The translations under genes and the position numbers were made by a program. Shown here piece by piece: positions 1 to 64,000 of a DNA stretch of 64,000 bases. Each line of letters begins with the position of its first letter. The stretch's first letter is position 1. The DNA comes from Nitrospinales bacterium (GTDB taxonomy: Bacteria; Nitrospinota_A; UBA7883; JACRGQ01): contig JAHFEJ010000003.1 in assembly GCA_023248535.1 (NCBI GenBank), positions 29,403 through 93,402 on the forward strand. The letters run 5' to 3'. A model generated the notes under the pieces. The model had not been told where the DNA came from and ran no database searches. It saw nothing but the letters and a program-made list of their open reading frames with translations.

Positions 1-1
1 C

Positions 2-1246
2 GCCCGCCTTGAATGGCCGAAGGAGAAGCTGGAGATACAGGTGCTGGACGATTCGGCCGACGATACCGTCGGCATTGTCGATGAAACCGTTGCGCGGCTA
101 ACGCTTGAAGGGGTGAATATCAGGGTGCTCAGGCGCACTAACCGGAACGGATTCAAGGCGGGGGCGTTGCAGGAGGGGATGGAAAAAGCGGCGGGAAAAC
201 TCATCGCCATTTTCGACGCCGATTTTCTTCCGCAACCCGGCTTTCTGAAAAAAACGGCGCCCTGCTTCGCCGATCCGAAAGTCGGCATGGTGCAGGCGCG
301 GTGGACCTTCCTTAACGCCGAGGCGTCGTGGCTCACCGCCGTGCAGTCGCTTCTGCTCAGCCCGCATTTCGGCATCGAACACCGTGTGCGCTGCGGGCGC
401 AAACTTTTTTTCAACTTCAACGGAACGGCCGGCATTTGGCGGCGGACGGCGATAGAATCCGCCGGCGGCTGGAAGGCCGACACGGTCACCGAAGACCTCG
501 ATCTAAGCTACCGCGCCCAGATGCAAGGATGGAAGTTTGTCTACCGCGACGATATCGCGGTTCCCTCCGAGCTTCCCATCACCCTTGCGGGGTTCCGCAG
601 CCAGCAGCAGCGGTGGGCCAAAGGCTCCATACAAACGGCGCGCAAGGTGCTGCCGCGCCTGCTTGTTTCGCGGTTGCCGTTTGCGGTAAAGGCCGAGGCG
701 GCGGCGCACCTGTTGGCGAACCTCGGCTGGCTGCTCGGCACGGTCACCACCCTTACGCTGTACGCCGCCATCGCCTGGCGCGTCGGCATCGGGCCGTATC
801 AGTTGCTGAAGGTCGACGTGCCGCTGCTTGCCGGAACCAGTTTTGCCATTTTGATCTACTTTTTCGCGTATTCCCTTGCCAGCGGGGCGGGCCGCACCGT
901 GCGGTGGCTGCCGATCCTTCCCGTCTTCAGCATCGGCATGTCCCCCAGCATCGCCCTTTCCGTCATCAAGGGGGCGCTGAGCAACGGCGGCTTTTTTGAG
1001 CGGACGCCAAAATTCGGATTGCAGGGGAGCCAGCCGCCGCCGCTGTTGGCGTTCCTCTACCGGCAAAAGGCGGTGCCGTACCTTTTTATGAACAGCCTCT
1101 TCCTGCTCTACAGTTTTATACCTATCATCTTTTCGTGGCAAAGGGGAACCTGGCTCGCCATCCCGTTCCTGTCGCTCTTTCCCGCCGGGTTCATGCTGGT
1201 GATAATGAAAGACCTCGCCGACATGGCGTGTCTCCGCCACGGTTAG
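2..1246 (+). CDS. Family-2 glycosyltransferase, processive type (cellulose-synthase-like / glucosyltransferase). 5'-partial: the reading frame is open to the window start.
   Basis: DxD-type motifs (FDADF), a QxxRW motif (FRSQQQRWAKGS), and multiple C-terminal TM helices. No stop codon upstream within this frame. Confidence 0.7.
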   Translation, partial: ARLEWPKEKLEIQVLDDSADDTVGIVDETVARLTLEGVNIRVLRRTNRNGFKAGALQEGMEKAAGKLIAIFDADFLPQPGFLKKTAPCFADPKVGMVQARWTFLNAEASWLTAVQSLLLSPHFGIEHRVRCGRKLFFNFNGTAGIWRRTAIESAGGWKADTVTEDLDLSYRAQMQGWKFVYRDDIAVPSELPITLAGFRSQQQRWAKGSIQTARKVLPRLLVSRLPFAVKAEAAAHLLANLGWLLGTVTTLTLYAAIAWRVGIGPYQLLKVDVPLLAGTSFAILIYFFAYSLASGAGRTVRWLPILPVFSIGMSPSIALSVIKGALSNGGFFERTPKFGLQGSQPPPLLAFLYRQKAVPYLFMNSLFLLYSFIPIIFSWQRGTWLAIPFLSLFPAGFMLVIMKDLADMACLRHG

Positions 1247-1264
1247 TGCTCCCCGCTGAGGTAA

Positions 1265-1422
1265 GGCCGCCGGTTAATGAACCACAGAGGCACGGAGCCA
1301 CAGAGGGGAAAAGAGGGAGCATAACCTGGAAGGTTGTCATACTGAGGGAGCGTTAGCGGCCGAAGTATCTCTTTCCGGCAAGAGCAATGAAGGTTTCCTC
1401 TGTGTCTCTGAGTCTCTGTGGT
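1265..1422. repeat. MITE/REP-like palindromic repeat element, copy A. Terminal inverted repeats are CCACAGAG...CTCTGTGG.
   Basis: About 85% identical to 7164-7366. Internal inverted repeats are present. Intergenic position directly after a GT2 gene. Confidence 0.6.
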
Positions 1423-1462
1423 TATACCCATTTTGGAAATGCGGCGGCATCGCAACGGCGGA

Positions 1463-2347
1463 TCACTGGGAAGAGAGTTTCCACCACGCCTCCATCCCCC
1501 CTTCGTAGTTGCGCGCATCGGGCAGCCCCGCAAGCCGGTGCACCATCCACGCATAGCCGCTGCGGACGCCCCCCCGGCAATAGTAGACGACCGGTTTTGC
1601 GGTGTCGACGCCATTCTCCTTCAGCAGCTGTTTGAACGCCGCCGCGTTCAGCGGATGGCGGTCGTCGCCGGTGTAGAAGTTGGTCCACTCGATGTGGATC
1701 GCCCCCGGTATCCTGCCGCGCAGCCACTCCAGCGTCGAGCGGGTGTCCACCAATACCATCGGGGTTTTCCGCTGCTCGATCTCGGCGGTGGAAATATCAA
1801 GCTGCGGCTGGAGGGTGTAATGGTAAACGGTTTTTTCCGCAGCTTTCGGCGCGTCTGATGTGACCGGGAGTGCGCCGTTCCGCCACGCCTGAATGCCGCC
1901 GTTCAAAATGCGCACGGGGCCGCCGTGTCCCAGCCAGGCGAATGTCCATGCGGCCCACCCCTCGCCGCCCCAGCTTTTGTCGGCATCGCCGTAAATGACG
2001 ATGGAGGTTTTTTCGCCGATCCCCATTTCCCCCAGCGCCGCCGCCAGTTCCCGCGGGGGGAGCGCCCGGAACGGTATTCCTTTCTCGTCGGTTCTGGTAA
2101 AGTTCTCCCATGAAAACGACAGCGCGCCAGGGATGTGGCCGGCTTGCCACTCGGCCTTTGGCCGGGCGTCAAGGATCACGAATTTTGAGAGGCCGCCTTT
2201 CAGCGCGGAAGGTTCGATCAGGCTTATGGTGCCGGCCATTGCGTGTTCCCCCGAAAATAGCGTTAGGGTCATGGTGAATAATACCGCCAGCGGCAGTCTC
2301 AATCCATATCCGCCGCATCGATTCATTGTCATGGGCATTCCCGTCAT
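1463..2347 (-). CDS. Tandem-rhodanese-domain sulfurtransferase (thiosulfate/3-mercaptopyruvate sulfurtransferase-like), secreted.
   Basis: Two rhodanese-like halves and an active-site loop CRGGVRS. N-terminal signal peptide. Confidence 0.8.
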   Translation of the reverse strand: MTGMPMTMNRCGGYGLRLPLAVLFTMTLTLFSGEHAMAGTISLIEPSALKGGLSKFVILDARPKAEWQAGHIPGALSFSWENFTRTDEKGIPFRALPPRELAAALGEMGIGEKTSIVIYGDADKSWGGEGWAAWTFAWLGHGGPVRILNGGIQAWRNGALPVTSDAPKAAEKTVYHYTLQPQLDISTAEIEQRKTPMVLVDTRSTLEWLRGRIPGAIHIEWTNFYTGDDRHPLNAAAFKQLLKENGVDTAKPVVYYCRGGVRSGYAWMVHRLAGLPDARNYEGGMEAWWKLSSQ

Positions 2348-3686
2348 CGTCGCGCTCTCCTATTGCTTCATCGCTTTTCAGGCCGACCTTCGTTATTCCA
2401 TCCCCGCCCTGGTGGGGGCATCCGCCCTCATCGTCGCTGCCCTTGCCTTCTCGCTCTATTACGGCGAGTCGAAAAACATCGGCTGGTCGCCGCGCACGGT
2501 TATCATTATCGCCGCCGCGCTCCGGTTATTGTTCCTGTTCCGTTCGCCGGAACTTTCCGACGACATCTTCCGCTACCTATGGGACGGTCTGACATCGGCC
2601 CACGGCGGCAACCCTTACGCCTTCGCCCCGTCCGCCGCGCAACCGGCAGCCGACGGACTTCTTGCCCATGTCAACCACCCGCATTTGATTACCATTTATC
2701 CCCCCGCCGCACAAATTATTTTTGCCGAGGGGGCGTTGCTGGGCGGCATGTTGGGAATGAAGGCGCTGCTTGTAGCGGCGGATGTCGCCGTCTGCGCAAT
2801 TATTCTGCGCCTCCTTTCGCGGATGAAATTGCCGCCGTCGCGGGCGGTCATTTACGCATGGCATCCGCTCCCCATTCTGGAGATCGCCTCGTCGGGGCAT
2901 ATCGATGGCGCGGGAGTTTTTTTCCTGATGCTGGCGTTCATGTTCCTGATTCCGGCCAAGAATGCGCCAAGCCTCCCCGGTTCAAGAAGCTGGCTGCCCC
3001 CCGCGCTGGCGGGCTTGGCTTTTTCCGCCGCCGCACTGGTAAAGCTGTTCCCGTTAGTTTTGTTTCCGTTGTTTGTTTTTCTGGCCGGACGGAAGGGGAG
3101 GGGGGCGTTCATCGCGGGGGCCGCATTTGGCGCGGCAATGCTGACGGTTCCTTTTCTTCCCCATGTCTTTAACATCTTCTCCACGCTGGATGTCTACGTG
3201 CGCAATTGGGAATTCGCCGGATTTGCGTTTCAGGCGCTTCACCTCCTGATTCCCGCCGGGGCCGCCGCGCGGTGGCTGCTTGCGGCCTTTTTTCTCCTCA
3301 TAACGGCCTTTGTCTACTTCTCCCTTTTCCGCAAACGCGAGGGTCGGGAAAAGGACGTTTCCCCTTTTTCCCTGTTTCCGGCCGCGTTTCAGGCCGCCTA
3401 CGGCATCACGCTGGCCTTCCTTTTGCTCACGCCGACATTGCATCCGTGGTACGCGCTTTATCTGGCCTGCTTTCTGCCGTTTGTTCCGGGAGCCGCCGGG
3501 CTGGTGATGACGTGGGCGGTTCTGCTTTCTTACCGCGTGCTTATCAACTACGCGCTTCTGGGCGTGTGGGAGGAGAGGGACGATATCCCCGCCCTCATCT
3601 GGCTGTCCACCATTGGCGCGCCGCTTCTCTGCTGGCTGCTGGCCGAAAAGCGTGCAGCCCGCTTCATTCGCCGGATAACGGGGTAA
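2331..3686 (+). CDS. Polytopic integral membrane protein, putative GT-C-type glycosyltransferase (DUF2029/PMT-like). The start was chosen at an internal ATG to avoid antisense overlap with the rhodanese gene.
   Basis: At least 10 predicted TM helices. Periplasmic-loop motif FRYLWDGL...HGGNPY. Lies next to GT2 genes. Confidence 0.4.
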   Translation: MGIPVIVALSYCFIAFQADLRYSIPALVGASALIVAALAFSLYYGESKNIGWSPRTVIIIAAALRLLFLFRSPELSDDIFRYLWDGLTSAHGGNPYAFAPSAAQPAADGLLAHVNHPHLITIYPPAAQIIFAEGALLGGMLGMKALLVAADVAVCAIILRLLSRMKLPPSRAVIYAWHPLPILEIASSGHIDGAGVFFLMLAFMFLIPAKNAPSLPGSRSWLPPALAGLAFSAAALVKLFPLVLFPLFVFLAGRKGRGAFIAGAAFGAAMLTVPFLPHVFNIFSTLDVYVRNWEFAGFAFQALHLLIPAGAAARWLLAAFFLLITAFVYFSLFRKREGREKDVSPFSLFPAAFQAAYGITLAFLLLTPTLHPWYALYLACFLPFVPGAAGLVMTWAVLLSYRVLINYALLGVWEERDDIPALIWLSTIGAPLLCWLLAEKRAARFIRRITG

Positions 3687-3696
3687 AATAACGCGC

Positions 3697-4539
3697 ATGG
3701 CGGCTATTGAGGAGCGCGCGGCAAATGTCCTTCCTTCCCCTCTTTGGAAAAGAGGGGCCAGGGGGGATTTTTTTAAAAATCCCCCTCCGCGCGCGGCGCG
3801 GATGCCGGTGGCGGCTGTTTTGGTTTTTCTGTTCTCTCTCACTGCATCCGCGTACGCCTTCGATTTCAGCGGGTGGGACGCGATCCTGAAGAAAAACACG
3901 AGGCCCGCGAATTACGGGGGCATCGAATATACCGGTTTCGATTATGCGGCGCTCCGCGGCTCGCGGGAGTTTGACGCGCTGTTCGCCGGACTGGACTCAT
4001 TCCCGCCGTCGGAGCTGCACGGCAGGGATGAAACATTGGCGTTTTGGATAAACGTCTACAACATTTTCGCGGTGAAGCTGGTGCGCGATCATTACCCCGT
4101 TGCGGGCATCAAGGATGTGGGAAGCCTTTTTTCCCCGGTCTGGAAGAAGCCCGCCGGAAAAGTCGGCGGAAAAAGTTACTCGCTTGACGATATCGAGCAG
4201 GGGATACTGCGCCCGATGAAGGAGCCGGGCATCCACTTCGCCATCGTCTGCGCCTCGGTATCGTGCCCCGACCTGCGGCCGGAGGCGTATACGGCATCGG
4301 CGTTGAAAGACCAATTGAAATCCCAGGCCGTCCTCTTCCTCGCCAACGGCGGTAAAGGGCTGCGCATCGACAGGGATAAAATGACGGCGCATCTTTCAAA
4401 AATATTCGGCTGGTATGAAAAGGATTTCGACGCGTCCGGCGGCGTCATTGGCTTTATCAACAGCCGCGGTGGAAGCATTCCCCCCGGCTATGCGGCAGAG
4501 TATCTCCCCTACAACTGGGATTTGAATACCGTACGATGA
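3697..4539 (+). CDS. DUF547-family protein, probably secreted.
   Basis: FWINVYNIFAVKLV motif typical of DUF547. An internal signal-peptide-like segment (MPVAAVLVFLFSLTASAYA) suggests the true start lies downstream of 3697. Confidence 0.55.
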   Translation: MAAIEERAANVLPSPLWKRGARGDFFKNPPPRAARMPVAAVLVFLFSLTASAYAFDFSGWDAILKKNTRPANYGGIEYTGFDYAALRGSREFDALFAGLDSFPPSELHGRDETLAFWINVYNIFAVKLVRDHYPVAGIKDVGSLFSPVWKKPAGKVGGKSYSLDDIEQGILRPMKEPGIHFAIVCASVSCPDLRPEAYTASALKDQLKSQAVLFLANGGKGLRIDRDKMTAHLSKIFGWYEKDFDASGGVIGFINSRGGSIPPGYAAEYLPYNWDLNTVR

Positions 4540-5240
4540 GCAGCCCGGTTCCCTCGTTCAGCTTCATCGTTCCCGCGCTCAACGAAGAAAAAAATCTTCC
4601 CGCCGCCATCGCCGAGATCGTGTCCGCGGCCCGCGCGGGGGGCGTATCGGATTACGAGATCATCGTGGTGGACGACGGCAGCACGGACGGGACCGTCGCG
4701 GCGGTGGAGCAGCTTTGCGCGCGCTACGGCAATATCACGCTCATGTGCAACGAAACCAGAAGAGGGGTCGGCAAAAGTTTCTTGGCCGGCGCCGCCATCG
4801 CCCGAAAGGAGTACTGTCTCATCGTCCCCGGCGATAACGAGTTCGATCTTGGTTTTTTTTCCCGCGCGGTCGCCACTCTTGCCGGCGGCGAGGCGGACTT
4901 TATTGTCACCCATGTGGTGAATTCTGGGCTTCGCCCGTGCCACCGGCGCGTCATCTCGTTCCTCTATCTCGGCCTCTTCAACTTCCTGTTCGGTACCCGC
5001 TTCCGGTATACCAACGGGATTGTCATCTATCCCGCGGCATGGATACGGTCGGCGAAACTGCTGTCGGGGGGATACACCTTTCAGAGCGAGGCGCTGTTAA
5101 AAGCGCACCGCGAAGGAAAGCGGTTCGCCCACGCGGGGATGAATATCCGGCCCCGCGCCCACGGCAGATCGAAGATATTTTCGTTCGGCGTTCTGGCGGA
5201 AGTCCTCGCCTCCCTTGCCCGTATAAAACGCGCCCCCTGA
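4536..5240 (+). CDS. Family-2 glycosyltransferase (dolichyl-/polyprenyl-phosphate sugar synthase-like).
   Basis: FSFIVPALNEE...IIVVDDGSTDGT motif. ATGA start/stop overlap with the upstream gene. Confidence 0.75.
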   Translation: MSSPVPSFSFIVPALNEEKNLPAAIAEIVSAARAGGVSDYEIIVVDDGSTDGTVAAVEQLCARYGNITLMCNETRRGVGKSFLAGAAIARKEYCLIVPGDNEFDLGFFSRAVATLAGGEADFIVTHVVNSGLRPCHRRVISFLYLGLFNFLFGTRFRYTNGIVIYPAAWIRSAKLLSGGYTFQSEALLKAHREGKRFAHAGMNIRPRAHGRSKIFSFGVLAEVLASLARIKRAP

Positions 5241-5458
5241 ATTGGCGCGGATTAACGGGTCAAGGGCGATGTGGATTTCCAACCATAGAAGCGGCTTTAG
5301 CTTGCTGCGACGGCGGGAAGGCATGTTCCGAAAACGGCAAAATGCCCGGCTCCCAAAAGCTGAACGGCTTTTTGATTCAGAATATGGAGGATGAGATGGT
5401 AAATTGTGTGTACTGGCGTGAATAGCTATTATTACCCGGGACGTGGAGTATTATCCCG

Positions 5459-7042
5459 GTGTTAAGGAAGGAAGGGGATATGGGGTCATCTGGAAAATGC
5501 CGGATGAAACACGTTGTATTGCGAAGTTTGGCCGCCTATGGCTTAGTTTTGATTTTCCTTCCGGGTTGTAGCGGGGGCAAGGGTGTTAATGACGCCAATG
5601 GGGCGGCCTTGGTCAACTTCCTTATCCCTGACGCATCTCAAATGCTTTACACCGGCAGCAGCTATATCTTCATGGCCCAGGCTCAAGGAGCATTAAACGC
5701 GACGGTCAAAGATCAATCGCAAACCACCTTGGGCTGTAGTTATAATCCCGCCACAGGACTTATCAGTTGCGCATATGTTCCATCCGTTGCCGGGACTCTT
5801 ACGCTAACGCTCACGGCGGCCTTGCCAGATGGAACAACCCAAACGGCCTCAAGGCAATTCACGGTGTCCACGCCAACGGGAATCTACCCTTTGGGCGACA
5901 GGTTTATGTATGGCTTCTACTCGGTAAGTACGAACAGGTTTGCGGCGGTTCAAGCATTAAGCTATGTGAACGCAAGCCATGAATACTGCCCTGCATGCAC
6001 CGCCAACGGCAGGCTGAATTATATCAATGCGGCAAAAGCGTCTGGACTAAGCGCATTCGCCTCGATGGATTATGATATAAACGGTTCCGCTTCCACCCCG
6101 GCCACTAATAGCTGCGTTACAGCCCCCTCGGTCTGCACAAGCGCCATAGATGCCATGGCGCCGAACGCGAATTTTCTGATTTGGGACATCCCCGAGGAAA
6201 TGGATTACCTCATTTCTTCGCAGATGAACGCGATGACAACCATCGCGGCATACGCGCATGCCCACGATCCCATGAAACGTCCCGTATACATGTATATCGC
6301 GTCTAATTATACAGCCAAGGACATCCAGAACTATGTCCCTTACCTCGACATCATTGGAGCGGGCGCTTACGGAATTGACAATAGCCAGCCATCGGCATGG
6401 GTGAGGTGGAGGGCGGAGGCCGAAGTCAATGCGATCATCGCCGCAGGCTACACCACGCAACAGAAAACCCCGATTCTGGTCACCGAAGCTTTCTGTTCAC
6501 CCCGCGGTTGCACCGCTGGAGCCAATTTCATTCACGACACCTTTACCGGACTGGCGGCGGGATTGAAGGGCATTATGGTCTATGGCTACGAGCAAATGCT
6601 TTCAACGGCCGCGGATACTCCAGCGGCGGCCGCCAAAACAATAAACTTGGTCATGGGTACCGAGGCGTTGGGCGAGTGGGTGGTAAAGGGAAAGAGCAAA
6701 GGCGATTTGACGGTAGTCATCACGAGTGGATCGCTCACGACACCGTTTTTTACTCCCGACCATGGCGAACCAACCCAGAATTTTCCATCCGTCCGCGCGG
6801 CGGCTTTTGATTGGGCGGGGGTGCGATTGGTGATTGCGGTCAATTCGTCGCCTTTGCCGGTCACGGCCATCCTTTCCGGTTTGCCAACCGGGGTGTCTTT
6901 TGCAAACGTCGTAAACGAATCAAGATACGCCATGATTACAGGCGGCGCTTTGACGGATTCGTTCGATGGGCTTGGAGTTCATATTTACAAGGTGCCAATG
7001 GTGGGCCAACAAAGCGATGGACACTGGATTTCACTCCAATAG
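5459..7042 (+). CDS. Lipoprotein, putative clan GH-A (TIM-barrel) glycoside hydrolase. Encoded on a lower-GC insert.
   Basis: Lipobox LIFLPGC. Candidate acid/base motif IWDIPEE and nucleophile motif ILVTEAF lie about 120 aa apart, as in GH5-like enzymes. The functional assignment is tentative. Confidence 0.45.
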   Translation: MLRKEGDMGSSGKCRMKHVVLRSLAAYGLVLIFLPGCSGGKGVNDANGAALVNFLIPDASQMLYTGSSYIFMAQAQGALNATVKDQSQTTLGCSYNPATGLISCAYVPSVAGTLTLTLTAALPDGTTQTASRQFTVSTPTGIYPLGDRFMYGFYSVSTNRFAAVQALSYVNASHEYCPACTANGRLNYINAAKASGLSAFASMDYDINGSASTPATNSCVTAPSVCTSAIDAMAPNANFLIWDIPEEMDYLISSQMNAMTTIAAYAHAHDPMKRPVYMYIASNYTAKDIQNYVPYLDIIGAGAYGIDNSQPSAWVRWRAEAEVNAIIAAGYTTQQKTPILVTEAFCSPRGCTAGANFIHDTFTGLAAGLKGIMVYGYEQMLSTAADTPAAAAKTINLVMGTEALGEWVVKGKSKGDLTVVITSGSLTTPFFTPDHGEPTQNFPSVRAAAFDWAGVRLVIAVNSSPLPVTAILSGLPTGVSFANVVNESRYAMITGGALTDSFDGLGVHIYKVPMVGQQSDGHWISLQ

Positions 7043-7094
7043 CGGGGGGTTGAAAAACCCCGCTTGAAAGGCAAGCTTCCTGTTTTTGCGCTGA

Positions 7095-7151
7095 TAAATC
7101 CCGGATCGCCGGAAGTCATCGCCTCCCTTGCCCGCATAAAACACGCCGCCC
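7095..7151 (+). pseudogene. Duplicated 3'-end fragment of the GT2 gene at 4536-5240 (...PEVIASLARIKHAARS*).
   Basis: About 90% nucleotide identity to 5196-5236. The same reading frame is retained. Confidence 0.45.
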
Positions 7152-7163
7152 GGAGTTAGCGTT

Positions 7164-7366
7164 TAAGGCCGGATTAATTCATGTCGTTTTATCGCGGTTG
7201 CATTTATGGAATTGAAGGGGCGATAGACCACAGAGTCACAGAGACACGGAGGGGAAAGAGGGGGCATAGCCTGAAAGGTTGTCATGCTGAGGGAGGGCTG
7301 GCGACCGAAGTATCTCTTTCCGGATAGAGCAATGAAGGTTTTCTCTGTGCCTCCGTGTCTCAGTGG
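7164..7366. repeat. MITE/REP-like palindromic repeat element, copy B.
   Basis: Aligns to 1265-1422, including the flank ttaaggccgg...ttaat and the terminal inverted repeats CCACAGAG/CTCAGTGG. Confidence 0.6.
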
Positions 7367-7524
7367 TTTTTTCTACAGTTCTTCCACCCCATTTTTACGC
7401 GGGCACATCAAGCATGCGTGGCGGAAAAGGTGAAATTGGCGCGGTTGGCGCAAATGAAAGTTTGCGCGCCCTCAAAGCGGGAGGTTCTGGCGGAGATGGA
7501 GGTTTTGGGGCCTCACGGAGGATT

Positions 7525-7578
7525 TGCGTGAAAAGAAAGAAGCGTTTTTCACGCCGTTCCGTGTTCCGGAACGGCGTG
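7525..7578 (-). terminator. Intrinsic terminator of the FNR gene.
   Basis: 12-bp stem cacgccgttccg/cggaacggcgtg with loop gaaca, followed on the minus strand by a T-rich tract, immediately after the stop codon. Confidence 0.45.
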
Positions 7579-7593
7579 AAACGTGATGGCCGG

Positions 7594-8409
7594 TTACCAG
7601 AACCGTTCGAGGTGTACCTGGCCCGGCTCCTTTTTCTTGTGCTCCCTGAACCCTTCGGCTGACAGCAGCTGCGACATCTCTTCCGCCATCGCCGGGGCGC
7701 CGCAAAGAAAGATGTGCGTGTTCTCCGGTTTCAACGGAGCGCCCCATCGCTGCTCAAGAACTTTTTTCCGCCACACGTCCTGCACATAGCCGCCATGGCC
7801 GGTCCATCCTTCCTTCTCGTCGCCGGGACGGCTGATGACGGGGAGGTAGGCGAAGTTTTTAAAATAATACGCCAGCGTGGAAAGCTCGGCGCGGTATCCC
7901 AGGTCCCACGAATGGCGCGCGCCATGAATGACGGCAAACCGCCGGTTGGGCCGTTCCTTGAATTCCGTGCGGATCATGCTCATGTACGGCGCGATGCCGG
8001 TGCCGGTGGCCACCATGACAATGTTCGCCTGTTCGGGAACCTCCTTCAGCGTGAACATCCCCTTGAACTTCTCTCCCAGAAAAACAGCGTCCCCCTCCTT
8101 GAGCGCGAAAACCCGGGGAGTAAGCGATCCGCTGCGGATGAGGGTGATGTACAGTTCGACGTACTCTTTTTCCTTTGACGACGAGGCGATGGAGTAGGCC
8201 CGCTTGATAAGCTTGTCGGCGGGCGGCGCCTCCGTTTCGGGATCGGAAAGTTCGGCGCGTTTGGCGGAACCGGGAAGGGCGAGCACGGCGTACTGGCCCG
8301 CTTCAAAATCCGGCAGCGTCCATCCATTGGGCCGGACGGTTAAAATTATCAATCCGGGCGCGACTTCAACCCGCTTCAGGATAACGGCATTCAACTGGTT
8401 TTCTTCCAT
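7594..8409 (-). CDS. fpr: Ferredoxin--NADP(+) reductase.
   Basis: FAD-binding motif RAYSIAS and NADP-binding motif MVATGTGIAP. Length about 270 aa. Confidence 0.85.
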   Translation of the reverse strand: MEENQLNAVILKRVEVAPGLIILTVRPNGWTLPDFEAGQYAVLALPGSAKRAELSDPETEAPPADKLIKRAYSIASSSKEKEYVELYITLIRSGSLTPRVFALKEGDAVFLGEKFKGMFTLKEVPEQANIVMVATGTGIAPYMSMIRTEFKERPNRRFAVIHGARHSWDLGYRAELSTLAYYFKNFAYLPVISRPGDEKEGWTGHGGYVQDVWRKKVLEQRWGAPLKPENTHIFLCGAPAMAEEMSQLLSAEGFREHKKKEPGQVHLERFW

Positions 8410-8590
8410 GACGGTGTCCTCCGTTAATTGTCCGCCACCATTATATTTGAAAACCGCTTCATCTCCGATTTATTCGGGTGAAGTGGGATGATGGCTAAAC
8501 CCTCATGTTACACACACCGGCGGCTAAGAATACGTCATCCATCTTGAGCCTATCGGCGCAGGCCGGAGCCGACTGGCGCGAACCATTATT

Positions 8591-9316
8591 TCACGAGGTA
8601 AATTCGTCCAAAGTACCGTCACATTCAATGTCAAGTGCGTATTGATATTTATAAAAGGGCAATCCATAAAAAAAAGAATTTTCGCTTGCTACAAGTAAAG
8701 CAACAATATTCCCAAAAGTATCCATTATTGGAGCCCCACTGCATCCCCAATAATAATCCGGGCCATTATACTGAGCATTGCATTTAAAAATGTAATAGTC
8801 CTTATCTTCCTTGATGTAGTTCAGATCAATCTCAGTGTGCAGTTCAGCATTTTTTACACTTCCATCCAATTTGTTATTTCGTAGTCCTGCGAACCCATAT
8901 TTGTAATCTAACATAGGTTTTATATTGCAATTAAGGGGGGTGATCTTTCTTTGCGTTTCTTTCAAAATGCATCCTTCTTTGGATATCTCCTGATAGAAAG
9001 CTTGAACATCTTCAGCTATTATTTTAAACGTAAAGTCAACATCATCAACCTTCTTTTCATCCAGTTGAATTATTTTCAAATAGGTCATATTGCCCAAGGG
9101 AATAGTTAATGTCCCCCTTCCAGGAACAAATTTACTTTGAATAGACCATATTTCATTGGGCCTCAAAGCATGGAAAACAGAAAGAATCAGATTCTTTCCT
9201 TTATAAGACACCAAGCAACCTGACGCATAAGCAATTGGCAAATTTTCCGAATCAAGTTGAATTAGAGGAACGCTAGCATTTATTAGTATTGATCTCCATT
9301 CTATATTTTTGTCCAT
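8591..9316 (-). CDS. Hypothetical protein on an AT-rich islet. Possible chymotrypsin-fold serine peptidase.
   Basis: Codon usage and GC are far below the surrounding genes. GCSGAPI resembles the GDSGGP catalytic-serine motif. A candidate catalytic His lies in LSVFHAL. Confidence 0.5.
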   Translation of the reverse strand: MDKNIEWRSILINASVPLIQLDSENLPIAYASGCLVSYKGKNLILSVFHALRPNEIWSIQSKFVPGRGTLTIPLGNMTYLKIIQLDEKKVDDVDFTFKIIAEDVQAFYQEISKEGCILKETQRKITPLNCNIKPMLDYKYGFAGLRNNKLDGSVKNAELHTEIDLNYIKEDKDYYIFKCNAQYNGPDYYWGCSGAPIMDTFGNIVALLVASENSFFYGLPFYKYQYALDIECDGTLDEFTS

Positions 9317-9436
9317 ATACCCTTTCGGTTTAAAGCAATTTTTTTGTAATCATCTAAAGCTTAAATTAGCACATCCAGAAAATTATGGGAAATGGCTAAA
9401 ACACGTCAAAAGGCCACTGTTTTCACCCAGTGTCGA

Positions 9437-9870
9437 TGTTTGTCTTTGTTGGCGGGCACACTCACAATGGACTCGGCCACACTCGCGGCAACATCACGTT
9501 GCCGCTCGCGCGGCCCCCGGCGTTTTCCCGCCAAACATCCTGTTTGGCGTCACTCCCTTACCGGTCGCGCACGAAACCGCCGTTCGAGTCCTGGTGGCCG
9601 GCGCAATTTGGGATATGGGATGGAGCGAACTTGTTTGTTGGACGTGGTCAGAGGAAAAATGGTGGGCCCACACCCGAAGGACTCGGCCACTCTCGGGCTC
9701 GCATCACGCTCGCCCTCCATCGGCCCCGACTCGCTTCCTTGTCCCGCATCCATGCGGGCCAACACTCGCTTATCGCTCGTGTGCGGAAGCTCGCTTTCGA
9801 GTCCTGGGGGCCAGCGTAAAAGCGTGATTGGGGATGTAGCGGTCTTGATTGTGGGACATGGTCAGAGGAA
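9437..9870. repeat. Two degenerate tandem units of about 215 bp, each ending in gtggtcagaggaaaaatggtgggcccac. They carry direct and inverted fragments of the tRNA-Met 3' end.
   Basis: tggtgggcccac...ggactcgg occurs at 9657, and the authentic tRNA 3' end is at 9874. Inverted copies ttcgagtcctggtgg are at 9583 and 9797. Confidence 0.5.
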
Positions 9871-9873
9871 AAA

Positions 9874-9952
9874 TGGTGGGCCCACCAGGACTCGAACCTG
9901 GGACAGCCCGGTTATGAGCCGGGAGCTCTAACCAACTGAGCTATAGGCCCAC
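9874..9952 (-). tRNA. tRNA-Met (anticodon CAU), CCA-encoded.
   Basis: Reverse complement reads GTGGGCCTATAGCTCAGTTGGTTAGAGCTCCCGGCTCATAACCGGG...GGTTCGAGTCCTGGTGGGCCCACCA, a cloverleaf with a CAT anticodon. Confidence 0.9.
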
Positions 9953-9996
9953 ACAATAAAAAAGAGCCGCGCGCCGTTGGCTGGCGCGGCGGCTCT
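9953..9996 (-). terminator. Intrinsic terminator between rpoD and tRNA-Met.
   Basis: GC-rich hairpin agagccgcgcgcc/ggcgcggcggctct, followed on the minus strand by TTTTTTAT. Confidence 0.5.
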
Positions 9997-10002
9997 TGAC
10001 GT

Positions 10003-11721
<1,719 letters not shown>

Positions 11722-11801
11722 ATCAAATTGGATCCTTATTAAATAAGGGTTCTCGATGAAAAATAAGAGATTAACGTACCATAAAATTCAGGCTCAAACA
11801 A

Positions 11802-13529
11802 TCATTCTTTCCGCTCCAGATTGTTAAACGCCTGGCGTTTCTTATCGGCAATATCCTCTTTTCGCATACGTTCGCCATCACGTTTTTTGAGGAAGTCATT
11901 GATAATTTGACTCTTTCTTCCTTCGTCCTCGTCACGTGTCTCCATTATTAGAGCCCGCATATTCCCTTTAAGTTCCAGATTGGGGCAACTTTCTATCAAT
12001 TCGCCGGTGGAGGTTCCCCCTTTTATCGCAAGTTCCGCCTGAAAATGCTCCAGCATCCGCCGGTATTCGGGGGTATGTAAATCTTCCGCTTTGAGGGACG
12101 CCAGCGGTCCGGCCAGCGTTTCCGGGAAATTCAGGATGATCTGGACGATCCATTTTTCCATCGGCGAGGCTGGGCGCGGCGGACGGCGGGCCGGTGGGGG
12201 CGTAGCAGGGGCGCCCTGGGCCGCTTGCGCTTGTGGCGGGGTGTGGCGGGGGGTAGTGCTCCTGATCTGTCCGCTGATGGCGGAGGCCGGTATACCGGTC
12301 CGCTCGGAGAGAAGCTCCACATAGCTGGCCCGCTCTATCGGGCCGGCAACGCGGGAAAGCTCCGGCAATAATGAGCGGATGGCGTCCGCTTTTCCCTCGG
12401 GCGTTGCGACATCGAATTTGCGGCAGGCCTGTTCTATCAGGTAGGTCATATAGGGGCGCGCGTTTTTCACGATCTCTTCAAACGCCGCCGGGCCTCCCTG
12501 CTTTATCAGGTCGTCGGGATCCACCCCGCCGGGGAGCATCGCCACGCTGGGGCGGATTTCGAGCTCGGCGGCCACTTCGGTGGCGCGTGCGGCGGCGCGG
12601 CGGCCGGCTTCGTCGCCGTCAAAGATCATGACCAGGTTGTGGGTGTACCGCTTGAGCGCGCGGCACTGCTGCGCCGTGAATGCGGTGCCGGAGGTGGCGG
12701 CTACATTTTCAAAGCCGCCCTGGTGCAGCGCGATGGCATCCATGTACCCTTCCACGATCATTATCCGGTTGGCGGCGCGGGCCTTGGCGGCGGCGAAGTT
12801 GAGCGCGTAGAGCACGCGCGATTTGTTGTAGGCCGGCGTTTCGGGGGAATTAAGGTATTTCGGCCCCTTTTCATCGTCCGCCAGCGCCCGTCCGCCAAAG
12901 GCGATCACCCGGTTATGCTCGTCCATTATCGGGAAAATGAGACGGTTGCGGAACCGGTCGATCGGGTTCCCGGCGGAAGAGAGCTTGGTCAGCCCCGCTT
13001 TGCCGATTTCATTGAGGGTGATTTTTTTGTCGACGAGGTGGCGGTAGAGCGAATCCCACGCGTCCGGGGCGTAGCCGATGCGGAATTTTTCAACCGTCTC
13101 AGCGGCCAGCGCCCGTTTTTTAATGTATTCGGCCACGAACGGGGGGGCGTTCTTGAGCTGCTGTTGGTAAAACTCGGCGGCCATTTTGTTGATGTTGTAT
13201 ATGTACGAGTTGTCTTCCCCCTCCTTGTCGCGCGGCAGGGGGATGCCGGCGCGCGCGGCCAGCAACGCCAGCGCATCGGGAAAGCTCATGTTTTCGTGCT
13301 TCATCACGAAGGTGATAACGTTTCCCCCTTCGCCGCAGCCGAAGCAGTGCCATATCTGGCGCGCCGGGTTGACATTGAACGAGGGGCTTTTTTCGGTGTG
13401 AAACGGGCAGCGCGCGGTGAAATTCGCCCCGCTTTTCTTAAGGGGAAGGTAGGAGGAAACGACATCGACGATATCGGCCGCTTCGCGGATGCGGTCGATC
13501 AACTCCTGCGGATACAGACCCGCCATCAT
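11802..13529 (-). CDS. dnaG: DNA primase DnaG.
   Basis: CHC2 zinc finger CPFHTEKSPSFNVNPARQIWHCFGCG, a TOPRIM domain, and operon context. Confidence 0.95.
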   Translation of the reverse strand: MMAGLYPQELIDRIREAADIVDVVSSYLPLKKSGANFTARCPFHTEKSPSFNVNPARQIWHCFGCGEGGNVITFVMKHENMSFPDALALLAARAGIPLPRDKEGEDNSYIYNINKMAAEFYQQQLKNAPPFVAEYIKKRALAAETVEKFRIGYAPDAWDSLYRHLVDKKITLNEIGKAGLTKLSSAGNPIDRFRNRLIFPIMDEHNRVIAFGGRALADDEKGPKYLNSPETPAYNKSRVLYALNFAAAKARAANRIMIVEGYMDAIALHQGGFENVAATSGTAFTAQQCRALKRYTHNLVMIFDGDEAGRRAAARATEVAAELEIRPSVAMLPGGVDPDDLIKQGGPAAFEEIVKNARPYMTYLIEQACRKFDVATPEGKADAIRSLLPELSRVAGPIERASYVELLSERTGIPASAISGQIRSTTPRHTPPQAQAAQGAPATPPPARRPPRPASPMEKWIVQIILNFPETLAGPLASLKAEDLHTPEYRRMLEHFQAELAIKGGTSTGELIESCPNLELKGNMRALIMETRDEDEGRKSQIINDFLKKRDGERMRKEDIADKKRQAFNNLERKE

Positions 13530-13636
13530 CGCCCCTTTCCCGCAGGCTGTCGAAAAAAGTCCGTGACTGCACTCGGAATGACATGCATAAAAAGCTTCTC
13601 AACGCCCAACTGGCGGATACCGGAGCCGCCCACGGC

Positions 13637-14086
13637 TCATTTCCCGGAGAGGACTTCTTTCACCAGGCGGCTCACCACGGCCCCATCGGCCTGTTTGCCG
13701 ATCTCCGCCATAACCCCCTTCATAACCTGCCCCATCTGCTTGATGTCGGGGTTGCCCATGGCGGCGGCGACGGCTTTCACCTTTTCGCGGATTTCGGCTT
13801 CGCCGAGTTGGGTGGGGAGGTAGCGCGTAAGGTATTCCACCTCTTGCTGCTCTTTTTCGGCCAGTTCCGGCCGGTTCCCCTTGGTGAACATTTCGACCGA
13901 TTCGCGGCGCTTTTTGATGGCGCTGGAGATCACGGCCAATACTTCCGTGTCGTCCAGCGCCGTTTTCTTTTCGATCTCGCGGTTCTTTATCTCGGATTTC
14001 ACCATGCGCAGCACTTCCACGGCCGCTTTGTCCTGGCCCTTGAAAGCGGCCTTAAAGTCCTCTTCGATCCGTGCTTTCAGCGGCAT
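13637..14086 (-). CDS. yqeY: GatB/YqeY-domain protein.
   Basis: Full-length similarity to the YqeY family. Canonical position between rpsU and dnaG. Confidence 0.85.
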   Translation of the reverse strand: MPLKARIEEDFKAAFKGQDKAAVEVLRMVKSEIKNREIEKKTALDDTEVLAVISSAIKKRRESVEMFTKGNRPELAEKEQQEVEYLTRYLPTQLGEAEIREKVKAVAAAMGNPDIKQMGQVMKGVMAEIGKQADGAVVSRLVKEVLSGK

Positions 14087-14106
14087 GTGAAACCCCTTTT
14101 CCGCGA

Positions 14107-14289
14107 TTAATAGCGGCTGTATTTCTTTTTCCGCGCCGCGATGATCTTCTTTTTCTTCTTCACGGACGGTTTTTCGTAATGCTCACGCTTGCGAATTTCG
14201 GACAATACGCCGATTTTTTCACACTGCTTCTTGAAACGTTTCAGCGCAAGCTCAAACGGCTCGCTTTCCCGTACTTTTATACCGGGCAA
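14107..14289 (-). CDS. rpsU: 30S ribosomal protein S21, with a TTG start.
   Basis: (M)[27 protein letters not shown]... matches S21. The RBS aggggtga lies 7 nt upstream of the TTG. Confidence 0.9.
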
Positions 14290-15378
14290 ACAACTCACCC
14301 CTCTCAATTATTTAATAATAACGGCTACAAGGTTAACGTAACGATTTCTGCGCCTTTTCCCATCAATGGGAAAAAGTGATACTAACATAGCCCGTAAGGG
14401 CGCGCAACGCTTAAAAAGTGAAATGCGGCTTTCGGGGCGGTTTTTTAAATTATGGAAAATAATTGATTAACTGCGCTAAAAAAAACGATGTTGGGATAAT
14501 CGATTCCGCATCGCTTAAAGGCTTTATCAATAGAAAAATATCTATTGATGCGTTGTCTGTTGGTTGGCGGGCTGGCAACAATTGAGGATATTGTTATAGT
14601 AGCGGCGACCTGTTCCCGTGGCAATATTGCTTGGTAGTTCAAGGCATTGTCTCTTGTTATGGCATTGCTGGTTAGTCTCGGTGAGGTGGTTGGGCGTAGA
14701 GCGGAGCTTCATGGGAAGGTTGAAAATACAATCGATCCGGCAAATGCTTAATAAGTCCTATTTGTCATAGGTTATTTTCTATGCGTTCCCGGCTGTTTTG
14801 TCCTGCCATATTGTTGGTGGTTTTTCAAAGCGAATTTAGGGCGAATGTATTTAATGCGCCAATGTAAGGCCTGGCGTCCCTAGACGGATAGATATTAATC
14901 AATTCGTATCACTTATCAAATGGTAAGCAAGTGTGCATCTAATTGTAATGACAATGTAAATTAGCCTGATACGATGTTGGTAATTTAAGGATCATAAGTG
15001 GGTCGACTCTAATTTTGGGCGGCTATGATTGATTTCTTTTAAACAAAGCGACTCCAAATTCCCTGATACCAACATTGCGAAGTAGCTAAAAATGGCTTGC
15101 GGAGGTTGTGAATGTATAGATATTAATGGATATGATGAGGGGCCTATGAGCCGACCCCGCCTTTTTTAAAGGGCGGTGTTGCCCGATGCCGTTTGAAGCG
15201 GAAAACAAGTCTGAAAAGGATTAGGCCGTGGCCGCTTTTTCTCTGGAAAAGATTTTCTCAAACTCGTTGAGGGCCTAGATCAGCAATGATGCCGATGCGC
15301 CCAACACTGGGCCGCCGCACGGCATTATGGTCACGCCGGAGGCTTCGGGGATTTCCTGGCGTGAGGGAGGGGAAAGTA

Positions 15379-15723
15379 TCAGCCGGGGGGCCAGTGCATC
15401 GGTCTTCCCCCCAGCAGGTGCATATGGAGGTGGAAAATCGTTTGCCCGCCATGAACCCCTTGGTTGACAACCAGTCTGAAGCCGTTATTTTCAAGCCCCT
15501 TCTTTTTGACCACTTCACGCGTGACGTGATACATGTCGTTGAGCAGCTCTTTATCGTCCTGTCCAAGGCTGGTGACGCCATCCACATGCTTTTTGGGGAG
15601 TATGAGATAGTGTTTTGGCGCCTGGGGGAATTTATCTTCTATAACGAGTATGGTGTCGGTTTCAAATATTTTATCGGACGGCAATGCCCCCGCGATAACT
15701 TTGCAAAAAATACAATTTTCCAT
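15379..15723 (-). CDS. HIT-family (histidine triad) nucleotide hydrolase.
   Basis: HIT motif HLHMHLLGG. The start is placed at MENCIFCKV. Confidence 0.85.
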   Translation of the reverse strand: MENCIFCKVIAGALPSDKIFETDTILVIEDKFPQAPKHYLILPKKHVDGVTSLGQDDKELLNDMYHVTREVVKKKGLENNGFRLVVNQGVHGGQTIFHLHMHLLGGRPMHWPPG

Positions 15724-15948
15724 AGTCTTCTTTATCCCCCGATTTACTTCATATCCTATTGCCATTTTACCTGTTTTGGGCATCAAAATTTAATTGCGGC
15801 AGGAGATGTGGAAACGTATTGAATCATGGCATCGCTGTAAAAAAGGGCGTGTTGCCACGCCGATGCCCGTTGGCGTACAATTAGCGCGGTTAAGGACAAG
15901 GGAGGACGCGCCCCCTGGCGCTTCGCGATATCAACTGACGGAGGAGTA

Positions 15949-16410
15949 ATGAACGCCGAACTTATCAATCCATTCCTGAAAGCAACCGTGAACGTTCTGT
16001 CCATGATGGCGTTTGTTAAGCCGGTGCCGGGAAAACCGTTTTTAAAGCATGACAACAAGGCGCAGGGGGATATCTCCGGCGTTATCGGCATGACCGGGCA
16101 CGCCCGGGGAGTGGTGGTGTTCAGCCTGTCTGAAGGGGCGGCGTTGAAAATTGTTTCTTCAATGTTGTCGGAAAGCTTTACCGAGCTTAATGCCGAGGTG
16201 AGCGACGCCGTTGGCGAACTTACCAACATGATATCCGGCGATGCCCGGCGCGAATTGGCCACCAAGGGGTTCAAATTCGAGGCCGGCCTGCCAAGCATTA
16301 TCAAAGGCAAAGGGCATATCGTCGAAAGCATGACCAAAGGGCCCACTATCGCCATTCCGTTCGACATCGATGGCGCCGCATTTGTTGTGGAAACCAGCTT
16401 TGAAGGGTAA
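15949..16410 (+). CDS. cheX: Chemotaxis phosphatase CheX-family protein.
   Basis: CheX/CheC-like fold signature (GDISGVIGMTG...VVFSLSE...ISGDARRELATKGF). Confidence 0.75.
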   Translation: MNAELINPFLKATVNVLSMMAFVKPVPGKPFLKHDNKAQGDISGVIGMTGHARGVVVFSLSEGAALKIVSSMLSESFTELNAEVSDAVGELTNMISGDARRELATKGFKFEAGLPSIIKGKGHIVESMTKGPTIAIPFDIDGAAFVVETSFEG

Positions 16411-16573
16411 TATACCCCTTATTTGATTGTTCCGCGGCAAGCTGATGGCAGCATGTAACAAAAGGAGTGTGCCGGACAAAATGGATACAATGCGTAAATT
16501 CGCGGTGGCTGATTTGGTGTCGCGGAACCTATCCGGTGCTTCTGTCCCTCAAGGAGCTTGAAGCGTAATACCC

Positions 16574-17437
16574 ATGAATTCAGCCATGCAGGAGCAAAGC
16601 GCCAAACTGGCCATTTTGGTCGTCGATGACGAGGAAAATATCCGCAACGTGCTGGAAACCGTTTTTACCAGCAAGGGATACGGCGTCATCAAGGCCGCCA
16701 ACGGTTTCGAGGCGATCAAGGTGGTCGAGAATGCAAGGGTCGATCTCGCCATCATTGACATCAAGATGCCGGGAATGGATGGCATGGAGCTGCTCTCCCG
16801 CATTAAAGAGCATTCCAGCGAGTTTCCGGTCGTTGTCATGACCGGTTTTGCCGATGTCGAGACCACCGCCAAGGCCCTCAAAGCGGGGGCTTCCGATTTT
16901 CTTGCGAAGCCGTTTGGCGCCCAGGAGGTATTTCATTCCGTCTCGCGCCTGCTCGAGACCCGCAAGGTGCGCCAGGAAAACCGCAAAATCCTCCCTTTCT
17001 TTAAATTCAAATTGGAAGGGGATATCCCCTCGCGCACGGAAAACATCAACGGCGCCATCCACTACCTCACGGGACCTCTTAAGGATGTCGAGTTGTGTGA
17101 ATCATCGGAGCTGTCCAACCTCGTCATCGCCCTGTACGAGGCGATCGTGAACAGCATGCGCCACGGCAACGGCGGCGATCCCGGGAAGAAGGTTCGGGTT
17201 AGGGCGGAAATCGACTATAACGAGGCGCGCTTCGTCATCGCCGATGAGGGAGATGGGTTCTCTTTGGATGGCATTGCCAATCCGACCGACCCCAAGAACC
17301 TTTACAAGAGCAGCGGCCGGGGCATTTACCTCATGAAGCATTTCATGGACGAGGTCTCTTATAACGACCAAGGGAACGAAGTGACCTTGGTCAAACGGAG
17401 GAAGGGCGGGGCGCGGCCGGTGCCGGGAGAGGCCTGA
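16574..17437 (+). CDS. Response-regulator receiver domain fused to an RsbW/SpoIIAB-type serine-protein-kinase (HATPase_c_2) domain.
   Basis: REC residues (DD..D..K). C-terminal N-box YEAIVNSMRHG, G1 box ADEGDGF and G2 box GRGIYLM. Confidence 0.75.
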   Translation: MNSAMQEQSAKLAILVVDDEENIRNVLETVFTSKGYGVIKAANGFEAIKVVENARVDLAIIDIKMPGMDGMELLSRIKEHSSEFPVVVMTGFADVETTAKALKAGASDFLAKPFGAQEVFHSVSRLLETRKVRQENRKILPFFKFKLEGDIPSRTENINGAIHYLTGPLKDVELCESSELSNLVIALYEAIVNSMRHGNGGDPGKKVRVRAEIDYNEARFVIADEGDGFSLDGIANPTDPKNLYKSSGRGIYLMKHFMDEVSYNDQGNEVTLVKRRKGGARPVPGEA

Positions 17438-17438
17438 C

Positions 17439-18176
17439 ATGCCCGCGAGGCTGGTGGCCGTTCCCGTGTACAGCGAAGAACGGTATATCACGCGCGTGAT
17501 GGAACGCATACGCGAGTTCCACAAGGGCGATATACTTGTAATTGACGACGGTTCCCCCGACCGCTCCGGCGAAATCCTCCGTTCGATCCCCGGTATCGGC
17601 CTCATCAGCCACCCGGTCAACCGGGGATACGGCGCCTCGCTTATCGACGCATTCAATTACGCCATTGCCAACGGATATGATCAACTCATCACCATCGATT
17701 GCGATGAACAGCATGAACCCCGGCATATCCCCGCGTTGTTCCGCCGCCTTGAACGGGGCGGCGTGGACATAGTTTCCTGCTCGCGCTATCTCCAATCCAG
17801 CGCCGCGGATGACGCCCCGCCGAAGGACCGCTTCGCCATCAATAAAAAGATGACGGAGATGATCAACGGCATTACCGGCTACGGCCTCACCGACAGCTTC
17901 TGCGGCATGAAGGGGTACCGCGTGGCGGTATTGACGCCGCTCCGGCTGACCGAAAACGGTTATGCATTCCCATTGCAGTTTTGGGTGCAGGCATTTCATT
18001 TCGGGCTGACGGTGGAGGAATTCCCGATAGCGCGGATTTATAAAAACCTTGACCGGAAGTTCGGCGGCGAATTGGACGATCCACAACGGCGTTTTAACCA
18101 CTATTTTGAAGTGTTGCGGAAGGAGCTTGCCCAATGGTCGATATCCTTGCCGTCGGAATTCATCCCGACGATATAG
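17439..18176 (+). CDS. Family-2 glycosyltransferase (DPM1-like).
   Basis: ILVIDDGSPDRS...ITIDCDEQHEP motifs. Confidence 0.75.
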   Translation: MPARLVAVPVYSEERYITRVMERIREFHKGDILVIDDGSPDRSGEILRSIPGIGLISHPVNRGYGASLIDAFNYAIANGYDQLITIDCDEQHEPRHIPALFRRLERGGVDIVSCSRYLQSSAADDAPPKDRFAINKKMTEMINGITGYGLTDSFCGMKGYRVAVLTPLRLTENGYAFPLQFWVQAFHFGLTVEEFPIARIYKNLDRKFGGELDDPQRRFNHYFEVLRKELAQWSISLPSEFIPTI

Positions 18177-18826
18177 AACTGGGGGCCGGCGCCACTCTGG
18201 CCGCGCTGATCCGCCAGGGAAGAAACGTGGCGGCGCTCGACCTCACCAACGGCGAGCCGACCCCGCACGGCACGCCGGAACTGCGGCGCGCGGAGACCGC
18301 GCGGGCCAACGAAATACTTGGCCTTACCCAACGGCTTAATCTGGGACTGCCCAACCGCTGGCTGCGCGATACCGAAGAAAGGCGCATAGCCATTGCGGAA
18401 GTCTACCGCCAGTTGCAGCCGAAGGTATTGCTGCTGCCGCATTGGGAAGACGCCCATCCGGATCATGTGGCGGCTTCGGAGATGGCGCAGGCGGCCCGCT
18501 TCATCGCCAAGTACACCAAAACGGAAATGAAGGGGGAGCCTTATTACGTGCCACGCGTGTTCTTCTATTTCTGCATCCATCTCAAAAAGCTGGTAACGCC
18601 GTCGTTTATTTTCGATGTTTCCGAAACCCTGGAGACCAAGCTTCAGGCGGTGGCGGCATACCACTCCCAGTTCTACGCCGGGGGGAAGGAAAGGGGCGAT
18701 GAGCTGATTGCCCGGCTCCGCGCGCAGGCCGGATACTATGGCGGGCTTATCCGCGTCCGCTATGGCGAGCCGTTTTTCGCGGTGGAAGAACTGGGCGTTC
18801 GCTCGTTCGACCCGTTTTTATTATGA
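18134..18826 (+). CDS. PIG-L/LmbE-family N-acetylglucosaminyl deacetylase (BshB/MshB-like).
   Basis: AVGIHPDDIELGAGAT...DLTNGE...HPDH zinc-binding motifs. Confidence 0.8.
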   Translation: MVDILAVGIHPDDIELGAGATLAALIRQGRNVAALDLTNGEPTPHGTPELRRAETARANEILGLTQRLNLGLPNRWLRDTEERRIAIAEVYRQLQPKVLLLPHWEDAHPDHVAASEMAQAARFIAKYTKTEMKGEPYYVPRVFFYFCIHLKKLVTPSFIFDVSETLETKLQAVAAYHSQFYAGGKERGDELIARLRAQAGYYGGLIRVRYGEPFFAVEELGVRSFDPFLL

Positions 18827-20295
18827 CCTTGGCCACGCCCGCTTCAGGGGAACGGCTGACGCTGCCGCCGTTTGAACACTGGGAGGCGGCGGCGCGGGAA
18901 AATGGCGTGGCGTTTAAGCCGCTGGTCCCGTTGCGTGATGCCATGCGCCGGGCCGCCCTTGAATCGGCGGAGCGTTATACCCGGCGGCTCGGCCTGCCGG
19001 TTTCTTCCGCCGCTCCCGGCTTGCCTTTGGTGATGGCGGGGCATCAGCCCTCCTTTTATCATCCCGGCGTTTTGTACAAATACCGGCTGCTGGCGGAAGC
19101 CGCCGCGCGTGGAATGACGGCGATCAACCTCAATGTGGATACCGATCCGTCGGAAGGGTTTTTGGTCAAAGTCCCTTCATTTTCCGGCGGAGAGTACCGG
19201 CGGATTGCACATTACGCCGCCCCCGCCGCGGCGAACATGCTTTATTTGGATGCTCCCGTGCGGGAGGGGGAGATTACCGCTTTCGCCGAAAACGTGCTGC
19301 GCGACCTCCGCTCGATACCGGAGCGGATTTTCAGTTTTGGCGAGATATTTGCGGAAACGGAATTGCGGCGCGAACTCCCGCCGCTGATGGCCGATGCCGC
19401 GGTGCATCTGCGGCGGACGTACACGTCGCATTGGCCGGGGGGGGTGTTGGAACTGCCGCTGTCGGAACTTTGCCGCACGGAGCCGTTTTTCACTTTTGCG
19501 TTCGGTCTCTTGACGCGCGCGCCGGAGGCGGCGGCAATTTTCAACGAGACGCTGGCGGCCTACCGTGCCGAACATGGGATACGATCGAAGGCAAACCCTT
19601 TTCCCGATCTTGCCTCGGATGGGCAGGCTGTGGAGACCCTTTTTTGGGTGTGCAAAAACGGTGTTCGCCAGCCGCTGTCGGTTGCGATGCGCGGCGGCTT
19701 TCCTGCGTTGCTGGTGGATGGAATGCATGAAATGCGGGATGTGGGGATGTTGCGGGATTTTTGCGGGAAGCGGGAATTGCAGTTGTGGCCCCGCGCAATG
19801 GCTCTTTCGGTTTTGAACCGGCTTTTTGTGGCCGACCTTTTCGTGCACGGCACCGGCGGCGCGAAGTACGACCGCATCACCGACCTGTTTATCTCCCGCT
19901 TCCATGGCATCACCGCGCCGCCATTCGCGGTTGCCAGCGCCACGCTCAAATTGCCGGGGCTGGACGATCCAGCGCCGGGATTGGCCGCGCTGCGGCAACG
20001 GCTGCGGGAGGCCGCCTTCCATCCGGAGCGTTTTTTGGAAAACGCCCCGCCGGCACTGGTGGCGGAAAAGGAAAATCTGCGGGCGGCGATTACCGCGCCG
20101 GGAGCCGATAAAAAGGGGATCGGCAAACGGATCAGCGAAATCAATATCGAGCTTAACAACCTGATGGGGCCGGTGAGGCACGATCTGGAACGGCGCATAG
20201 CGTCGGCGGAAAAGGCGCTGGGCCGCCATGAGGCGCTGGCCGACCGGGAATTCCCCTACTTTTTCTATCCGCCAACGGCAATGCCATCACCGTAA
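18823..20295 (+). CDS. Conserved protein, possibly BshC-like (bacillithiol cysteine-adding enzyme family). Low confidence.
   Basis: The motif LVMAGHQPSFYHPGVLYKYRLL resembles the BshC ...TGQQ.GLLTGPLYTIHK... signature as I recall it from memory. About 490 aa with a helical C-terminus. Translationally coupled to the LmbE-like gene. Confidence 0.4.
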   Translation: MTLATPASGERLTLPPFEHWEAAARENGVAFKPLVPLRDAMRRAALESAERYTRRLGLPVSSAAPGLPLVMAGHQPSFYHPGVLYKYRLLAEAAARGMTAINLNVDTDPSEGFLVKVPSFSGGEYRRIAHYAAPAAANMLYLDAPVREGEITAFAENVLRDLRSIPERIFSFGEIFAETELRRELPPLMADAAVHLRRTYTSHWPGGVLELPLSELCRTEPFFTFAFGLLTRAPEAAAIFNETLAAYRAEHGIRSKANPFPDLASDGQAVETLFWVCKNGVRQPLSVAMRGGFPALLVDGMHEMRDVGMLRDFCGKRELQLWPRAMALSVLNRLFVADLFVHGTGGAKYDRITDLFISRFHGITAPPFAVASATLKLPGLDDPAPGLAALRQRLREAAFHPERFLENAPPALVAEKENLRAAITAPGADKKGIGKRISEINIELNNLMGPVRHDLERRIASAEKALGRHEALADREFPYFFYPPTAMPSP

Positions 20296-20437
20296 AAAGT
20301 ATGCTTAGCGGTTGATTTTGGGGCGGGGATAAAATACCATCTTCTATTACCGTTTAACTCTTAACCTTTAACAGAATCAGGGGTGGATTATTAGCAACGG
20401 AAAAATTGCCGTCGCCTGCGACCACGGCGGGGTCGGG

Positions 20438-20968
20438 ATGAAGAAGTTTGTGGTGGAACTCCTTGAAAAACGGGGGTATGAAGTCGATGACCTGGGCACC
20501 AATTCAACCGACTCGGTGGATTATCCCGACTACGGCCATGTAGTGGCCGAGCGGATCGCTTCGGGCAAGAACGAGCGCGCGGTGCTTATTTGCGGCACCG
20601 GCATCGGCATGAGCATCACCGCCAACCGCCATCAGGGGGTTCGCGCCGCGCTGTGCAACGACCTGTATTCGGCCCGGATGAGCCGCCTGCACAACGATGC
20701 CAACGTGCTGGTTATCGGCGGGCGCGTCATCGGCCCGGCGGTCGCCGAGGAGATCGTGATGACGTGGCTCACCACCGATTTCGAGGGGGGGCGCCACGCC
20801 CGCCGCCTTGAAAAGATAGATACCGCCAATGTGGAAAACGTGGTGAAAAAAGTGGTGACGCATTACCTCGATAAGCATCATGAAGTGGACAGCAAGGCAA
20901 TTGAAAAGATGATCCACGATTCGGTGAACCAGCTATTGAACAGCAAAAAAGAAGATAACAATAAATAA
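20438..20968 (+). CDS. rpiB: Ribose-5-phosphate isomerase B (RpiB/LacAB family). The true start is probably upstream of the first ATG.
   Basis: Conserved N-terminus KIAVACDHGG is encoded in frame upstream (20402-20431) but with no ATG/GTG/TTG. The rest matches RpiB (CGTGIGMSITANR). Confidence 0.85.
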   Translation: MKKFVVELLEKRGYEVDDLGTNSTDSVDYPDYGHVVAERIASGKNERAVLICGTGIGMSITANRHQGVRAALCNDLYSARMSRLHNDANVLVIGGRVIGPAVAEEIVMTWLTTDFEGGRHARRLEKIDTANVENVVKKVVTHYLDKHHEVDSKAIEKMIHDSVNQLLNSKKEDNNK

Positions 20969-20988
20969 TTAATTAAGGAAGGGGCGCC

Positions 20989-22233
20989 ATGTCCGAACTC
21001 GCCAAAACCGACCCGGAAATATTTAAGGCCATCAAAGACGAAACCGGCCGCCAGGCGCATACGCTGGAGATGATCGCCAGCGAGAACTTCGTCTCCGAGG
21101 CGGTGCTGGAGGCGCAAGGCTCGGTGCTAACCAATAAATACGCGGAAGGGTATCCCGGCAAGCGGTACTATGGCGGTTGCGAGTTTGTCGACGTGGCGGA
21201 GCAGCTCGCCATCGACCGCGCCAAGCAGCTTTTCGGCGTCGATCATGCCAATGTGCAGCCGCACTCCGGATCGCAGGCAAACACCGCCATCTTTATCGCT
21301 GCGCTCAAGCCGGGCGACACCATATTGGGAATGAATCTTTCCCACGGCGGGCATCTCACGCATGGCCACCCGCTCAACCTGTCGGGCCGCCTCTACAAGA
21401 TCGCCGCCTATGGCGTTAACCGCGACACCGAACAGGTCGATTACGACGAGTTGATGAAGCTGGCCAAAGAACACCGCCCCAAGCTTATCATCGCCGGATG
21501 GAGCGCCTATCCGCGCGTACTCGATTTCGCCGCTTTCCGCCGCGTCGCCGACGAGGTGGGGGCGATGCTGATGACCGATATGGCGCACTTCGCCGGGCTT
21601 GTGGCGGCGGGGTTACACCCCAGCCCGGTGCCGCATTCCGATTTCGTCACCACCACCACTCACAAAACGCTGCGCGGCCCGCGCGGCGGCATGAGCATGT
21701 GCCGTGCGCAATATGCCAAAGAGCTTGATACCGCCGTCTTTCCCGGCATCCAAGGCGGGCCGCTCATGCATGTCATTGCCGCCAAAGCGGTCGCGTTTAA
21801 GGAAGCGCTGCAGCCCCCGTTCAAAGCGTATCAGCAGCAGATACTGAAAAACGCGAAGTCGCTGGGCGAGGAATTGACCGCGCATGGTTTCCGCCTCGTA
21901 TCGGGCGGCACCGATGTTCATCTGGTGCTCGTTGACCTCCGGCTGAAAAAGATCACCGGCAAGGTGGCGCAGCACGCGCTGGAAGAGGCGGGTATTACCG
22001 TGAACAAAAACACCATCCCCTTCGATCCCGAAAAACCGATGGTCACCAGCGGCATCCGGATCGGCACCCCGGCGCTCACCACCCGCGGCATGAAAGAAGG
22101 GGAGATGCGCAAAATCGCGAAGTGGATAGCCGAAACGCTCGATGCGCCGGACAACGCCTCCGTCGCGGCCGATGTCCGTAAAAAGGTGGAAACGCTCACG
22201 CGGGAATTCCCGCTGTACGCCAACCGGCTGTAG
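20989..22233 (+). CDS. glyA: Serine hydroxymethyltransferase.
   Basis: Full-length SHMT, including the PLP site [14 protein letters not shown]. Confidence 0.95.
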
Positions 22234-22302
22234 CTGGGGGCGGGGAACGATGAAGAAACGCCCGGCGGCCGCGGGCGGCGCGCCGGGGCAAAGGAGTGTT
22301 GG

Positions 22303-22761
22303 ATGAAATGTCCCTTTTGCGGCAATACCGAGAATAAGGTGGTTGATTCGCGCGTGAGCAAGGAAGGGGACATCATCCGCCGCCGCCGCGAGTGCGACAA
22401 GTGCGGCGAACGGTTCACCACCCACGAGCGGATCGAGGAGACGCTGCCGCTCATCATCAAGAAAGACGGCCGCCGCGAGGAATTCGACCGCGAGAAGATC
22501 CGCAAGGGGCTGGACAAGGCCTTTGAGAAACGGCAGGTGGGTGTGGAGCAGAAAGAAGCGATCATTGACCGGGTGACCAAGCGGCTGAGGGACCTGGGTG
22601 AAAAAGAAATAAAAAGCGCCGCTATCGGGCAGGCCATTATGGACGAACTGAAAAACACCGACGAGGTGGCGTACGTCCGTTTCGCATCGGTTTACCGCTC
22701 GTTCCGCGACGTGAATGAATTCATGGATGAACTCAATAAACTGCTGGGGGAAAAGAAATAA
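22303..22761 (+). CDS. nrdR: Transcriptional repressor NrdR.
   Basis: Zinc ribbon MKCPFCG...[10 protein letters not shown] plus an ATP-cone. Confidence 0.95.
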
Positions 22762-23390
22762 TGCCCCGCTTTTATCCAATGATGCTCGACCTGCGGGGGA
22801 AGCGGTGTGTGGTGGTGGGCGGCGGCGAAGTGGCGGCCCGCAAGGTGGAATCGCTGGTGGAATGCGGCGCGAAAGTGACCGTGATCGCCCCGGCGGTCGA
22901 TCCATCGCTGAAACCGCTTATCAGCGGCGGCGCGGTGACGCACTTCCCGCACAGCTATGGCGCGGGCGACCTGCACGGGGCCGTCTTGGCCATCGCCAGC
23001 ACCGACAACGAGGTGGTAAACCGCGCGGTCTATGCCGACGCCAACGCGCTGGGTATCCCGGTCAACGTGGTGGATGTGCCCGATCTCTGCACGTTCATCG
23101 TGCCGGCGGTTGTCGAGCAGGGGGACCTTACCATCGCGATTTCGACCTCCGGGAAAAGTCCTGCGATGGCCAAGCGTATCCGCAAGGAGATGGAAAAACA
23201 CTTTGGCCCCGAATACGGCGTGATGTTGAATCTGCTCGGCGAGGTGCGGCTACTGGCGCAGGCGCGGGAAAAGAGCCTGGACCGCCGGATGAAGCTGCTG
23301 ACCGCCATCGTAAACAGCGATGTATTGGAGCGGCTTCGCGGCGGCGCGCGCCCCTCGGCGGAAGAAGTGTATAGGGAATTCGCCGGATGA
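22761..23390 (+). CDS. sirC: Precorrin-2 dehydrogenase / sirohydrochlorin ferrochelatase (siroheme synthase N-terminal-type, SirC/Met8-like).
   Basis: Rossmann motif VVVGGGEVAARKV and characteristic length. Confidence 0.8.
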   Translation: MPRFYPMMLDLRGKRCVVVGGGEVAARKVESLVECGAKVTVIAPAVDPSLKPLISGGAVTHFPHSYGAGDLHGAVLAIASTDNEVVNRAVYADANALGIPVNVVDVPDLCTFIVPAVVEQGDLTIAISTSGKSPAMAKRIRKEMEKHFGPEYGVMLNLLGEVRLLAQAREKSLDRRMKLLTAIVNSDVLERLRGGARPSAEEVYREFAG

Positions 23391-24178
23391 AGACGCTGCT
23401 GACCCTGGCGCTCTTTTGCTATTTTCTGGCGATGCTCAAATTTTTTATGCATCTCGCCGTGCGGCGGCAATTTTTCCACGCCCTGGCTGTCACCATGTCG
23501 CTGATCGGCTTTGGGCTGCACACGGCGGGCCTGATGGCGATTTCGGCCAAGACCGGCCACGGCCCGTATACCACCCCGTTCGAATACACGTCGTTCTTTG
23601 CCTGGACCACAATGGCGGTGTTGCTGGTGTTCGCCGTTTTTCTCCGCCGCATCGCTTCGGTAGGGGCGTTTGTTTCCCCGTTGGCATTTCTTCTGATGGC
23701 GTATTCCATGCTGCTGCCTGAAGAGACCGGCGGCGGGCAAGTGCGCGCCTTCTGGCTCACCATGCACTATACCGTTTCGTTCCTGGCGCTCTCGTCGTTT
23801 ATCGTGGTATTCGCCGCCAGCGCCATGTATCTTATCCAGGAGAACGAGCTGAAGCACCACCGCTTCAGCGGCCTCTTCAAACGGATGCCGGATCTCGGCA
23901 CCCTTGACCTTCTGCTGAACCGGGCGCTGGTATTCGGTTTCCCCCTGATCAGCGTTGGCGTTTTGAGCGGCATGATCTGGTCCAATAAACTGTTCGGCAC
24001 GCTGATGGGGCCGAAACCGGTGCGGGTATTGCCGATCATTCTGGTCTGGTTCGTCTATGCCCTTCTCATGTTTGGGCGCACCGTCATCGGTTGGCGCGGC
24101 CACAAAATCGCGTTAGTGGGGCTGGCGGGCTTCGCGCTGGCCGCCGCCGCGGTCGGCATTCATCTCGCGGTGCGGTAA
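23387..24178 (+). CDS. Cytochrome-c-assembly-family membrane protein (HemX/CcsA-like).
   Basis: Eight TM helices. Similarity to the HemX-type proteins that follow haem-biosynthesis genes. No WWD motif seen. Confidence 0.5.
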   Translation: MKTLLTLALFCYFLAMLKFFMHLAVRRQFFHALAVTMSLIGFGLHTAGLMAISAKTGHGPYTTPFEYTSFFAWTTMAVLLVFAVFLRRIASVGAFVSPLAFLLMAYSMLLPEETGGGQVRAFWLTMHYTVSFLALSSFIVVFAASAMYLIQENELKHHRFSGLFKRMPDLGTLDLLLNRALVFGFPLISVGVLSGMIWSNKLFGTLMGPKPVRVLPIILVWFVYALLMFGRTVIGWRGHKIALVGLAGFALAAAAVGIHLAVR

Positions 24179-24245
24179 TTCTTCCTTTTTGCGCTATAAT
24201 CGCCCGCATAGGCACGCGTGTAATAAAAGGAGTCATTCCGGAAAC

Positions 24246-25493
24246 ATGGAAAGTGTCCTGCTTCTTGAGGAAAATGCGGCTTTCGCCCGGGTGATCGCCG
24301 CCAAGCTTCACAACGAGGCCGGATGCCATACCGTTATTGCCGCAAATCTGGCCGAGGCGCGCCGCCAGCTGGAATCAGGCGTCGAAGACATCATCATGGC
24401 GGTATGCGGATTTTCCCAGGCGGGTTCTCCAGGCGGGGCCGCTCTAGACTACCTGCTTGATAAAAAAATCCCCACCATCGCGCTGTGCGAAAAGTACGAC
24501 GAATCAATTCGTCAACGGCTGGCGGATAAGCCGGTAGTGGATCTGCTGCTGAAGCGGACCACTGAAGACCTTAACGTGCTGGCCACCGCGGTGCGCCGCG
24601 TACTGGGCAACCGGGGCCTCAAAATACTGCTGGTGGACGACGCCGCCCCCTACCGCGTCACCATGCGTGAAATGCTGGAACGGCAGCTTTACACGGTGTT
24701 TGAGGCTGCGGACGGGCGGGAGGGGTTGGATCAGCTTGAAAAGAATCCCGATATTAAGATCATCGTAACCGATTACTATATGCCGGTGATGGACGGTTTC
24801 GAGTTCGTCACCCGCGTGCGGAAAAATCACAAGCAGGAGAAGCTTGCCATCATCGTTCTCTCCGGCGCGCGGGAGGAGGACGTGGCGGCGAAGTTTCTCA
24901 AGTTCGGCGCAAACGACTTCATCAAAAAGCCGTTTTCCAGCGAAGAGTTTAGCTGGCGGATCAATCTCAACGCCGATCATTTGGAGCTAATGGAGCAGTT
25001 GCGGCGGACGGCCAATACCGACTACCTGACCGGCCTGTTGAACCGCCGCGCCTTTTATGCGGCGGCTGAGCGGCAGTTTGCCGAAGCGGTGGCGCATGGG
25101 CAGACACTGGCGCTGGGGATGTTGGACATCGACCATTTCAAGAAGGTGAATGACACCTATGGCCACGACGCCGGCGATGTGGCGATAAAGGATTTGGCCT
25201 CCCTGTTGACGAGGCATCTTCCAGCCGCGGATGCAATCGCCCGTTTTGGCGGCGAGGAGTTTTGCGTGTTGGCGCGGCGAAAGACTCCGGCGGCGATACT
25301 GGAAATGTTTGAATCGGCGCGGAAGGCCGTTGAGGCCTCATCAACCCGTTGCGGCGATGCCTCCTTCAGCTTCACCGTATCGGTGGGGGTCTGTATGAAA
25401 CCGATGGCGACGCTGGAGGAAACAATCGCGCGGGCCGATGCGCTGCTGTATGAAGCCAAGAATGGCGGACGAAACCGCGTTTGCGCCGGCTGA
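24246..25493 (+). CDS. Diguanylate cyclase response regulator (degenerate REC - REC - GGDEF; PleD-like).
   Basis: Second REC has an intact Asp pocket. GG(D/E)EF motif RFGGEEF with an upstream RxxD-like I-site. Confidence 0.85.
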   Translation: MESVLLLEENAAFARVIAAKLHNEAGCHTVIAANLAEARRQLESGVEDIIMAVCGFSQAGSPGGAALDYLLDKKIPTIALCEKYDESIRQRLADKPVVDLLLKRTTEDLNVLATAVRRVLGNRGLKILLVDDAAPYRVTMREMLERQLYTVFEAADGREGLDQLEKNPDIKIIVTDYYMPVMDGFEFVTRVRKNHKQEKLAIIVLSGAREEDVAAKFLKFGANDFIKKPFSSEEFSWRINLNADHLELMEQLRRTANTDYLTGLLNRRAFYAAAERQFAEAVAHGQTLALGMLDIDHFKKVNDTYGHDAGDVAIKDLASLLTRHLPAADAIARFGGEEFCVLARRKTPAAILEMFESARKAVEASSTRCGDASFSFTVSVGVCMKPMATLEETIARADALLYEAKNGGRNRVCAG

Positions 25494-25579
25494 CTCTCTG
25501 TATCAACACCACCCCCTTTTTCAAGGGGCGCAATGCAAGTGGTGCTAGAATGATACGCAAAATCATTATGGAGGCTAAC

Positions 25580-26167
25580 ATGAAAAAAGTTTTGGCATTG
25601 CTCATGGTTTTCATCATCGGCGGGGCAGGATCAGCGGGGGCGGCTACTTACGTCCTGGACAAATCACACTGCAATATCGGCTTTTCCGTCAAGCATATGG
25701 TTATTTCCAATGTGAAAGGAAAGTTCGACGACTTCGAAGGGAGCTTCGACTTTGATGAGGCAAAGAAAAGCATTGGCAGCGCCCAGGCGGTCATCAAGGC
25801 GGTAAGTATCAACACCAGCGACCAGAAACGCGACGACCATCTCCGCTCGCCCGAGTTTTTCGGCGTGGAACAGTTTCCCGAAATAACCTTTGCGTTAAAG
25901 AATGCCCGCTCCCTCGGCGGCGGCAAGATGCAGGTGTCGGGCGATCTCACGATACGCGGCGTCACCAAATCGGTGACCCTCACCGGTGAATTTTTGGGAA
26001 CCGCCAACGACCCGTGGGGGAACAAGCGCGCCGGGTTTACCGCCGAAGGGGAAGTCGTGCGCGCCGATTACGGCATGGTTTGGAACAAGCTGCTTGATGG
26101 CGGCGGCGTGGTGGTTGGCGAAAAGATAAAGCTGCAACTGGAAATCGAAGGGATTTTGAAGAAATAA
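25580..26167 (+). CDS. YceI-family periplasmic protein.
   Basis: Signal peptide plus YceI signature (DKSHCNIGFSVKHMVISNVKGKF). Confidence 0.85.
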   Translation: MKKVLALLMVFIIGGAGSAGAATYVLDKSHCNIGFSVKHMVISNVKGKFDDFEGSFDFDEAKKSIGSAQAVIKAVSINTSDQKRDDHLRSPEFFGVEQFPEITFALKNARSLGGGKMQVSGDLTIRGVTKSVTLTGEFLGTANDPWGNKRAGFTAEGEVVRADYGMVWNKLLDGGGVVVGEKIKLQLEIEGILKK

Positions 26168-26194
26168 TCACTGCCAATCGCGATTAGTTTTAAA

Positions 26195-26224
26195 GGGCGG
26201 CGTCACAGCGCCGCCCTTTTTTTA
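26195..26224 (+). terminator. Intrinsic terminator after the YceI gene.
   Basis: gggcggcg-tcacag-cgccgccc followed by TTTTTTTA. Confidence 0.6.
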
Positions 26225-26283
26225 TTCCGGCATGCAAGGCCTCCGGCAGGGAATGGGGATGAAACGGTTTTTGGCGGTATCGG

Positions 26284-26892
26284 TCATTGAGCAATGCCGG
26301 GAGCCGCAAGGGTCATCTTAAAAAACTGAAATGTGCCCGGGATGTTCGGATGGCAATGCACGCAGGTTTTTTTCATTCTTTCGATATCCATGAAATGGTA
26401 GGCGGGGTCGCCGGGGGAATGTGCGGGGTGGCAATCGATGCAGGGAAATTTGATCTTTGGCCGATGCGCGCTGATCCCGTGAAAGGTGCCGTGTTCCGCA
26501 TGGAGCGATTGGTGGCACGATTCGCACGTATCGTCCGGCATCATGCCCGCCTGCATCCGTTCCGGTTCCTTGTAGGCGCCTAGCAAATAGGCCGCGGTGT
26601 TTTTAACCTCTTCCCACCGGATGGCGAGCCGCTGCCCGGATGTTCGTCCTTCGTGGCATCCGGCGCAACTGAAATCCGCCTGTTTCGCCCGGTGCAGGGC
26701 GGCAAGGTTGCGTTGCGGCCGTTCCCGGAACAGCCGGCCCTTTTCGGCGTGGAGTGTCGTGCCGTCCGGCAAATGGCAGGTGGCGCAAAACGCCGGATCG
26801 CGTTTGGCTGTTTCAAGCGCCACGGCCAGTGCGGCGGCAAGAATCAAGCCGGCCAGCCCGGCGGCGATCAGGAGCATGACATTTTTTTTCAC
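26284..26892 (-). CDS. Membrane-anchored multihaem cytochrome c (5 CxxCH; NapC/NrfH-like).
   Basis: CATCH, CAGCH, CESCH, CIDCH and CVHCH motifs. N-terminal TM helix. Confidence 0.8.
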   Translation of the reverse strand: MKKNVMLLIAAGLAGLILAAALAVALETAKRDPAFCATCHLPDGTTLHAEKGRLFRERPQRNLAALHRAKQADFSCAGCHEGRTSGQRLAIRWEEVKNTAAYLLGAYKEPERMQAGMMPDDTCESCHQSLHAEHGTFHGISAHRPKIKFPCIDCHPAHSPGDPAYHFMDIERMKKTCVHCHPNIPGTFQFFKMTLAAPGIAQ

Positions 26893-26933
26893 AATTCATG
26901 TGCGGGCGCATTAAAACACCACGCGGCGTTATT

Positions 26934-27851
26934 CTACTGTGTATCGGCGTTGGCGGAATATTCGGGAAGCTCTTCGTCGCCCGCGGGATAATCCTCATGA
27001 TCCGCCGGGGAGCGTTTATCGACCGCCGCAAAACCGCCGCCGCGCTTGCGTCCTTCATTTATCGGCACGATGTTGCGCGCTTCCATTCCTTTTTCCCCTG
27101 GTACCAGGTCGAATTCAAAAACGATATCGCGGCTGGGAAGTTCATCCGCCACGGACTGGTCGCGGAAGCTGTAAAGGTGGGCGAAAGCGCTGACATACGG
27201 CGAGACCGGTTTGCGCGGATCCGTGACCCAGAGGTTGTCCAGCTTGTTCAGAAAACGCATGAAGCCGTACCCCTTGTCCTTGAAGAACTTGTTGCAGGTG
27301 CCGCGCACCTTGCTTCCCGGTTTGCCCCAATCGCCGCCGCCGTCGATCGGCAGAAGGCCTGGGATCAGGTAGCCGCTTACGAAGAGGTCGGCCTCTTTCT
27401 TCAGATCGTACGATACGTTTTTAAAGGCCACGATCTCGCAGCGCAGCCCCTTGCTTTGCAGTGCGCGCGCCACCTGCACAAAGTCGCCATCGCCGGTGGC
27501 CAGTATCACCTTTTCCATCCCCTCGGATTGCAGCAGCGCGTCCACGGCCATTTCCAGGTCGGTGTTCGCCTTGCTGTGGCGGTTGCCCAGTTCATCGGTG
27601 AACCATTTCACCTTTTTTTCGATGACTTTGTAGCCCCAGTCGCGCAGGGTGGAATAGAAATCGTTGGTGCCATGGCGGTAGTTGTTGTCGGTGCGGCCTT
27701 TTTCCTCGTCGAACACGGCGTACACGTTGAGGCGCACCGGGTTGTAGCCGTCACGGCTGGCGAAATCGCGCAGCACGTCGAAGCGCATGCCGTAGCCGCC
27801 CCCCATGTTCAGATTGCTCAGGTCCACATAAACGCCGACTGCTTTAGCCAT
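26934..27851 (-). CDS. NYN-domain (LabA-like) protein with a C-terminal cold-shock domain.
   Basis: N-terminal NYN/PIN-like acidic residues (VYVDLSN...ILATGDGDF). C-terminal CSD motifs KGYGFM and FHLYSF-like (VSAFAHLYSF). Confidence 0.65.
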   Translation of the reverse strand: MAKAVGVYVDLSNLNMGGGYGMRFDVLRDFASRDGYNPVRLNVYAVFDEEKGRTDNNYRHGTNDFYSTLRDWGYKVIEKKVKWFTDELGNRHSKANTDLEMAVDALLQSEGMEKVILATGDGDFVQVARALQSKGLRCEIVAFKNVSYDLKKEADLFVSGYLIPGLLPIDGGGDWGKPGSKVRGTCNKFFKDKGYGFMRFLNKLDNLWVTDPRKPVSPYVSAFAHLYSFRDQSVADELPSRDIVFEFDLVPGEKGMEARNIVPINEGRKRGGGFAAVDKRSPADHEDYPAGDEELPEYSANADTQ

Positions 27852-28127
27852 AAAATTCCCTTTCGGAATGGCGCAATGTGAGGCAATGAAGAGGGAATAC
27901 CGGGAGTGTGGCGTGAAAAGAGGCTGGATCGGTGATTATGAAACGCGCCTGGGGGCGCGCCGGCCGGTTTTGTGATTCATTGCTCTCATTGCGGATTATT
28001 GATATTTGGTTGAAAACGGCAAACACGGGTTTCCCGCGTTTGCTTTAATGTGCGCTGACGATTTCAATGTCCGTAATTGATTGTGGCGTCATTTTACCGT
28101 ATCCGGCCGAATATTCAAAACCGGAGG

Positions 28128-28868
28128 TTATTCCTCTTCTGATTTTTCCCTGGCGGGAGTTTGCCAAGGCTGCAGCAGCGCGGTAAGGCCGGATTCCTCC
28201 AGAAAACGTTCTTTGCCGATTTTGGCGATAAGGCGCCCAAGCCGCATTTTTTTGCCCCCTTGCTGCATGTAGGCGATGACCTTTTCGATCACGGCAAGCA
28301 CCGTTTTTTTGTCCTTGGCAAGGCCAACGCTTTGGGCCAGCACCGGGCCAAGGCCCGCCGAGCCTCCCAGCAGGATTTCGTACCCTTGGTTGTGCCCGAT
28401 GATGCCGATGTCTTTCACCGCCGGTTCGCTGCAGCTGCGGGGACAGCCGGCAATGCCGATGTGCAGTTTGACCGGCAGCGGAGTGCCGCGGAAGCGTTCG
28501 TCAATCGTCCGCGCCAGGTCCAGCACCGGCTGCTTGAAGCGCTGGCAAAACACCTCGGCGCTGCAGAGCCGCACGGGGCGGACGACCGGCGCTTTAAAGT
28601 TGTTCGATTGATAGCCGGGGGCGGGCTCGTGCGGGCGTTCATGCCCTTTCCAGACGAATACCATCTCGCCGCCGAATTTCACTTTTTCCGCGCCGGATTC
28701 TTTCATCTGCCCCACCAGCTTTTCCAGGTCGCCAATGGTAATGACCCCCGCCGGCATGTAGGGGGCGAACGTGGCGGGGCGCACCCGCCCGCTGGTGAGC
28801 GGTTTCTTTTTCATTGGCATGGGCTTCAGATTACCACAGCGGGGCGCGGGCCAAATGACTTTCGTCAT
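28128..28868 (-). CDS. Small assimilatory-type (low-molecular-weight) sulfite/nitrite reductase sirohaem-[4Fe-4S] protein.
   Basis: Cys cluster CSAEVFC...IAGCPRSC (Cx5C...CxxxC) typical of SiR/NiR haemoprotein domains. About 220 aa. The start is probably at MPMKKKP. Confidence 0.6.
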   Translation of the reverse strand: MTKVIWPAPRCGNLKPMPMKKKPLTSGRVRPATFAPYMPAGVITIGDLEKLVGQMKESGAEKVKFGGEMVFVWKGHERPHEPAPGYQSNNFKAPVVRPVRLCSAEVFCQRFKQPVLDLARTIDERFRGTPLPVKLHIGIAGCPRSCSEPAVKDIGIIGHNQGYEILLGGSAGLGPVLAQSVGLAKDKKTVLAVIEKVIAYMQQGGKKMRLGRLIAKIGKERFLEESGLTALLQPWQTPAREKSEEE

Positions 28869-28903
28869 TTCCGCGCCGCCGCGCCGCCATCGGTGGTATA
28901 CTC

Positions 28904-30181
28904 TTGCCCGTTATGAAAGTTCTGGTGATCGGCGGCGGCGGGCGCGAGCATGCCATCGCATGGCGTTTGAGCCAAAGCCCCCGCGTGACAAAGCTGTTCT
29001 GCGCGCCCGGGAATCCCGGCACCGCCGTCATCGCCGGCAATGTGGCGTTGGCGGCGGACGATGTGGAAGGGCTGCTTGCCTTCGCGCAAAAAGAACGGAT
29101 CGATTTCACCGTCGTCGGCCCCGAAATCCCCCTCGTCAAAGGGGTGGTGGACCTGTTTGCGAAAAACGGCCTGAAAATATTCGGCCCCACCCAAAGCGCA
29201 GCGCGGCTCGAGGGGAGCAAGGTCTTTATGAAGGAAATGCTCGTCAAGGCGGGCATTCCCACCGCGCACTACCAAGCGTTTGACGACGCCGCTTCCGCCA
29301 TCTCGCATCTCGACACTGCCGAGTTTCCGCTGGTCATAAAAGCGGATGGCTTGGCCGCCGGCAAAGGGGTGCTGGTCACGCACGACAAAGCGGAAGCGCG
29401 GGAGTTTATCAATGCCGCAATGGGGAAAAAAGTTTTTGGCGCCAGCGGCGACGCCATCATCATCGAACAATTCCTTCCCGGCGAGGAGGCCAGCTACATC
29501 GTGGTGGCGGACGGAACGGATTTTGTGCCGCTCGCCAGCGCACAGGATCACAAGCGCGTTTTCGACGGCGACAAGGGGCCAAACACCGGCGGGATGGGCG
29601 CCTACAGCCCCGCTCCGGTGGTGACAAAAGAGGTGGATGAAAAAATCAGGCGGAAGGTCATCGCGCCGCTTCTTAAAACAATGCGCGAAGAAGGATGCCC
29701 GTTCACCGGTTTCCTCTATGCTGGCATCATGGTCAGCAACGGCGAGCCGTATGTGCTGGAGTTTAACGTCCGCCTGGGTGATCCCGAGGCGCAGCCGTTG
29801 ATGTTCCGCTACCACGGCGACCTGTTGGCGGTGCTTGAAGCGGCGGTTGCGGGAAACGTCACCAGCGTAACCCCGCAATGGAAGAACGATGCCGCCGTCT
29901 GCGTGGTGATCGCTTCGGGGGGCTATCCCGGCGAATTCGAAAAGGGATTTATCATTGAGGGATTGGACGTCGCCGCTGAAAACGTAATGGTCTTTCACGC
30001 CGGAACAAAACGGGAAGCGGGTAATACCATAACCGCCGGGGGGCGCGTATTGGGAGTGACCGCCGGGGGGGCGACCATCGAAGAAGCAACAAGGCGTGCC
30101 TATGCACGGGCCGCGGTTATCAAGTTTGAGAGGATGTTTTACCGCAAAGACATCGCCCACCGCGCCATCAACCGCAAATAA
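28904..30181 (+). CDS. purD: Phosphoribosylamine--glycine ligase.
   Basis: Full-length PurD with an ATP-grasp domain. Confidence 0.95.
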   Translation: MPVMKVLVIGGGGREHAIAWRLSQSPRVTKLFCAPGNPGTAVIAGNVALAADDVEGLLAFAQKERIDFTVVGPEIPLVKGVVDLFAKNGLKIFGPTQSAARLEGSKVFMKEMLVKAGIPTAHYQAFDDAASAISHLDTAEFPLVIKADGLAAGKGVLVTHDKAEAREFINAAMGKKVFGASGDAIIIEQFLPGEEASYIVVADGTDFVPLASAQDHKRVFDGDKGPNTGGMGAYSPAPVVTKEVDEKIRRKVIAPLLKTMREEGCPFTGFLYAGIMVSNGEPYVLEFNVRLGDPEAQPLMFRYHGDLLAVLEAAVAGNVTSVTPQWKNDAAVCVVIASGGYPGEFEKGFIIEGLDVAAENVMVFHAGTKREAGNTITAGGRVLGVTAGGATIEEATRRAYARAAVIKFERMFYRKDIAHRAINRK

Positions 30182-30248
30182 GCGGCCAATAACTCCAGAC
30201 GAAAAAAAAGCGGGAACCCGTAAAGGCTCCCGCTTAAGGTAAAGAACG

Positions 30249-30821
30249 TTATTTCGGCGTTTTTATTTCAACGGCCGGGGATGGTTTGCTTTCAAGCCCG
30301 GTCGAATCGACCGCCGTGACATAGAACCCGTACGAAGAATCGGGTTTCACATCCTTCGAGATGAAAGAAGTTTCCGCGACAGTCGCCAGGACCGAGCCGC
30401 CAAAAAACCCCTTTTTGTAGACGTTGTATTTCACCACGTCTCCCGTGGGGGAAGGGCTCCATGAAAGATTGATGCCAGTCTGGTCCAGCGTGGCTGACGG
30501 GCTGCCGGGGGGGGTTGGCAACGGTTTAGTGGCGATACTGACGGTATCGGATTGAGCGCTTTCCAGGCCGTCGGTATCTTTCGCCGTCACGCGGAAGTAG
30601 TACGTCGCGCCATCATCCAGCTTGCCGGCGGTGAAAGAGGTTTCCTTTGCGCTGCCGGCCGAAGAGAACCCCTTGTCGGCATTTGTGCTCCGGTAGATCA
30701 GGTATTCTTTGATGTCTTGTTCCGCATTGGCGGTCCATTTAAGGGATGTCTGTTTTACTTCGCCGCTGGTTCCGGCAAGACCGGATGGTTTGGCTGGCAA
30801 CGGTTTGGTAACTCCGTTCAC
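30249..30821 (-). CDS. Two fibronectin-type-III repeats. This is the C-terminal continuation of the upstream FN3 protein, separated from it by a single in-frame TAA.
   Basis: Same frame as 30831-33299. FN3 consensus (W..Y.Y.V.A.D..G.ES) appears twice. Confidence 0.6.
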   Translation of the reverse strand: MNGVTKPLPAKPSGLAGTSGEVKQTSLKWTANAEQDIKEYLIYRSTNADKGFSSAGSAKETSFTAGKLDDGATYYFRVTAKDTDGLESAQSDTVSIATKPLPTPPGSPSATLDQTGINLSWSPSPTGDVVKYNVYKKGFFGGSVLATVAETSFISKDVKPDSSYGFYVTAVDSTGLESKPSPAVEIKTPK

Positions 30822-30830
30822 CGGTTCGGA

Positions 30831-33299
30831 TTACGCGCTTGCCACCTCGGCCACATTATACGCCGTGATCCGGTACTGGTAGGTGGTGTTGTCTTTCAGT
30901 GCGCCAAAAATCCCTCCCTTGTCGGTGAAAGCGGCCATATCACGGCCAGCCAGCTTTTTTATTGACTCATATTTTTTTCCATCAACGGAGCGGAATAGCT
31001 CGTATCCGGCTATCTCCTCTTTCTTGATGGGGGCCCAGGCCAATTGCACTTCCCGGAATTTTCCGGTGCTTGCCATGAGTTCCTGGGGGATTTCGGGCGG
31101 GCCGAAAGTGGTGGCTTTGACCGCCAGGGAAAGGGGACTTTCAACGGTTCCCCCTTTGAGGAATGTGGAAATGGCGTAGTGGTATTCGGCGCCGTCTTTG
31201 AGGTGGTTTCCCTTGTCGATATAGGTGGCCGCCGTTCCTTCTTTCGTTTCGCCTATTTTTTTAAATTCGGCCCCCGGCGCATCTTGCCGGTAAACGATAT
31301 AGCCTGCGGCATCTTTATCGGGATGTTGATCCCAGCCAAGGGAGATGCTGCGAACGAACTCCTTGGTGATGCGCGGTGCGGCCGGGGCTTCCGGCCGGGC
31401 ATGCGTAGAGGCGCTCACCGTTGCCGAGGGTTTGCCCGCCCTTCCCACCTTGTTTACCGCCAGCAGCCGGTAGTAATAGGCGCGGCCGTTTTCCAGCGGA
31501 GCTTCCTTTGATGATTTCAGCACGGCCTGAACATCTTCACCCCTTTTGATGGAAAACACATCGGTGAACTTGCCGTCTTCCGTGTTGGCTTTTTGAAGTG
31601 TATAGCCGGTGGTGTCGGGATCGGACATCTTGGCCCAGGTAAAAGTCACCTGTTGGATTTCATTGGAAACCGCATTGAAAGCGGTGGGGGCGGCGGGGCC
31701 TCCTTTGGTGGTGGCATTGGCCGGTTCTGAAGGGATGCCTTCCACTTTTTCCGCATTAATGGCGGCCACTTTGTAATGGTAGGTTGTTTCATCGTTGATC
31801 GGGCTTGCCTTGCTGTCGATGTCGGAGTATGTGGGGGCTTCGGTTGCCTTTATTGTGGCGATGAGGGCATATTTTCCATCTTGCGTTACGCCACGGTAGA
31901 TGGCGTATCCTGTTGCTTCCGGTTCTTTGGCCGGCATCCAGGCAAGATCGACAGCGCGGATTTTAGTGGAGGTGGCGGTAAGTCCGCTCACCGGGCCGCA
32001 ACGCAAACGCACTAATTGGTTCGGGGCGATTTTTTCGGGAGCGGCCTCGGCGGCCACTTCCACGGTCGCGGTTTTGGGAGTGACCGCCACGACTTTGATT
32101 TTCCCGGTGAAAACCTGTTTTATCTGGCGGATCTGGCCGGTTGCCTGATCGGTGATTTTTTCGTCGGCGCGGATAACGCTCAGGATGTCCCCTTTTTTCA
32201 GGCCATCCAGCGAGCCAATGTTGATAACCGCTTCCTTGGCTCCCTCTTTGCGTTCAATCACCATTCCTTCGGCATAGGGCTTTACTTTCAGTATCTGAAT
32301 GGAGAAGGGCTTTTCGGCGGAACCGGCCGCCGCGCGGTTTTCCGCCTCGTCCCACGCTTCAATATAGTATTCAACCGCGTTGCCCCCCATCACCACCCCG
32401 GGGATGTTAAGGGAAACCGCGCCGGTAGCGGGGACGGGCCGCACCTCTTTTACAAAATTCTTTTCTCCCGATTTCCGGTAGACGATCTGTGCCGTGGCGG
32501 CGCCGGAATTGTCGGTGATTTTTGCCGAAATGATCAGCTCGGAAACGTCGGAAATTATTTTCATTGGCTCGTGCAGGATCACCGGAGGTTCTTTATCCTG
32601 CCCTTGAATGGCCAACTCATATGGCGATTCCGCCGTGCCATCGATGCCTACATTGCCGGCGGCGTCCACGGCGCTCAGGTAATATTGCAGCGTATTGCCT
32701 TTGACCACGTTGCTGGGAACAACCCCTTCGTAGAGGCCTTCCGCAATTTTGAACATGGAGCTTTTTACGTACTCTCCCCCGGCCTGTTTGGCGCGAAAGT
32801 GGAGAAACACTTCCTTTACCGCTTTATTGTCGCGCGCCGAGGTTCGCACCGCATAGGATCGCCCTTCCCGCGGTTTTTGCCCTACCGAATGGATGATCTG
32901 GGGCGGGGTTTTATCCTCTTCTTCTTTGGGCTTAAGCGTCACCGCCACAGTGGCGCGGGTGTCGCCGGTGATTGTCACGCTTTGAGTATGGCTGATGCTT
33001 CCTTCTTTTATGACCTGGATGAGGTGATCGCCGGGCGCCAATTGCTCAACCACCATCGGTGTGTAGCCAGCCGGTTTGCCATCGAGTACGGCGGTGGCTC
33101 CCGATGGGGACGATGTTATGGAAAGGGATCCCAATTTCGGGGCGGGAGCCACTGCGGGTTTCGCCGGTTCCGGTGTGGCAACTTGAGCCGGCACCGCTTC
33201 TTCTTGTGCGGCATCGACTGCGGGTGGAGTATCCGTTTCTGCAAAAGCACAAGTAGCCGTGATCAGGAAAACCGCCGTGAGCCACCCTTTTTTTATCAC
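30831..33299 (-). CDS. Large secreted surface protein: signal peptide, PEGA domain, then multiple FN3 / Ig-like repeats.
   Basis: N-terminal signal peptide. PEGA-like SITSSPSGATAVLDGKPAGYTP. At least 5 FN3-like repeats. Confidence 0.7.
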   Translation of the reverse strand: MIKKGWLTAVFLITATCAFAETDTPPAVDAAQEEAVPAQVATPEPAKPAVAPAPKLGSLSITSSPSGATAVLDGKPAGYTPMVVEQLAPGDHLIQVIKEGSISHTQSVTITGDTRATVAVTLKPKEEEDKTPPQIIHSVGQKPREGRSYAVRTSARDNKAVKEVFLHFRAKQAGGEYVKSSMFKIAEGLYEGVVPSNVVKGNTLQYYLSAVDAAGNVGIDGTAESPYELAIQGQDKEPPVILHEPMKIISDVSELIISAKITDNSGAATAQIVYRKSGEKNFVKEVRPVPATGAVSLNIPGVVMGGNAVEYYIEAWDEAENRAAAGSAEKPFSIQILKVKPYAEGMVIERKEGAKEAVINIGSLDGLKKGDILSVIRADEKITDQATGQIRQIKQVFTGKIKVVAVTPKTATVEVAAEAAPEKIAPNQLVRLRCGPVSGLTATSTKIRAVDLAWMPAKEPEATGYAIYRGVTQDGKYALIATIKATEAPTYSDIDSKASPINDETTYHYKVAAINAEKVEGIPSEPANATTKGGPAAPTAFNAVSNEIQQVTFTWAKMSDPDTTGYTLQKANTEDGKFTDVFSIKRGEDVQAVLKSSKEAPLENGRAYYYRLLAVNKVGRAGKPSATVSASTHARPEAPAAPRITKEFVRSISLGWDQHPDKDAAGYIVYRQDAPGAEFKKIGETKEGTAATYIDKGNHLKDGAEYHYAISTFLKGGTVESPLSLAVKATTFGPPEIPQELMASTGKFREVQLAWAPIKKEEIAGYELFRSVDGKKYESIKKLAGRDMAAFTDKGGIFGALKDNTTYQYRITAYNVAEVASA

Positions 33300-33370
33300 A
33301 ATTCCCCTTTAACTTAAATGTCTGCCGCCTACTATAGCAAAATGGGGGAAACCCGGGGGAGGGAAAAAGG

Positions 33371-33418
33371 AAAAAAACGGGGGGAAGGGGAGGGGGAGGG
33401 GAAACCCCCCGTTTTTTT
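33371..33418. terminator. Bidirectional intrinsic terminator with a perfect 14-bp stem and a G-rich loop.
   Basis: aaaaaaacgggggg-[aaggggagggggaggggaaa]-ccccccgttttttt. A-tracts and T-tracts are present on both sides. Confidence 0.6.
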
Positions 33419-33698
33419 ATTTTGGCGTTCTCTGGGAGCCAAGGAAAACATGTTTGATGTTGCCCTCAGCCTTATGCCAAATTATAATGCATGATGCGTG
33501 CCATAAATATCACGTTAAAAATCAATTGTATAGCTAGGTGCGCAACTTTGGTAAGTGTGGTAAAAAGGTTGCAGTGCGGCAATGTCGTATCTATTGGCTA
33601 AGTCTCAGGGGTGATTTGTATCGTTATCATAATTGATTTGAAAACGAGGTAACTCGTAATGAATTTATTTTTTTTAAGTGGGTTCTATTAAAGGGGGA

Positions 33699-35072
33699 TC
33701 AAAGACGGCGATAAAATATGCTCCGGTCCAGTTTTAGTATATCGGCCGCTTTTGACTTGTTCCCGTTACACTTTTCAAGGATCAGTTTCAGCACCTCGTC
33801 TGTCACCTTCTCCATCGAAAATGTCTCTTCGGGAAGGTCTATTACCAGATGGATATTGCCCGGACGGTTTTTGCCGGGTGCGCCGTGGCCGCTATCATCG
33901 TTGATAGAGAGGTGTTTCGGCTGTATCAATTGGCCGTCGGTGAGGATGGCTGCCCGCTCCAGGCAGTTTTTCAGCTCGCGGATGTTGCCGGGCCATTCGT
34001 AACGCAACAGCTTTTCCATCGCTTTTTCCGAAAGGCCGGGGAGCGGTTTTCCCAGTTCTTTCCGCAATTGTCCCAGAAAATAGTTTGCCAGGAGCGGGAT
34101 ATCCTCTTTCCGCTCACGAAGTGGCGGCAGCGTGATCGGGAACGAACTGATACGGTGGAAAAGATCCACCCGGAAACTTTCGTTTGCCACCATCTCCTCA
34201 AGATTGCGGTTGGTCGCGACAATGATCCGGACGTCGGCTTTTATCGGTTTGTGAGATCCGACTTTTTCATATACCCGTTCTTGCAATATCCGCAACAATT
34301 TTGCCTGCAGGTCCAGTGGCATATCGCCGATTTCATCAAGCAGGATGGTTCCCTTTTGCGCGAGGTCGAACTTGCCGTCCCGGTCACGGTCCGCGCCCGT
34401 GAACGCCCCTTTGACATGGCCGAACAGTTCCGATTCCAGCAGGGCGGATGGTATGCCGGCGCAGTTCACCGCCACAAAGCTGTTTGCCATGCGGGGGCCG
34501 GAGAAATGGATCGCGCGGGCCAGAACTTCTTTGCCGGTTCCGCTTTCCCCGTAAATGGCCACGGAGGTGTTGATGGTGGCGGCCACTTTTTCGGCCGTTT
34601 CCAGCACCCGTTTCATCAGGGCGGATTGGGTGACGATATTGTGGAAGCTGTATTGCTCTTTTAACTGGCTTTTGAGCTTTACGTTTTCTTCATTGAGCCG
34701 CCGGAATTCCAGGCTGCGCCGGATGGCTGCAACCAGTTCCCGCGGTTCGAACGGCTTTATCATGTAGTCAGTGGCGCCGTCCTTCATGGTGGCGACCGCC
34801 ATATCGATGCTGCCGTGACCAGTCAACATGATGAACGGCAACGAGCTATTCCGCTTCTTCACCTCTTTAAGGAGACCCGGCCCATCCAGGTGGGGCATCT
34901 TTTGGTCGGCAATGACCATATCCGCGTCTTCCTGGTCCAGGATGCCGAGCGCTTCAAGCCCATTGCGGGCGGTGAATATCTGAAAGCCTTCCCCCCTGAG
35001 GATGCTTCCTAGTGTTAGTAAGGCCACCTCGTCGTCATCGACGATAAGCACCGATGCTTCGTAATTCCCCAT
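33699..35072 (-). CDS. Sigma-54-dependent response regulator (NtrC family: REC-AAA+-Fis HTH).
   Basis: GESGTGKE Walker A, ESELFGH/GAFTGA motif, C-terminal HTH. Confidence 0.9.
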   Translation of the reverse strand: MGNYEASVLIVDDDEVALLTLGSILRGEGFQIFTARNGLEALGILDQEDADMVIADQKMPHLDGPGLLKEVKKRNSSLPFIMLTGHGSIDMAVATMKDGATDYMIKPFEPRELVAAIRRSLEFRRLNEENVKLKSQLKEQYSFHNIVTQSALMKRVLETAEKVAATINTSVAIYGESGTGKEVLARAIHFSGPRMANSFVAVNCAGIPSALLESELFGHVKGAFTGADRDRDGKFDLAQKGTILLDEIGDMPLDLQAKLLRILQERVYEKVGSHKPIKADVRIIVATNRNLEEMVANESFRVDLFHRISSFPITLPPLRERKEDIPLLANYFLGQLRKELGKPLPGLSEKAMEKLLRYEWPGNIRELKNCLERAAILTDGQLIQPKHLSINDDSGHGAPGKNRPGNIHLVIDLPEETFSMEKVTDEVLKLILEKCNGNKSKAADILKLDRSIFYRRL

Positions 35073-35238
35073 ATAGTCCCCCGGCGCCCATTATGCGCCA
35101 AACCGCCGCCGCAAGGCAAACCGCCTATAAAGCGCCTGTGGATCGGCGCGCTTATAAGCGGCTATTGAGAGGTGCCCGGAGTAAAGGTCATTTTTTAAAG
35201 GTCTCGTGCCGTGCTTTGCAATATAATTAGCGGCGTAT

Positions 35239-36180
35239 ATGACGAAAAAGCATGAGCGGGCGGATTTCGGGAAAATAACCAACTATCCCATCGGCGAGCG
35301 GACGAACAAGGTGAAGGTTGCCGATTTCGCCAACGTCGGCCGCTACCGCGCGTCGAAAAACATCGCCGACCTGTTGCCGAAACAGCTTAAGGCGGCGGAT
35401 CTCAAGGCCATTGTGGGCCACCTGCGGGCCGCGGCAAAGCACAACAAAGGGGTCATCTTTGCCATCGGCGCGCACGTCATCAAGGTCGGCTGCTCCAGCA
35501 TCCTCATCGATTGGATAGAGCGCGGCATCATCACCGGCATCGCCATGAACGGCGCGGGGGCGGTGCACGACCTTGAGATCGCCCTCATCGGCCAGACCAG
35601 TGAGGACGTGGAAGAGGAAGTAAAAACGGGCCGCTTCGGCATGGTGGAAGAGACCGCCGCCATGACGATGGAGGCGTTGCGCGCCTACCCCGATATGGGC
35701 TTCGGCCAGTGTATCGGCCAGTACATCCTCGACAGGAAAATGCCATACGCCGGCAAAAGCATCCTCGCCGCCTGCGCGGCCAAGGGGATACCGGCCACCG
35801 TTCACGCCGCCATCGGCTGCGAGATCACCCATATCCACCCGCTGACGGACGGCGCGTTGGTAGGCGGAAAGAGTTTCGACGATTTCCGCGTTTTCACCGC
35901 CATGCTCAAAACGCTCACCGGCGGCGGCTGCTATTTCAATGTCGGTTCGGCGGTCATCCTGCCGGAAATTTTCATCAAGGCGCTTTCCGCCGCCCGTAAT
36001 TTGGGGGACGATGTGCGCGATTTCACCGCCGTCGATTTCGACATGACCATGCACTACCGCCCGGGCGTGAACGTGGTGCACCGCCCCGTCACCACCGGCG
36101 GCAAGGGATTCCGCGTGACCGGCCACCACGAGCTGTTGTTGCCTCTGCTGTATCACCTGTATGAAAACGGTAATTTCTGA
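35239..36180 (+). CDS. Deoxyhypusine-synthase-like protein (putative).
   Basis: IGAHVIKVGCSSILIDWIE...GIITGIAMNGAGAVHDLE resembles the DHS-family NAD-binding core. Tentative. Confidence 0.4.
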   Translation: MTKKHERADFGKITNYPIGERTNKVKVADFANVGRYRASKNIADLLPKQLKAADLKAIVGHLRAAAKHNKGVIFAIGAHVIKVGCSSILIDWIERGIITGIAMNGAGAVHDLEIALIGQTSEDVEEEVKTGRFGMVEETAAMTMEALRAYPDMGFGQCIGQYILDRKMPYAGKSILAACAAKGIPATVHAAIGCEITHIHPLTDGALVGGKSFDDFRVFTAMLKTLTGGGCYFNVGSAVILPEIFIKALSAARNLGDDVRDFTAVDFDMTMHYRPGVNVVHRPVTTGGKGFRVTGHHELLLPLLYHLYENGNF

Positions 36181-36950
36181 TGAAGCTTCGCGTGCTTGGC
36201 TCCGGCAGCGAGGGAAACGCCACCCTTATCCATTCTGAAACCACCGCGGTGCTGATCGACGCCGGGTTCGCATGCCGGGAACTGGAAAACCGCCTCAAGC
36301 TGGCCGGTTTTATGCCGGGGGAAATCAAGGCCATCGCCATTACCCACGAACACACCGACCACCTCCGCGGCGCGGCCCTTTTTTCGCGCCGGTATGATAT
36401 ACCGCTGTACCTCACCCACGGCACGCGGCTGGCCGGCAACGGTCAACTGGAAAAAGCGGGCCGGATAGAGACCGTCATCCCCGAAGAACCATTCACCGTG
36501 GGGGACATCACGTTGCACCCTTTTCCCGTTCCGCATGACGCCGCCGAGCCGGTGGCGTACCTGAGCGAATGCGGCGGAAGGCGCGCGCTGGTAATGACGG
36601 ACTTGGGGTGCGTTACCGTGCGCGCCATGGAAAATTTCCGCCTTGCGCATCTCGCGCTGGTGGAAAGCAATCACGATCCGGAATTGCTGGCTATCGGCCC
36701 CTACCCGTGGCCGTTGAAGCAGCGCATTAAGGGCAAGCTGGGGCATCTTTCCAATGACGATTGCATGCGGCTGTTGTCGGACGCGGCTGGGGAAGGCCTC
36801 GGCACCGTTATCTTCGCCCACTTGAGCCGGCAGAATAACAATCCGAATCTCGTCCGCCTGGGAGCCGACAGCTTTATCGCCGCGGCGGGCCAGCGGATAA
36901 CATATGAAATAGCACGGCAGGATCAGCCGGGCGCATTGCACGATGTATAA
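36180..36950 (+). CDS. MBL-fold metallo-hydrolase.
   Basis: ITHEHTDH (HxHxDH) and downstream His/Asp ligands. TGATG overlap with the upstream gene. Confidence 0.8.
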   Translation: MKLRVLGSGSEGNATLIHSETTAVLIDAGFACRELENRLKLAGFMPGEIKAIAITHEHTDHLRGAALFSRRYDIPLYLTHGTRLAGNGQLEKAGRIETVIPEEPFTVGDITLHPFPVPHDAAEPVAYLSECGGRRALVMTDLGCVTVRAMENFRLAHLALVESNHDPELLAIGPYPWPLKQRIKGKLGHLSNDDCMRLLSDAAGEGLGTVIFAHLSRQNNNPNLVRLGADSFIAAAGQRITYEIARQDQPGALHDV

Positions 36951-36962
36951 GGAGCCAAATCG

Positions 36963-38258
36963 ATGATTGAGCGGTATACCTTGAAGGAAATGGCCACCCT
37001 CTGGTCGATGCAAAACAAATTCGCCGTCTGGCTGGAAGTGGAGATCGCCGCGTGCGAGGCCCACCACAAGCTGGGGAACATCCCCGCCGATGCGCTGGCG
37101 GTCATCAAACAAAAGGCCAAGTTCGATGTTGCCCGCATAGATGAGATCGAGAAAGAAGTGCGGCACGACGTGATCGCCTTTACCACCTCCGTGGCCGAAT
37201 TCATCGGGCCCGAAAGCCGGTATGTCCACATGGGGCTTACCTCGTCCGACGTGGTGGATACCGCCCTCTGCGCGTTGATGAAACGCGCCGGGGGGTTGAT
37301 CCTGGAAAAGCTGGACCTTTTCCTCGCCGCGCTTGAAAAGCAGGCGCACGCCTACAAAATGACGCCGTGCATGGGGCGCACCCACGGCGTCCATGCCGAG
37401 CCGACGACCTTCGGCCTCAAGCTGGCGCTCTGGCACGCCGAGATGCGGCGCAACCGCCTGCGGCTGGTAAACGCCATCGAAACCATCAGCGTGGGGAAAA
37501 TATCCGGCGCGGTGGGCACCCACGCTCATTGCAGCCCGCAGATCGAGAAGTACGTTTGTGAAAAGATGGGCCTTGTTCCCGCCCCCATCAGCACACAGAT
37601 CATTCAGCGCGACCGGCACGCCGATTACATGGCGGCTCTTGCCATCACGGCTGCCACTATCGAAAAGATAGCGCTTGAAATACGGCATCTCCAGCGCAGC
37701 GAGGTGTTGGAGGCTGAAGAGCCGTTCCATCAGGGGCAAAAAGGCTCTTCCGCCATGCCGCACAAGCGGAACCCGGTGCAGTGCGAACAGATGTGCGGCT
37801 TGGCCCGCGTGATGCGCGGCAACATGCATACCGCCCTGGAAAACGTGGCGCTGTGGCACGAGCGCGATATCAGCCACAGTGGCGCCGAGCGGGTTATCGT
37901 GCCGGATAGCACCACCCTGCTGCATTACATGCTTGAAAAGATGCGCAAAGTTATCGAGGGGTTGCATGTGTACCCCAAGCGGATGCTCAGGAATATCGAC
38001 GCCACCTATGGCCTTTTCTATTCACAAAAAGTGCTGCTGGCATTGGTGGAAAGCGGCATGGTCCGCGAAGAGGCTTACGCGCTGGTGCAAGGACTGGCAA
38101 TGCGTTGCTGGCGCGAAGAGCTTCTGTTCAAGGACCTGGTGATGGACGAGCCGAAAATCACGGGGCGGCTGGGCCAGGCCCGGATTGAAGAATTGTTCGA
38201 CCTGAACTATTATCTAAGGAACGTGGACGAAATTTTCAAACGTGTATTTGGCGGCTGA
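36963..38258 (+). CDS. purB: Adenylosuccinate lyase.
   Basis: Full-length fumarate-lyase-family PurB (SSAMPHKRNP signature). Confidence 0.95.
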   Translation: MIERYTLKEMATLWSMQNKFAVWLEVEIAACEAHHKLGNIPADALAVIKQKAKFDVARIDEIEKEVRHDVIAFTTSVAEFIGPESRYVHMGLTSSDVVDTALCALMKRAGGLILEKLDLFLAALEKQAHAYKMTPCMGRTHGVHAEPTTFGLKLALWHAEMRRNRLRLVNAIETISVGKISGAVGTHAHCSPQIEKYVCEKMGLVPAPISTQIIQRDRHADYMAALAITAATIEKIALEIRHLQRSEVLEAEEPFHQGQKGSSAMPHKRNPVQCEQMCGLARVMRGNMHTALENVALWHERDISHSGAERVIVPDSTTLLHYMLEKMRKVIEGLHVYPKRMLRNIDATYGLFYSQKVLLALVESGMVREEAYALVQGLAMRCWREELLFKDLVMDEPKITGRLGQARIEELFDLNYYLRNVDEIFKRVFGG

Positions 38259-38279
38259 CCGCCGCATCGGGAGGAAACC

Positions 38280-38990
38280 GTGACCAAACAGCTGGAAAAG
38301 ATTTACGAGGGGAAGGCCAAAATCCTTTACCTCACCGACAACCCGGATCAGGTGATACAGCATTTCAAGGACGATGCCACCGCGTTCAACGCGCAAAAGC
38401 GCGGCACCATCGCGGACAAAGGGGTGATGAACAATATGCTCACCGCCCACCTTTTCGAGTTCCTGGAAAAGAACGGGGTGAAAACCCACTTCGTGAAAAA
38501 GCTCAACGACCGCGACATGCTGGTGAAAAAAGTGTCCATCGTCCCCGTTGAAGTGGTGGTTCGCAACGTGCTTGCGGGTTCGCTAGCCAAAAAACTGGGC
38601 AAAGACGAGGGGAGCCAGCTGGCCCATCCGGTGGTTGAATACTATTACAAGGACGATGCGCTGGGCGACCCGATGATCATGCCCGACCATGTACTGGTTT
38701 TCGGCTGGGCCACCCAAAGCGAGCTGGACACCATTCGCGCGGCGGCGCTGCGGGTGAACGGCCTGTTGCTGGAGCTTTTCAAAAATCATGGCATCCGGCT
38801 GGTCGACTTCAAACTGGAATTTGGACGCTTCAAAGGCGAGATTATCCTCGCGGACGAGTTCTCGCCTGATACCTCCCGCCTGTGGGATATGGAGAGCGGC
38901 GAAAAGATGGATAAGGACCGCTTCCGCCGCGACTTGGGCAAAGTGGAAGAATCGTATCGCGAAGTTGTGCGGAGGATATGCGGGCAATGA
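38280..38990 (+). CDS. purC: SAICAR synthetase.
   Basis: GTG start with RBS gggagg. Full-length PurC. Confidence 0.95.
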   Translation: MTKQLEKIYEGKAKILYLTDNPDQVIQHFKDDATAFNAQKRGTIADKGVMNNMLTAHLFEFLEKNGVKTHFVKKLNDRDMLVKKVSIVPVEVVVRNVLAGSLAKKLGKDEGSQLAHPVVEYYYKDDALGDPMIMPDHVLVFGWATQSELDTIRAAALRVNGLLLELFKNHGIRLVDFKLEFGRFKGEIILADEFSPDTSRLWDMESGEKMDKDRFRRDLGKVEESYREVVRRICGQ

Positions 38991-39235
38991 AGGCAAGAGT
39001 GACGGTGACGTTGCGCGAAGGCATTCTGGATACGCAGGGGAAAGCGGTGGAGCACGCGCTCCACTCGCTCGGTTTCACAGGGGTTAAAAACGTCCGCATC
39101 GGCAAACATATCGAGATGGATGTTGACGGCGCGGACGCGGCGGCCGTTCAGCGGCAAGCGGATGACATCTGCAGAAAGCTGTTAAGCAATCCGGTAATGG
39201 AAAATTTCCGGGTCACCGTGGAAGAAGGGAAATAA
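38987..39235 (+). CDS. purS: FGAM synthase PurS subunit.
   Basis: About 82-aa PurS fold sequence (MKARVTVTLREGILDTQG). Confidence 0.9.
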   Translation: MKARVTVTLREGILDTQGKAVEHALHSLGFTGVKNVRIGKHIEMDVDGADAAAVQRQADDICRKLLSNPVMENFRVTVEEGK

Positions 39236-39236
39236 A

Positions 39237-39701
39237 GTGGACATCGCCGGGATCAAGAACATCATGTGTGAGATACCGATGTTCGATAACATCAAGCAAT
39301 CAGACATTGTTATTCTCGCCAGCAAGCTGGAACACCGCCGTTATCCGGCCGATACAATGGTGGCGAAGGAGGGATCCGCCGGCGATTCCGTGCTGTTTAT
39401 CACCAGCGGAAAAGTGGAGATACGCAAAGAGAGCCTTGACGGCAAGTACACCATGCTTGCCCAGCATGGAAAAGGGAGAAGCGTGGGTGAAATGGCGCTG
39501 GTGCGGGGCGAGGCAACGCCGCGCGGAGCCAGCATCGTCGCCACTGAACCGACCGAAGCGCTTTTTCTCTCTCGCGCCAATTTTGACATTCTCATAGAAA
39601 AAAATCCTTCCATCGCCATACAGATACTGCGCAATATCGCCTCGACCATAAGCGACCGCCTGGATCACCTCGGCAGCCGCTTCGCCGACAACCAGCGCTG
39701 A
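39237..39701 (+). CDS. Cyclic-nucleotide-binding (cNMP/CAP-effector) domain protein inserted inside the purine operon.
   Basis: cNMP-binding beta-barrel signature (GDSVLFITSGKVEI...GEMAL...RGASIVA). Confidence 0.7.
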   Translation: MDIAGIKNIMCEIPMFDNIKQSDIVILASKLEHRRYPADTMVAKEGSAGDSVLFITSGKVEIRKESLDGKYTMLAQHGKGRSVGEMALVRGEATPRGASIVATEPTEALFLSRANFDILIEKNPSIAIQILRNIASTISDRLDHLGSRFADNQR

Positions 39702-40399
39702 TGGCCGCCATGAAGAATCCTAAAATCGGTGTGGTGCTGTTTCCCGGCGCGAACTGCGAACGGGATACGATTCATGCCGCGTCACTGCTTCCCGGCGCTT
39801 CCGTGCGCCACATTTGGCATAAGGATACCTCGGTGGGGAACCTCGACGTGGTATTCCTTCCCGGCGGTTTTTCGTACGGCGATTACCTCCGTTGCGGCGC
39901 CATAGCCCGCTTTTCACCGGTAATGCGGTCGGTCGTGGAGTTTGCGGAAAAAGGGGGGATCGTCATCGGCATCTGCAACGGCTTCCAGGTGCTTACCGAA
40001 TGCCATCTGCTGCCGGGCGCGCTGTTGATGAACGAGTCGCGCAAATTCATCTGCAAGAACATTCATGTCCGCGTTGAACGTAACGACATCCCCGCCACGC
40101 GCGCGTTGAAAAAAGGGGATGTGCTGAAACTTCCCATCGCCCATGGCGAAGGGCGCTTTTACGCCCCCCCCGAAACGCTGCAAGCACTGGAAGCCAACGG
40201 CCAGGTAGTGGTGCGGTATTGCGACCAAAGCGGCAACATAACGCGCGAGGCCAATCCCAACGGCGCGCTCAATAACATCGCCGGCATTTGCAACGAGCGC
40301 GGCAACGTGTTTGGATTGATGCCGCATCCCGAACGCGCCGCCGAGCCGATTTTGGGCAATACCGACGGTTGGGGAATTTTACAATCGCTCCTGATGTGA
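39701..40399 (+). CDS. purQ: FGAM synthase glutamine amidotransferase subunit PurQ.
   Basis: Class-I GATase with Cys in GICNGFQ and His/Glu near the C-terminus. Confidence 0.9.
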   Translation: MAAMKNPKIGVVLFPGANCERDTIHAASLLPGASVRHIWHKDTSVGNLDVVFLPGGFSYGDYLRCGAIARFSPVMRSVVEFAEKGGIVIGICNGFQVLTECHLLPGALLMNESRKFICKNIHVRVERNDIPATRALKKGDVLKLPIAHGEGRFYAPPETLQALEANGQVVVRYCDQSGNITREANPNGALNNIAGICNERGNVFGLMPHPERAAEPILGNTDGWGILQSLLM

Positions 40400-40419
40400 C
40401 AGCCAGCGGGGGCCGTGGC

Positions 40420-41796
40420 ATGATCAACCGGCTTATCGAAAGGATATACCGCACCCCCCTCATTCATATCTTTTGGATCAGCGTTGCGCTTTCCGTAATG
40501 TTATCCGAGTTCATCACCAGCGCCATGAGCCTGCATTTCAACGGGGTGGTGACGGACGACTATTTGATCACCGGCGCGGTTGCTTCGTTCTTCGTGTCGG
40601 GCGGGGTGACGTTGCTTATCATCGCGTTCATCAACCATTTGCGTTCGGTTGATGCCCGCCATCAGGCCGAGAAGGCCGCAACTTCCGCCGTTAACCTGCG
40701 GCTTGCCGCCGCGGTAGAGCAGACCGGCGAGGGCGTGTATATCACCGACGCCGGCAACAAGATCGTGTACGCCAATCCGGCCTTCACCCGGATCACCGGC
40801 TATCCCGCCGAAGAAGTTTTGGGGAAAACGCCCGACTTCCTGAACAGCGGCAAAAATACGGAACAGTTTTACCGGACGATGTGGGAAACGCTGCGAGATG
40901 GCAAGATGTGGGAGGGGCGCTTCATCAACCGCCGCAAGGATGGCAGCCTCTTTGAGCAGCTCACCGGGATTTCCCCGGTGTATGGCGCGGATGGAACGGC
41001 CACCCACCATGTGGCGGTGATGCGCGATGTGTCGCGGGAGGAGATGCTCAACCGCGCCCGGCGCTATTTTACGGCGGTCACTTCGCACGAACTGCGCACC
41101 CCCTTGAGCCGCCTGCAGCTGGTGGAGGCGTTGATAACCTCGGCGCTAACCGCCCCGCCGGATCAGCCGGTAATTCTGCGTCAGGCCGCTGAGGGGCTGG
41201 CGCACTGCCGCAAGGATTTCGATGACATCCTTGCCACCACCGACCTGTTGGCGCAGTTGAGCGGCGGCGAACTGCAGAAAGAACACCCCTCCTGTCATCT
41301 TTATTTTCTTTTGCGGCAGTGCGCCGCCCATACCGGCAAGCGCATCGACGAGGAACGGAGAGGAATTACGTTCACCGTCGACTTGGCACGGTTGCCCGCG
41401 TTTTCCACCGTACCTGCAAATCAGGAAATGCTTGGCTGGGCGGTGAACGAGTTGTTGGCGAACGGGGTGCGCTTCACGCCGGACGGAGGATCGCTAACGC
41501 TGGAAGCCAGCGTCGACGGAGACCGGGCGGTCATTGCGGTAACCGATACCGGCATTGGCATTCCCGAAGGGAGCGGCCGCTATGTGTTCGAGCCGTATTT
41601 CGCGTTGGAGGACATCGCTCTCCACTCGTCGGGCAAGTACCGCTTCAAAAGTGGCGGGATGGGATTGGGATTGACGCTGGTTAAAATGGTGATGGAACAA
41701 ATCAACGCCGAATTTTCCCTCACGAGCGAAGGCGAGAACCGCGGCTCCCGCGCGGTGATCAGGATCAGGATGGAGGGCGGCTCGGCCGCCGCTTAA
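40420..41796 (+). CDS. Membrane-bound PAS-domain sensor histidine kinase.
   Basis: Two TM helices, PAS, H-box SHELRTPL and HATPase_c G-boxes. The start is set after the purQ stop. Confidence 0.85.
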   Translation: MINRLIERIYRTPLIHIFWISVALSVMLSEFITSAMSLHFNGVVTDDYLITGAVASFFVSGGVTLLIIAFINHLRSVDARHQAEKAATSAVNLRLAAAVEQTGEGVYITDAGNKIVYANPAFTRITGYPAEEVLGKTPDFLNSGKNTEQFYRTMWETLRDGKMWEGRFINRRKDGSLFEQLTGISPVYGADGTATHHVAVMRDVSREEMLNRARRYFTAVTSHELRTPLSRLQLVEALITSALTAPPDQPVILRQAAEGLAHCRKDFDDILATTDLLAQLSGGELQKEHPSCHLYFLLRQCAAHTGKRIDEERRGITFTVDLARLPAFSTVPANQEMLGWAVNELLANGVRFTPDGGSLTLEASVDGDRAVIAVTDTGIGIPEGSGRYVFEPYFALEDIALHSSGKYRFKSGGMGLGLTLVKMVMEQINAEFSLTSEGENRGSRAVIRIRMEGGSAAA

Positions 41797-41808
41797 CCCT
41801 TCGCCCGC

Positions 41809-44800
41809 TTACAGGGGGCGCGGGCCTTGTTGCCGCGCCAGGCGGCGGGCGGCGCGTTTTTCAAACCACCCCTCCGCCAACGAATAAACGCTGGGCACCA
41901 CCAACAGCGTGAGGAATGTCGACGATATCATGCCGCCGATGACGGCAATGGAAAGCGGGGCGTTGGTTTCGCTTCCTTCGCCCAATCCCATAGCGGAGGG
42001 CAGCATGGCGAAGATCACCGTCAAGCTGGTCATCAGCACCGGCCTCATGCGCACGGGGCAGGCTTCGCGCAGGGCGGTTTCGATATCCTTCCCCTCCGCG
42101 CGCAGCTGATTGGCGAAGTCGACCAGCAGGATGGAGTTCTTGGCGACCAACCCCATCAGCAGCACCAGCCCGATCATCGAAAAGATGTTGAGCGTGCTGC
42201 CGGTGATCCAAAGTGCGGCAAGGCCGCCGATGATCGCCAGCGGCTGCGCCACCATGATGATGAGCGGTTGCGTGAAGCTGTTGAACTGGCTGGCCAGCAC
42301 CATGTACAGCAGGATAATCGACGTGGTGAAGGCAAATATCATGTAGCCCACCGTTTTGGCGAATTCCTCCGCTTGGCCGCGCATCATCACCGTGTAGCCC
42401 AACGGGAGGATTGAAGCGGCGGTATCTTTCACCTTTTGCGCCGCGGCGGCCAACGGAATGGCGGGATCGGAAAAGAAATTGGCGGCATATTTGAGGTCAA
42501 GGCGGCTGATGACCGCCGGGCCCAGCTCTTTTTTGAACGATGCAATGGAATCAAGACGCACCATCGTGCCGTCGTGCGTTCTGACGTATATCTTTTTAAG
42601 GTCGGCGGGGTGTTCCACGTTCCCGTCGGCGGCCTTGATGCGGACGTCGTACCGCTCGCCGTCCCCCGGCTCGTCGTTGTATTTCGCCACGTCGAAGCCC
42701 CCTACCAGTACGTTCACCGCCATCGCCATATCCATGGCGGAAAGTCCCAGGTTGGCCGCGCGGGCGCGGTCGATGCTGATGTTCACCTGTGGCATGTCGG
42801 TTTGGAGGTCGAGGTCGAGGCGTCCCAACGCGCCGTCGGCGGCCAGCTTTTTCTTTATTTGATCCGCCAGCGCGGCCACCTGGTCGAAGTTGACGCCGCT
42901 CAAGGTGAATTGGAGCGGTTCGCCGCGTCCTCCGCTTACTATGGGAACGGCGGAGGGAAACGCCATCACCCCCGGTATCATCGCAAATTTCGCCGCCAGC
43001 GCGTCCATCACTTGATGCTGCTTGAGCGCGCGCTCCCCCTTTGGTTTAAGGCGGACGAATGCCATCCCCTGGTTCATCTGGCCCTGCATGCCGATAGCGG
43101 TGAAATACGTCTGGACTTCCTTTTGGCTGGCCATTGCTTTTTCCACCGCCGTCAGGCGGCCCGCAACGTAATCGATGCTGGAGCCAAGCGGTGTTTTCAA
43201 AAACACTATAAAGCGTCCTTCATCTTCTTTCGGCGCGAACTCTTTTCCCACCATTGCGAAGAAAAAGCCGGTGGAGAGGACGGCGGCCATGGTAAACAGC
43301 ACCACTTTCCACCGGTGGAAAAGCGCATATTCCAGCATCATTATGTAAAAACGGTCCATCGCGTGGAATGCCCGGTCAAAAAACCGGTAGATCGGGCCGT
43401 GCGTTTCCTTGTCCGTCATCACCAAAAAGCGCGAGCAGAGCATCGGCGTCAGCGTCATGGAGACGAACCACGAGGCAATGACCCCCACGGTGACAACCAC
43501 CGCGAACGATTGGAAAAACCGCCCGATGATCCCCCCCATGAATATCACGGGGAAGAAAATGGATATTAAGGTAAGCGTCGCCGCCAACACGGCAAACACC
43601 ACCTGTTGCGACCCGTTGATCGAGGCCGATATCGGGTCGCGGTCGATGTGTTCGCGGTGGCGGTAGATATTTTCCAGCACCACGATGGCGTCGTCCACCA
43701 CCACGCCGATAAGCAGCAGCAACGCCAGCAGCGTGAGGGTGTTGAACGTAAAGCCGGAAAAATACATTGCGGCGATGGCGGATAGGAGTGAAACCGGTAT
43801 GGCGGTGGCGATGATAAAGGTTGCGCGGAAGCTCTTGAGGAACAGGAAGACCACCAGCGCCGCCAGCATTACCGACTCAAGGATGTGCTCCTTAAGGGAG
43901 TCCACCATCGCTTGAATGAAAAGGCCGTCGTTCGAGGCCTCCTGGATGATCAGTCCGGGGGGGAGCTGGGGAAGTATCTCGCTTTGAAGCCGCTCCTGCA
44001 CCTTGCGGATGACTTCTATCGTGTTGGAGCGGCTCACTTTTACGATGCCCAGCCCCACGGCCGGTTTCCCGTTGAAGTTGGCGACCTGGCGGTAATCGGC
44101 AAGGCCGTCTTCCACCCGCGCCACGTCTTGCATCCGTATCGGCGCGTTCTCCTTGAAGCCGATGATCATGCCGCGCATATCTTCTAGGTTGTGGAATTCG
44201 GCGTCCAGCTTGACGAGGTACTCCATGTTGGTGCCGGAAAGAAACCCCCCCGGCAGCACCACGTGCTCGCCGCCAAAGGCCCCCAGCACGTCGTTGGCCG
44301 AGATTCCCAGGCCCGCCATCGCCGCCAGGTTCAGGTTCACCCGTATCTGCCGTTTGCGTTCGCCGCCGATCATCACCTGTCCCACGCCGTCGATATTTTC
44401 CAGCCGTTTCTTGATGACGTTGCGGGCGTACAGGTTTAGGTCGCCGAGTGTCCGGTCGCCGCTGAGGGCCAGCCACATCACTGGTTGCGCTCCCACTTCC
44501 ACTTTGGCGACCACCGGATTGTCGATTCCTTTCGGCAGTTGGCGCAGCGACTGGTTTACCTTTGCCTGCACCTCATTAAAGGCGACGTCGACGTTTTTAC
44601 TGAGATCAAACTCGATCACCACCATCGATACGCCGGGCGAGCTGGTGGACTGGATGTGGTTGATTCCCGGCACGGAATTGACTGCCGCCTCGATGACGTT
44701 GGTGATGTTGGAGTCGATGACATTCGGATTTGCGCCGGCCATCGTGGTCATAACGGTGATGACGGGGAATTCGATTTGCGGGAAACGGTCGATTCCCAGC

Positions 44801-44892
44801 CGGGTGTAGCCGATGTAACCGAGCAGCATCAGCACGCCGCTCATCATGTACGCCAGAACGTGGCGGCGTATTGACAGCTCGGGCAGCGTCAT
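41809..44892 (-). CDS. RND (HAE1/AcrB-family) efflux permease.
   Basis: About 1027 aa, 12-TM AcrB architecture with conserved motifs throughout. Confidence 0.95.
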   Translation of the reverse strand: MTLPELSIRRHVLAYMMSGVLMLLGYIGYTRLGIDRFPQIEFPVITVMTTMAGANPNVIDSNITNVIEAAVNSVPGINHIQSTSSPGVSMVVIEFDLSKNVDVAFNEVQAKVNQSLRQLPKGIDNPVVAKVEVGAQPVMWLALSGDRTLGDLNLYARNVIKKRLENIDGVGQVMIGGERKRQIRVNLNLAAMAGLGISANDVLGAFGGEHVVLPGGFLSGTNMEYLVKLDAEFHNLEDMRGMIIGFKENAPIRMQDVARVEDGLADYRQVANFNGKPAVGLGIVKVSRSNTIEVIRKVQERLQSEILPQLPPGLIIQEASNDGLFIQAMVDSLKEHILESVMLAALVVFLFLKSFRATFIIATAIPVSLLSAIAAMYFSGFTFNTLTLLALLLLIGVVVDDAIVVLENIYRHREHIDRDPISASINGSQQVVFAVLAATLTLISIFFPVIFMGGIIGRFFQSFAVVVTVGVIASWFVSMTLTPMLCSRFLVMTDKETHGPIYRFFDRAFHAMDRFYIMMLEYALFHRWKVVLFTMAAVLSTGFFFAMVGKEFAPKEDEGRFIVFLKTPLGSSIDYVAGRLTAVEKAMASQKEVQTYFTAIGMQGQMNQGMAFVRLKPKGERALKQHQVMDALAAKFAMIPGVMAFPSAVPIVSGGRGEPLQFTLSGVNFDQVAALADQIKKKLAADGALGRLDLDLQTDMPQVNISIDRARAANLGLSAMDMAMAVNVLVGGFDVAKYNDEPGDGERYDVRIKAADGNVEHPADLKKIYVRTHDGTMVRLDSIASFKKELGPAVISRLDLKYAANFFSDPAIPLAAAAQKVKDTAASILPLGYTVMMRGQAEEFAKTVGYMIFAFTTSIILLYMVLASQFNSFTQPLIIMVAQPLAIIGGLAALWITGSTLNIFSMIGLVLLMGLVAKNSILLVDFANQLRAEGKDIETALREACPVRMRPVLMTSLTVIFAMLPSAMGLGEGSETNAPLSIAVIGGMISSTFLTLLVVPSVYSLAEGWFEKRAARRLARQQGPRPL

Positions 44893-45959
44893 TTCGATCC
44901 GTCCGCGGCGGAAGCCGTTTTCACCGCCGCCCCGTCGGCAAGGTAGCTGGCGCCGTCGGCGGCAAGGGTTTCATCCCCCTTGAGGCCGCTGGTGATTTCC
45001 ACCATGCCCCCCTGCCGCTCGCCCGTTTTCACCGGTACGGCGTGTGCCGTGTTGCCGGTGATTGTGTAAACCACTTCGCCGGAGGGGCGGAGCACCACGC
45101 AGAGTGCTGGCACCACCACCGCCGTTTTACGGAAATCCAGCAGAACCGAGCCGGTGACGCTGGCGCCCGGCATCCAGCCGCCGGGGTTGTCCCTGTTCAC
45201 GATCACGTCTATGGAGCGGCTGCCGGCGGTGATTACCGGACGGATTTCCGATATCTTCCCCTCGATCACGGTGTCCGGGGTTGTGGGGCTGGTTATTCGG
45301 ACGGCCTGTCCCGCCGCGAAGCGGCGGGCGATGGATTCGGGGAACGGCAGATGTATCTGCAGGCGGTTGCTCCCGGCGATGACAAACATCGGCTTGCCGG
45401 GATTTACATAGTCCCCCTCGGCCACCAGCCGGCTTTGCACCTTCCCGTCGAGCGGAGCGGTGATGGTGGCCCTTTTCAGGTCGCGCGTGGCGGCGGCAAG
45501 CTGGCTCCGCAATGCCGTCAGTTGCGTCTGCGCGTCATCAAGCTGGCTCTCGGGGATAACCTTTTCGGCAAACAGATTTCTCAGGCGGGATATGTTTTTT
45601 TCCGCGTTTGATGCCGCCGCGAGGGCCGCTTCATGCCGCAGCTTCAGGTCGCCGTCGTCGATTCTCGCCAGCGCCTCACCCGCGCGCACCGCCGCGCCAT
45701 TATCAACCAACACGGCGCTCACCCGGCCGCCCACTTCGGCCGATACGGCGGGAGCCTCGGGTCCCTCGATGTAGCCCACCGATTCCTCCCGGATTTCCAC
45801 GGGGCGCAGCTCCGCCTTCATGGCAATAACCGGCACGGGACGGGGGCCATTGCCGGCCTGTGATGCCTCTTTTTTCTTGCAGCCGGCCGACAGCAACAAT
45901 GCCGCCGCGCATAATGCCGCCGCCATCCGCCTGTTCCGTCCGGAGCCGAATATGTCCAT
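44889..45959 (-). CDS. RND efflux periplasmic adaptor (membrane fusion protein), lipoprotein.
   Basis: HlyD/AcrA-like biotinyl-lipoyl and beta-barrel regions. Lipobox LLSAGC. Confidence 0.9.
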   Translation of the reverse strand: MDIFGSGRNRRMAAALCAAALLLSAGCKKKEASQAGNGPRPVPVIAMKAELRPVEIREESVGYIEGPEAPAVSAEVGGRVSAVLVDNGAAVRAGEALARIDDGDLKLRHEAALAAASNAEKNISRLRNLFAEKVIPESQLDDAQTQLTALRSQLAAATRDLKRATITAPLDGKVQSRLVAEGDYVNPGKPMFVIAGSNRLQIHLPFPESIARRFAAGQAVRITSPTTPDTVIEGKISEIRPVITAGSRSIDVIVNRDNPGGWMPGASVTGSVLLDFRKTAVVVPALCVVLRPSGEVVYTITGNTAHAVPVKTGERQGGMVEITSGLKGDETLAADGASYLADGAAVKTASAADGSK

Positions 45960-45981
45960 TGCGCGTTTCTCCCTTTTACCG

Positions 45982-46716
45982 TTAGCGCGGCCTGATGCCG
46001 TTGAGCAATATTTCAGAAACCGTTTTTACATAGCCTTCCGGGTCATCCGCGAAGGTCACTTCGCGGTAATGACGGAGCACATCGTTATTCTGAAAGAAAA
46101 ATATGTTCGCCGCCAGCACCAGGGCCGTCACCGCGGCGGGATCCAGGTCTTTGCGCAGTTCGCCGTTTTTTTGCCCTTTGCGTACGAGCGTGGTGAGCGC
46201 GGAAAAATTCCGGGCGAAGCCGCTTTCGGCGATCTCGCGCCCCCGTTTGCGGCTGTCCGTCAGCAGTTCGCGCAGGATAAGCCGCGACATGTCGGGATGA
46301 CTGTGCATGCCCTCTATATGCGCCTGCGCAAAAAGTTCAAGCTTGCGCGATACCGTCCCGCCGCTTTCTTCAACGTTTTCCAGCAGGCTTTTAATGCTTT
46401 CGGCGGCGAAGCGCAGCGCCGCCTGATGCAGGTCATCCTTGGCGCGGAAGTGGTGATAGATGTTGGCCTTGCTCGTTCCGGCCTCTTTGGCGATGGCGCT
46501 CATGGATACGGCGGCGAAGCCGTGCTTGGAGAAAAGCTTTTCCGCGGCGGCAAGTATGCGGCTCACGACGGGGCAACACTCTTTGACCGCAACTTTTTTA
46601 ACGGAAACGGTTTTTGCCACAACTCCTCCATGATTTGCCCGACCAACCGGCCGGTCAGCAGCCATTATCCCCCATTTCCCAACACTGTCAAGCATGTGCT
46701 GGGGCGGCGTTTTCAC
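45982..46716 (-). CDS. TetR/AcrR-family transcriptional regulator. The true start is probably internal.
   Basis: HTH AAVSMSAIAKEAGTSKANIYHHF. Lies divergent from the pseudopilin genes and adjacent to the RND operon. Confidence 0.8.
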   Translation of the reverse strand: MKTPPQHMLDSVGKWGIMAADRPVGRANHGGVVAKTVSVKKVAVKECCPVVSRILAAAEKLFSKHGFAAVSMSAIAKEAGTSKANIYHHFRAKDDLHQAALRFAAESIKSLLENVEESGGTVSRKLELFAQAHIEGMHSHPDMSRLILRELLTDSRKRGREIAESGFARNFSALTTLVRKGQKNGELRKDLDPAAVTALVLAANIFFFQNNDVLRHYREVTFADDPEGYVKTVSEILLNGIRPR

Positions 46717-46805
46717 GCACCCGTCTTCCGTGGCGGAAAACCGGCCAAGGGGTGACGATCCCCTTTTTCTTGCCGCGCCGCCCGCTCACCCGGTATCCTG
46801 TTTCC

Positions 46806-47309
46806 ATGATGCGGAACGGCGGGCGATCTGGCTATACCCTCGTGGAGCTGCTCATCGTGATGGCGGTCATTGCGATGGTGGCGGGGTTGGGCGTGCCGTT
46901 TTTCGCACGCTCGCTTGAGCGGGCGGAACTGAAATCAGCCGCCGGGGAGATGGCGGCACTGATGCGGCTGACCCGTCAAGAGGCGATCTCGCGCAAAACG
47001 GTTTTCTCAACCGTCATAGACCCCGCGCGCAAAACGGCCTACGCCATTGAGGGGCGGTTCGATGCCGGGAACCCGGCGGGGCCGTTCAACGGCGAAGCAG
47101 TGAACATTCCCGATGCCGCAAAGGTATGGACGCCCCGCGGCGGGCTGCTGCTTCTGGAATTCAGCCCCGCCGGAACCGCCACCGCCTGCGACCTCGCCGT
47201 CACCTCCGCGAAAGCGGATGGCGCCGATGACGAAGGCGGTTACCGCGTGACCCTTGATCCGCTCTCCGGTCGCGCCCGGGTGATCCGCAATGGGGCGGCG
47301 GACAAATGA
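46806..47309 (+). CDS. Prepilin-type pseudopilin (GspH-like).
   Basis: N-terminal GYTLVELLIVMAVIA prepilin cleavage/methylation motif. Confidence 0.55.
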   Translation: MMRNGGRSGYTLVELLIVMAVIAMVAGLGVPFFARSLERAELKSAAGEMAALMRLTRQEAISRKTVFSTVIDPARKTAYAIEGRFDAGNPAGPFNGEAVNIPDAAKVWTPRGGLLLLEFSPAGTATACDLAVTSAKADGADDEGGYRVTLDPLSGRARVIRNGAADK

Positions 47310-47737
47310 AAAGGGCGATCTTTTCCCATCTCGGTTTCACGTTATTGGAGATACTCGTCGCCGTCACCATTCTCGCCGTATCGTTCACCGCCATCTTCCA
47401 TCTTTATGGCGGCACGCTCCGCAACATCGGGCGGGGCGAACGTCACGCGCGGGCGGCCGTGCTGGGCGGCGAAAAACTGGAGGAGCTTCTGGCCCACAGC
47501 CCCTTTCCTCCGCCGGGCGAACAGGGGGCTTTTCCCGGCAATCCGGACTATTCATACAAAACAACCGTAGAGGAATATCAGGAGCCGGTAGGGCGGAAGG
47601 AAAAAAATATCCCGCGCGATGCCGCCGAGCGGACGGCCCTTTACCGCCTTGCGGTGAAGGTGGAATGGAAAGACGGCACCGCCACAAAAGAGCTTGTCCT
47701 GAACACCCTCAAGGCGGTGGTGGAGCCGAACCGGTGA
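47306..47737 (+). CDS. Prepilin-type pseudopilin (GspI-like).
   Basis: GFTLLEILVAVTILAV motif. Confidence 0.55.
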   Translation: MKRAIFSHLGFTLLEILVAVTILAVSFTAIFHLYGGTLRNIGRGERHARAAVLGGEKLEELLAHSPFPPPGEQGAFPGNPDYSYKTTVEEYQEPVGRKEKNIPRDAAERTALYRLAVKVEWKDGTATKELVLNTLKAVVEPNR

Positions 47738-48393
47738 GGAACCAGCGCGGTTTCACCCTGCTCGAGCTGCTGATCGCCATCACCCTGTTGGCGGCGATCA
47801 CCGCCATTCTCGCCGCCGGATTCCACCTTTCGCTCCGTTCGTGGGAGGCGGGGCGTGGCCGGATGGAGGGGCATTACGATTTCACCGAGGGGATGGGCCT
47901 GATCGCGGGCCAGCTCAAAAGCGCGAGGGCGGTCAATCTGGTGAACGAAAAGAACGAAAAAGTCATCGCCTTCCACGGCGAGGCGGAGAAACTCCTCTTT
48001 GTGGCGAACGCCCCGCGCCTCAAAGCGCTGACGGATGCCGACGGCTTTTATCTGCAAAGACTGTCGTTCGACGCGGAGAAGAAGAGTCTCCTTTTTTCCG
48101 AAGCGCCGTTTAATCCGCATACGCCGGTTGAGGAAGTGAAATGGACAGACGTGCCTATGGGGGAGGGGACGGTCAAGGGCTTTAAGTGCGAGTACCTTTA
48201 CCGCGAAGGGGCGGGAAGTGATGTAAAGGATGTCTGGCGCGAAAAAAGCGCGGGCGACAAGGATGTGGACGCAATGCCGCTGGCGGTACGTCTCTCGCTG
48301 ACAGTGGAGGAGGGCAACGATCCGTTTGTCTGGCCGCCGCTTATCGTGCGGATAGAGCCGGGCGCCGCTGTGGCCCCGGAGGTGGCGCGGTGA
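47734..48393 (+). CDS. Prepilin-type pseudopilin (GspJ-like). GTG start overlaps the upstream stop codon.
   Basis: GFTLLELLIAITLLAAI motif. Confidence 0.5.
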   Translation: MRNQRGFTLLELLIAITLLAAITAILAAGFHLSLRSWEAGRGRMEGHYDFTEGMGLIAGQLKSARAVNLVNEKNEKVIAFHGEAEKLLFVANAPRLKALTDADGFYLQRLSFDAEKKSLLFSEAPFNPHTPVEEVKWTDVPMGEGTVKGFKCEYLYREGAGSDVKDVWREKSAGDKDVDAMPLAVRLSLTVEEGNDPFVWPPLIVRIEPGAAVAPEVAR

Positions 48394-49343
48394 AGCGGGC
48401 ACGGGGCGAGCGGGGCATTGCGCTGCTGCTGGTGATCTGGGTACTGGTGATTCTGGCGGCGTTGGCGGCAGAGATGGCGATGAGCGCGCGCGGCGATATA
48501 GGGGCGGTACGCAACTTCAAGGAGGGGCGTGAGGCATATTATCTCGCCCGCGCCGGTGTGCAGATGGCGTTCGCGGAGTTGCTGGAGGATTTCGATTACG
48601 TTCATATCAAAGACGGGCAGGATATTTTGGGGCGCGCGGGCGATGATCTGAAAGAGCCGGAGTTTTCGCCGCGCCAGGTAAAGTTCGGCGGCGGGCTGGC
48701 GGCGTATGTCATTACCGACGAGAACGCGAAGCTGAACCTCAACGCGTTGGCGCGCGACGAAGGTGGGCTGAGGCGCCTCTTCAAAACATTGTTCCCGGAC
48801 GGGATTGAAGGTGAAGATACAGTCATCGACAGCATCCTCGATTGGGCGGACGCCGACGACTTCCACCGCCCAAACGGTGCTGAGAGTGATTACTATCAAT
48901 CACTAAAACCCCCCTATAAGGCGAAGAACGGCGATTTCGACAGCGTGGCCGAGTTACGGCGGGTAAAAGGGGTTTCTCCCCAAATATTCGCCGCGCTGGA
49001 AAAGGTTCTCACGGTTTATTCAGCCGGGGCGCTGAACCCAAACACCGCAACGCCCGAAGTTCTGTTGGCGTCCGGTATGGCGCAGGATAAGGTGAGCGCC
49101 ATTATGGATGCGAGAGATCACGGCGCCGTTCCCGACCCGAACGGCAAGTCGGATACGTTTGCGATCGTCGCCACCGGCCGCTTCGAGGGGAGCGCCTTAA
49201 TCCGTTCGGTGCGGGTGGTGGTGCGCAAGACGGCCCCCCGCCGCCTCACGCTTCTGGATTGGACCGACGATTATTACGAACCCCCCGCCTCCAGGAAACC
49301 GCCATCCGTCCCGCCCGCCAACGCACGGTTTCAAAGAAGATAA
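48390..49343 (+). CDS. Type II secretion minor pseudopilin GspK-like.
   Basis: GIALLLVIWVLVILAALA N-terminus plus GspK-like periplasmic region. Translational coupling to the upstream genes. Confidence 0.6.
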   Translation: MKRARGERGIALLLVIWVLVILAALAAEMAMSARGDIGAVRNFKEGREAYYLARAGVQMAFAELLEDFDYVHIKDGQDILGRAGDDLKEPEFSPRQVKFGGGLAAYVITDENAKLNLNALARDEGGLRRLFKTLFPDGIEGEDTVIDSILDWADADDFHRPNGAESDYYQSLKPPYKAKNGDFDSVAELRRVKGVSPQIFAALEKVLTVYSAGALNPNTATPEVLLASGMAQDKVSAIMDARDHGAVPDPNGKSDTFAIVATGRFEGSALIRSVRVVVRKTAPRRLTLLDWTDDYYEPPASRKPPSVPPANARFQRR

Positions 49344-49413
49344 TTGGCGGCGTAATGGGGCAGAAATATTTTGGCTGTTTTCCTTTCCCCTCGTCTTGTA
49401 AACTCACCGTGCC

Positions 49414-50088
49414 ATGAAAAAGCTGATACGCGGTATTGTCGAGTTCCGGAGCAAGCTGCGCCCGGAGTACGCCGAGACATTCGCCCGGCTGGCATTGGGG
49501 CAAAACCCGGATACCCTCTTCATCGCCTGCTCCGACAGCCGCGTGGTGCCCAATCTCTTTGCTTCCACCGATCCCGGCGATCTTTTCGTCATCCGCAACG
49601 TCGGCAATCTCATTTCCCCCTGCGGGGCGGACGGCGTATCGCTGGGGGACGTGTCGGAGGCGGCGGCCATCGAGTATTCGGTTCTCTCTCTCGGCATTTC
49701 CAATATCGTCGTCTGCGGCCACTCGGAATGCGCCGCGATGAAGGAATTGATAGCCACCAGCGCGGGGGTCGATATGCCGATGTTCAAGACTTGGCTGTAC
49801 AACGGCTATCCTTCGCTGGCCCGGATGGATGCCGCCACATGGATAGACCAAAAGCTTGCGCCGCATAACAGGCTTTCGCAGGCGAATGTCCTCCAGCAGT
49901 TGGAACATCTCAAGAGCTACCCTTCCGTGAAAAGGCTGATGGACGCCGGGAAACTCTCCTTCCATGGCTGGTGGTTCGATATAGCCCATGCCGAGGTTTT
50001 CGCCTACGAAGAAGAGCTGGGGTTCGTGTTGATCGACGAGACGGAAGCGCAACGCATCATCCAGCGTATGAACCGCAAAAACCCTTAG
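49414..50088 (+). CDS. Beta-class carbonic anhydrase.
   Basis: CSDSRV...HSECAAM zinc ligand motifs. Confidence 0.9.
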   Translation: MKKLIRGIVEFRSKLRPEYAETFARLALGQNPDTLFIACSDSRVVPNLFASTDPGDLFVIRNVGNLISPCGADGVSLGDVSEAAAIEYSVLSLGISNIVVCGHSECAAMKELIATSAGVDMPMFKTWLYNGYPSLARMDAATWIDQKLAPHNRLSQANVLQQLEHLKSYPSVKRLMDAGKLSFHGWWFDIAHAEVFAYEEELGFVLIDETEAQRIIQRMNRKNP

Positions 50089-50231
50089 CGCCGTTTTCAA
50101 TAATTCTGAAATTCCGGAGGATGCACCCTACCCATAAACGTATGGGGCATGGAAGCGGCTAAAGGGCCTGGGGTCTTGCTTTTAGCATTTTCCGAAAGGC
50201 TGCAAAGCAAGACCTCAGAAGTTCCACTTCA

Positions 50232-50636
50232 TCAGAGGATCGGGGCGTCCTTGTTCTCTTTCTTGCCTGCGGCGTATTTCTTGAAGGACTCCTTTCCTTC
50301 TTCATGCCACCAGGCATCATAGTGATTCCAGTCGCCGCATTCGCCGGCATCCTTCCTCGTCCATCCGCACCATCCGCCGTAGCGGTGTCCGTGATGGCCG
50401 TGCCGATGTCCGATGGAGCCGAACAGCAGCCGCGCCAGGATCAACAATCCCAACGCTTGCATGTAGGAAATTGTTCCCAAGGCGAAGACGGCAGGGAACA
50501 GGGCATTCCAGAGCAGTTGCACCACAAATCCGACAACCAGAATTGCCGCACCGGCAAATAAAACGCAGCCAAAGCAGCGGCAGTAGCAGGGTCGGTTGGT
50601 GCACTCTTTTTTATCGGAGGCACATTTATCAAACAT
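50232..50636 (-). CDS. Small Cys/His-rich membrane protein (putative metal-binding).
   Basis: CxxC/CxC cluster near the N-terminus, two TM helices, and a HRHGHHGHRYGGWCGW segment. The start is chosen at MFDKCASD, which has an RBS. Confidence 0.5.
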   Translation of the reverse strand: MFDKCASDKKECTNRPCYCRCFGCVLFAGAAILVVGFVVQLLWNALFPAVFALGTISYMQALGLLILARLLFGSIGHRHGHHGHRYGGWCGWTRKDAGECGDWNHYDAWWHEEGKESFKKYAAGKKENKDAPIL

Positions 50637-50760
50637 GGCTTTTTCCTTTCCGTTATCGGTTAACAACACGGATAAGCGAGCCTCGCTCATGCTTATATTC
50701 TACGTCCGATTTGACCCGGTGGGCTTTTTATCAGGCTTTTAAGGGAATCTTTTGAAGATG

Positions 50761-50796
50761 AAAAAAATGGGGTGGACAGTGGGAGGTGCCCACCCC
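50761..50796 (-). terminator. Intrinsic-terminator-like hairpin plus U7 inside the 5' leader of the Cys/His-rich protein gene (attenuator/riboswitch-like).
   Basis: Minus-strand ggggtgggcacctcccactgtccacccc followed by ATTTTTTTC. Confidence 0.45.
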
Positions 50797-50844
50797 TAAC
50801 CGGAGAGGAGGAAATAGTAGGTATTTCCACCTGCACCAATAACC

Positions 50845-50862
50845 AAGCAATCGCCGTGCCAA
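50845..50862 (-). promoter_or_regulatory. Sigma-54 (-24/-12) promoter consensus on the minus strand.
   Basis: Minus strand reads TGGCACggcgaTTGCT (TGGCAC-N5-TTGC). Confidence 0.4.
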
Positions 50863-51227
50863 TGGTTTTCCCTTTATTGTCAATGTCATGCATAAGGTCG
50901 GAAAACCGCGAGTGTATACAAAAGTATTATTTGTGCAGGAAAAAGTTATACATCTGCCAGCGACAGTGCCAGCGCGGGATCGCCGCGCCGAAAAAAAGCT
51001 ATGAGGCGGCAAGCTAATGCAATAGAATGTGCACATATGCGAATACACACCAATCCGAAGCTGACCATCTCATCGGGCAAGTGGCGCGTTGCGCGCTCGA
51101 ACGTTGCGTTCACCTTTCCTGTCCGCCTTCTCCTCCTAAGCCTTTAATCCCCCTACGGCTTTAGGCGCCACTTTTTCGCCATTTATGGCGGCAATCGTTT
51201 AATATAGGCAGGGTAAAGGACAAAAAT

Positions 51228-52747
<1,520 letters not shown>

Positions 52748-52751
<4 letters not shown>

Positions 52752-53623
52752 GCTGGTTTACAAAGAAAAAAATCCCGCTGGGGAAAAGCGAACGCCGGGG
52801 AGGGGTTCCCGAAGGACTCTTCCTGAAATGCGAAGGCTGCGGCGAGATGGTGTATGCCGCCGAGTTCGAAGCCAACTGGCGCGTGTGTAAAAAATGCGGC
52901 AAGCACCACACCATGCCGGCCCGCCGCCGCATCATGTTGCTGATCGACGAAGGCAGCTTTGAGGAGGCCGATGCCGACATGCAGGCGGTGGACGTGCTTA
53001 AATTCAAGGATACCAAGCGGTACCGCGACCGGATCAAGAGCGCGCAAAAAGAGAGCGGCGAAATGGATGCCATCGTCTGCGGCAACGGCAATCTGGACGG
53101 CTATCCCGTCGAAATCGCCGCGTTTGAATTCGGATTTATGGGGGGATCGATGGGGGCGGTGGTGGGTGAAAAAATCACCCGCACCATCGAGCGCGCCGTG
53201 AACAACCGCGCGGCGGTTATCATCGTCTCCTGCTCCGGCGGCGCGCGCATGCAGGAAGGGGCGTTCTCGCTTATGCAAATGGCCAAAACATCGGCCGCGT
53301 TGGCCGAACTGGAAGAGGCCGGGCTGCCCTATCTGTCAGTGCTGGCCCATCCAACCGCGGGCGGCGTCACCGCGTCGTTTGCCATGCTGGGCGATGTCAT
53401 TATCGCCGAACCGGACGCGCTCATCTGTTTTGCCGGCCCGCGCGTCATCGAGCAGACCATCCGCCAAAAACTTCCCGAAGGATTTCAGAAGTCGGAATTC
53501 CTCGTGGAGCACGGTTTTGTGGATATCATCGTGAAGCGCGATGAGCTGAAGGCTTCTATTGCCTCCTTGCTCCGCCACATGGGAACTAAAATGGCCCGCC
53601 GTGTTTCCCCCGCCAACGCTTGA
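52748..53623 (+). CDS. accD: Acetyl-CoA carboxylase carboxyltransferase beta subunit.
   Basis: Zn-finger CEGCGEMVY...CKKCGKH plus the CT domain. ATGA overlap with leuA. Confidence 0.9.
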
Positions 53624-53700
53624 TGTTGCGTATTGGTGGCACGTGTAAATTGGTGGACAGGCCCCCGCAATCAGTTTAGAATTCCCGAATTGCAATTCCC

Positions 53701-53787
53701 GCCGGAGTGGCGAAATTGGTAGACGCAGGGGACTCAAAATCCCCCGTAGGCGACTATGTGCCGGTTCGAGTCCGGCCTCCGGCACCA
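53701..53787 (+). tRNA. tRNA-Leu (anticodon CAA), class II with a long variable arm, CCA-encoded.
   Basis: GCCGGAGTGGCGAAATTGGTAGACGCAGGGGACTCAAAATCCCC...GGTTCGAGTCCGGCCTCCGGCACCA. Confidence 0.9.
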
Positions 53788-53952
53788 CTATTCCAAGGAT
53801 CATGAACCGGGCTTGAAGCGAGGCTCCGGCGCGACCGAAGAGGGAGCGCAACCGGACAGGGACGTCCGGTTAGGAGGCGAGCCGGCCAGGACGAGCCGAA
53901 GCGTGACGCGCAGGCGAGTGATGGCGAGTCCGGCCTCCGGCACCACTATTCC
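53768..53952. repeat. Perfect 27-bp direct repeat of the tRNA-Leu 3' end (gagtccggcctccggcaccactattcc), at 53768-53794 and 53926-53952. att-like.
   Basis: Exact repeat read directly from the sequence. A 131-bp GC-rich spacer lies between the copies. Confidence 0.6.
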
Positions 53953-54081
53953 TCTCGGCACCATTAAAAGTGGTTCGATAGGCTCATTCGAAAAAATGGG
54001 TGGAGGCCACTTCCGCTACAGGTCGGGAAATAATTCGGCAGTTTCCCAATCTTGTTTCCCAAAAAAGCGGAAAGCAGTAAT

Positions 54082-54119
54082 AAAAAAAGCCCCGTGGCCG
54101 AAGCACACGGGGCTTTTTG
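54082..54119. terminator. Bidirectional intrinsic terminator downstream of the RRM gene.
   Basis: aaaaaaa-gccccgtg-gccgaagca-cacggggc-ttttt. Confidence 0.55.
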
Positions 54120-54136
54120 AAAAAGCTCGTTATGGG

Positions 54137-54502
54137 TTAGTAGCGTCCGCCGCCGCCACCGCCGTAACCACCACCACCGCCGCCACGGCCGCCGCGGCCA
54201 CCGCCGCCGCCGCCGAAGCCGCCACGGCCACCGCCACCGCCACCGGTGCGGGGTTCTTGCGGTTTTGCCTCGGCCACGCGCAAGGCGCGCCCTTCAACAC
54301 TGACACCGTTGAGTTGGGCTATCGCCGCTTCCGATTCTTCATCGGTAGCCATTTCAACGAAACCGAACCCTTTGCAGCGATTGGTTTCGCGGTCAATGAT
54401 TACCTTTGCCGATTCCACCGTTCCCGCTTGCTCGAACTGTTCGCGCAGCGATTCGTCGGTTGTGGAATAAGGCAGGTTGCCCACATACAGTTTCTTACCC
54501 AT
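54137..54502 (-). CDS. Glycine-rich RRM-type RNA-binding protein.
   Basis: RNP2 LYVGNL, RNP1 KGFGFVEM, and a C-terminal RGG/GGG tail. Confidence 0.85.
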   Translation of the reverse strand: MGKKLYVGNLPYSTTDESLREQFEQAGTVESAKVIIDRETNRCKGFGFVEMATDEESEAAIAQLNGVSVEGRALRVAEAKPQEPRTGGGGGGRGGFGGGGGGRGGRGGGGGGYGGGGGGRY

Positions 54503-54721
54503 TAGAACTCCAAAAAAACACGTAACATAATTGACCCCGCCGACCGGAACTTAAGCCCACGCTTAATGGATCCCTAAATGCGGAGCATGACTAACGCTTA
54601 AATGCTAACACAATCCCCAAAAGTTGGAAAATTATATTTTTTATTTCCAGAAGGGTTGTACCGCATAAGGGTAAGGCCCCTATTTTGCGATGCTTGGATA
54701 ATCCTCTATTATGTGGATTAT

Positions 54722-55492
54722 ATGCGAACAAAGCGGTGGCTTTATCTGGGCATTGGGGCCGCCGCCGGGTTTTTTGGCGGGCTGGTCGGGCTGGGCGGGG
54801 GTATCGTCATGGTGCCGCTGTTAACCGGCGCGGCGGGATTTTCACAACGCCGCGCCCATGGCACCAGTTTGGCTGCGCTGGTTTTCACCGGTATTGCGGG
54901 GGCCGCCACATATGCGTTGTCCGGCGCGGTTGATTTACTGGCGGCGGCGGCGTTGGCATCCACCGCCGTGCTTTCGGCGGGGGCCGGCGCGCGGAACGCG
55001 CATCACCTTCCGGCGGAAAAGCTCAAGCGGTATTTCGGGATTTTTCAACTGGGGATCGCCGCGTTGCTCTTCGCGAAACCGTGGCTTGTGCAAGGGGGCG
55101 CTCCCGCCGTGTGGACTAAAATTATTTTATTGCTGGCCACAGGGGCCTTCACAGGGTATCTCTCCGGGATGATGGGGGTTGGCGGCGGATCGATCATGGT
55201 TCCCGCCATGGTGCTGCTGGCCGGGATGGGGCAGCATGTGGCGCAGGGGAGCGCGCTATTGGCGATGGTTCCGGCGGGCATTGCCGGCGGGGCGGCGCAC
55301 CACCGGCTGGGGAACGTGGCGAAGGATGCGTTGTGGTGGCTGCTGCCGGGGATCGTGGCGGGCACGTTTGCCGGGGGGCGGGCGGCTGCGGCTATCGACG
55401 GCGATTGGCTGCGGATGCTGTTTGCCTGTGTGCTGGTTTATGTGGGGACGCGGTACGCCATGACCCCCGCGGCGGCGGAAAAACCGGCATAA
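54722..55492 (+). CDS. TauE/SafE-family (DUF81) sulfite/anion exporter.
   Basis: Two repeated G-rich TM motifs (GGLVGLGGGIVMVP / GMMGVGGGSIMVP). Confidence 0.85.
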   Translation: MRTKRWLYLGIGAAAGFFGGLVGLGGGIVMVPLLTGAAGFSQRRAHGTSLAALVFTGIAGAATYALSGAVDLLAAAALASTAVLSAGAGARNAHHLPAEKLKRYFGIFQLGIAALLFAKPWLVQGGAPAVWTKIILLLATGAFTGYLSGMMGVGGGSIMVPAMVLLAGMGQHVAQGSALLAMVPAGIAGGAAHHRLGNVAKDALWWLLPGIVAGTFAGGRAAAAIDGDWLRMLFACVLVYVGTRYAMTPAAAEKPA

Positions 55493-55589
55493 CCGGCTTT
55501 CATGCTTTTCGTTCTTTTCAGCCAGAGGCGCCCATCCCCTCCAAATCCTCCAGCCGCTCCAAAAAACCGGAAAATACCCCCGCGGAAGG

Positions 55590-55630
55590 ATAAATTGTTT
55601 GGGCATGAATTGTCACAAAATTGTGAGATT
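55590..55630 (+). promoter_or_regulatory. Candidate operator upstream of the WYL regulator gene: three AATTGT repeats at helical spacing, including the inverted repeat TCACAA-aa-TTGTGA.
   Basis: taaATTGTttgggcatgaATTGTcacaaaATTGTgagatt. Confidence 0.35.
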
Positions 55631-55764
55631 TCAAAAATCCTAAATCCTAGGTTTCTTCTACCAAGACCGAAAAGAGCCATCTCCATTCATTGGGCTTGAC
55701 GAACCAGCATAAAGCGGCATCTGCGATATGTGCGATACGCAGAAAAAGGACGTAAAATGATTTC

Positions 55765-56778
55765 ATGAAAAAGGATTCACGGCCACTTTTAACGCCGAGC
55801 CAGAAACAGATAGCAATCATATTTAGACTTCTTGCTTCGCCTGAAGGCATTGCAGTTTCGGCACTCATGCGGGACTACGAATTATCCTATAGGACATTCA
55901 GAAATTATTTGACTCATTTTCAAAACATACCGGATTTGGCCGATGACTTGGGTGACCCGCTCGTCATGGAAGATATCCGAGAAGGCGTTAAATATCTTCG
56001 GCTGAAACTTTCCATGATAGACGGCTCAAAAACTTCAGAACAACGTGCGCTGGCATTTTTATCTGGGATTTTATTGGAATTCCTTGAAGGAACCACTTTT
56101 TATGAGTCGTTACAGCAATTGGGTCACATCCATTCAAGCGATGGCATGAGGATTTTAGGGGTCAAATATCTTGACAGAAAAATATATTCAAAATTGCTAC
56201 ATCCCAAAATTTACGCCGGCAAAAGCGAGATTTTGAAGAAATCTATTTCAGTAGTCTTAAATCAGCGAAAAATCGACGTTAAATACAAAAGCCGAACGTC
56301 TAAATCGTTAGAGATGATAAAGCAATTTAAGCCGTACACTGTGCTGCATTACAGGTCAGGTCTTTATCTGGTGGGGGAATGCACACGCCAAGAAATGGGA
56401 AAGATTATTTACTTGGCAATCGAGCGTATCGATGAGTTAAAGGTTTTAAAGGAATCTTTCCATTACCCTGGCAATTATTCTCCCCAAAAGCTTGTATCAG
56501 ATTCGTTCGGGATAATGAAAGGGGGCAAAAGTTTCCATGTAGAGCTATTGTTCAAAAAGAACGTTGCGGAGCAAATCAAGGAGAGGCTCTGGCATAAAAC
56601 TCAAAAGATAGTCCAACTAAAAAACAAAGAGATTAAGCTCACCTTTACCGTATCTTCTCTTGACGAAGTGATTAATTGGGTGTTGAGCTACGGTGATAAC
56701 GTCAAAGTGCTGCAACCTGTCGAATTAAAGAATCTGGCGCTGAAGAGAGCACAGGAATTCCTCTTTCATAATTCTTAA
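55765..56778 (+). CDS. HTH-WYL-WCX transcriptional regulator (BrxR/CapW-like).
   Basis: N-terminal wHTH (IAVSALMRDYELSYRTFRNYL), central WYL-like motif LHYRSGLYLVGEC, and a C-terminal extension. Low GC. Confidence 0.65.
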   Translation: MKKDSRPLLTPSQKQIAIIFRLLASPEGIAVSALMRDYELSYRTFRNYLTHFQNIPDLADDLGDPLVMEDIREGVKYLRLKLSMIDGSKTSEQRALAFLSGILLEFLEGTTFYESLQQLGHIHSSDGMRILGVKYLDRKIYSKLLHPKIYAGKSEILKKSISVVLNQRKIDVKYKSRTSKSLEMIKQFKPYTVLHYRSGLYLVGECTRQEMGKIIYLAIERIDELKVLKESFHYPGNYSPQKLVSDSFGIMKGGKSFHVELLFKKNVAEQIKERLWHKTQKIVQLKNKEIKLTFTVSSLDEVINWVLSYGDNVKVLQPVELKNLALKRAQEFLFHNS

Positions 56779-56851
56779 ATATTTCTCTTTGTCCCTCAAT
56801 TAATTTGAAAAGTGAAAAATTCCTGCAAGTAAATATGGTTTATATAGACCA

Positions 56852-57721
56852 ATGGAATCTTACAATAAATATCTGCCTGATGTCAGTGCAGTCGTGCATG
56901 AAGCAATCAAGCATTTAGAAATGCTCTACCATCGAAAAGAATCAATCCACGGCATTCCAACGGGTTTTAAAAAGCTAGATAAAATGACGGCTGGATTTCA
57001 GGGTGGAGACCTCATCGTCTTCGCGGGCCTTCCCTCAACGGGGAAGAGTCTCATTTGCAGTAACATGGCGGAACATATGGCCGTATATGAAGCAAGGAGT
57101 GTTGCCTATTTTTCATTAGAAATGAGCAGCATTCAGGTGGTGTTACGTATGATTTCATCTATGGCCGCTATCGATATCCTGAAAATGAGAGCCGGTTTCC
57201 TGTCGGAAGACGATTGGTGCAAGATAAAAGCTGCGGGCAACAGTCTCACGGCTTCAAAAATCCATTTTGATGACGCACCAGCCCAGACCGTGTATGACAT
57301 TCGTTGGAAGGCAATTCTTAGGAAGGCTAAAGCCGGGTTGGACATACTATTTATTGATGACCTTGGACTTATTATGGAGCATCGCCAACCCGAAAATCGT
57401 ACACATGAAATTCGAGAAATCATCCGTTGCCTTAAAGATCTAGCACGCGAATTAAATATTCCAGTCGTTGTCACGTCAAAGCTCATGAAAAAAGGTAAAG
57501 GCCCCCTTGGCAAGCAGCCTCAAGAGGTCAATTTTGGTGAGTTCGGAGCCATTGAGCAGTTCGCTGATCTGGTGTGCCTTGTTAATCGCAAAATATATGA
57601 TTTCATCGAAGAAGCAGGGAGTTCATCAGCAGAGATCATTATTGTTAAGCATCGTAATGGCCCGATAGGCAAAATCCCTTTGGTTTTTTCAAATAGCTTT
57701 ATCAGATTTGATAACCCGTAA
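56852..57721 (+). CDS. Stand-alone DnaB-C-terminal-like RecA-fold ATPase (no N-terminal helicase or primase-binding domain).
   Basis: Walker A GLPSTGKS, SLEMS, Walker B ILFIDDLGLI and an arginine-finger region, as in the DnaB/KaiC/RadA ATPase core. Only 289 aa. Confidence 0.65.
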   Translation: MESYNKYLPDVSAVVHEAIKHLEMLYHRKESIHGIPTGFKKLDKMTAGFQGGDLIVFAGLPSTGKSLICSNMAEHMAVYEARSVAYFSLEMSSIQVVLRMISSMAAIDILKMRAGFLSEDDWCKIKAAGNSLTASKIHFDDAPAQTVYDIRWKAILRKAKAGLDILFIDDLGLIMEHRQPENRTHEIREIIRCLKDLARELNIPVVVTSKLMKKGKGPLGKQPQEVNFGEFGAIEQFADLVCLVNRKIYDFIEEAGSSSAEIIIVKHRNGPIGKIPLVFSNSFIRFDNP

Positions 57722-57786
57722 TATGCGATGCCTGATATTGAAAGAAAGATGTTGAGAAGGACGGTGAGAACCCTAATAGAAAAAGA

Positions 57787-58788
57787 GTGGATAATATGAA
57801 GGGGATTGCAAATAATCCAGTCATTTCCGGTGAAACACTCAATACGAGTCCATGCTTCAGCTTTTTACGCGACACTGGTTCACTTCATGTTGATTTTAGT
57901 CCGTGGATTAGCCTTTTAATGCGCATCGGCCCGGCGGAAACGGAGTTTCAGGTTGAATGCCAATATGGCAGTGAGGTGTGGTTGCCAGAGGCGCCATACT
58001 TTGAGCCTAAACTGCCATTCCTCGACTTCAACGATCCTGCAATAAATAGTTTCTTGGATCGAATTGAAAAGCGCGATGTAGAGGCGTCAAAATCGTTCCC
58101 AGAATACCAGCTTACTTTTCTTAGAATATTATCAAGTGCACCTGAAATGCATCAGTTGCTGGATTTTCGGCTTTTGGCCGTGCTCATTGCAGAGGCCGTA
58201 GCTTCCGGGGAGGTCGATATGCAAGAACTTCCAGCAATATTAAGGAATGATCGAAAAGAAATTCTTATCCGCGTTGCGGGATGTGAAGAAACCGGGCAGG
58301 AAGCATTGAACATCTTAAATAAACTACAACTATCCAATCTCGGTTTGGGTAATAGAATGTGGTGCAATGACGGCAATTTGGCGGTAATAAAGCGGGCGTT
58401 GAAATCAAAAACCAGCGTGATGTCGCTTAACAGGTATCCAATAATCACACAGTCATTGTTACGGTTATCGCTTGATGCGCCAGAGCTGGTGTCTTCGCAA
58501 TTGATGAGAACGGAGATTGCCAATAATCCTAATGACATCGAGGAAACCATTTTGACGATACGGGCGGTGTTCGATCAAGCAAAGCGCATGAAAAGGGCGA
58601 AAATACAAAAAAATCAGTTAACGGTTAAGTATGTTCTGGGATATGCCTATGGGGGGTACTTCGTGTGCAGAGAGCAGGGAGATGACGGAAACGCTGATTT
58701 GATGATTAGGCTAATGGAGAGCATAGGCCTTAATTGGCCAAAAGATAAAGATTTGTTAGGTGAAGATGGTTATCGTGGCTTGATTTAA
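57787..58788 (+). CDS. Hypothetical protein (island gene 3).
   Basis: Long ORF with island-type codon usage. No recognisable motif. Confidence 0.45.
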   Translation: MDNMKGIANNPVISGETLNTSPCFSFLRDTGSLHVDFSPWISLLMRIGPAETEFQVECQYGSEVWLPEAPYFEPKLPFLDFNDPAINSFLDRIEKRDVEASKSFPEYQLTFLRILSSAPEMHQLLDFRLLAVLIAEAVASGEVDMQELPAILRNDRKEILIRVAGCEETGQEALNILNKLQLSNLGLGNRMWCNDGNLAVIKRALKSKTSVMSLNRYPIITQSLLRLSLDAPELVSSQLMRTEIANNPNDIEETILTIRAVFDQAKRMKRAKIQKNQLTVKYVLGYAYGGYFVCREQGDDGNADLMIRLMESIGLNWPKDKDLLGEDGYRGLI

Positions 58789-58870
58789 AGAGTGCTGGGA
58801 TTCGGTATAGGTTTGCCCTCCTTACGAATAAGTTGTATAAATAATCAACAATTAATGTTGGGGAGATTTC

Positions 58871-59839
58871 ATGAAAAGAGGCTTGTCTCCAGAGTTTGCC
58901 AAGCAGTTGGAAGATAAGGGAGGTCTTCTAAACAAGTTCCTGGAAGTGGTCAAGAAGGATTCCACTCTTTGTCTTGAGATTCGGAACAATGCCATAAATG
59001 TTTACTATAGAGGTGGAAGCTTATTCAAAATTGAAGATAAAAAAAATGGATTTGAATATGCCATTTCATTCAATAAAAAATATTTCATGGGAAATTCTCA
59101 TAGTGATTTGCCCCAAATTATAAAAGCGGAAAATGACGTTGCATCGGAATGGATAAGAAAGGTGCCCGATCTGAAAAATGCAATGGATTTATTTTTTGGA
59201 AAGCATCCTAAAAATGAACGCGAATTTCAGCAGCTTATTTTAAGGGAAAACAACCAAGGAGCGTTGGGGCGAAGCACGGACTATTTTATTTGTGACATAG
59301 AATATGACAATCGGGAAGGTGCTCGATTTGACCTGATAGCGGTCAAGTGGCCAAGCACACCAAAGGACAGAAAAAATGCCAAGTACCTTAGATTGGCCTT
59401 TATTGAGAAAAAATATTTAGACGGCGCTTTGAGGAGTGCATCAACACCAGCCAAAATGGAAAGGCCAGGAATATCGAAACACTTACGCGACATGCGCGAA
59501 TACCTTAAGCCAAGCACCGTCGAGAATTTAAAAAAGGAAATGAAAGAAGTAGTCAACCTGAAGAAGAAATTAGGATTGATTAACATTCCCGATGAAATTG
59601 AAAGCTTCAGCAATGAAAAACCCGAATTTATTCTATTATTGGCAAACCACGATCCTGCCTCGAAAATATTAATTGAGGAACTCCGCAAAATTGATGAAAA
59701 GAAATTATCTGACATGCCGTTTGATTTAAAATTCGCTGTGAGCAATTTTATGGGTTACGGATTATTCAATGAGTGTATATACACTTTGAGCGAATTTAAG
59801 GCTCGATTTGCAAAGCAAATATATTCGGGGCCCGCCTAA
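58871..59839 (+). CDS. Hypothetical protein (island gene 4). Possible PD-(D/E)xK-like nuclease core.
   Basis: YFICDIEYD...RFDLIAVKW has the hydrophobic-strand-D ... hydrophobic-strand-xK spacing. This is weak evidence. Confidence 0.45.
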   Translation: MKRGLSPEFAKQLEDKGGLLNKFLEVVKKDSTLCLEIRNNAINVYYRGGSLFKIEDKKNGFEYAISFNKKYFMGNSHSDLPQIIKAENDVASEWIRKVPDLKNAMDLFFGKHPKNEREFQQLILRENNQGALGRSTDYFICDIEYDNREGARFDLIAVKWPSTPKDRKNAKYLRLAFIEKKYLDGALRSASTPAKMERPGISKHLRDMREYLKPSTVENLKKEMKEVVNLKKKLGLINIPDEIESFSNEKPEFILLLANHDPASKILIEELRKIDEKKLSDMPFDLKFAVSNFMGYGLFNECIYTLSEFKARFAKQIYSGPA

Positions 59840-59853
59840 GCGCCTTTAGGAAA

Positions 59854-61095
59854 ATGAATAACAATGTGAAGGTGGTAATTCACCGTGGGTCTCATGAAAT
59901 TGGGGGAACATGCATATCCATTACTACTCCCAAAACAAAACTGCTTCTTGATGCTGGAATGCCGCTTTCTGATGCCAGCGTCGGGATTGATATAAACTCC
60001 ATCAAGCCCGATGCGGTTTTTATAAGTCACCCGCACACCGATCATTTTGGAATGATGGAGACAGTTGATCCATCCATTCCAGTATATATGGGTCAGTTAA
60101 GCAAGAAGTTGATCGACTCGACAAGGATGTTCATTCGGAAAAGGCCCCTCATTAATAAAACTGTCATTTTTAAGCCGGGGGAAACAATTGTCGTTAATAA
60201 TGACATTCATGTCACCCCGCATCTTGTTGACCACTCCTCCGCCGAATCTTTTGCCTTTGAAATTGAGGCCGATGGAAAACGTCTTTTTTATAGCGGCGAC
60301 TTCAGGGGACATGGGAACAAAGGCCAGCTTTTTGAGCAGATGTTGAAAAATCCTCCTAAAAATATTGATGTGATGTTTATGGAAGGTACATGCATCCAGA
60401 GGAGTAACGACATCTTCCCAACTGAACATTCCGTGTTTAAAGTGATATTGGAAGTGCTGGAAGGACAGGCCAATATTTCCTTTTTGATTTCCTCCGCCCA
60501 AAACATAGATCGCTTAGTATGGGCACATCATGCGTGTCAGGATGCCGGTAAAATCATGGTGATTGATTTGTATATGGCATGGGTTTTGGAAGCCCTTTCT
60601 TCTGTTTCAGATAAAACACCCACCATGGCCAGCCCAAACGTTAAAGTCTTTATAGATTTCAACTTCTATAGCGCATTAAATAACAACCGCCTGGCCTATA
60701 ACGATTTCATACACCGGGCATTCCAGAAAAGGGTCAAAGAAGAGCAATTGCGGGCAAATCCTGCTGGATACCTATACTGTTCCAGAATTTCCGGATGCAG
60801 AAGGATGAAGGCCTTTGCCAAGCATGGAAAGATAAACATTATTTATTCCCAGTGGAGAGGATACCTTGAAAAGAAAGAGGATCGCAAAGTACAGGAGTTC
60901 AATGCTCTGGCAGAAAAGAACAATTATGTTTATGCGCATACGAGCGGACATGCGCCATTAAGCGATTTGAAAAAGCTGGCCCAAGCAATTAATCCCCAAA
61001 TGCTTGTCCCGATACATACTGAGCACGCAAGTGAATTTAAAAAGCATTTCAGCAATGTTTATGAGGCCACGGACAACTTTGGTTTTGAAGTGTAA
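59854..61095 (+). CDS. Metallo-beta-lactamase-fold beta-CASP-family nuclease (RNase J/CPSF73-like architecture).
   Basis: MBL motifs LLDAG, HPHTDH, H in VTPHLVDH, and SGDFRG. beta-CASP motif A-like MEGTC and motif C HTSGHA. Confidence 0.65.
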   Translation: MNNNVKVVIHRGSHEIGGTCISITTPKTKLLLDAGMPLSDASVGIDINSIKPDAVFISHPHTDHFGMMETVDPSIPVYMGQLSKKLIDSTRMFIRKRPLINKTVIFKPGETIVVNNDIHVTPHLVDHSSAESFAFEIEADGKRLFYSGDFRGHGNKGQLFEQMLKNPPKNIDVMFMEGTCIQRSNDIFPTEHSVFKVILEVLEGQANISFLISSAQNIDRLVWAHHACQDAGKIMVIDLYMAWVLEALSSVSDKTPTMASPNVKVFIDFNFYSALNNNRLAYNDFIHRAFQKRVKEEQLRANPAGYLYCSRISGCRRMKAFAKHGKINIIYSQWRGYLEKKEDRKVQEFNALAEKNNYVYAHTSGHAPLSDLKKLAQAINPQMLVPIHTEHASEFKKHFSNVYEATDNFGFEV

Positions 61096-61121
61096 GCTGG
61101 CCATTAAGATTCGGAGGGTAA

Positions 61122-61604
61122 ATGAAAAAAGACACGGCAAAAAAACTCAAGATGGTCATTGAGGGAATTGCCCAAAAAATTGAGCGCCATAAAAAACTGG
61201 TTGCTGGCGGGTGTCCAGCTGTGGGCATTTTCTGGTTTCTTAAAAAGAAGTCTGGACGGCTTGAGATGTATGCACCCGGAACTCCTGGGATTCCCTATAA
61301 ACTGGGCGAAGACGATGGGGAGTTTATTAACTACCCCGTTAGCCACTACCATGAATGGCGTGACATGAAAGTAATGTTCAAGAAGAATGTGAAGAACCGT
61401 ATTTATCCTGAACCATTTGATGCCTACATAGACAAAGAATATGATGACGCTCCACGCGGGAGGATTGTTTATTCAAAGTTGAATAAGAAATTCTACGTTC
61501 ATGTGACAAAATCTCTTATGAAGCCACGAATCAAAACGCTTATTTGCAAGGAATTCAGACTACCGGCAAACACAGTCTTCATGAATGATGAGCATTATGG
61601 CTAG
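61122..61604 (+). CDS. Hypothetical small protein (island gene 6).
   Basis: ORF with island codon usage, 27 bp after the beta-CASP gene. Confidence 0.45.
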   Translation: MKKDTAKKLKMVIEGIAQKIERHKKLVAGGCPAVGIFWFLKKKSGRLEMYAPGTPGIPYKLGEDDGEFINYPVSHYHEWRDMKVMFKKNVKNRIYPEPFDAYIDKEYDDAPRGRIVYSKLNKKFYVHVTKSLMKPRIKTLICKEFRLPANTVFMNDEHYG

Positions 61605-61794
61605 GGTGTAGGGCCGATCAATTTCCCGCCGTTTTCGTGGCTTTTGAGGTCGTGATTATCATTTTTCAAGATCAGCTAAGGCAAGAAGTCGGTATAAGTT
61701 ACCTAAATATAATTGTTTATGCTTCACGCGGAATGCCTCTCCCGCGGAAAGTGCGGTATACTCAAAGTGCACTACCGAAAGGAGCCGATCGCAA

Positions 61795-63606
61795 ATGCAA
61801 AACATACCGATTGCCGCGAAAAAAAATCCGTTCACCCTCATCGGCGACCAGAAAATCATCATCGACTACGCCGCCATTTACTGCCGCACGCCGCAGGAAT
61901 TGCTGAAGAGCACGCTCTTCCTCGAAATACTTACCCGGTTCATCCGCCGCATCGAGGAAAAGCGGACCCCCGGCTACCTCTTTCTGCGCGAACGCCGCCC
62001 GGATCTGAAACCGGAGGCGATCCCCGATTTTGTGCTGCGGCTGCTCCGCCTGCTGGTGGGACACAGCGCGGAAGAGATCATCGCGCTGAACCCCGATTAC
62101 GGGAGCGTGCTGAACGTGGGAAACGACCGCGAATGGATATACGAGCTGCGGCGCGACCTGTACAACTACTGGCGGCGCATCGAGCGGTACATCTTCCTTG
62201 AGATGCCGCACGGCTCCGGCCAGAAGTCGATCGACATCTATCACGACCAGTTCATGAGCGGCTGCGAGGACCTGCGCGCCCTCATCCTGCGCACGAACCG
62301 CCTCATCGGCGAGCACCTCTCCGGCAAAGACCCCAAGGTCTACCGCCAGCTCCCCGCCGGGGCGAACATGGCGATGCTGCTGGAGCGGATCGACTGGAAA
62401 TGCCCGTCGTTCCTGCAGGCGTTCCGGGACGTGGAGTTCATCCGCATCACGCTCATCGAGCCGCCGCTGATCCTCTACTCGAAATCCAACACGCGCAAGG
62501 GGACGTTTCTGGAGATACCCGGCCCCCACGGCCCAATCACGGTGGACCCTTCCGAGTGGTTCTGTTTTCCCGCCAAGGTGGGCGAGCTGACCGCGTTTAT
62601 CTTTTTCCATCTCGACTACATCGCGCAGGCGCTCTCGTTGTCGAACCTGTTCGAGCTGGCGGAATACGACGACATCAACGGCAAGACGCCCGACCTGGCG
62701 GTGCTGTTCGGCGTGCCGGGGGAGGGGATGAAGGAGTACACCGAATTTTTCGAGGACCGCCAAAGCGGCATCATCACCGGCATGGTGAAGCGCAGCGCCG
62801 ATGTCGGCTACTTCGGCTACTTCAAGAAGATGACGCTGACGCTGCACAACGTGGCGATGCTGAACCGGGGCCGCCTGCCGCTGCACGGCGCGATGGTGCA
62901 CATCAAGCTGAAGGCGGGGGGTTACGCCAACATCGTCCTCGTGGGGGATTCCGGCGCGGGCAAGAGCGAAACGCTGGAGGCGTTGCGCACCATCGCCGAC
63001 GAATATTTCAGCGACATCAAGGTGATCTTCGACGATATGGGGAGCCTCGCCATCAAGGAGGACGGCCGCGTACACGGCTACGGCACCGAGATCGGCGCAT
63101 TCGTCCGGCTGGACGACCTCCACCCGAAATACGCCTACGAGGAAGTGGACCGCTCCATCTTCATCAACCCCGACCGGAAGAACGCCCGGCTCATCATGCC
63201 GATAACCGCCTACCACCACGTGGTGATGGGCTACCCGGTGGATATGCTGTTCTACGCCAACAACTACGAGCACCTGGGCGACGACAAACCGGCGGTGGAG
63301 TTTTTCAGCCGCGCGGATGAGGCGCTGCAGGTGTTCCGCGACGGCTCGCGCCTGGCCAAGGGAACCACCGACGAGAAGGGGCTGGTCCGCACCTACTTCG
63401 CCAATCCGTTCGGCGCGCAGCAGCGCGAGGCGAAGCACGAGAAGGTGGCGGCGGCGGTCTTTGCGCGGATGTTCGAGACCGGCGTGAAGGTCGGGCAGGT
63501 GCGCACGCGTCTCGGCATTCCCGGCTTCGAGCAGGAGGGGCCGAAAGCGGTGGCGGAAAAACTTTACGAGGTACTGAAGGAACTGGCCAAACGGCCCGGA
63601 CGCTGA
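61795..63606 (+). CDS. Large protein with a C-terminal HPr-kinase-like P-loop domain (hypothetical kinase).
   Basis: LVGDSGAGKSETLEAL matches the HprK/PEPCK-type Walker A (GDSGxGKSE). The N-terminal 350 aa are unassigned. Confidence 0.5.
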   Translation: MQNIPIAAKKNPFTLIGDQKIIIDYAAIYCRTPQELLKSTLFLEILTRFIRRIEEKRTPGYLFLRERRPDLKPEAIPDFVLRLLRLLVGHSAEEIIALNPDYGSVLNVGNDREWIYELRRDLYNYWRRIERYIFLEMPHGSGQKSIDIYHDQFMSGCEDLRALILRTNRLIGEHLSGKDPKVYRQLPAGANMAMLLERIDWKCPSFLQAFRDVEFIRITLIEPPLILYSKSNTRKGTFLEIPGPHGPITVDPSEWFCFPAKVGELTAFIFFHLDYIAQALSLSNLFELAEYDDINGKTPDLAVLFGVPGEGMKEYTEFFEDRQSGIITGMVKRSADVGYFGYFKKMTLTLHNVAMLNRGRLPLHGAMVHIKLKAGGYANIVLVGDSGAGKSETLEALRTIADEYFSDIKVIFDDMGSLAIKEDGRVHGYGTEIGAFVRLDDLHPKYAYEEVDRSIFINPDRKNARLIMPITAYHHVVMGYPVDMLFYANNYEHLGDDKPAVEFFSRADEALQVFRDGSRLAKGTTDEKGLVRTYFANPFGAQQREAKHEKVAAAVFARMFETGVKVGQVRTRLGIPGFEQEGPKAVAEKLYEVLKELAKRPGR

Positions 63607-63624
63607 TCACGGAGGAGGATGGAG

Positions 63625-64000
63625 ATGCGCGCGCCTGAAAACATGTTGGGGACAAGCGGACTGACGGCGGGACGGCTCGGCTTTTCGGGGGGCTACGGCG
63701 CTCCGGCCGCGGCGTTCGAGATGGCCTTCGAGCGGGGCTGCAACTATTTCTATCACGGCTCCGTCCGCCGCCCCGGCATGAACCAGGCCATCAAGAACAT
63801 CGCCGCCAAGGGGCAGCGCGAAAAACTGATAGTCACGGCTCAGGTGTATCTGCGCGGGGGGTGGCTGGTGCGCTGGAGCATGGACCGTTTCTTCAAAAAG
63901 ACCGGGCTGGATTACGCCGATGTGCTGCTGCTCGGCTGGTACAACGCCATGCCGCCGCAATCGGTGATCGATGCCGCGCTGGAGCTGAAGCGGCAGGGGC
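63625..64000 (+). CDS. Aldo/keto-reductase-family oxidoreductase, 3'-partial.
   Basis: N-terminus LGTSGLTAGRLGFSGGYG resembles the AKR LGxTGLxVSxLGLG motif. Open to the window end. Confidence 0.55.
   Translation, partial: MRAPENMLGTSGLTAGRLGFSGGYGAPAAAFEMAFERGCNYFYHGSVRRPGMNQAIKNIAAKGQREKLIVTAQVYLRGGWLVRWSMDRFFKKTGLDYADVLLLGWYNAMPPQSVIDAALELKRQG

Follow-up and report, generated by a model that had tools for sequence, protein, structure and literature searches.

The closest described relatives of the protein studied here are RNase J and EF2904 of Enterococcus faecalis (PDB 2az4). RNase J, a 5'-3' exo- and endoribonuclease of bacteria and archaea, is a protein of about 550 amino acids with a metallo-beta-lactamase (MBL) and beta-CASP fold and a C-terminal dimerisation domain, and its HxSGH element forms a 5'-monophosphate pocket. 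EF2904 has 429 amino acids and is without the RNase J C-terminal domain. The genes of its close relatives belong to an ABC-transporter operon, next to a gene for a cyclic-nucleotide phosphodiesterase, and have no nuclease partner, so that small-molecule or oligonucleotide phosphodiester substrates are conceivable for this fold.

Several immune systems share single elements with the locus. Cas14 is guided by RNA and mainly archaeal. In type VII CRISPR-Cas, this beta-CASP enzyme has been recruited as the immune nuclease (PMC10910872, PMC13069675). In the HamM and trypsin-MBL modules (Hachiman, AVAST, Lamassu, and DRT), an MBL-fold nuclease effector is encoded beside a controlling partner gene (PMC12799240). 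These MBL-fold DNases, the effectors of Hachiman, AVAST, and Lamassu, are of the ComEC-like kind; they contain no beta-CASP domain, and a fused trypsin-like protease activates them from the proenzyme state (PMC12799240). The rapidly evolving REase domains of conflict systems (PMC9503650), such as REase-ARP of ARG-centred systems and the Shedu-type effectors, are of the PD-(D/E)xK type, hypervariable, and displaced between related loci. CapW/BrxR-regulated operons carry a WYL-WCX regulator at the operon head, and WYL-WCX repressors of immune operons sense single-stranded DNA (ssDNA) (PMC11662680).

Here we describe an island that combines a beta-CASP protein, a PD-(D/E)xK-type partner, and a WYL-WCX regulator. 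It lies in a 64,000-nucleotide stretch of a Nitrospinales contig, which we refer to as the window.

A predicted beta-CASP protein of the RNase J type

The gene of interest and its motifs, all on the forward strand, are as follows.

59854..61095, + strand: beta-CASP metallo-beta-lactamase-fold protein (hereafter MBL), RNase J-like, predicted nuclease; 413 amino acids, ATG start
59941-59958: MBL motif 1, D33 in LLLDAG
60028-60045: MBL motif 2, H59-P-H61-T-D63-H64
60226-60237: MBL motif 3, H127 in VDHS
60292-60306: MBL motif 4, D149 in SGDFR
60379-60390: beta-CASP motif A, E177 in MEGT
60937-60954: beta-CASP motif B, HTSGHA, residues 362-367 (H362/H366)
61009-61026: beta-CASP motif C, H388 in PIHTEH

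The initial annotation had reported a complete MBL motif set, and D33, H59/H61/D63/H64, H127, and D149 were indeed all found. Every MBL and beta-CASP motif residue is invariant in 25 homologues that are approximately 50% identical to MBL, including E177 of the segment MEGTC that had been proposed as motif A; this invariance rules out a chance motif match. HTSGHA had been read as motif C and must be reassigned. In HMMER alignments with RNase J (7pcr) and with 2az4, this segment falls on the HxSGH element (motif B) and H388 emerges as motif C, so the motif C region does align to the beta-CASP family.

Pfam analysis of MBL revealed matches to Lactamase_B_2 (1.7e-14), Lactamase_B_3 (4e-8), Lactamase_B (9e-8), and RMMBL (8.9e-7), all above the gathering scores. 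RMMBL was one of two profiles that the initial annotation had put forward; the other, Beta-Casp PF10996, gave no match at an E value of 0.1 or below in the Pfam profile scan. The NCBIfam RNase J subfamily model (TIGR00649) matched at 3e-17 with 62.1 bits, which is below its cut-off of 400, and the RNase J model NF047419 reached 49.5 bits against a cut-off of 820. MBL matches the RNase J profile only as far as about position 250 of its 546, and again over the stretch of motifs B and C.

The AlphaFold model of MBL (pLDDT 85.7) superposes over its full length, inserted domain included, on 2az4 (E value, 9e-24; TM, 0.74) and on many RNase J structures (TM, 0.70 to 0.75), followed by IntS11 and aCPSF1; the alignments to RNase J, IntS11, and aCPSF1 span about 460 to 480 columns, gaps counted. 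Structure comparison located the beta-CASP insertion between motif 4 and motifs B/C. Sequence and model together support the RNase J/CPSF73 (beta-CASP) type of architecture put forward previously, and on the same basis MBL is assigned to both the metallo-beta-lactamase superfamily and the beta-CASP family.

MBL thus shares with RNase J the fold of the whole chain and motifs 1 to 4, A, B, and C. It differs in that the chain ends 22 residues past PIHTEH, with the RNase J C-terminal domain absent, and in that its gene sits on an island and forms a pair with a PD-(D/E)xK-type gene. EF2904 was the best match of MBL by sequence (2.8e-13) as well as by structure and is similar in length, but the two are only about 19 to 24% identical. 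EF2904 was rejected as a functional guide, since the ABC-transporter operon of its close relatives marks a different family.

Beta-CASP enzymes are rarely reported as defence effectors, a fair remark of the initial annotation, and the clear precedent that we found is Cas14 of type VII CRISPR (PMC10910872). MBL matched the Cas14 profile NF045584 weakly (4e-9; 35 bits against a cut-off of 800). Unlike Cas14, it has no Cas10-like C-terminal adaptor domain, and its 413 amino acids compare with a model of 612 positions. None of the island genes matched a PADLOC model for Cas5 or Cas7, and no CRISPR array was present nearby. The PADLOC matches labelled "CAS" in the island were to WYL and Cas3c models, both on the WYL gene. 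Type VII CRISPR was rejected on the basis of the low score and the lack of cas genes and arrays.

The MBL gene lies on a horizontally acquired island

The borders of the island and the signal-like sequences within it are as follows.

~55581..61745, operon on + strand: inserted island of ~6.2 kb, one six-gene operon; GC 0.418 against 0.575 in the rest of the window
55579..55589, + strand: left 11-bp imperfect direct repeat CCCGCGGAAGG at the island junction
61741..61751, + strand: right junction repeat CCCGCGGAAAG, matching the left copy at 10 of 11 positions
55610..55638, + strand: promoter-like site, TTGTCA, 17-nt spacer, AAAAAT; consensus match only
61635..61655, + strand: terminator-like hairpin followed by a T-run, 3' of the last gene of the operon; consensus match only

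Horizontal acquisition, suggested initially, was confirmed by this difference in GC content and by the related genome L175, in which the site is empty. There, blastn aligned the sequence to positions 54082-55580 of the window and then to 61746-62488; TauE is followed directly by a gene for a 603-amino-acid protein, and the island is missing at the same site, which reads CCCTTTGGAAAG. The MBL gene itself has a GC content of 0.43 in a genome of about 0.58, and its nearest nonidentical homologue shares only about 50% identity. Neither the list of open reading frames nor Pfam showed an integrase, a relaxase, or a replication initiator among the island genes, and Rfam detected no RNA genes in the island.

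A near-palindrome, TCACAAAATTGTGA (55613-55626), overlaps the -35 element of the promoter-like site and may be an operator for the WYL regulator. Promoter and terminator scans of the island region scored no better than shuffled sequence.

MBL is paired with a variable PD-(D/E)xK-type partner

The gene immediately upstream of MBL encodes the following protein.

58871..59839, + strand: unk322, PD-(D/E)xK-type partner (family F3, superfamily F1/F3), 322 amino acids, 14 nt upstream of the MBL gene
59213-59233, 59324-59344, and 59399-59416: candidate catalytic stretches of unk322

The spacing, given as 15 bp in the initial annotation, is 14 nt (59840-59853). The possible PD-(D/E)xK core noted there is supported by three observations. 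All of 36 homologues keep the candidate catalytic residues E116/E118, D154, E179, and K181. The model (pLDDT 86) has the topology alpha-beta-beta-beta-alpha-beta, with a helix at residues 115-128, strands at 138-146, 152-159, and 173-182, and a second helix at 201-211. PDDEXK_9 gave weak matches in 21 of the 36 homologues (best E value, 0.001). Motifs, topology, and weak profile matches support the predicted PD-(D/E)xK assignment; searches of the model against the PDB and BFVD returned no significant structural match.

unk322 is homologous to the MBL-adjacent gene of other genomes, and, viewed from the partner, MBL is present at 23 of 36 informative loci. No tblastn match to unk322 was obtained in the plasmid collection. 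Among related genome loci, a partner gene lies within 4 kb of MBL in 71 of 81; it is directly adjacent and on the same strand in 54 of 82, with a median gap of 12 bp. Even MBL proteins with just 32 to 36% identity to the query keep the pairing, and it also holds on plasmids and in the handful of viral contigs. The functional unit is the conserved pair of MBL and a PD-(D/E)xK partner, with the partner variable. It is found in hundreds of bacteria on mobile islands, where MBL nearly always has such a partner.

The partners are proteins of 220 to 410 amino acids that fall into at least six families, and the only feature common to them is the E...D...ExK (PD-(D/E)xK) signature. At 10 to 16% identity between families, D, E, and K are the sole invariant columns, plus a near-invariant E; such weak Pfam matches as these families give all point to PD-(D/E)xK families. 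MBL proteins that are 80 to 93% identical carry partners that cannot be aligned, which indicates that the partner is a swapped cassette. Nucleotide homology ends at the MBL stop codon in one pair of loci (L030 and L063) and returns just past the partner gene, approximately at the start of the next gene, in another (L035 and L058). In three independent contexts, the gene after the same partner family encodes a DHH-type phosphoesterase (RecJ/NrnA superfamily) in place of MBL, a putative functional substitute. In conflict systems, the core is typically conserved while a variable module is displaced. Either of the two proteins may be the effector and the other the specificity component.

unk322 resembles the REase domains of conflict systems in its type, variability, and displacement, but it gives no match to REase-ARP or to the PADLOC Shedu models and is coupled to a constant beta-CASP enzyme. 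An alternative neighbour family (N8) does match REase-ARP (1e-18). Unlike the HamM and trypsin-MBL effectors, MBL is accompanied by this PD-(D/E)xK-type protein and no protease.

Other genes of the island

The four remaining genes of the operon are as follows.

55765..56778, + strand: WYL-WCX transcription regulator (CapW/BrxR type), 337 amino acids; Pfam WCX 1.1e-14 and WYL 3.7e-6, both above cut-offs; PADLOC WYL 6.4e-25
56852..57721, + strand: ATPase consisting only of a DnaB C-terminal (RecA-like) domain, 289 amino acids; Pfam DnaB_C 2.7e-70
57787..58788, + strand: unk333, 333 amino acids, specific to the island; no detectable relatives
61122..61604, + strand: unk160, small domain (family F2); recurs with the MBL-partner pair

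In the regulator, a WYL domain is followed by a WCX domain (Pfam), as in wHTH-WYL-WCX regulators. WYL genes lie within five genes of MBL in 15 of 86 loci, often directly upstream. The island resembles CapW/BrxR-regulated operons in having such a regulator at the operon head, whereas its cargo, a beta-CASP protein and an REase-like protein, corresponds to no described system such as CBASS or BREX.

The ATPase has intact Walker A (GLPSTGKS) and Walker B (LFIDD) motifs. Its match to TIGR00665 (261 bits) falls below the cut-off of 385 and covers profile positions 148-432 only. A replicative DnaB helicase was rejected because of this score and because only the C-terminal domain is present. The family occurs in 8 of 86 MBL loci and also adjoins the partner in locus L164; PADLOC gave a weak mad8 match.

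No relatives of unk333 were found in Pfam, NCBIfam, PHROGs, or PADLOC; in the fetched loci it was present in an identical contig (L005) only, and it was found in none of the plasmids. Family F2, to which unk160 belongs, was counted by HMM in 22 of 81 MBL loci. On Rhizobium and Ochrobactrum plasmids it lies directly upstream of MBL. A word-indexed homologue search with unk160 returned the query alone, and an exhaustive HMMER search gave 208 representative clusters. Members of the family are fused to ADP-ribosylglycohydrolase, to an FtsZ_C-like region, and to a PHP domain.

Distribution and neighbourhoods of the pair

The MBL family comprises approximately 5,000 clusters at 90% identity, and its distribution over many phyla is patchy. 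Viral contigs seldom carry it (7 loci among 2.9 million in IMG/VR). A phage origin was rejected on this count and because GenBank phages gave just six weak matches, mostly EF2904-like. The pair occurs on plasmids, adjoining relaxase and restriction-modification (RM) genes. It is also carried by integrative elements that encode integrases, RadC, Fic, and a DnaG-type zinc ribbon.

Defence and mobile-element genes abound around the pair. BrxR-type or WYL-WCX genes directly adjoin it upstream in other genomes, and further neighbours are a Bub operon, AbiEii, MmeI-type RM, SNIPE, a KAP NTPase, a reverse-transcriptase gene beside SIR2, NERD, HEPN-SNF2, a pPIWI-associated nuclease, and, on a plasmid, Eco57I-type RM. 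A random sample of 145 neighbours, a census without a matched background control, matched WYL, the SIR2-pAgo partner, SoFic, AriA, GmrSD, AbiLi, and PDC/HEC candidate families. No component for self/nonself discrimination, such as a methyltransferase, was conserved with the pair.

A search of PADLOC-DB v2.0.0 gave no match for MBL, unk322, unk333, or unk160; the matches in the island were confined to the WYL gene and the weak mad8 match of the DnaB_C ATPase. Representatives of the other partner families gave a single weak match in PADLOC v2.0.0, to PDC-S18 (E value, 0.008). Shedu and the other listed systems were rejected for want of matches. The module is thus unlisted in PADLOC v2, from which a defensive role does not follow. 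A full-text literature search found no published description of the MBL-partner pair.

A candidate two-nuclease defence module and its alternatives

We read MBL as the constant subunit in a conserved module of two predicted nucleases, borne on mobile islands and plasmids, that most likely provides innate defence against phages or plasmids, and the MBL-partner pair is a strong candidate for a new antiphage or antiplasmid system. To this best reading, a WYL-controlled defence module of an endonuclease and a 5'-to-3' exonuclease, we give an even chance. We infer the nuclease activity, the order of action, the DNA substrate, the regulation, and the defence phenotype as follows. PD-(D/E)xK enzymes leave 5'-phosphate ends. 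The WYL-WCX regulator would repress the operon and release it upon encountering single-stranded or damaged DNA, as in its CapW/BrxR relatives. The variable PD-(D/E)xK partner, here unk322, would then recognise invader nucleic acid and nick or cut it. The RNase J-like MBL, which keeps the HxSGH element, would load on 5'-phosphate ends and degrade the strand in the 5'-to-3' direction, and the DnaB_C-only ATPase, of the hexameric-helicase type, probably supplies it with single strands. unk160 and unk333 would be accessory parts of the module.

The same pair of activities could instead belong to a module for DNA-damage response or repair that mobile elements carry, the main rival. Under this reading, which we consider unlikely, WYL would induce a structure-specific PD-(D/E)xK endonuclease and an SNM1/Artemis-like beta-CASP 5'-exonuclease which, aided by DnaB_C, would process damaged ends, cross-links, and stalled forks. 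WYL regulators also control DNA-damage regulons. WYL-WCX regulators respond to ssDNA and DNA damage (PMC11662680), and SNM1 and Artemis, two DNA repair nucleases, are beta-CASP enzymes (PMC10910872). Genes of the SOS/DNA-damage type also neighbour the pair: LexA-like S24 peptidases in five loci, a Y-family polymerase with LexA in one (L173), SRAP and IMS in the neighbour census, PHP/DnaE-like genes beside F2 in about seven loci, and HAD/PNKP-like phosphatases, DUF2779/Cas4-like exonucleases, and RecQ/topoisomerase genes. SOS-type mutagenesis cassettes are, however, common cargo of the same mobile elements, which makes colocation weak evidence. The swap of the partner by unalignable families between 90%-identical copies would be unexpected for repair enzymes; the patchy spread on islands and plasmids and the empty site of a close relative also speak against a repair role, and the MBL fold is closest to RNase J, with no SNM1 or Artemis among the top 50 structure matches. 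Mobility, tight two-gene coupling with one variable member, and the regulator of the island's own would also suit a selfish module, either a toxin-antidote pair in which one protein is a nuclease toxin and the other controls it, or an antidefence or entry exclusion function serving the element and not the host. The plasmids with relaxase and RM genes and the integrative elements with integrases, RadC, Fic, and the DnaG-type zinc ribbon fit this idea. We regard it as improbable: the catalytic sites of both proteins are complete, unlike those of a typical antidote, no consistent tie to conjugation or replication genes was seen, the island is without integrase, relaxase, and replication initiator, and the family is rare in viral contigs.

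Two further readings concern the chemistry of MBL. DHH enzymes, which replace MBL at some loci, also include cyclic-dinucleotide phosphodiesterases, and the EF2904 relatives adjoin a 2',3'-cyclic-nucleotide phosphodiesterase gene. Together with "faint" precomputed Pfam Anti-Pycsar_Apyc1 matches on family members, this raises the idea that MBL is a small-nucleotide phosphodiesterase for cyclic or linear oligonucleotides that tunes or switches off a nucleotide-activated PD-(D/E)xK effector, as ring nucleases and Apyc1 do. We hold this to be very improbable, as neither a cyclase nor any other signal-producing enzyme is conserved alongside the pair, the partner showed no CARF- or SAVED-like sensor, and the full beta-CASP insertion with motifs B and C is typical of polynucleotide-processing enzymes. 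An Apyc1-like anti-Pycsar enzyme was itself rejected, given that the Pfam scan of MBL returned no Apyc1 match. A housekeeping RNase J paralogue acting in RNA turnover is scarcely credible, even though RNase J gives the best named matches by profile and by structure and several homologues are annotated "ribonuclease J" by JGI. The grouping with housekeeping RNase J that the initial annotation had raised did not occur: the TIGR00649 score is far below the family cut-off, the C-terminal domain is missing, the GC content departs from that of the genome, the syntenic site of the relative is empty, and MBL is nearly always paired with a variable nuclease-like gene. These points effectively refute a housekeeping role.

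Returning to the defence module, a broader proposal, which we put at somewhat below even chances, is that the pair represents undescribed, widespread immune modules in which a constant, 5'-phosphate-dependent beta-CASP exonuclease is licensed by a cassette-swapped PD-(D/E)xK sensor-nickase. The endonuclease would mark the invader and the exonuclease would destroy it, with a DHH exonuclease as an interchangeable alternative to MBL and, in this island, ssDNA-sensing WYL control and a DnaB_C-type motor. If this sensor-nickase reading is true, the module would be the first case of a beta-CASP enzyme at the centre of an immune system other than CRISPR. A defensive role of the module would in any case add the RNase J-like beta-CASP class to non-CRISPR bacterial immunity and provide a clear case of a constant enzyme with a replaceable specificity cassette. 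The MBL family would lend itself to studies of how gene displacement diversifies immune specificity, and its partner families form a pool of uncharacterised PD-(D/E)xK enzymes whose recognition properties probably differ. Even if the role were in DNA repair, an endonuclease and a beta-CASP exonuclease under WYL control would be a new bacterial parallel to end processing of the SNM1/Artemis type. The label "ribonuclease J" on several of the homologues is misleading.

The MBL has a beta-CASP architecture

The ORF at 59854-61095 (+) was confirmed and encodes a 413-aa metallo-beta-lactamase-fold protein (MBL). Its four MBL motifs (D33, H59-x-H61-x-D63-H64, H127, and D149) make up the complete set reported in the initial annotation, and it also contains an acidic motif A (E177 in MEGT), HTSGHA (residues 362 to 367), and PIHTEH with H388. 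None of these residues varied across 25 aligned homologues, each only ~50% identical to the query, so selection is acting on the motif set and the match is not due to chance. In HMMER alignments to Helicobacter pylori RNase J and 2az4, HTSGHA falls on the HxSGH element (motif B), and H388 is motif C. Of the beta-CASP motifs proposed initially, motif A therefore stands, HTSGHA is reassigned from C to B, and the motif C region does align to the beta-CASP family.

Pfam analysis gave matches to Lactamase_B_2 (1.7e-14), RMMBL (8.9e-7), Lactamase_B_3, and Lactamase_B, all above their gathering scores. Of the two profiles suggested for checking the family assignment, RMMBL was thus recovered and Beta-Casp gave no match at an E value of ≤0.1. 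Despite the silent Beta-Casp profile, the predicted structure confirmed the RNase J/CPSF73-type architecture, since the AlphaFold model (pLDDT, 85.7) superposed along its entire length on 2az4 (E value, 9e-24; TM, 0.74) and many RNase J structures (TM, ~0.70 to 0.75), followed by IntS11 and archaeal CPSF1. The family is large (4991 clusters at an E value of ≤0.001), with lengths of ~410 to 440 aa throughout the best 120 of these clusters. Phage copies are rare, comprising 6 weak GenBank matches and 7 of 2.9 million IMG/VR contigs.

The MBL gene lies in a recent insertion

The island is a recent insertion of ~6.2 kb (55581-61745). Its six genes (55765-61604) have a GC content of 38 to 44%, versus 57.5% for the rest of the window. 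In a related genome (L175), which shares the gene order and whose LeuA falls in the same 90%-identity cluster as that of the window, the TauE gene is followed directly by a 603-aa gene and the island is absent; by blastn, this locus aligns to window positions 54082-55580 and then 61746-62488. The empty site is decisive and, with the low GC content, bears out the earlier suggestion of a horizontally acquired island. An 11-bp imperfect direct repeat lies exactly at both junctions, as CCCGCGGAAGG (55579-55589) and CCCGCGGAAAG (61741-61751). No integrase was found among the island genes.

By fold, RNase J and EF2904 are closest to the MBL. EF2904-like genes, however, live in a transporter operon, and the reading of the MBL as a housekeeping RNase J conserved at this locus is effectively refuted: it scored 62 bits against the RNase J subfamily cut-off of 400, its chain ends shortly past motif C and has no RNase J C-terminal domain, its GC content is low, and the site is empty in L175.

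The 603-aa P-loop protein flanking the island (61795-63606) is conserved in the relative and reached no Pfam, NCBIfam, or PADLOC threshold. A second variable spot lies a few kilobases away (window 53813-54082 versus L175 12636-19287). There, just downstream of accD and tRNA-Leu, L175 carries a different insertion of ~6.6 kb (TetR, DUF2141, two MacB/FtsX genes, and an ABC ATPase), whereas the window has only ~270 bp. Elsewhere, a low-GC stretch of ~0.9 kb between rpsU and a HIT-family gene (14380-15280) contained no ORF of ≥110 aa and no Rfam match.

Organization of the island operon

The six island genes are all on the forward strand with short gaps; that between the MBL gene and its upstream neighbor is 14 nt, not 15 bp as first given.

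Features of the island
Upstream of the WYL gene: promoter-like site, by consensus match only
55613-55626: near-palindrome TCACAAAATTGTGA, overlapping the -35 element of the promoter-like site; a plausible candidate operator
55765-56778 (+): WYL-WCX regulator, head of the operon
56852-57721 (+): ATPase consisting only of a DnaB C-terminal domain (DnaB_C), Walker A and B intact
57787-58788 (+): unk333, an orphan between the ATPase and the nuclease pair, with no detectable homologue in profile libraries, fetched loci, or plasmids
58871-59839 (+): unk322, PD-(D/E)xK-type partner of family F3, assigned from invariant residues, predicted topology, and weak profile matches
59854-61095 (+): MBL, assigned from motifs, Pfam, and structure model
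61122-61604 (+): unk160, family F2, recurring with the MBL pair
3' of unk160: terminator-like hairpin, by consensus match only

The MBL and its partner are co-inherited

Eighty genome loci were fetched, and their neighboring ORFs were clustered and then re-counted with HMMs. By HMM count, 71 of 81 loci have a partner of 220 to 410 aa, from family F1, F3, F5, F6, F10, or F51, no more than 4 kb from the MBL; in 54 of 82, it is the immediate neighbor on the same strand (median gap, 12 bp). The family of unk322, F3, shares homology with F1, the most frequent one (hhalign probability, 98.7%). In the reverse search from metagenome homologues of unk322, the next gene encoded an MBL in 23 of the 36 loci with sufficient flanking sequence. 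The pairing also persists in MBLs sharing only 32 to 36% identity with the query, on plasmids of Rhizobium and Ochrobactrum, and in the few viral contigs. The two genes are co-inherited as a pair.

No partner family had an above-threshold match in Pfam or PADLOC. In the unk322 homologues, E116/E118, D154, E179, and K181 are invariant, and weak PDDEXK_9 matches were obtained for 21 of 36; the unk322 model (pLDDT, 86) has an alpha-beta-beta-beta-alpha-beta order. These features bear out the possible PD-(D/E)xK core noted initially in the upstream gene, with the caveat that Foldseek returned no significant structural neighbor. A joint alignment of F5, F6, F10, and F51 (mutual identity, 10 to 16%) left only D, E, and K fully invariant, with a further E nearly so, and the weak Pfam matches of these families were all to PD-(D/E)xK families (MmcB, NucS_C, YhcG_C, Cas4, and HSDR_N). 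Both members of the pair keep a full predicted catalytic site.

The partner is the diversifying member, a cassette. Among pairs of MBLs at least 80% identical to each other, partners came from the same superfamily in only 28 of 60, and the median partner identity was "not alignable." In two loci (L030 and L063), 90% DNA identity sets in ~130 bp before the MBL start and ends at the MBL stop codon, with nothing shared past it; two others (L035 and L058) have in common the MBL gene and the gene on the far side of the partner but differ in the intervening partner (F5 versus F1). A constant enzyme beside a displaced, fast-diverging nuclease-like gene is a conflict-system pattern, exemplified by the "rapidly evolving REase" of ARG-centred systems (PMC9503650).

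Accessory genes and neighborhoods

Fifteen of 86 loci have a WYL regulator no more than five genes from the MBL on one side or the other, frequently as its immediate upstream neighbor; Geomobilimonas has a BrxR-type regulator. DnaB_C-only ATPases were found in 8 of 86 loci and once beside F3 alone. Family F2 was represented in 22 of 81 loci; on both the Rhizobium and Ochrobactrum plasmids, its gene immediately precedes that of the MBL. An exhaustive HMMER search with unk160 gave 208 representative clusters, mostly of 120 to 180 aa; a few F2 proteins are fused to ADP-ribosylglycohydrolase or to a region resembling FtsZ_C, and a PHP-F2 fusion occurs in one of the fetched loci. The unk160 domain (window 61122-61604; L089 5528-6004; L090 5570-5965; L073 13459-14733; sequences P0261 and P0273) conserves VGIFW, GEP-YG, an H...W pair, YDxxPRGRVxY, and D-HY, and PHP/DnaE-like genes often adjoin unk160-type genes. 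A small HAD-superfamily phosphatase recurs immediately upstream of the pair (L101-L103, L108, and L110; also L031 3533-3868), with weak similarity to HAD_PNKP, the polynucleotide kinase phosphatase domain (E value, 4e-6, just under the gathering score).

In three independent contexts, F3 is followed by a DHH-type phosphoesterase in place of the MBL, with DxD, D, and DHH motifs visible (Pfam DHH E value, 0.0027); this 310-aa protein follows unk322-type partners at L087 8910-9836, L096-L100, and L106. The arrangement suggests a functional substitute. Since DHH proteins belong to the RecJ/NrnA superfamily, the analogy favors a 5'-end exonuclease or phosphodiesterase in the MBL position of the module.

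Pfam-labelled neighborhoods included the Bub operon, AbiEii, PIN, KAP NTPase, and SNIPE; others held an MmeI-type RM system, an Eco57I-type RM system on a plasmid, a reverse-transcriptase gene adjoining SIR2, NERD, TerB, HEPN-SNF2, E1/E2/JAB genes, a pPIWI-associated nuclease, integrases, and a relaxase. Among 145 randomly sampled neighbors within 8 kb were WYL, a SIR2-pAgo partner, SoFic, AriA, GmrSD, AbiLi, and several PDC/HEC candidate families, as well as SRAP, a Y-family polymerase, integrases, and ordinary metabolic genes. As the sample has no matched control, we count it as qualitative support for reading the surroundings as variable islands with many defence and mobile-element genes.

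Proposed function and comparison with known systems

We give about an even chance to the pair being an endonuclease-plus-exonuclease defence module. PD-(D/E)xK enzymes leave 5'-phosphate ends, and in beta-CASP enzymes of the RNase J type, a 5'-monophosphate is bound beside the HxSGH element and degradation runs 5' to 3'. The partner would recognize and nick or cut foreign nucleic acid (DNA or RNA), and the beta-CASP enzyme would then degrade the cut product, with the DnaB_C ATPase supplying single strands in the window's version. The first gene of the operon encodes a WYL-WCX regulator, and ssDNA releases WYL-WCX repressors of immune operons (PMC11662680). The weakest part of the model is self-discrimination: neither a methyltransferase nor any other gene for self-protection is conserved with the pair, so it would have to come from tight repression, (type IV-like) recognition of a foreign feature, or abortive infection.

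A DNA-damage or repair module carried on mobile elements would account for the LexA-like, Y-family polymerase, SRAP, PHP/DnaE-like, and PNKP-like neighbors and would suit WYL biology, but it is hard to square with the partner swapping and patchy distribution, and we regard it as unlikely. A selfish addiction or exclusion function of the mobile element seems improbable. That the MBL is a small-nucleotide phosphodiesterase tuning a ligand-activated nuclease is very doubtful, its support being limited to faint Apyc1 matches and the DHH analogy, and no cyclase is present.

For a beta-CASP immune effector as in the defence-module reading, Cas14 of type VII CRISPR is a clear precedent (PMC10910872, PMC13069675); the MBL, however, fell below the Cas14 family cut-off and has no Cas neighbors. 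HamM and the trypsin-MBL modules are known MBL-fold defence DNases, but in these the MBL is a ComEC-like proenzyme partnered by a protease (PMC12799240). PADLOC-DB v2 gave no match above noise for the MBL, unk322, unk333, unk160, or representatives of the other partner families, and a full-text literature search found no description of the pair. The module would thus be a nuclease-based, WYL-regulated island module from undescribed families and is worth experimental testing. In two loci, the pair lies within ~10 kb of ARG-centred genes, a system type described by Iyer et al. in 2022, with other genes between: an ADP-ribosylglycohydrolase and ARPP-1 in L172 and an ADP-ribosylglycohydrolase and a PTP-type phosphatase in L004.
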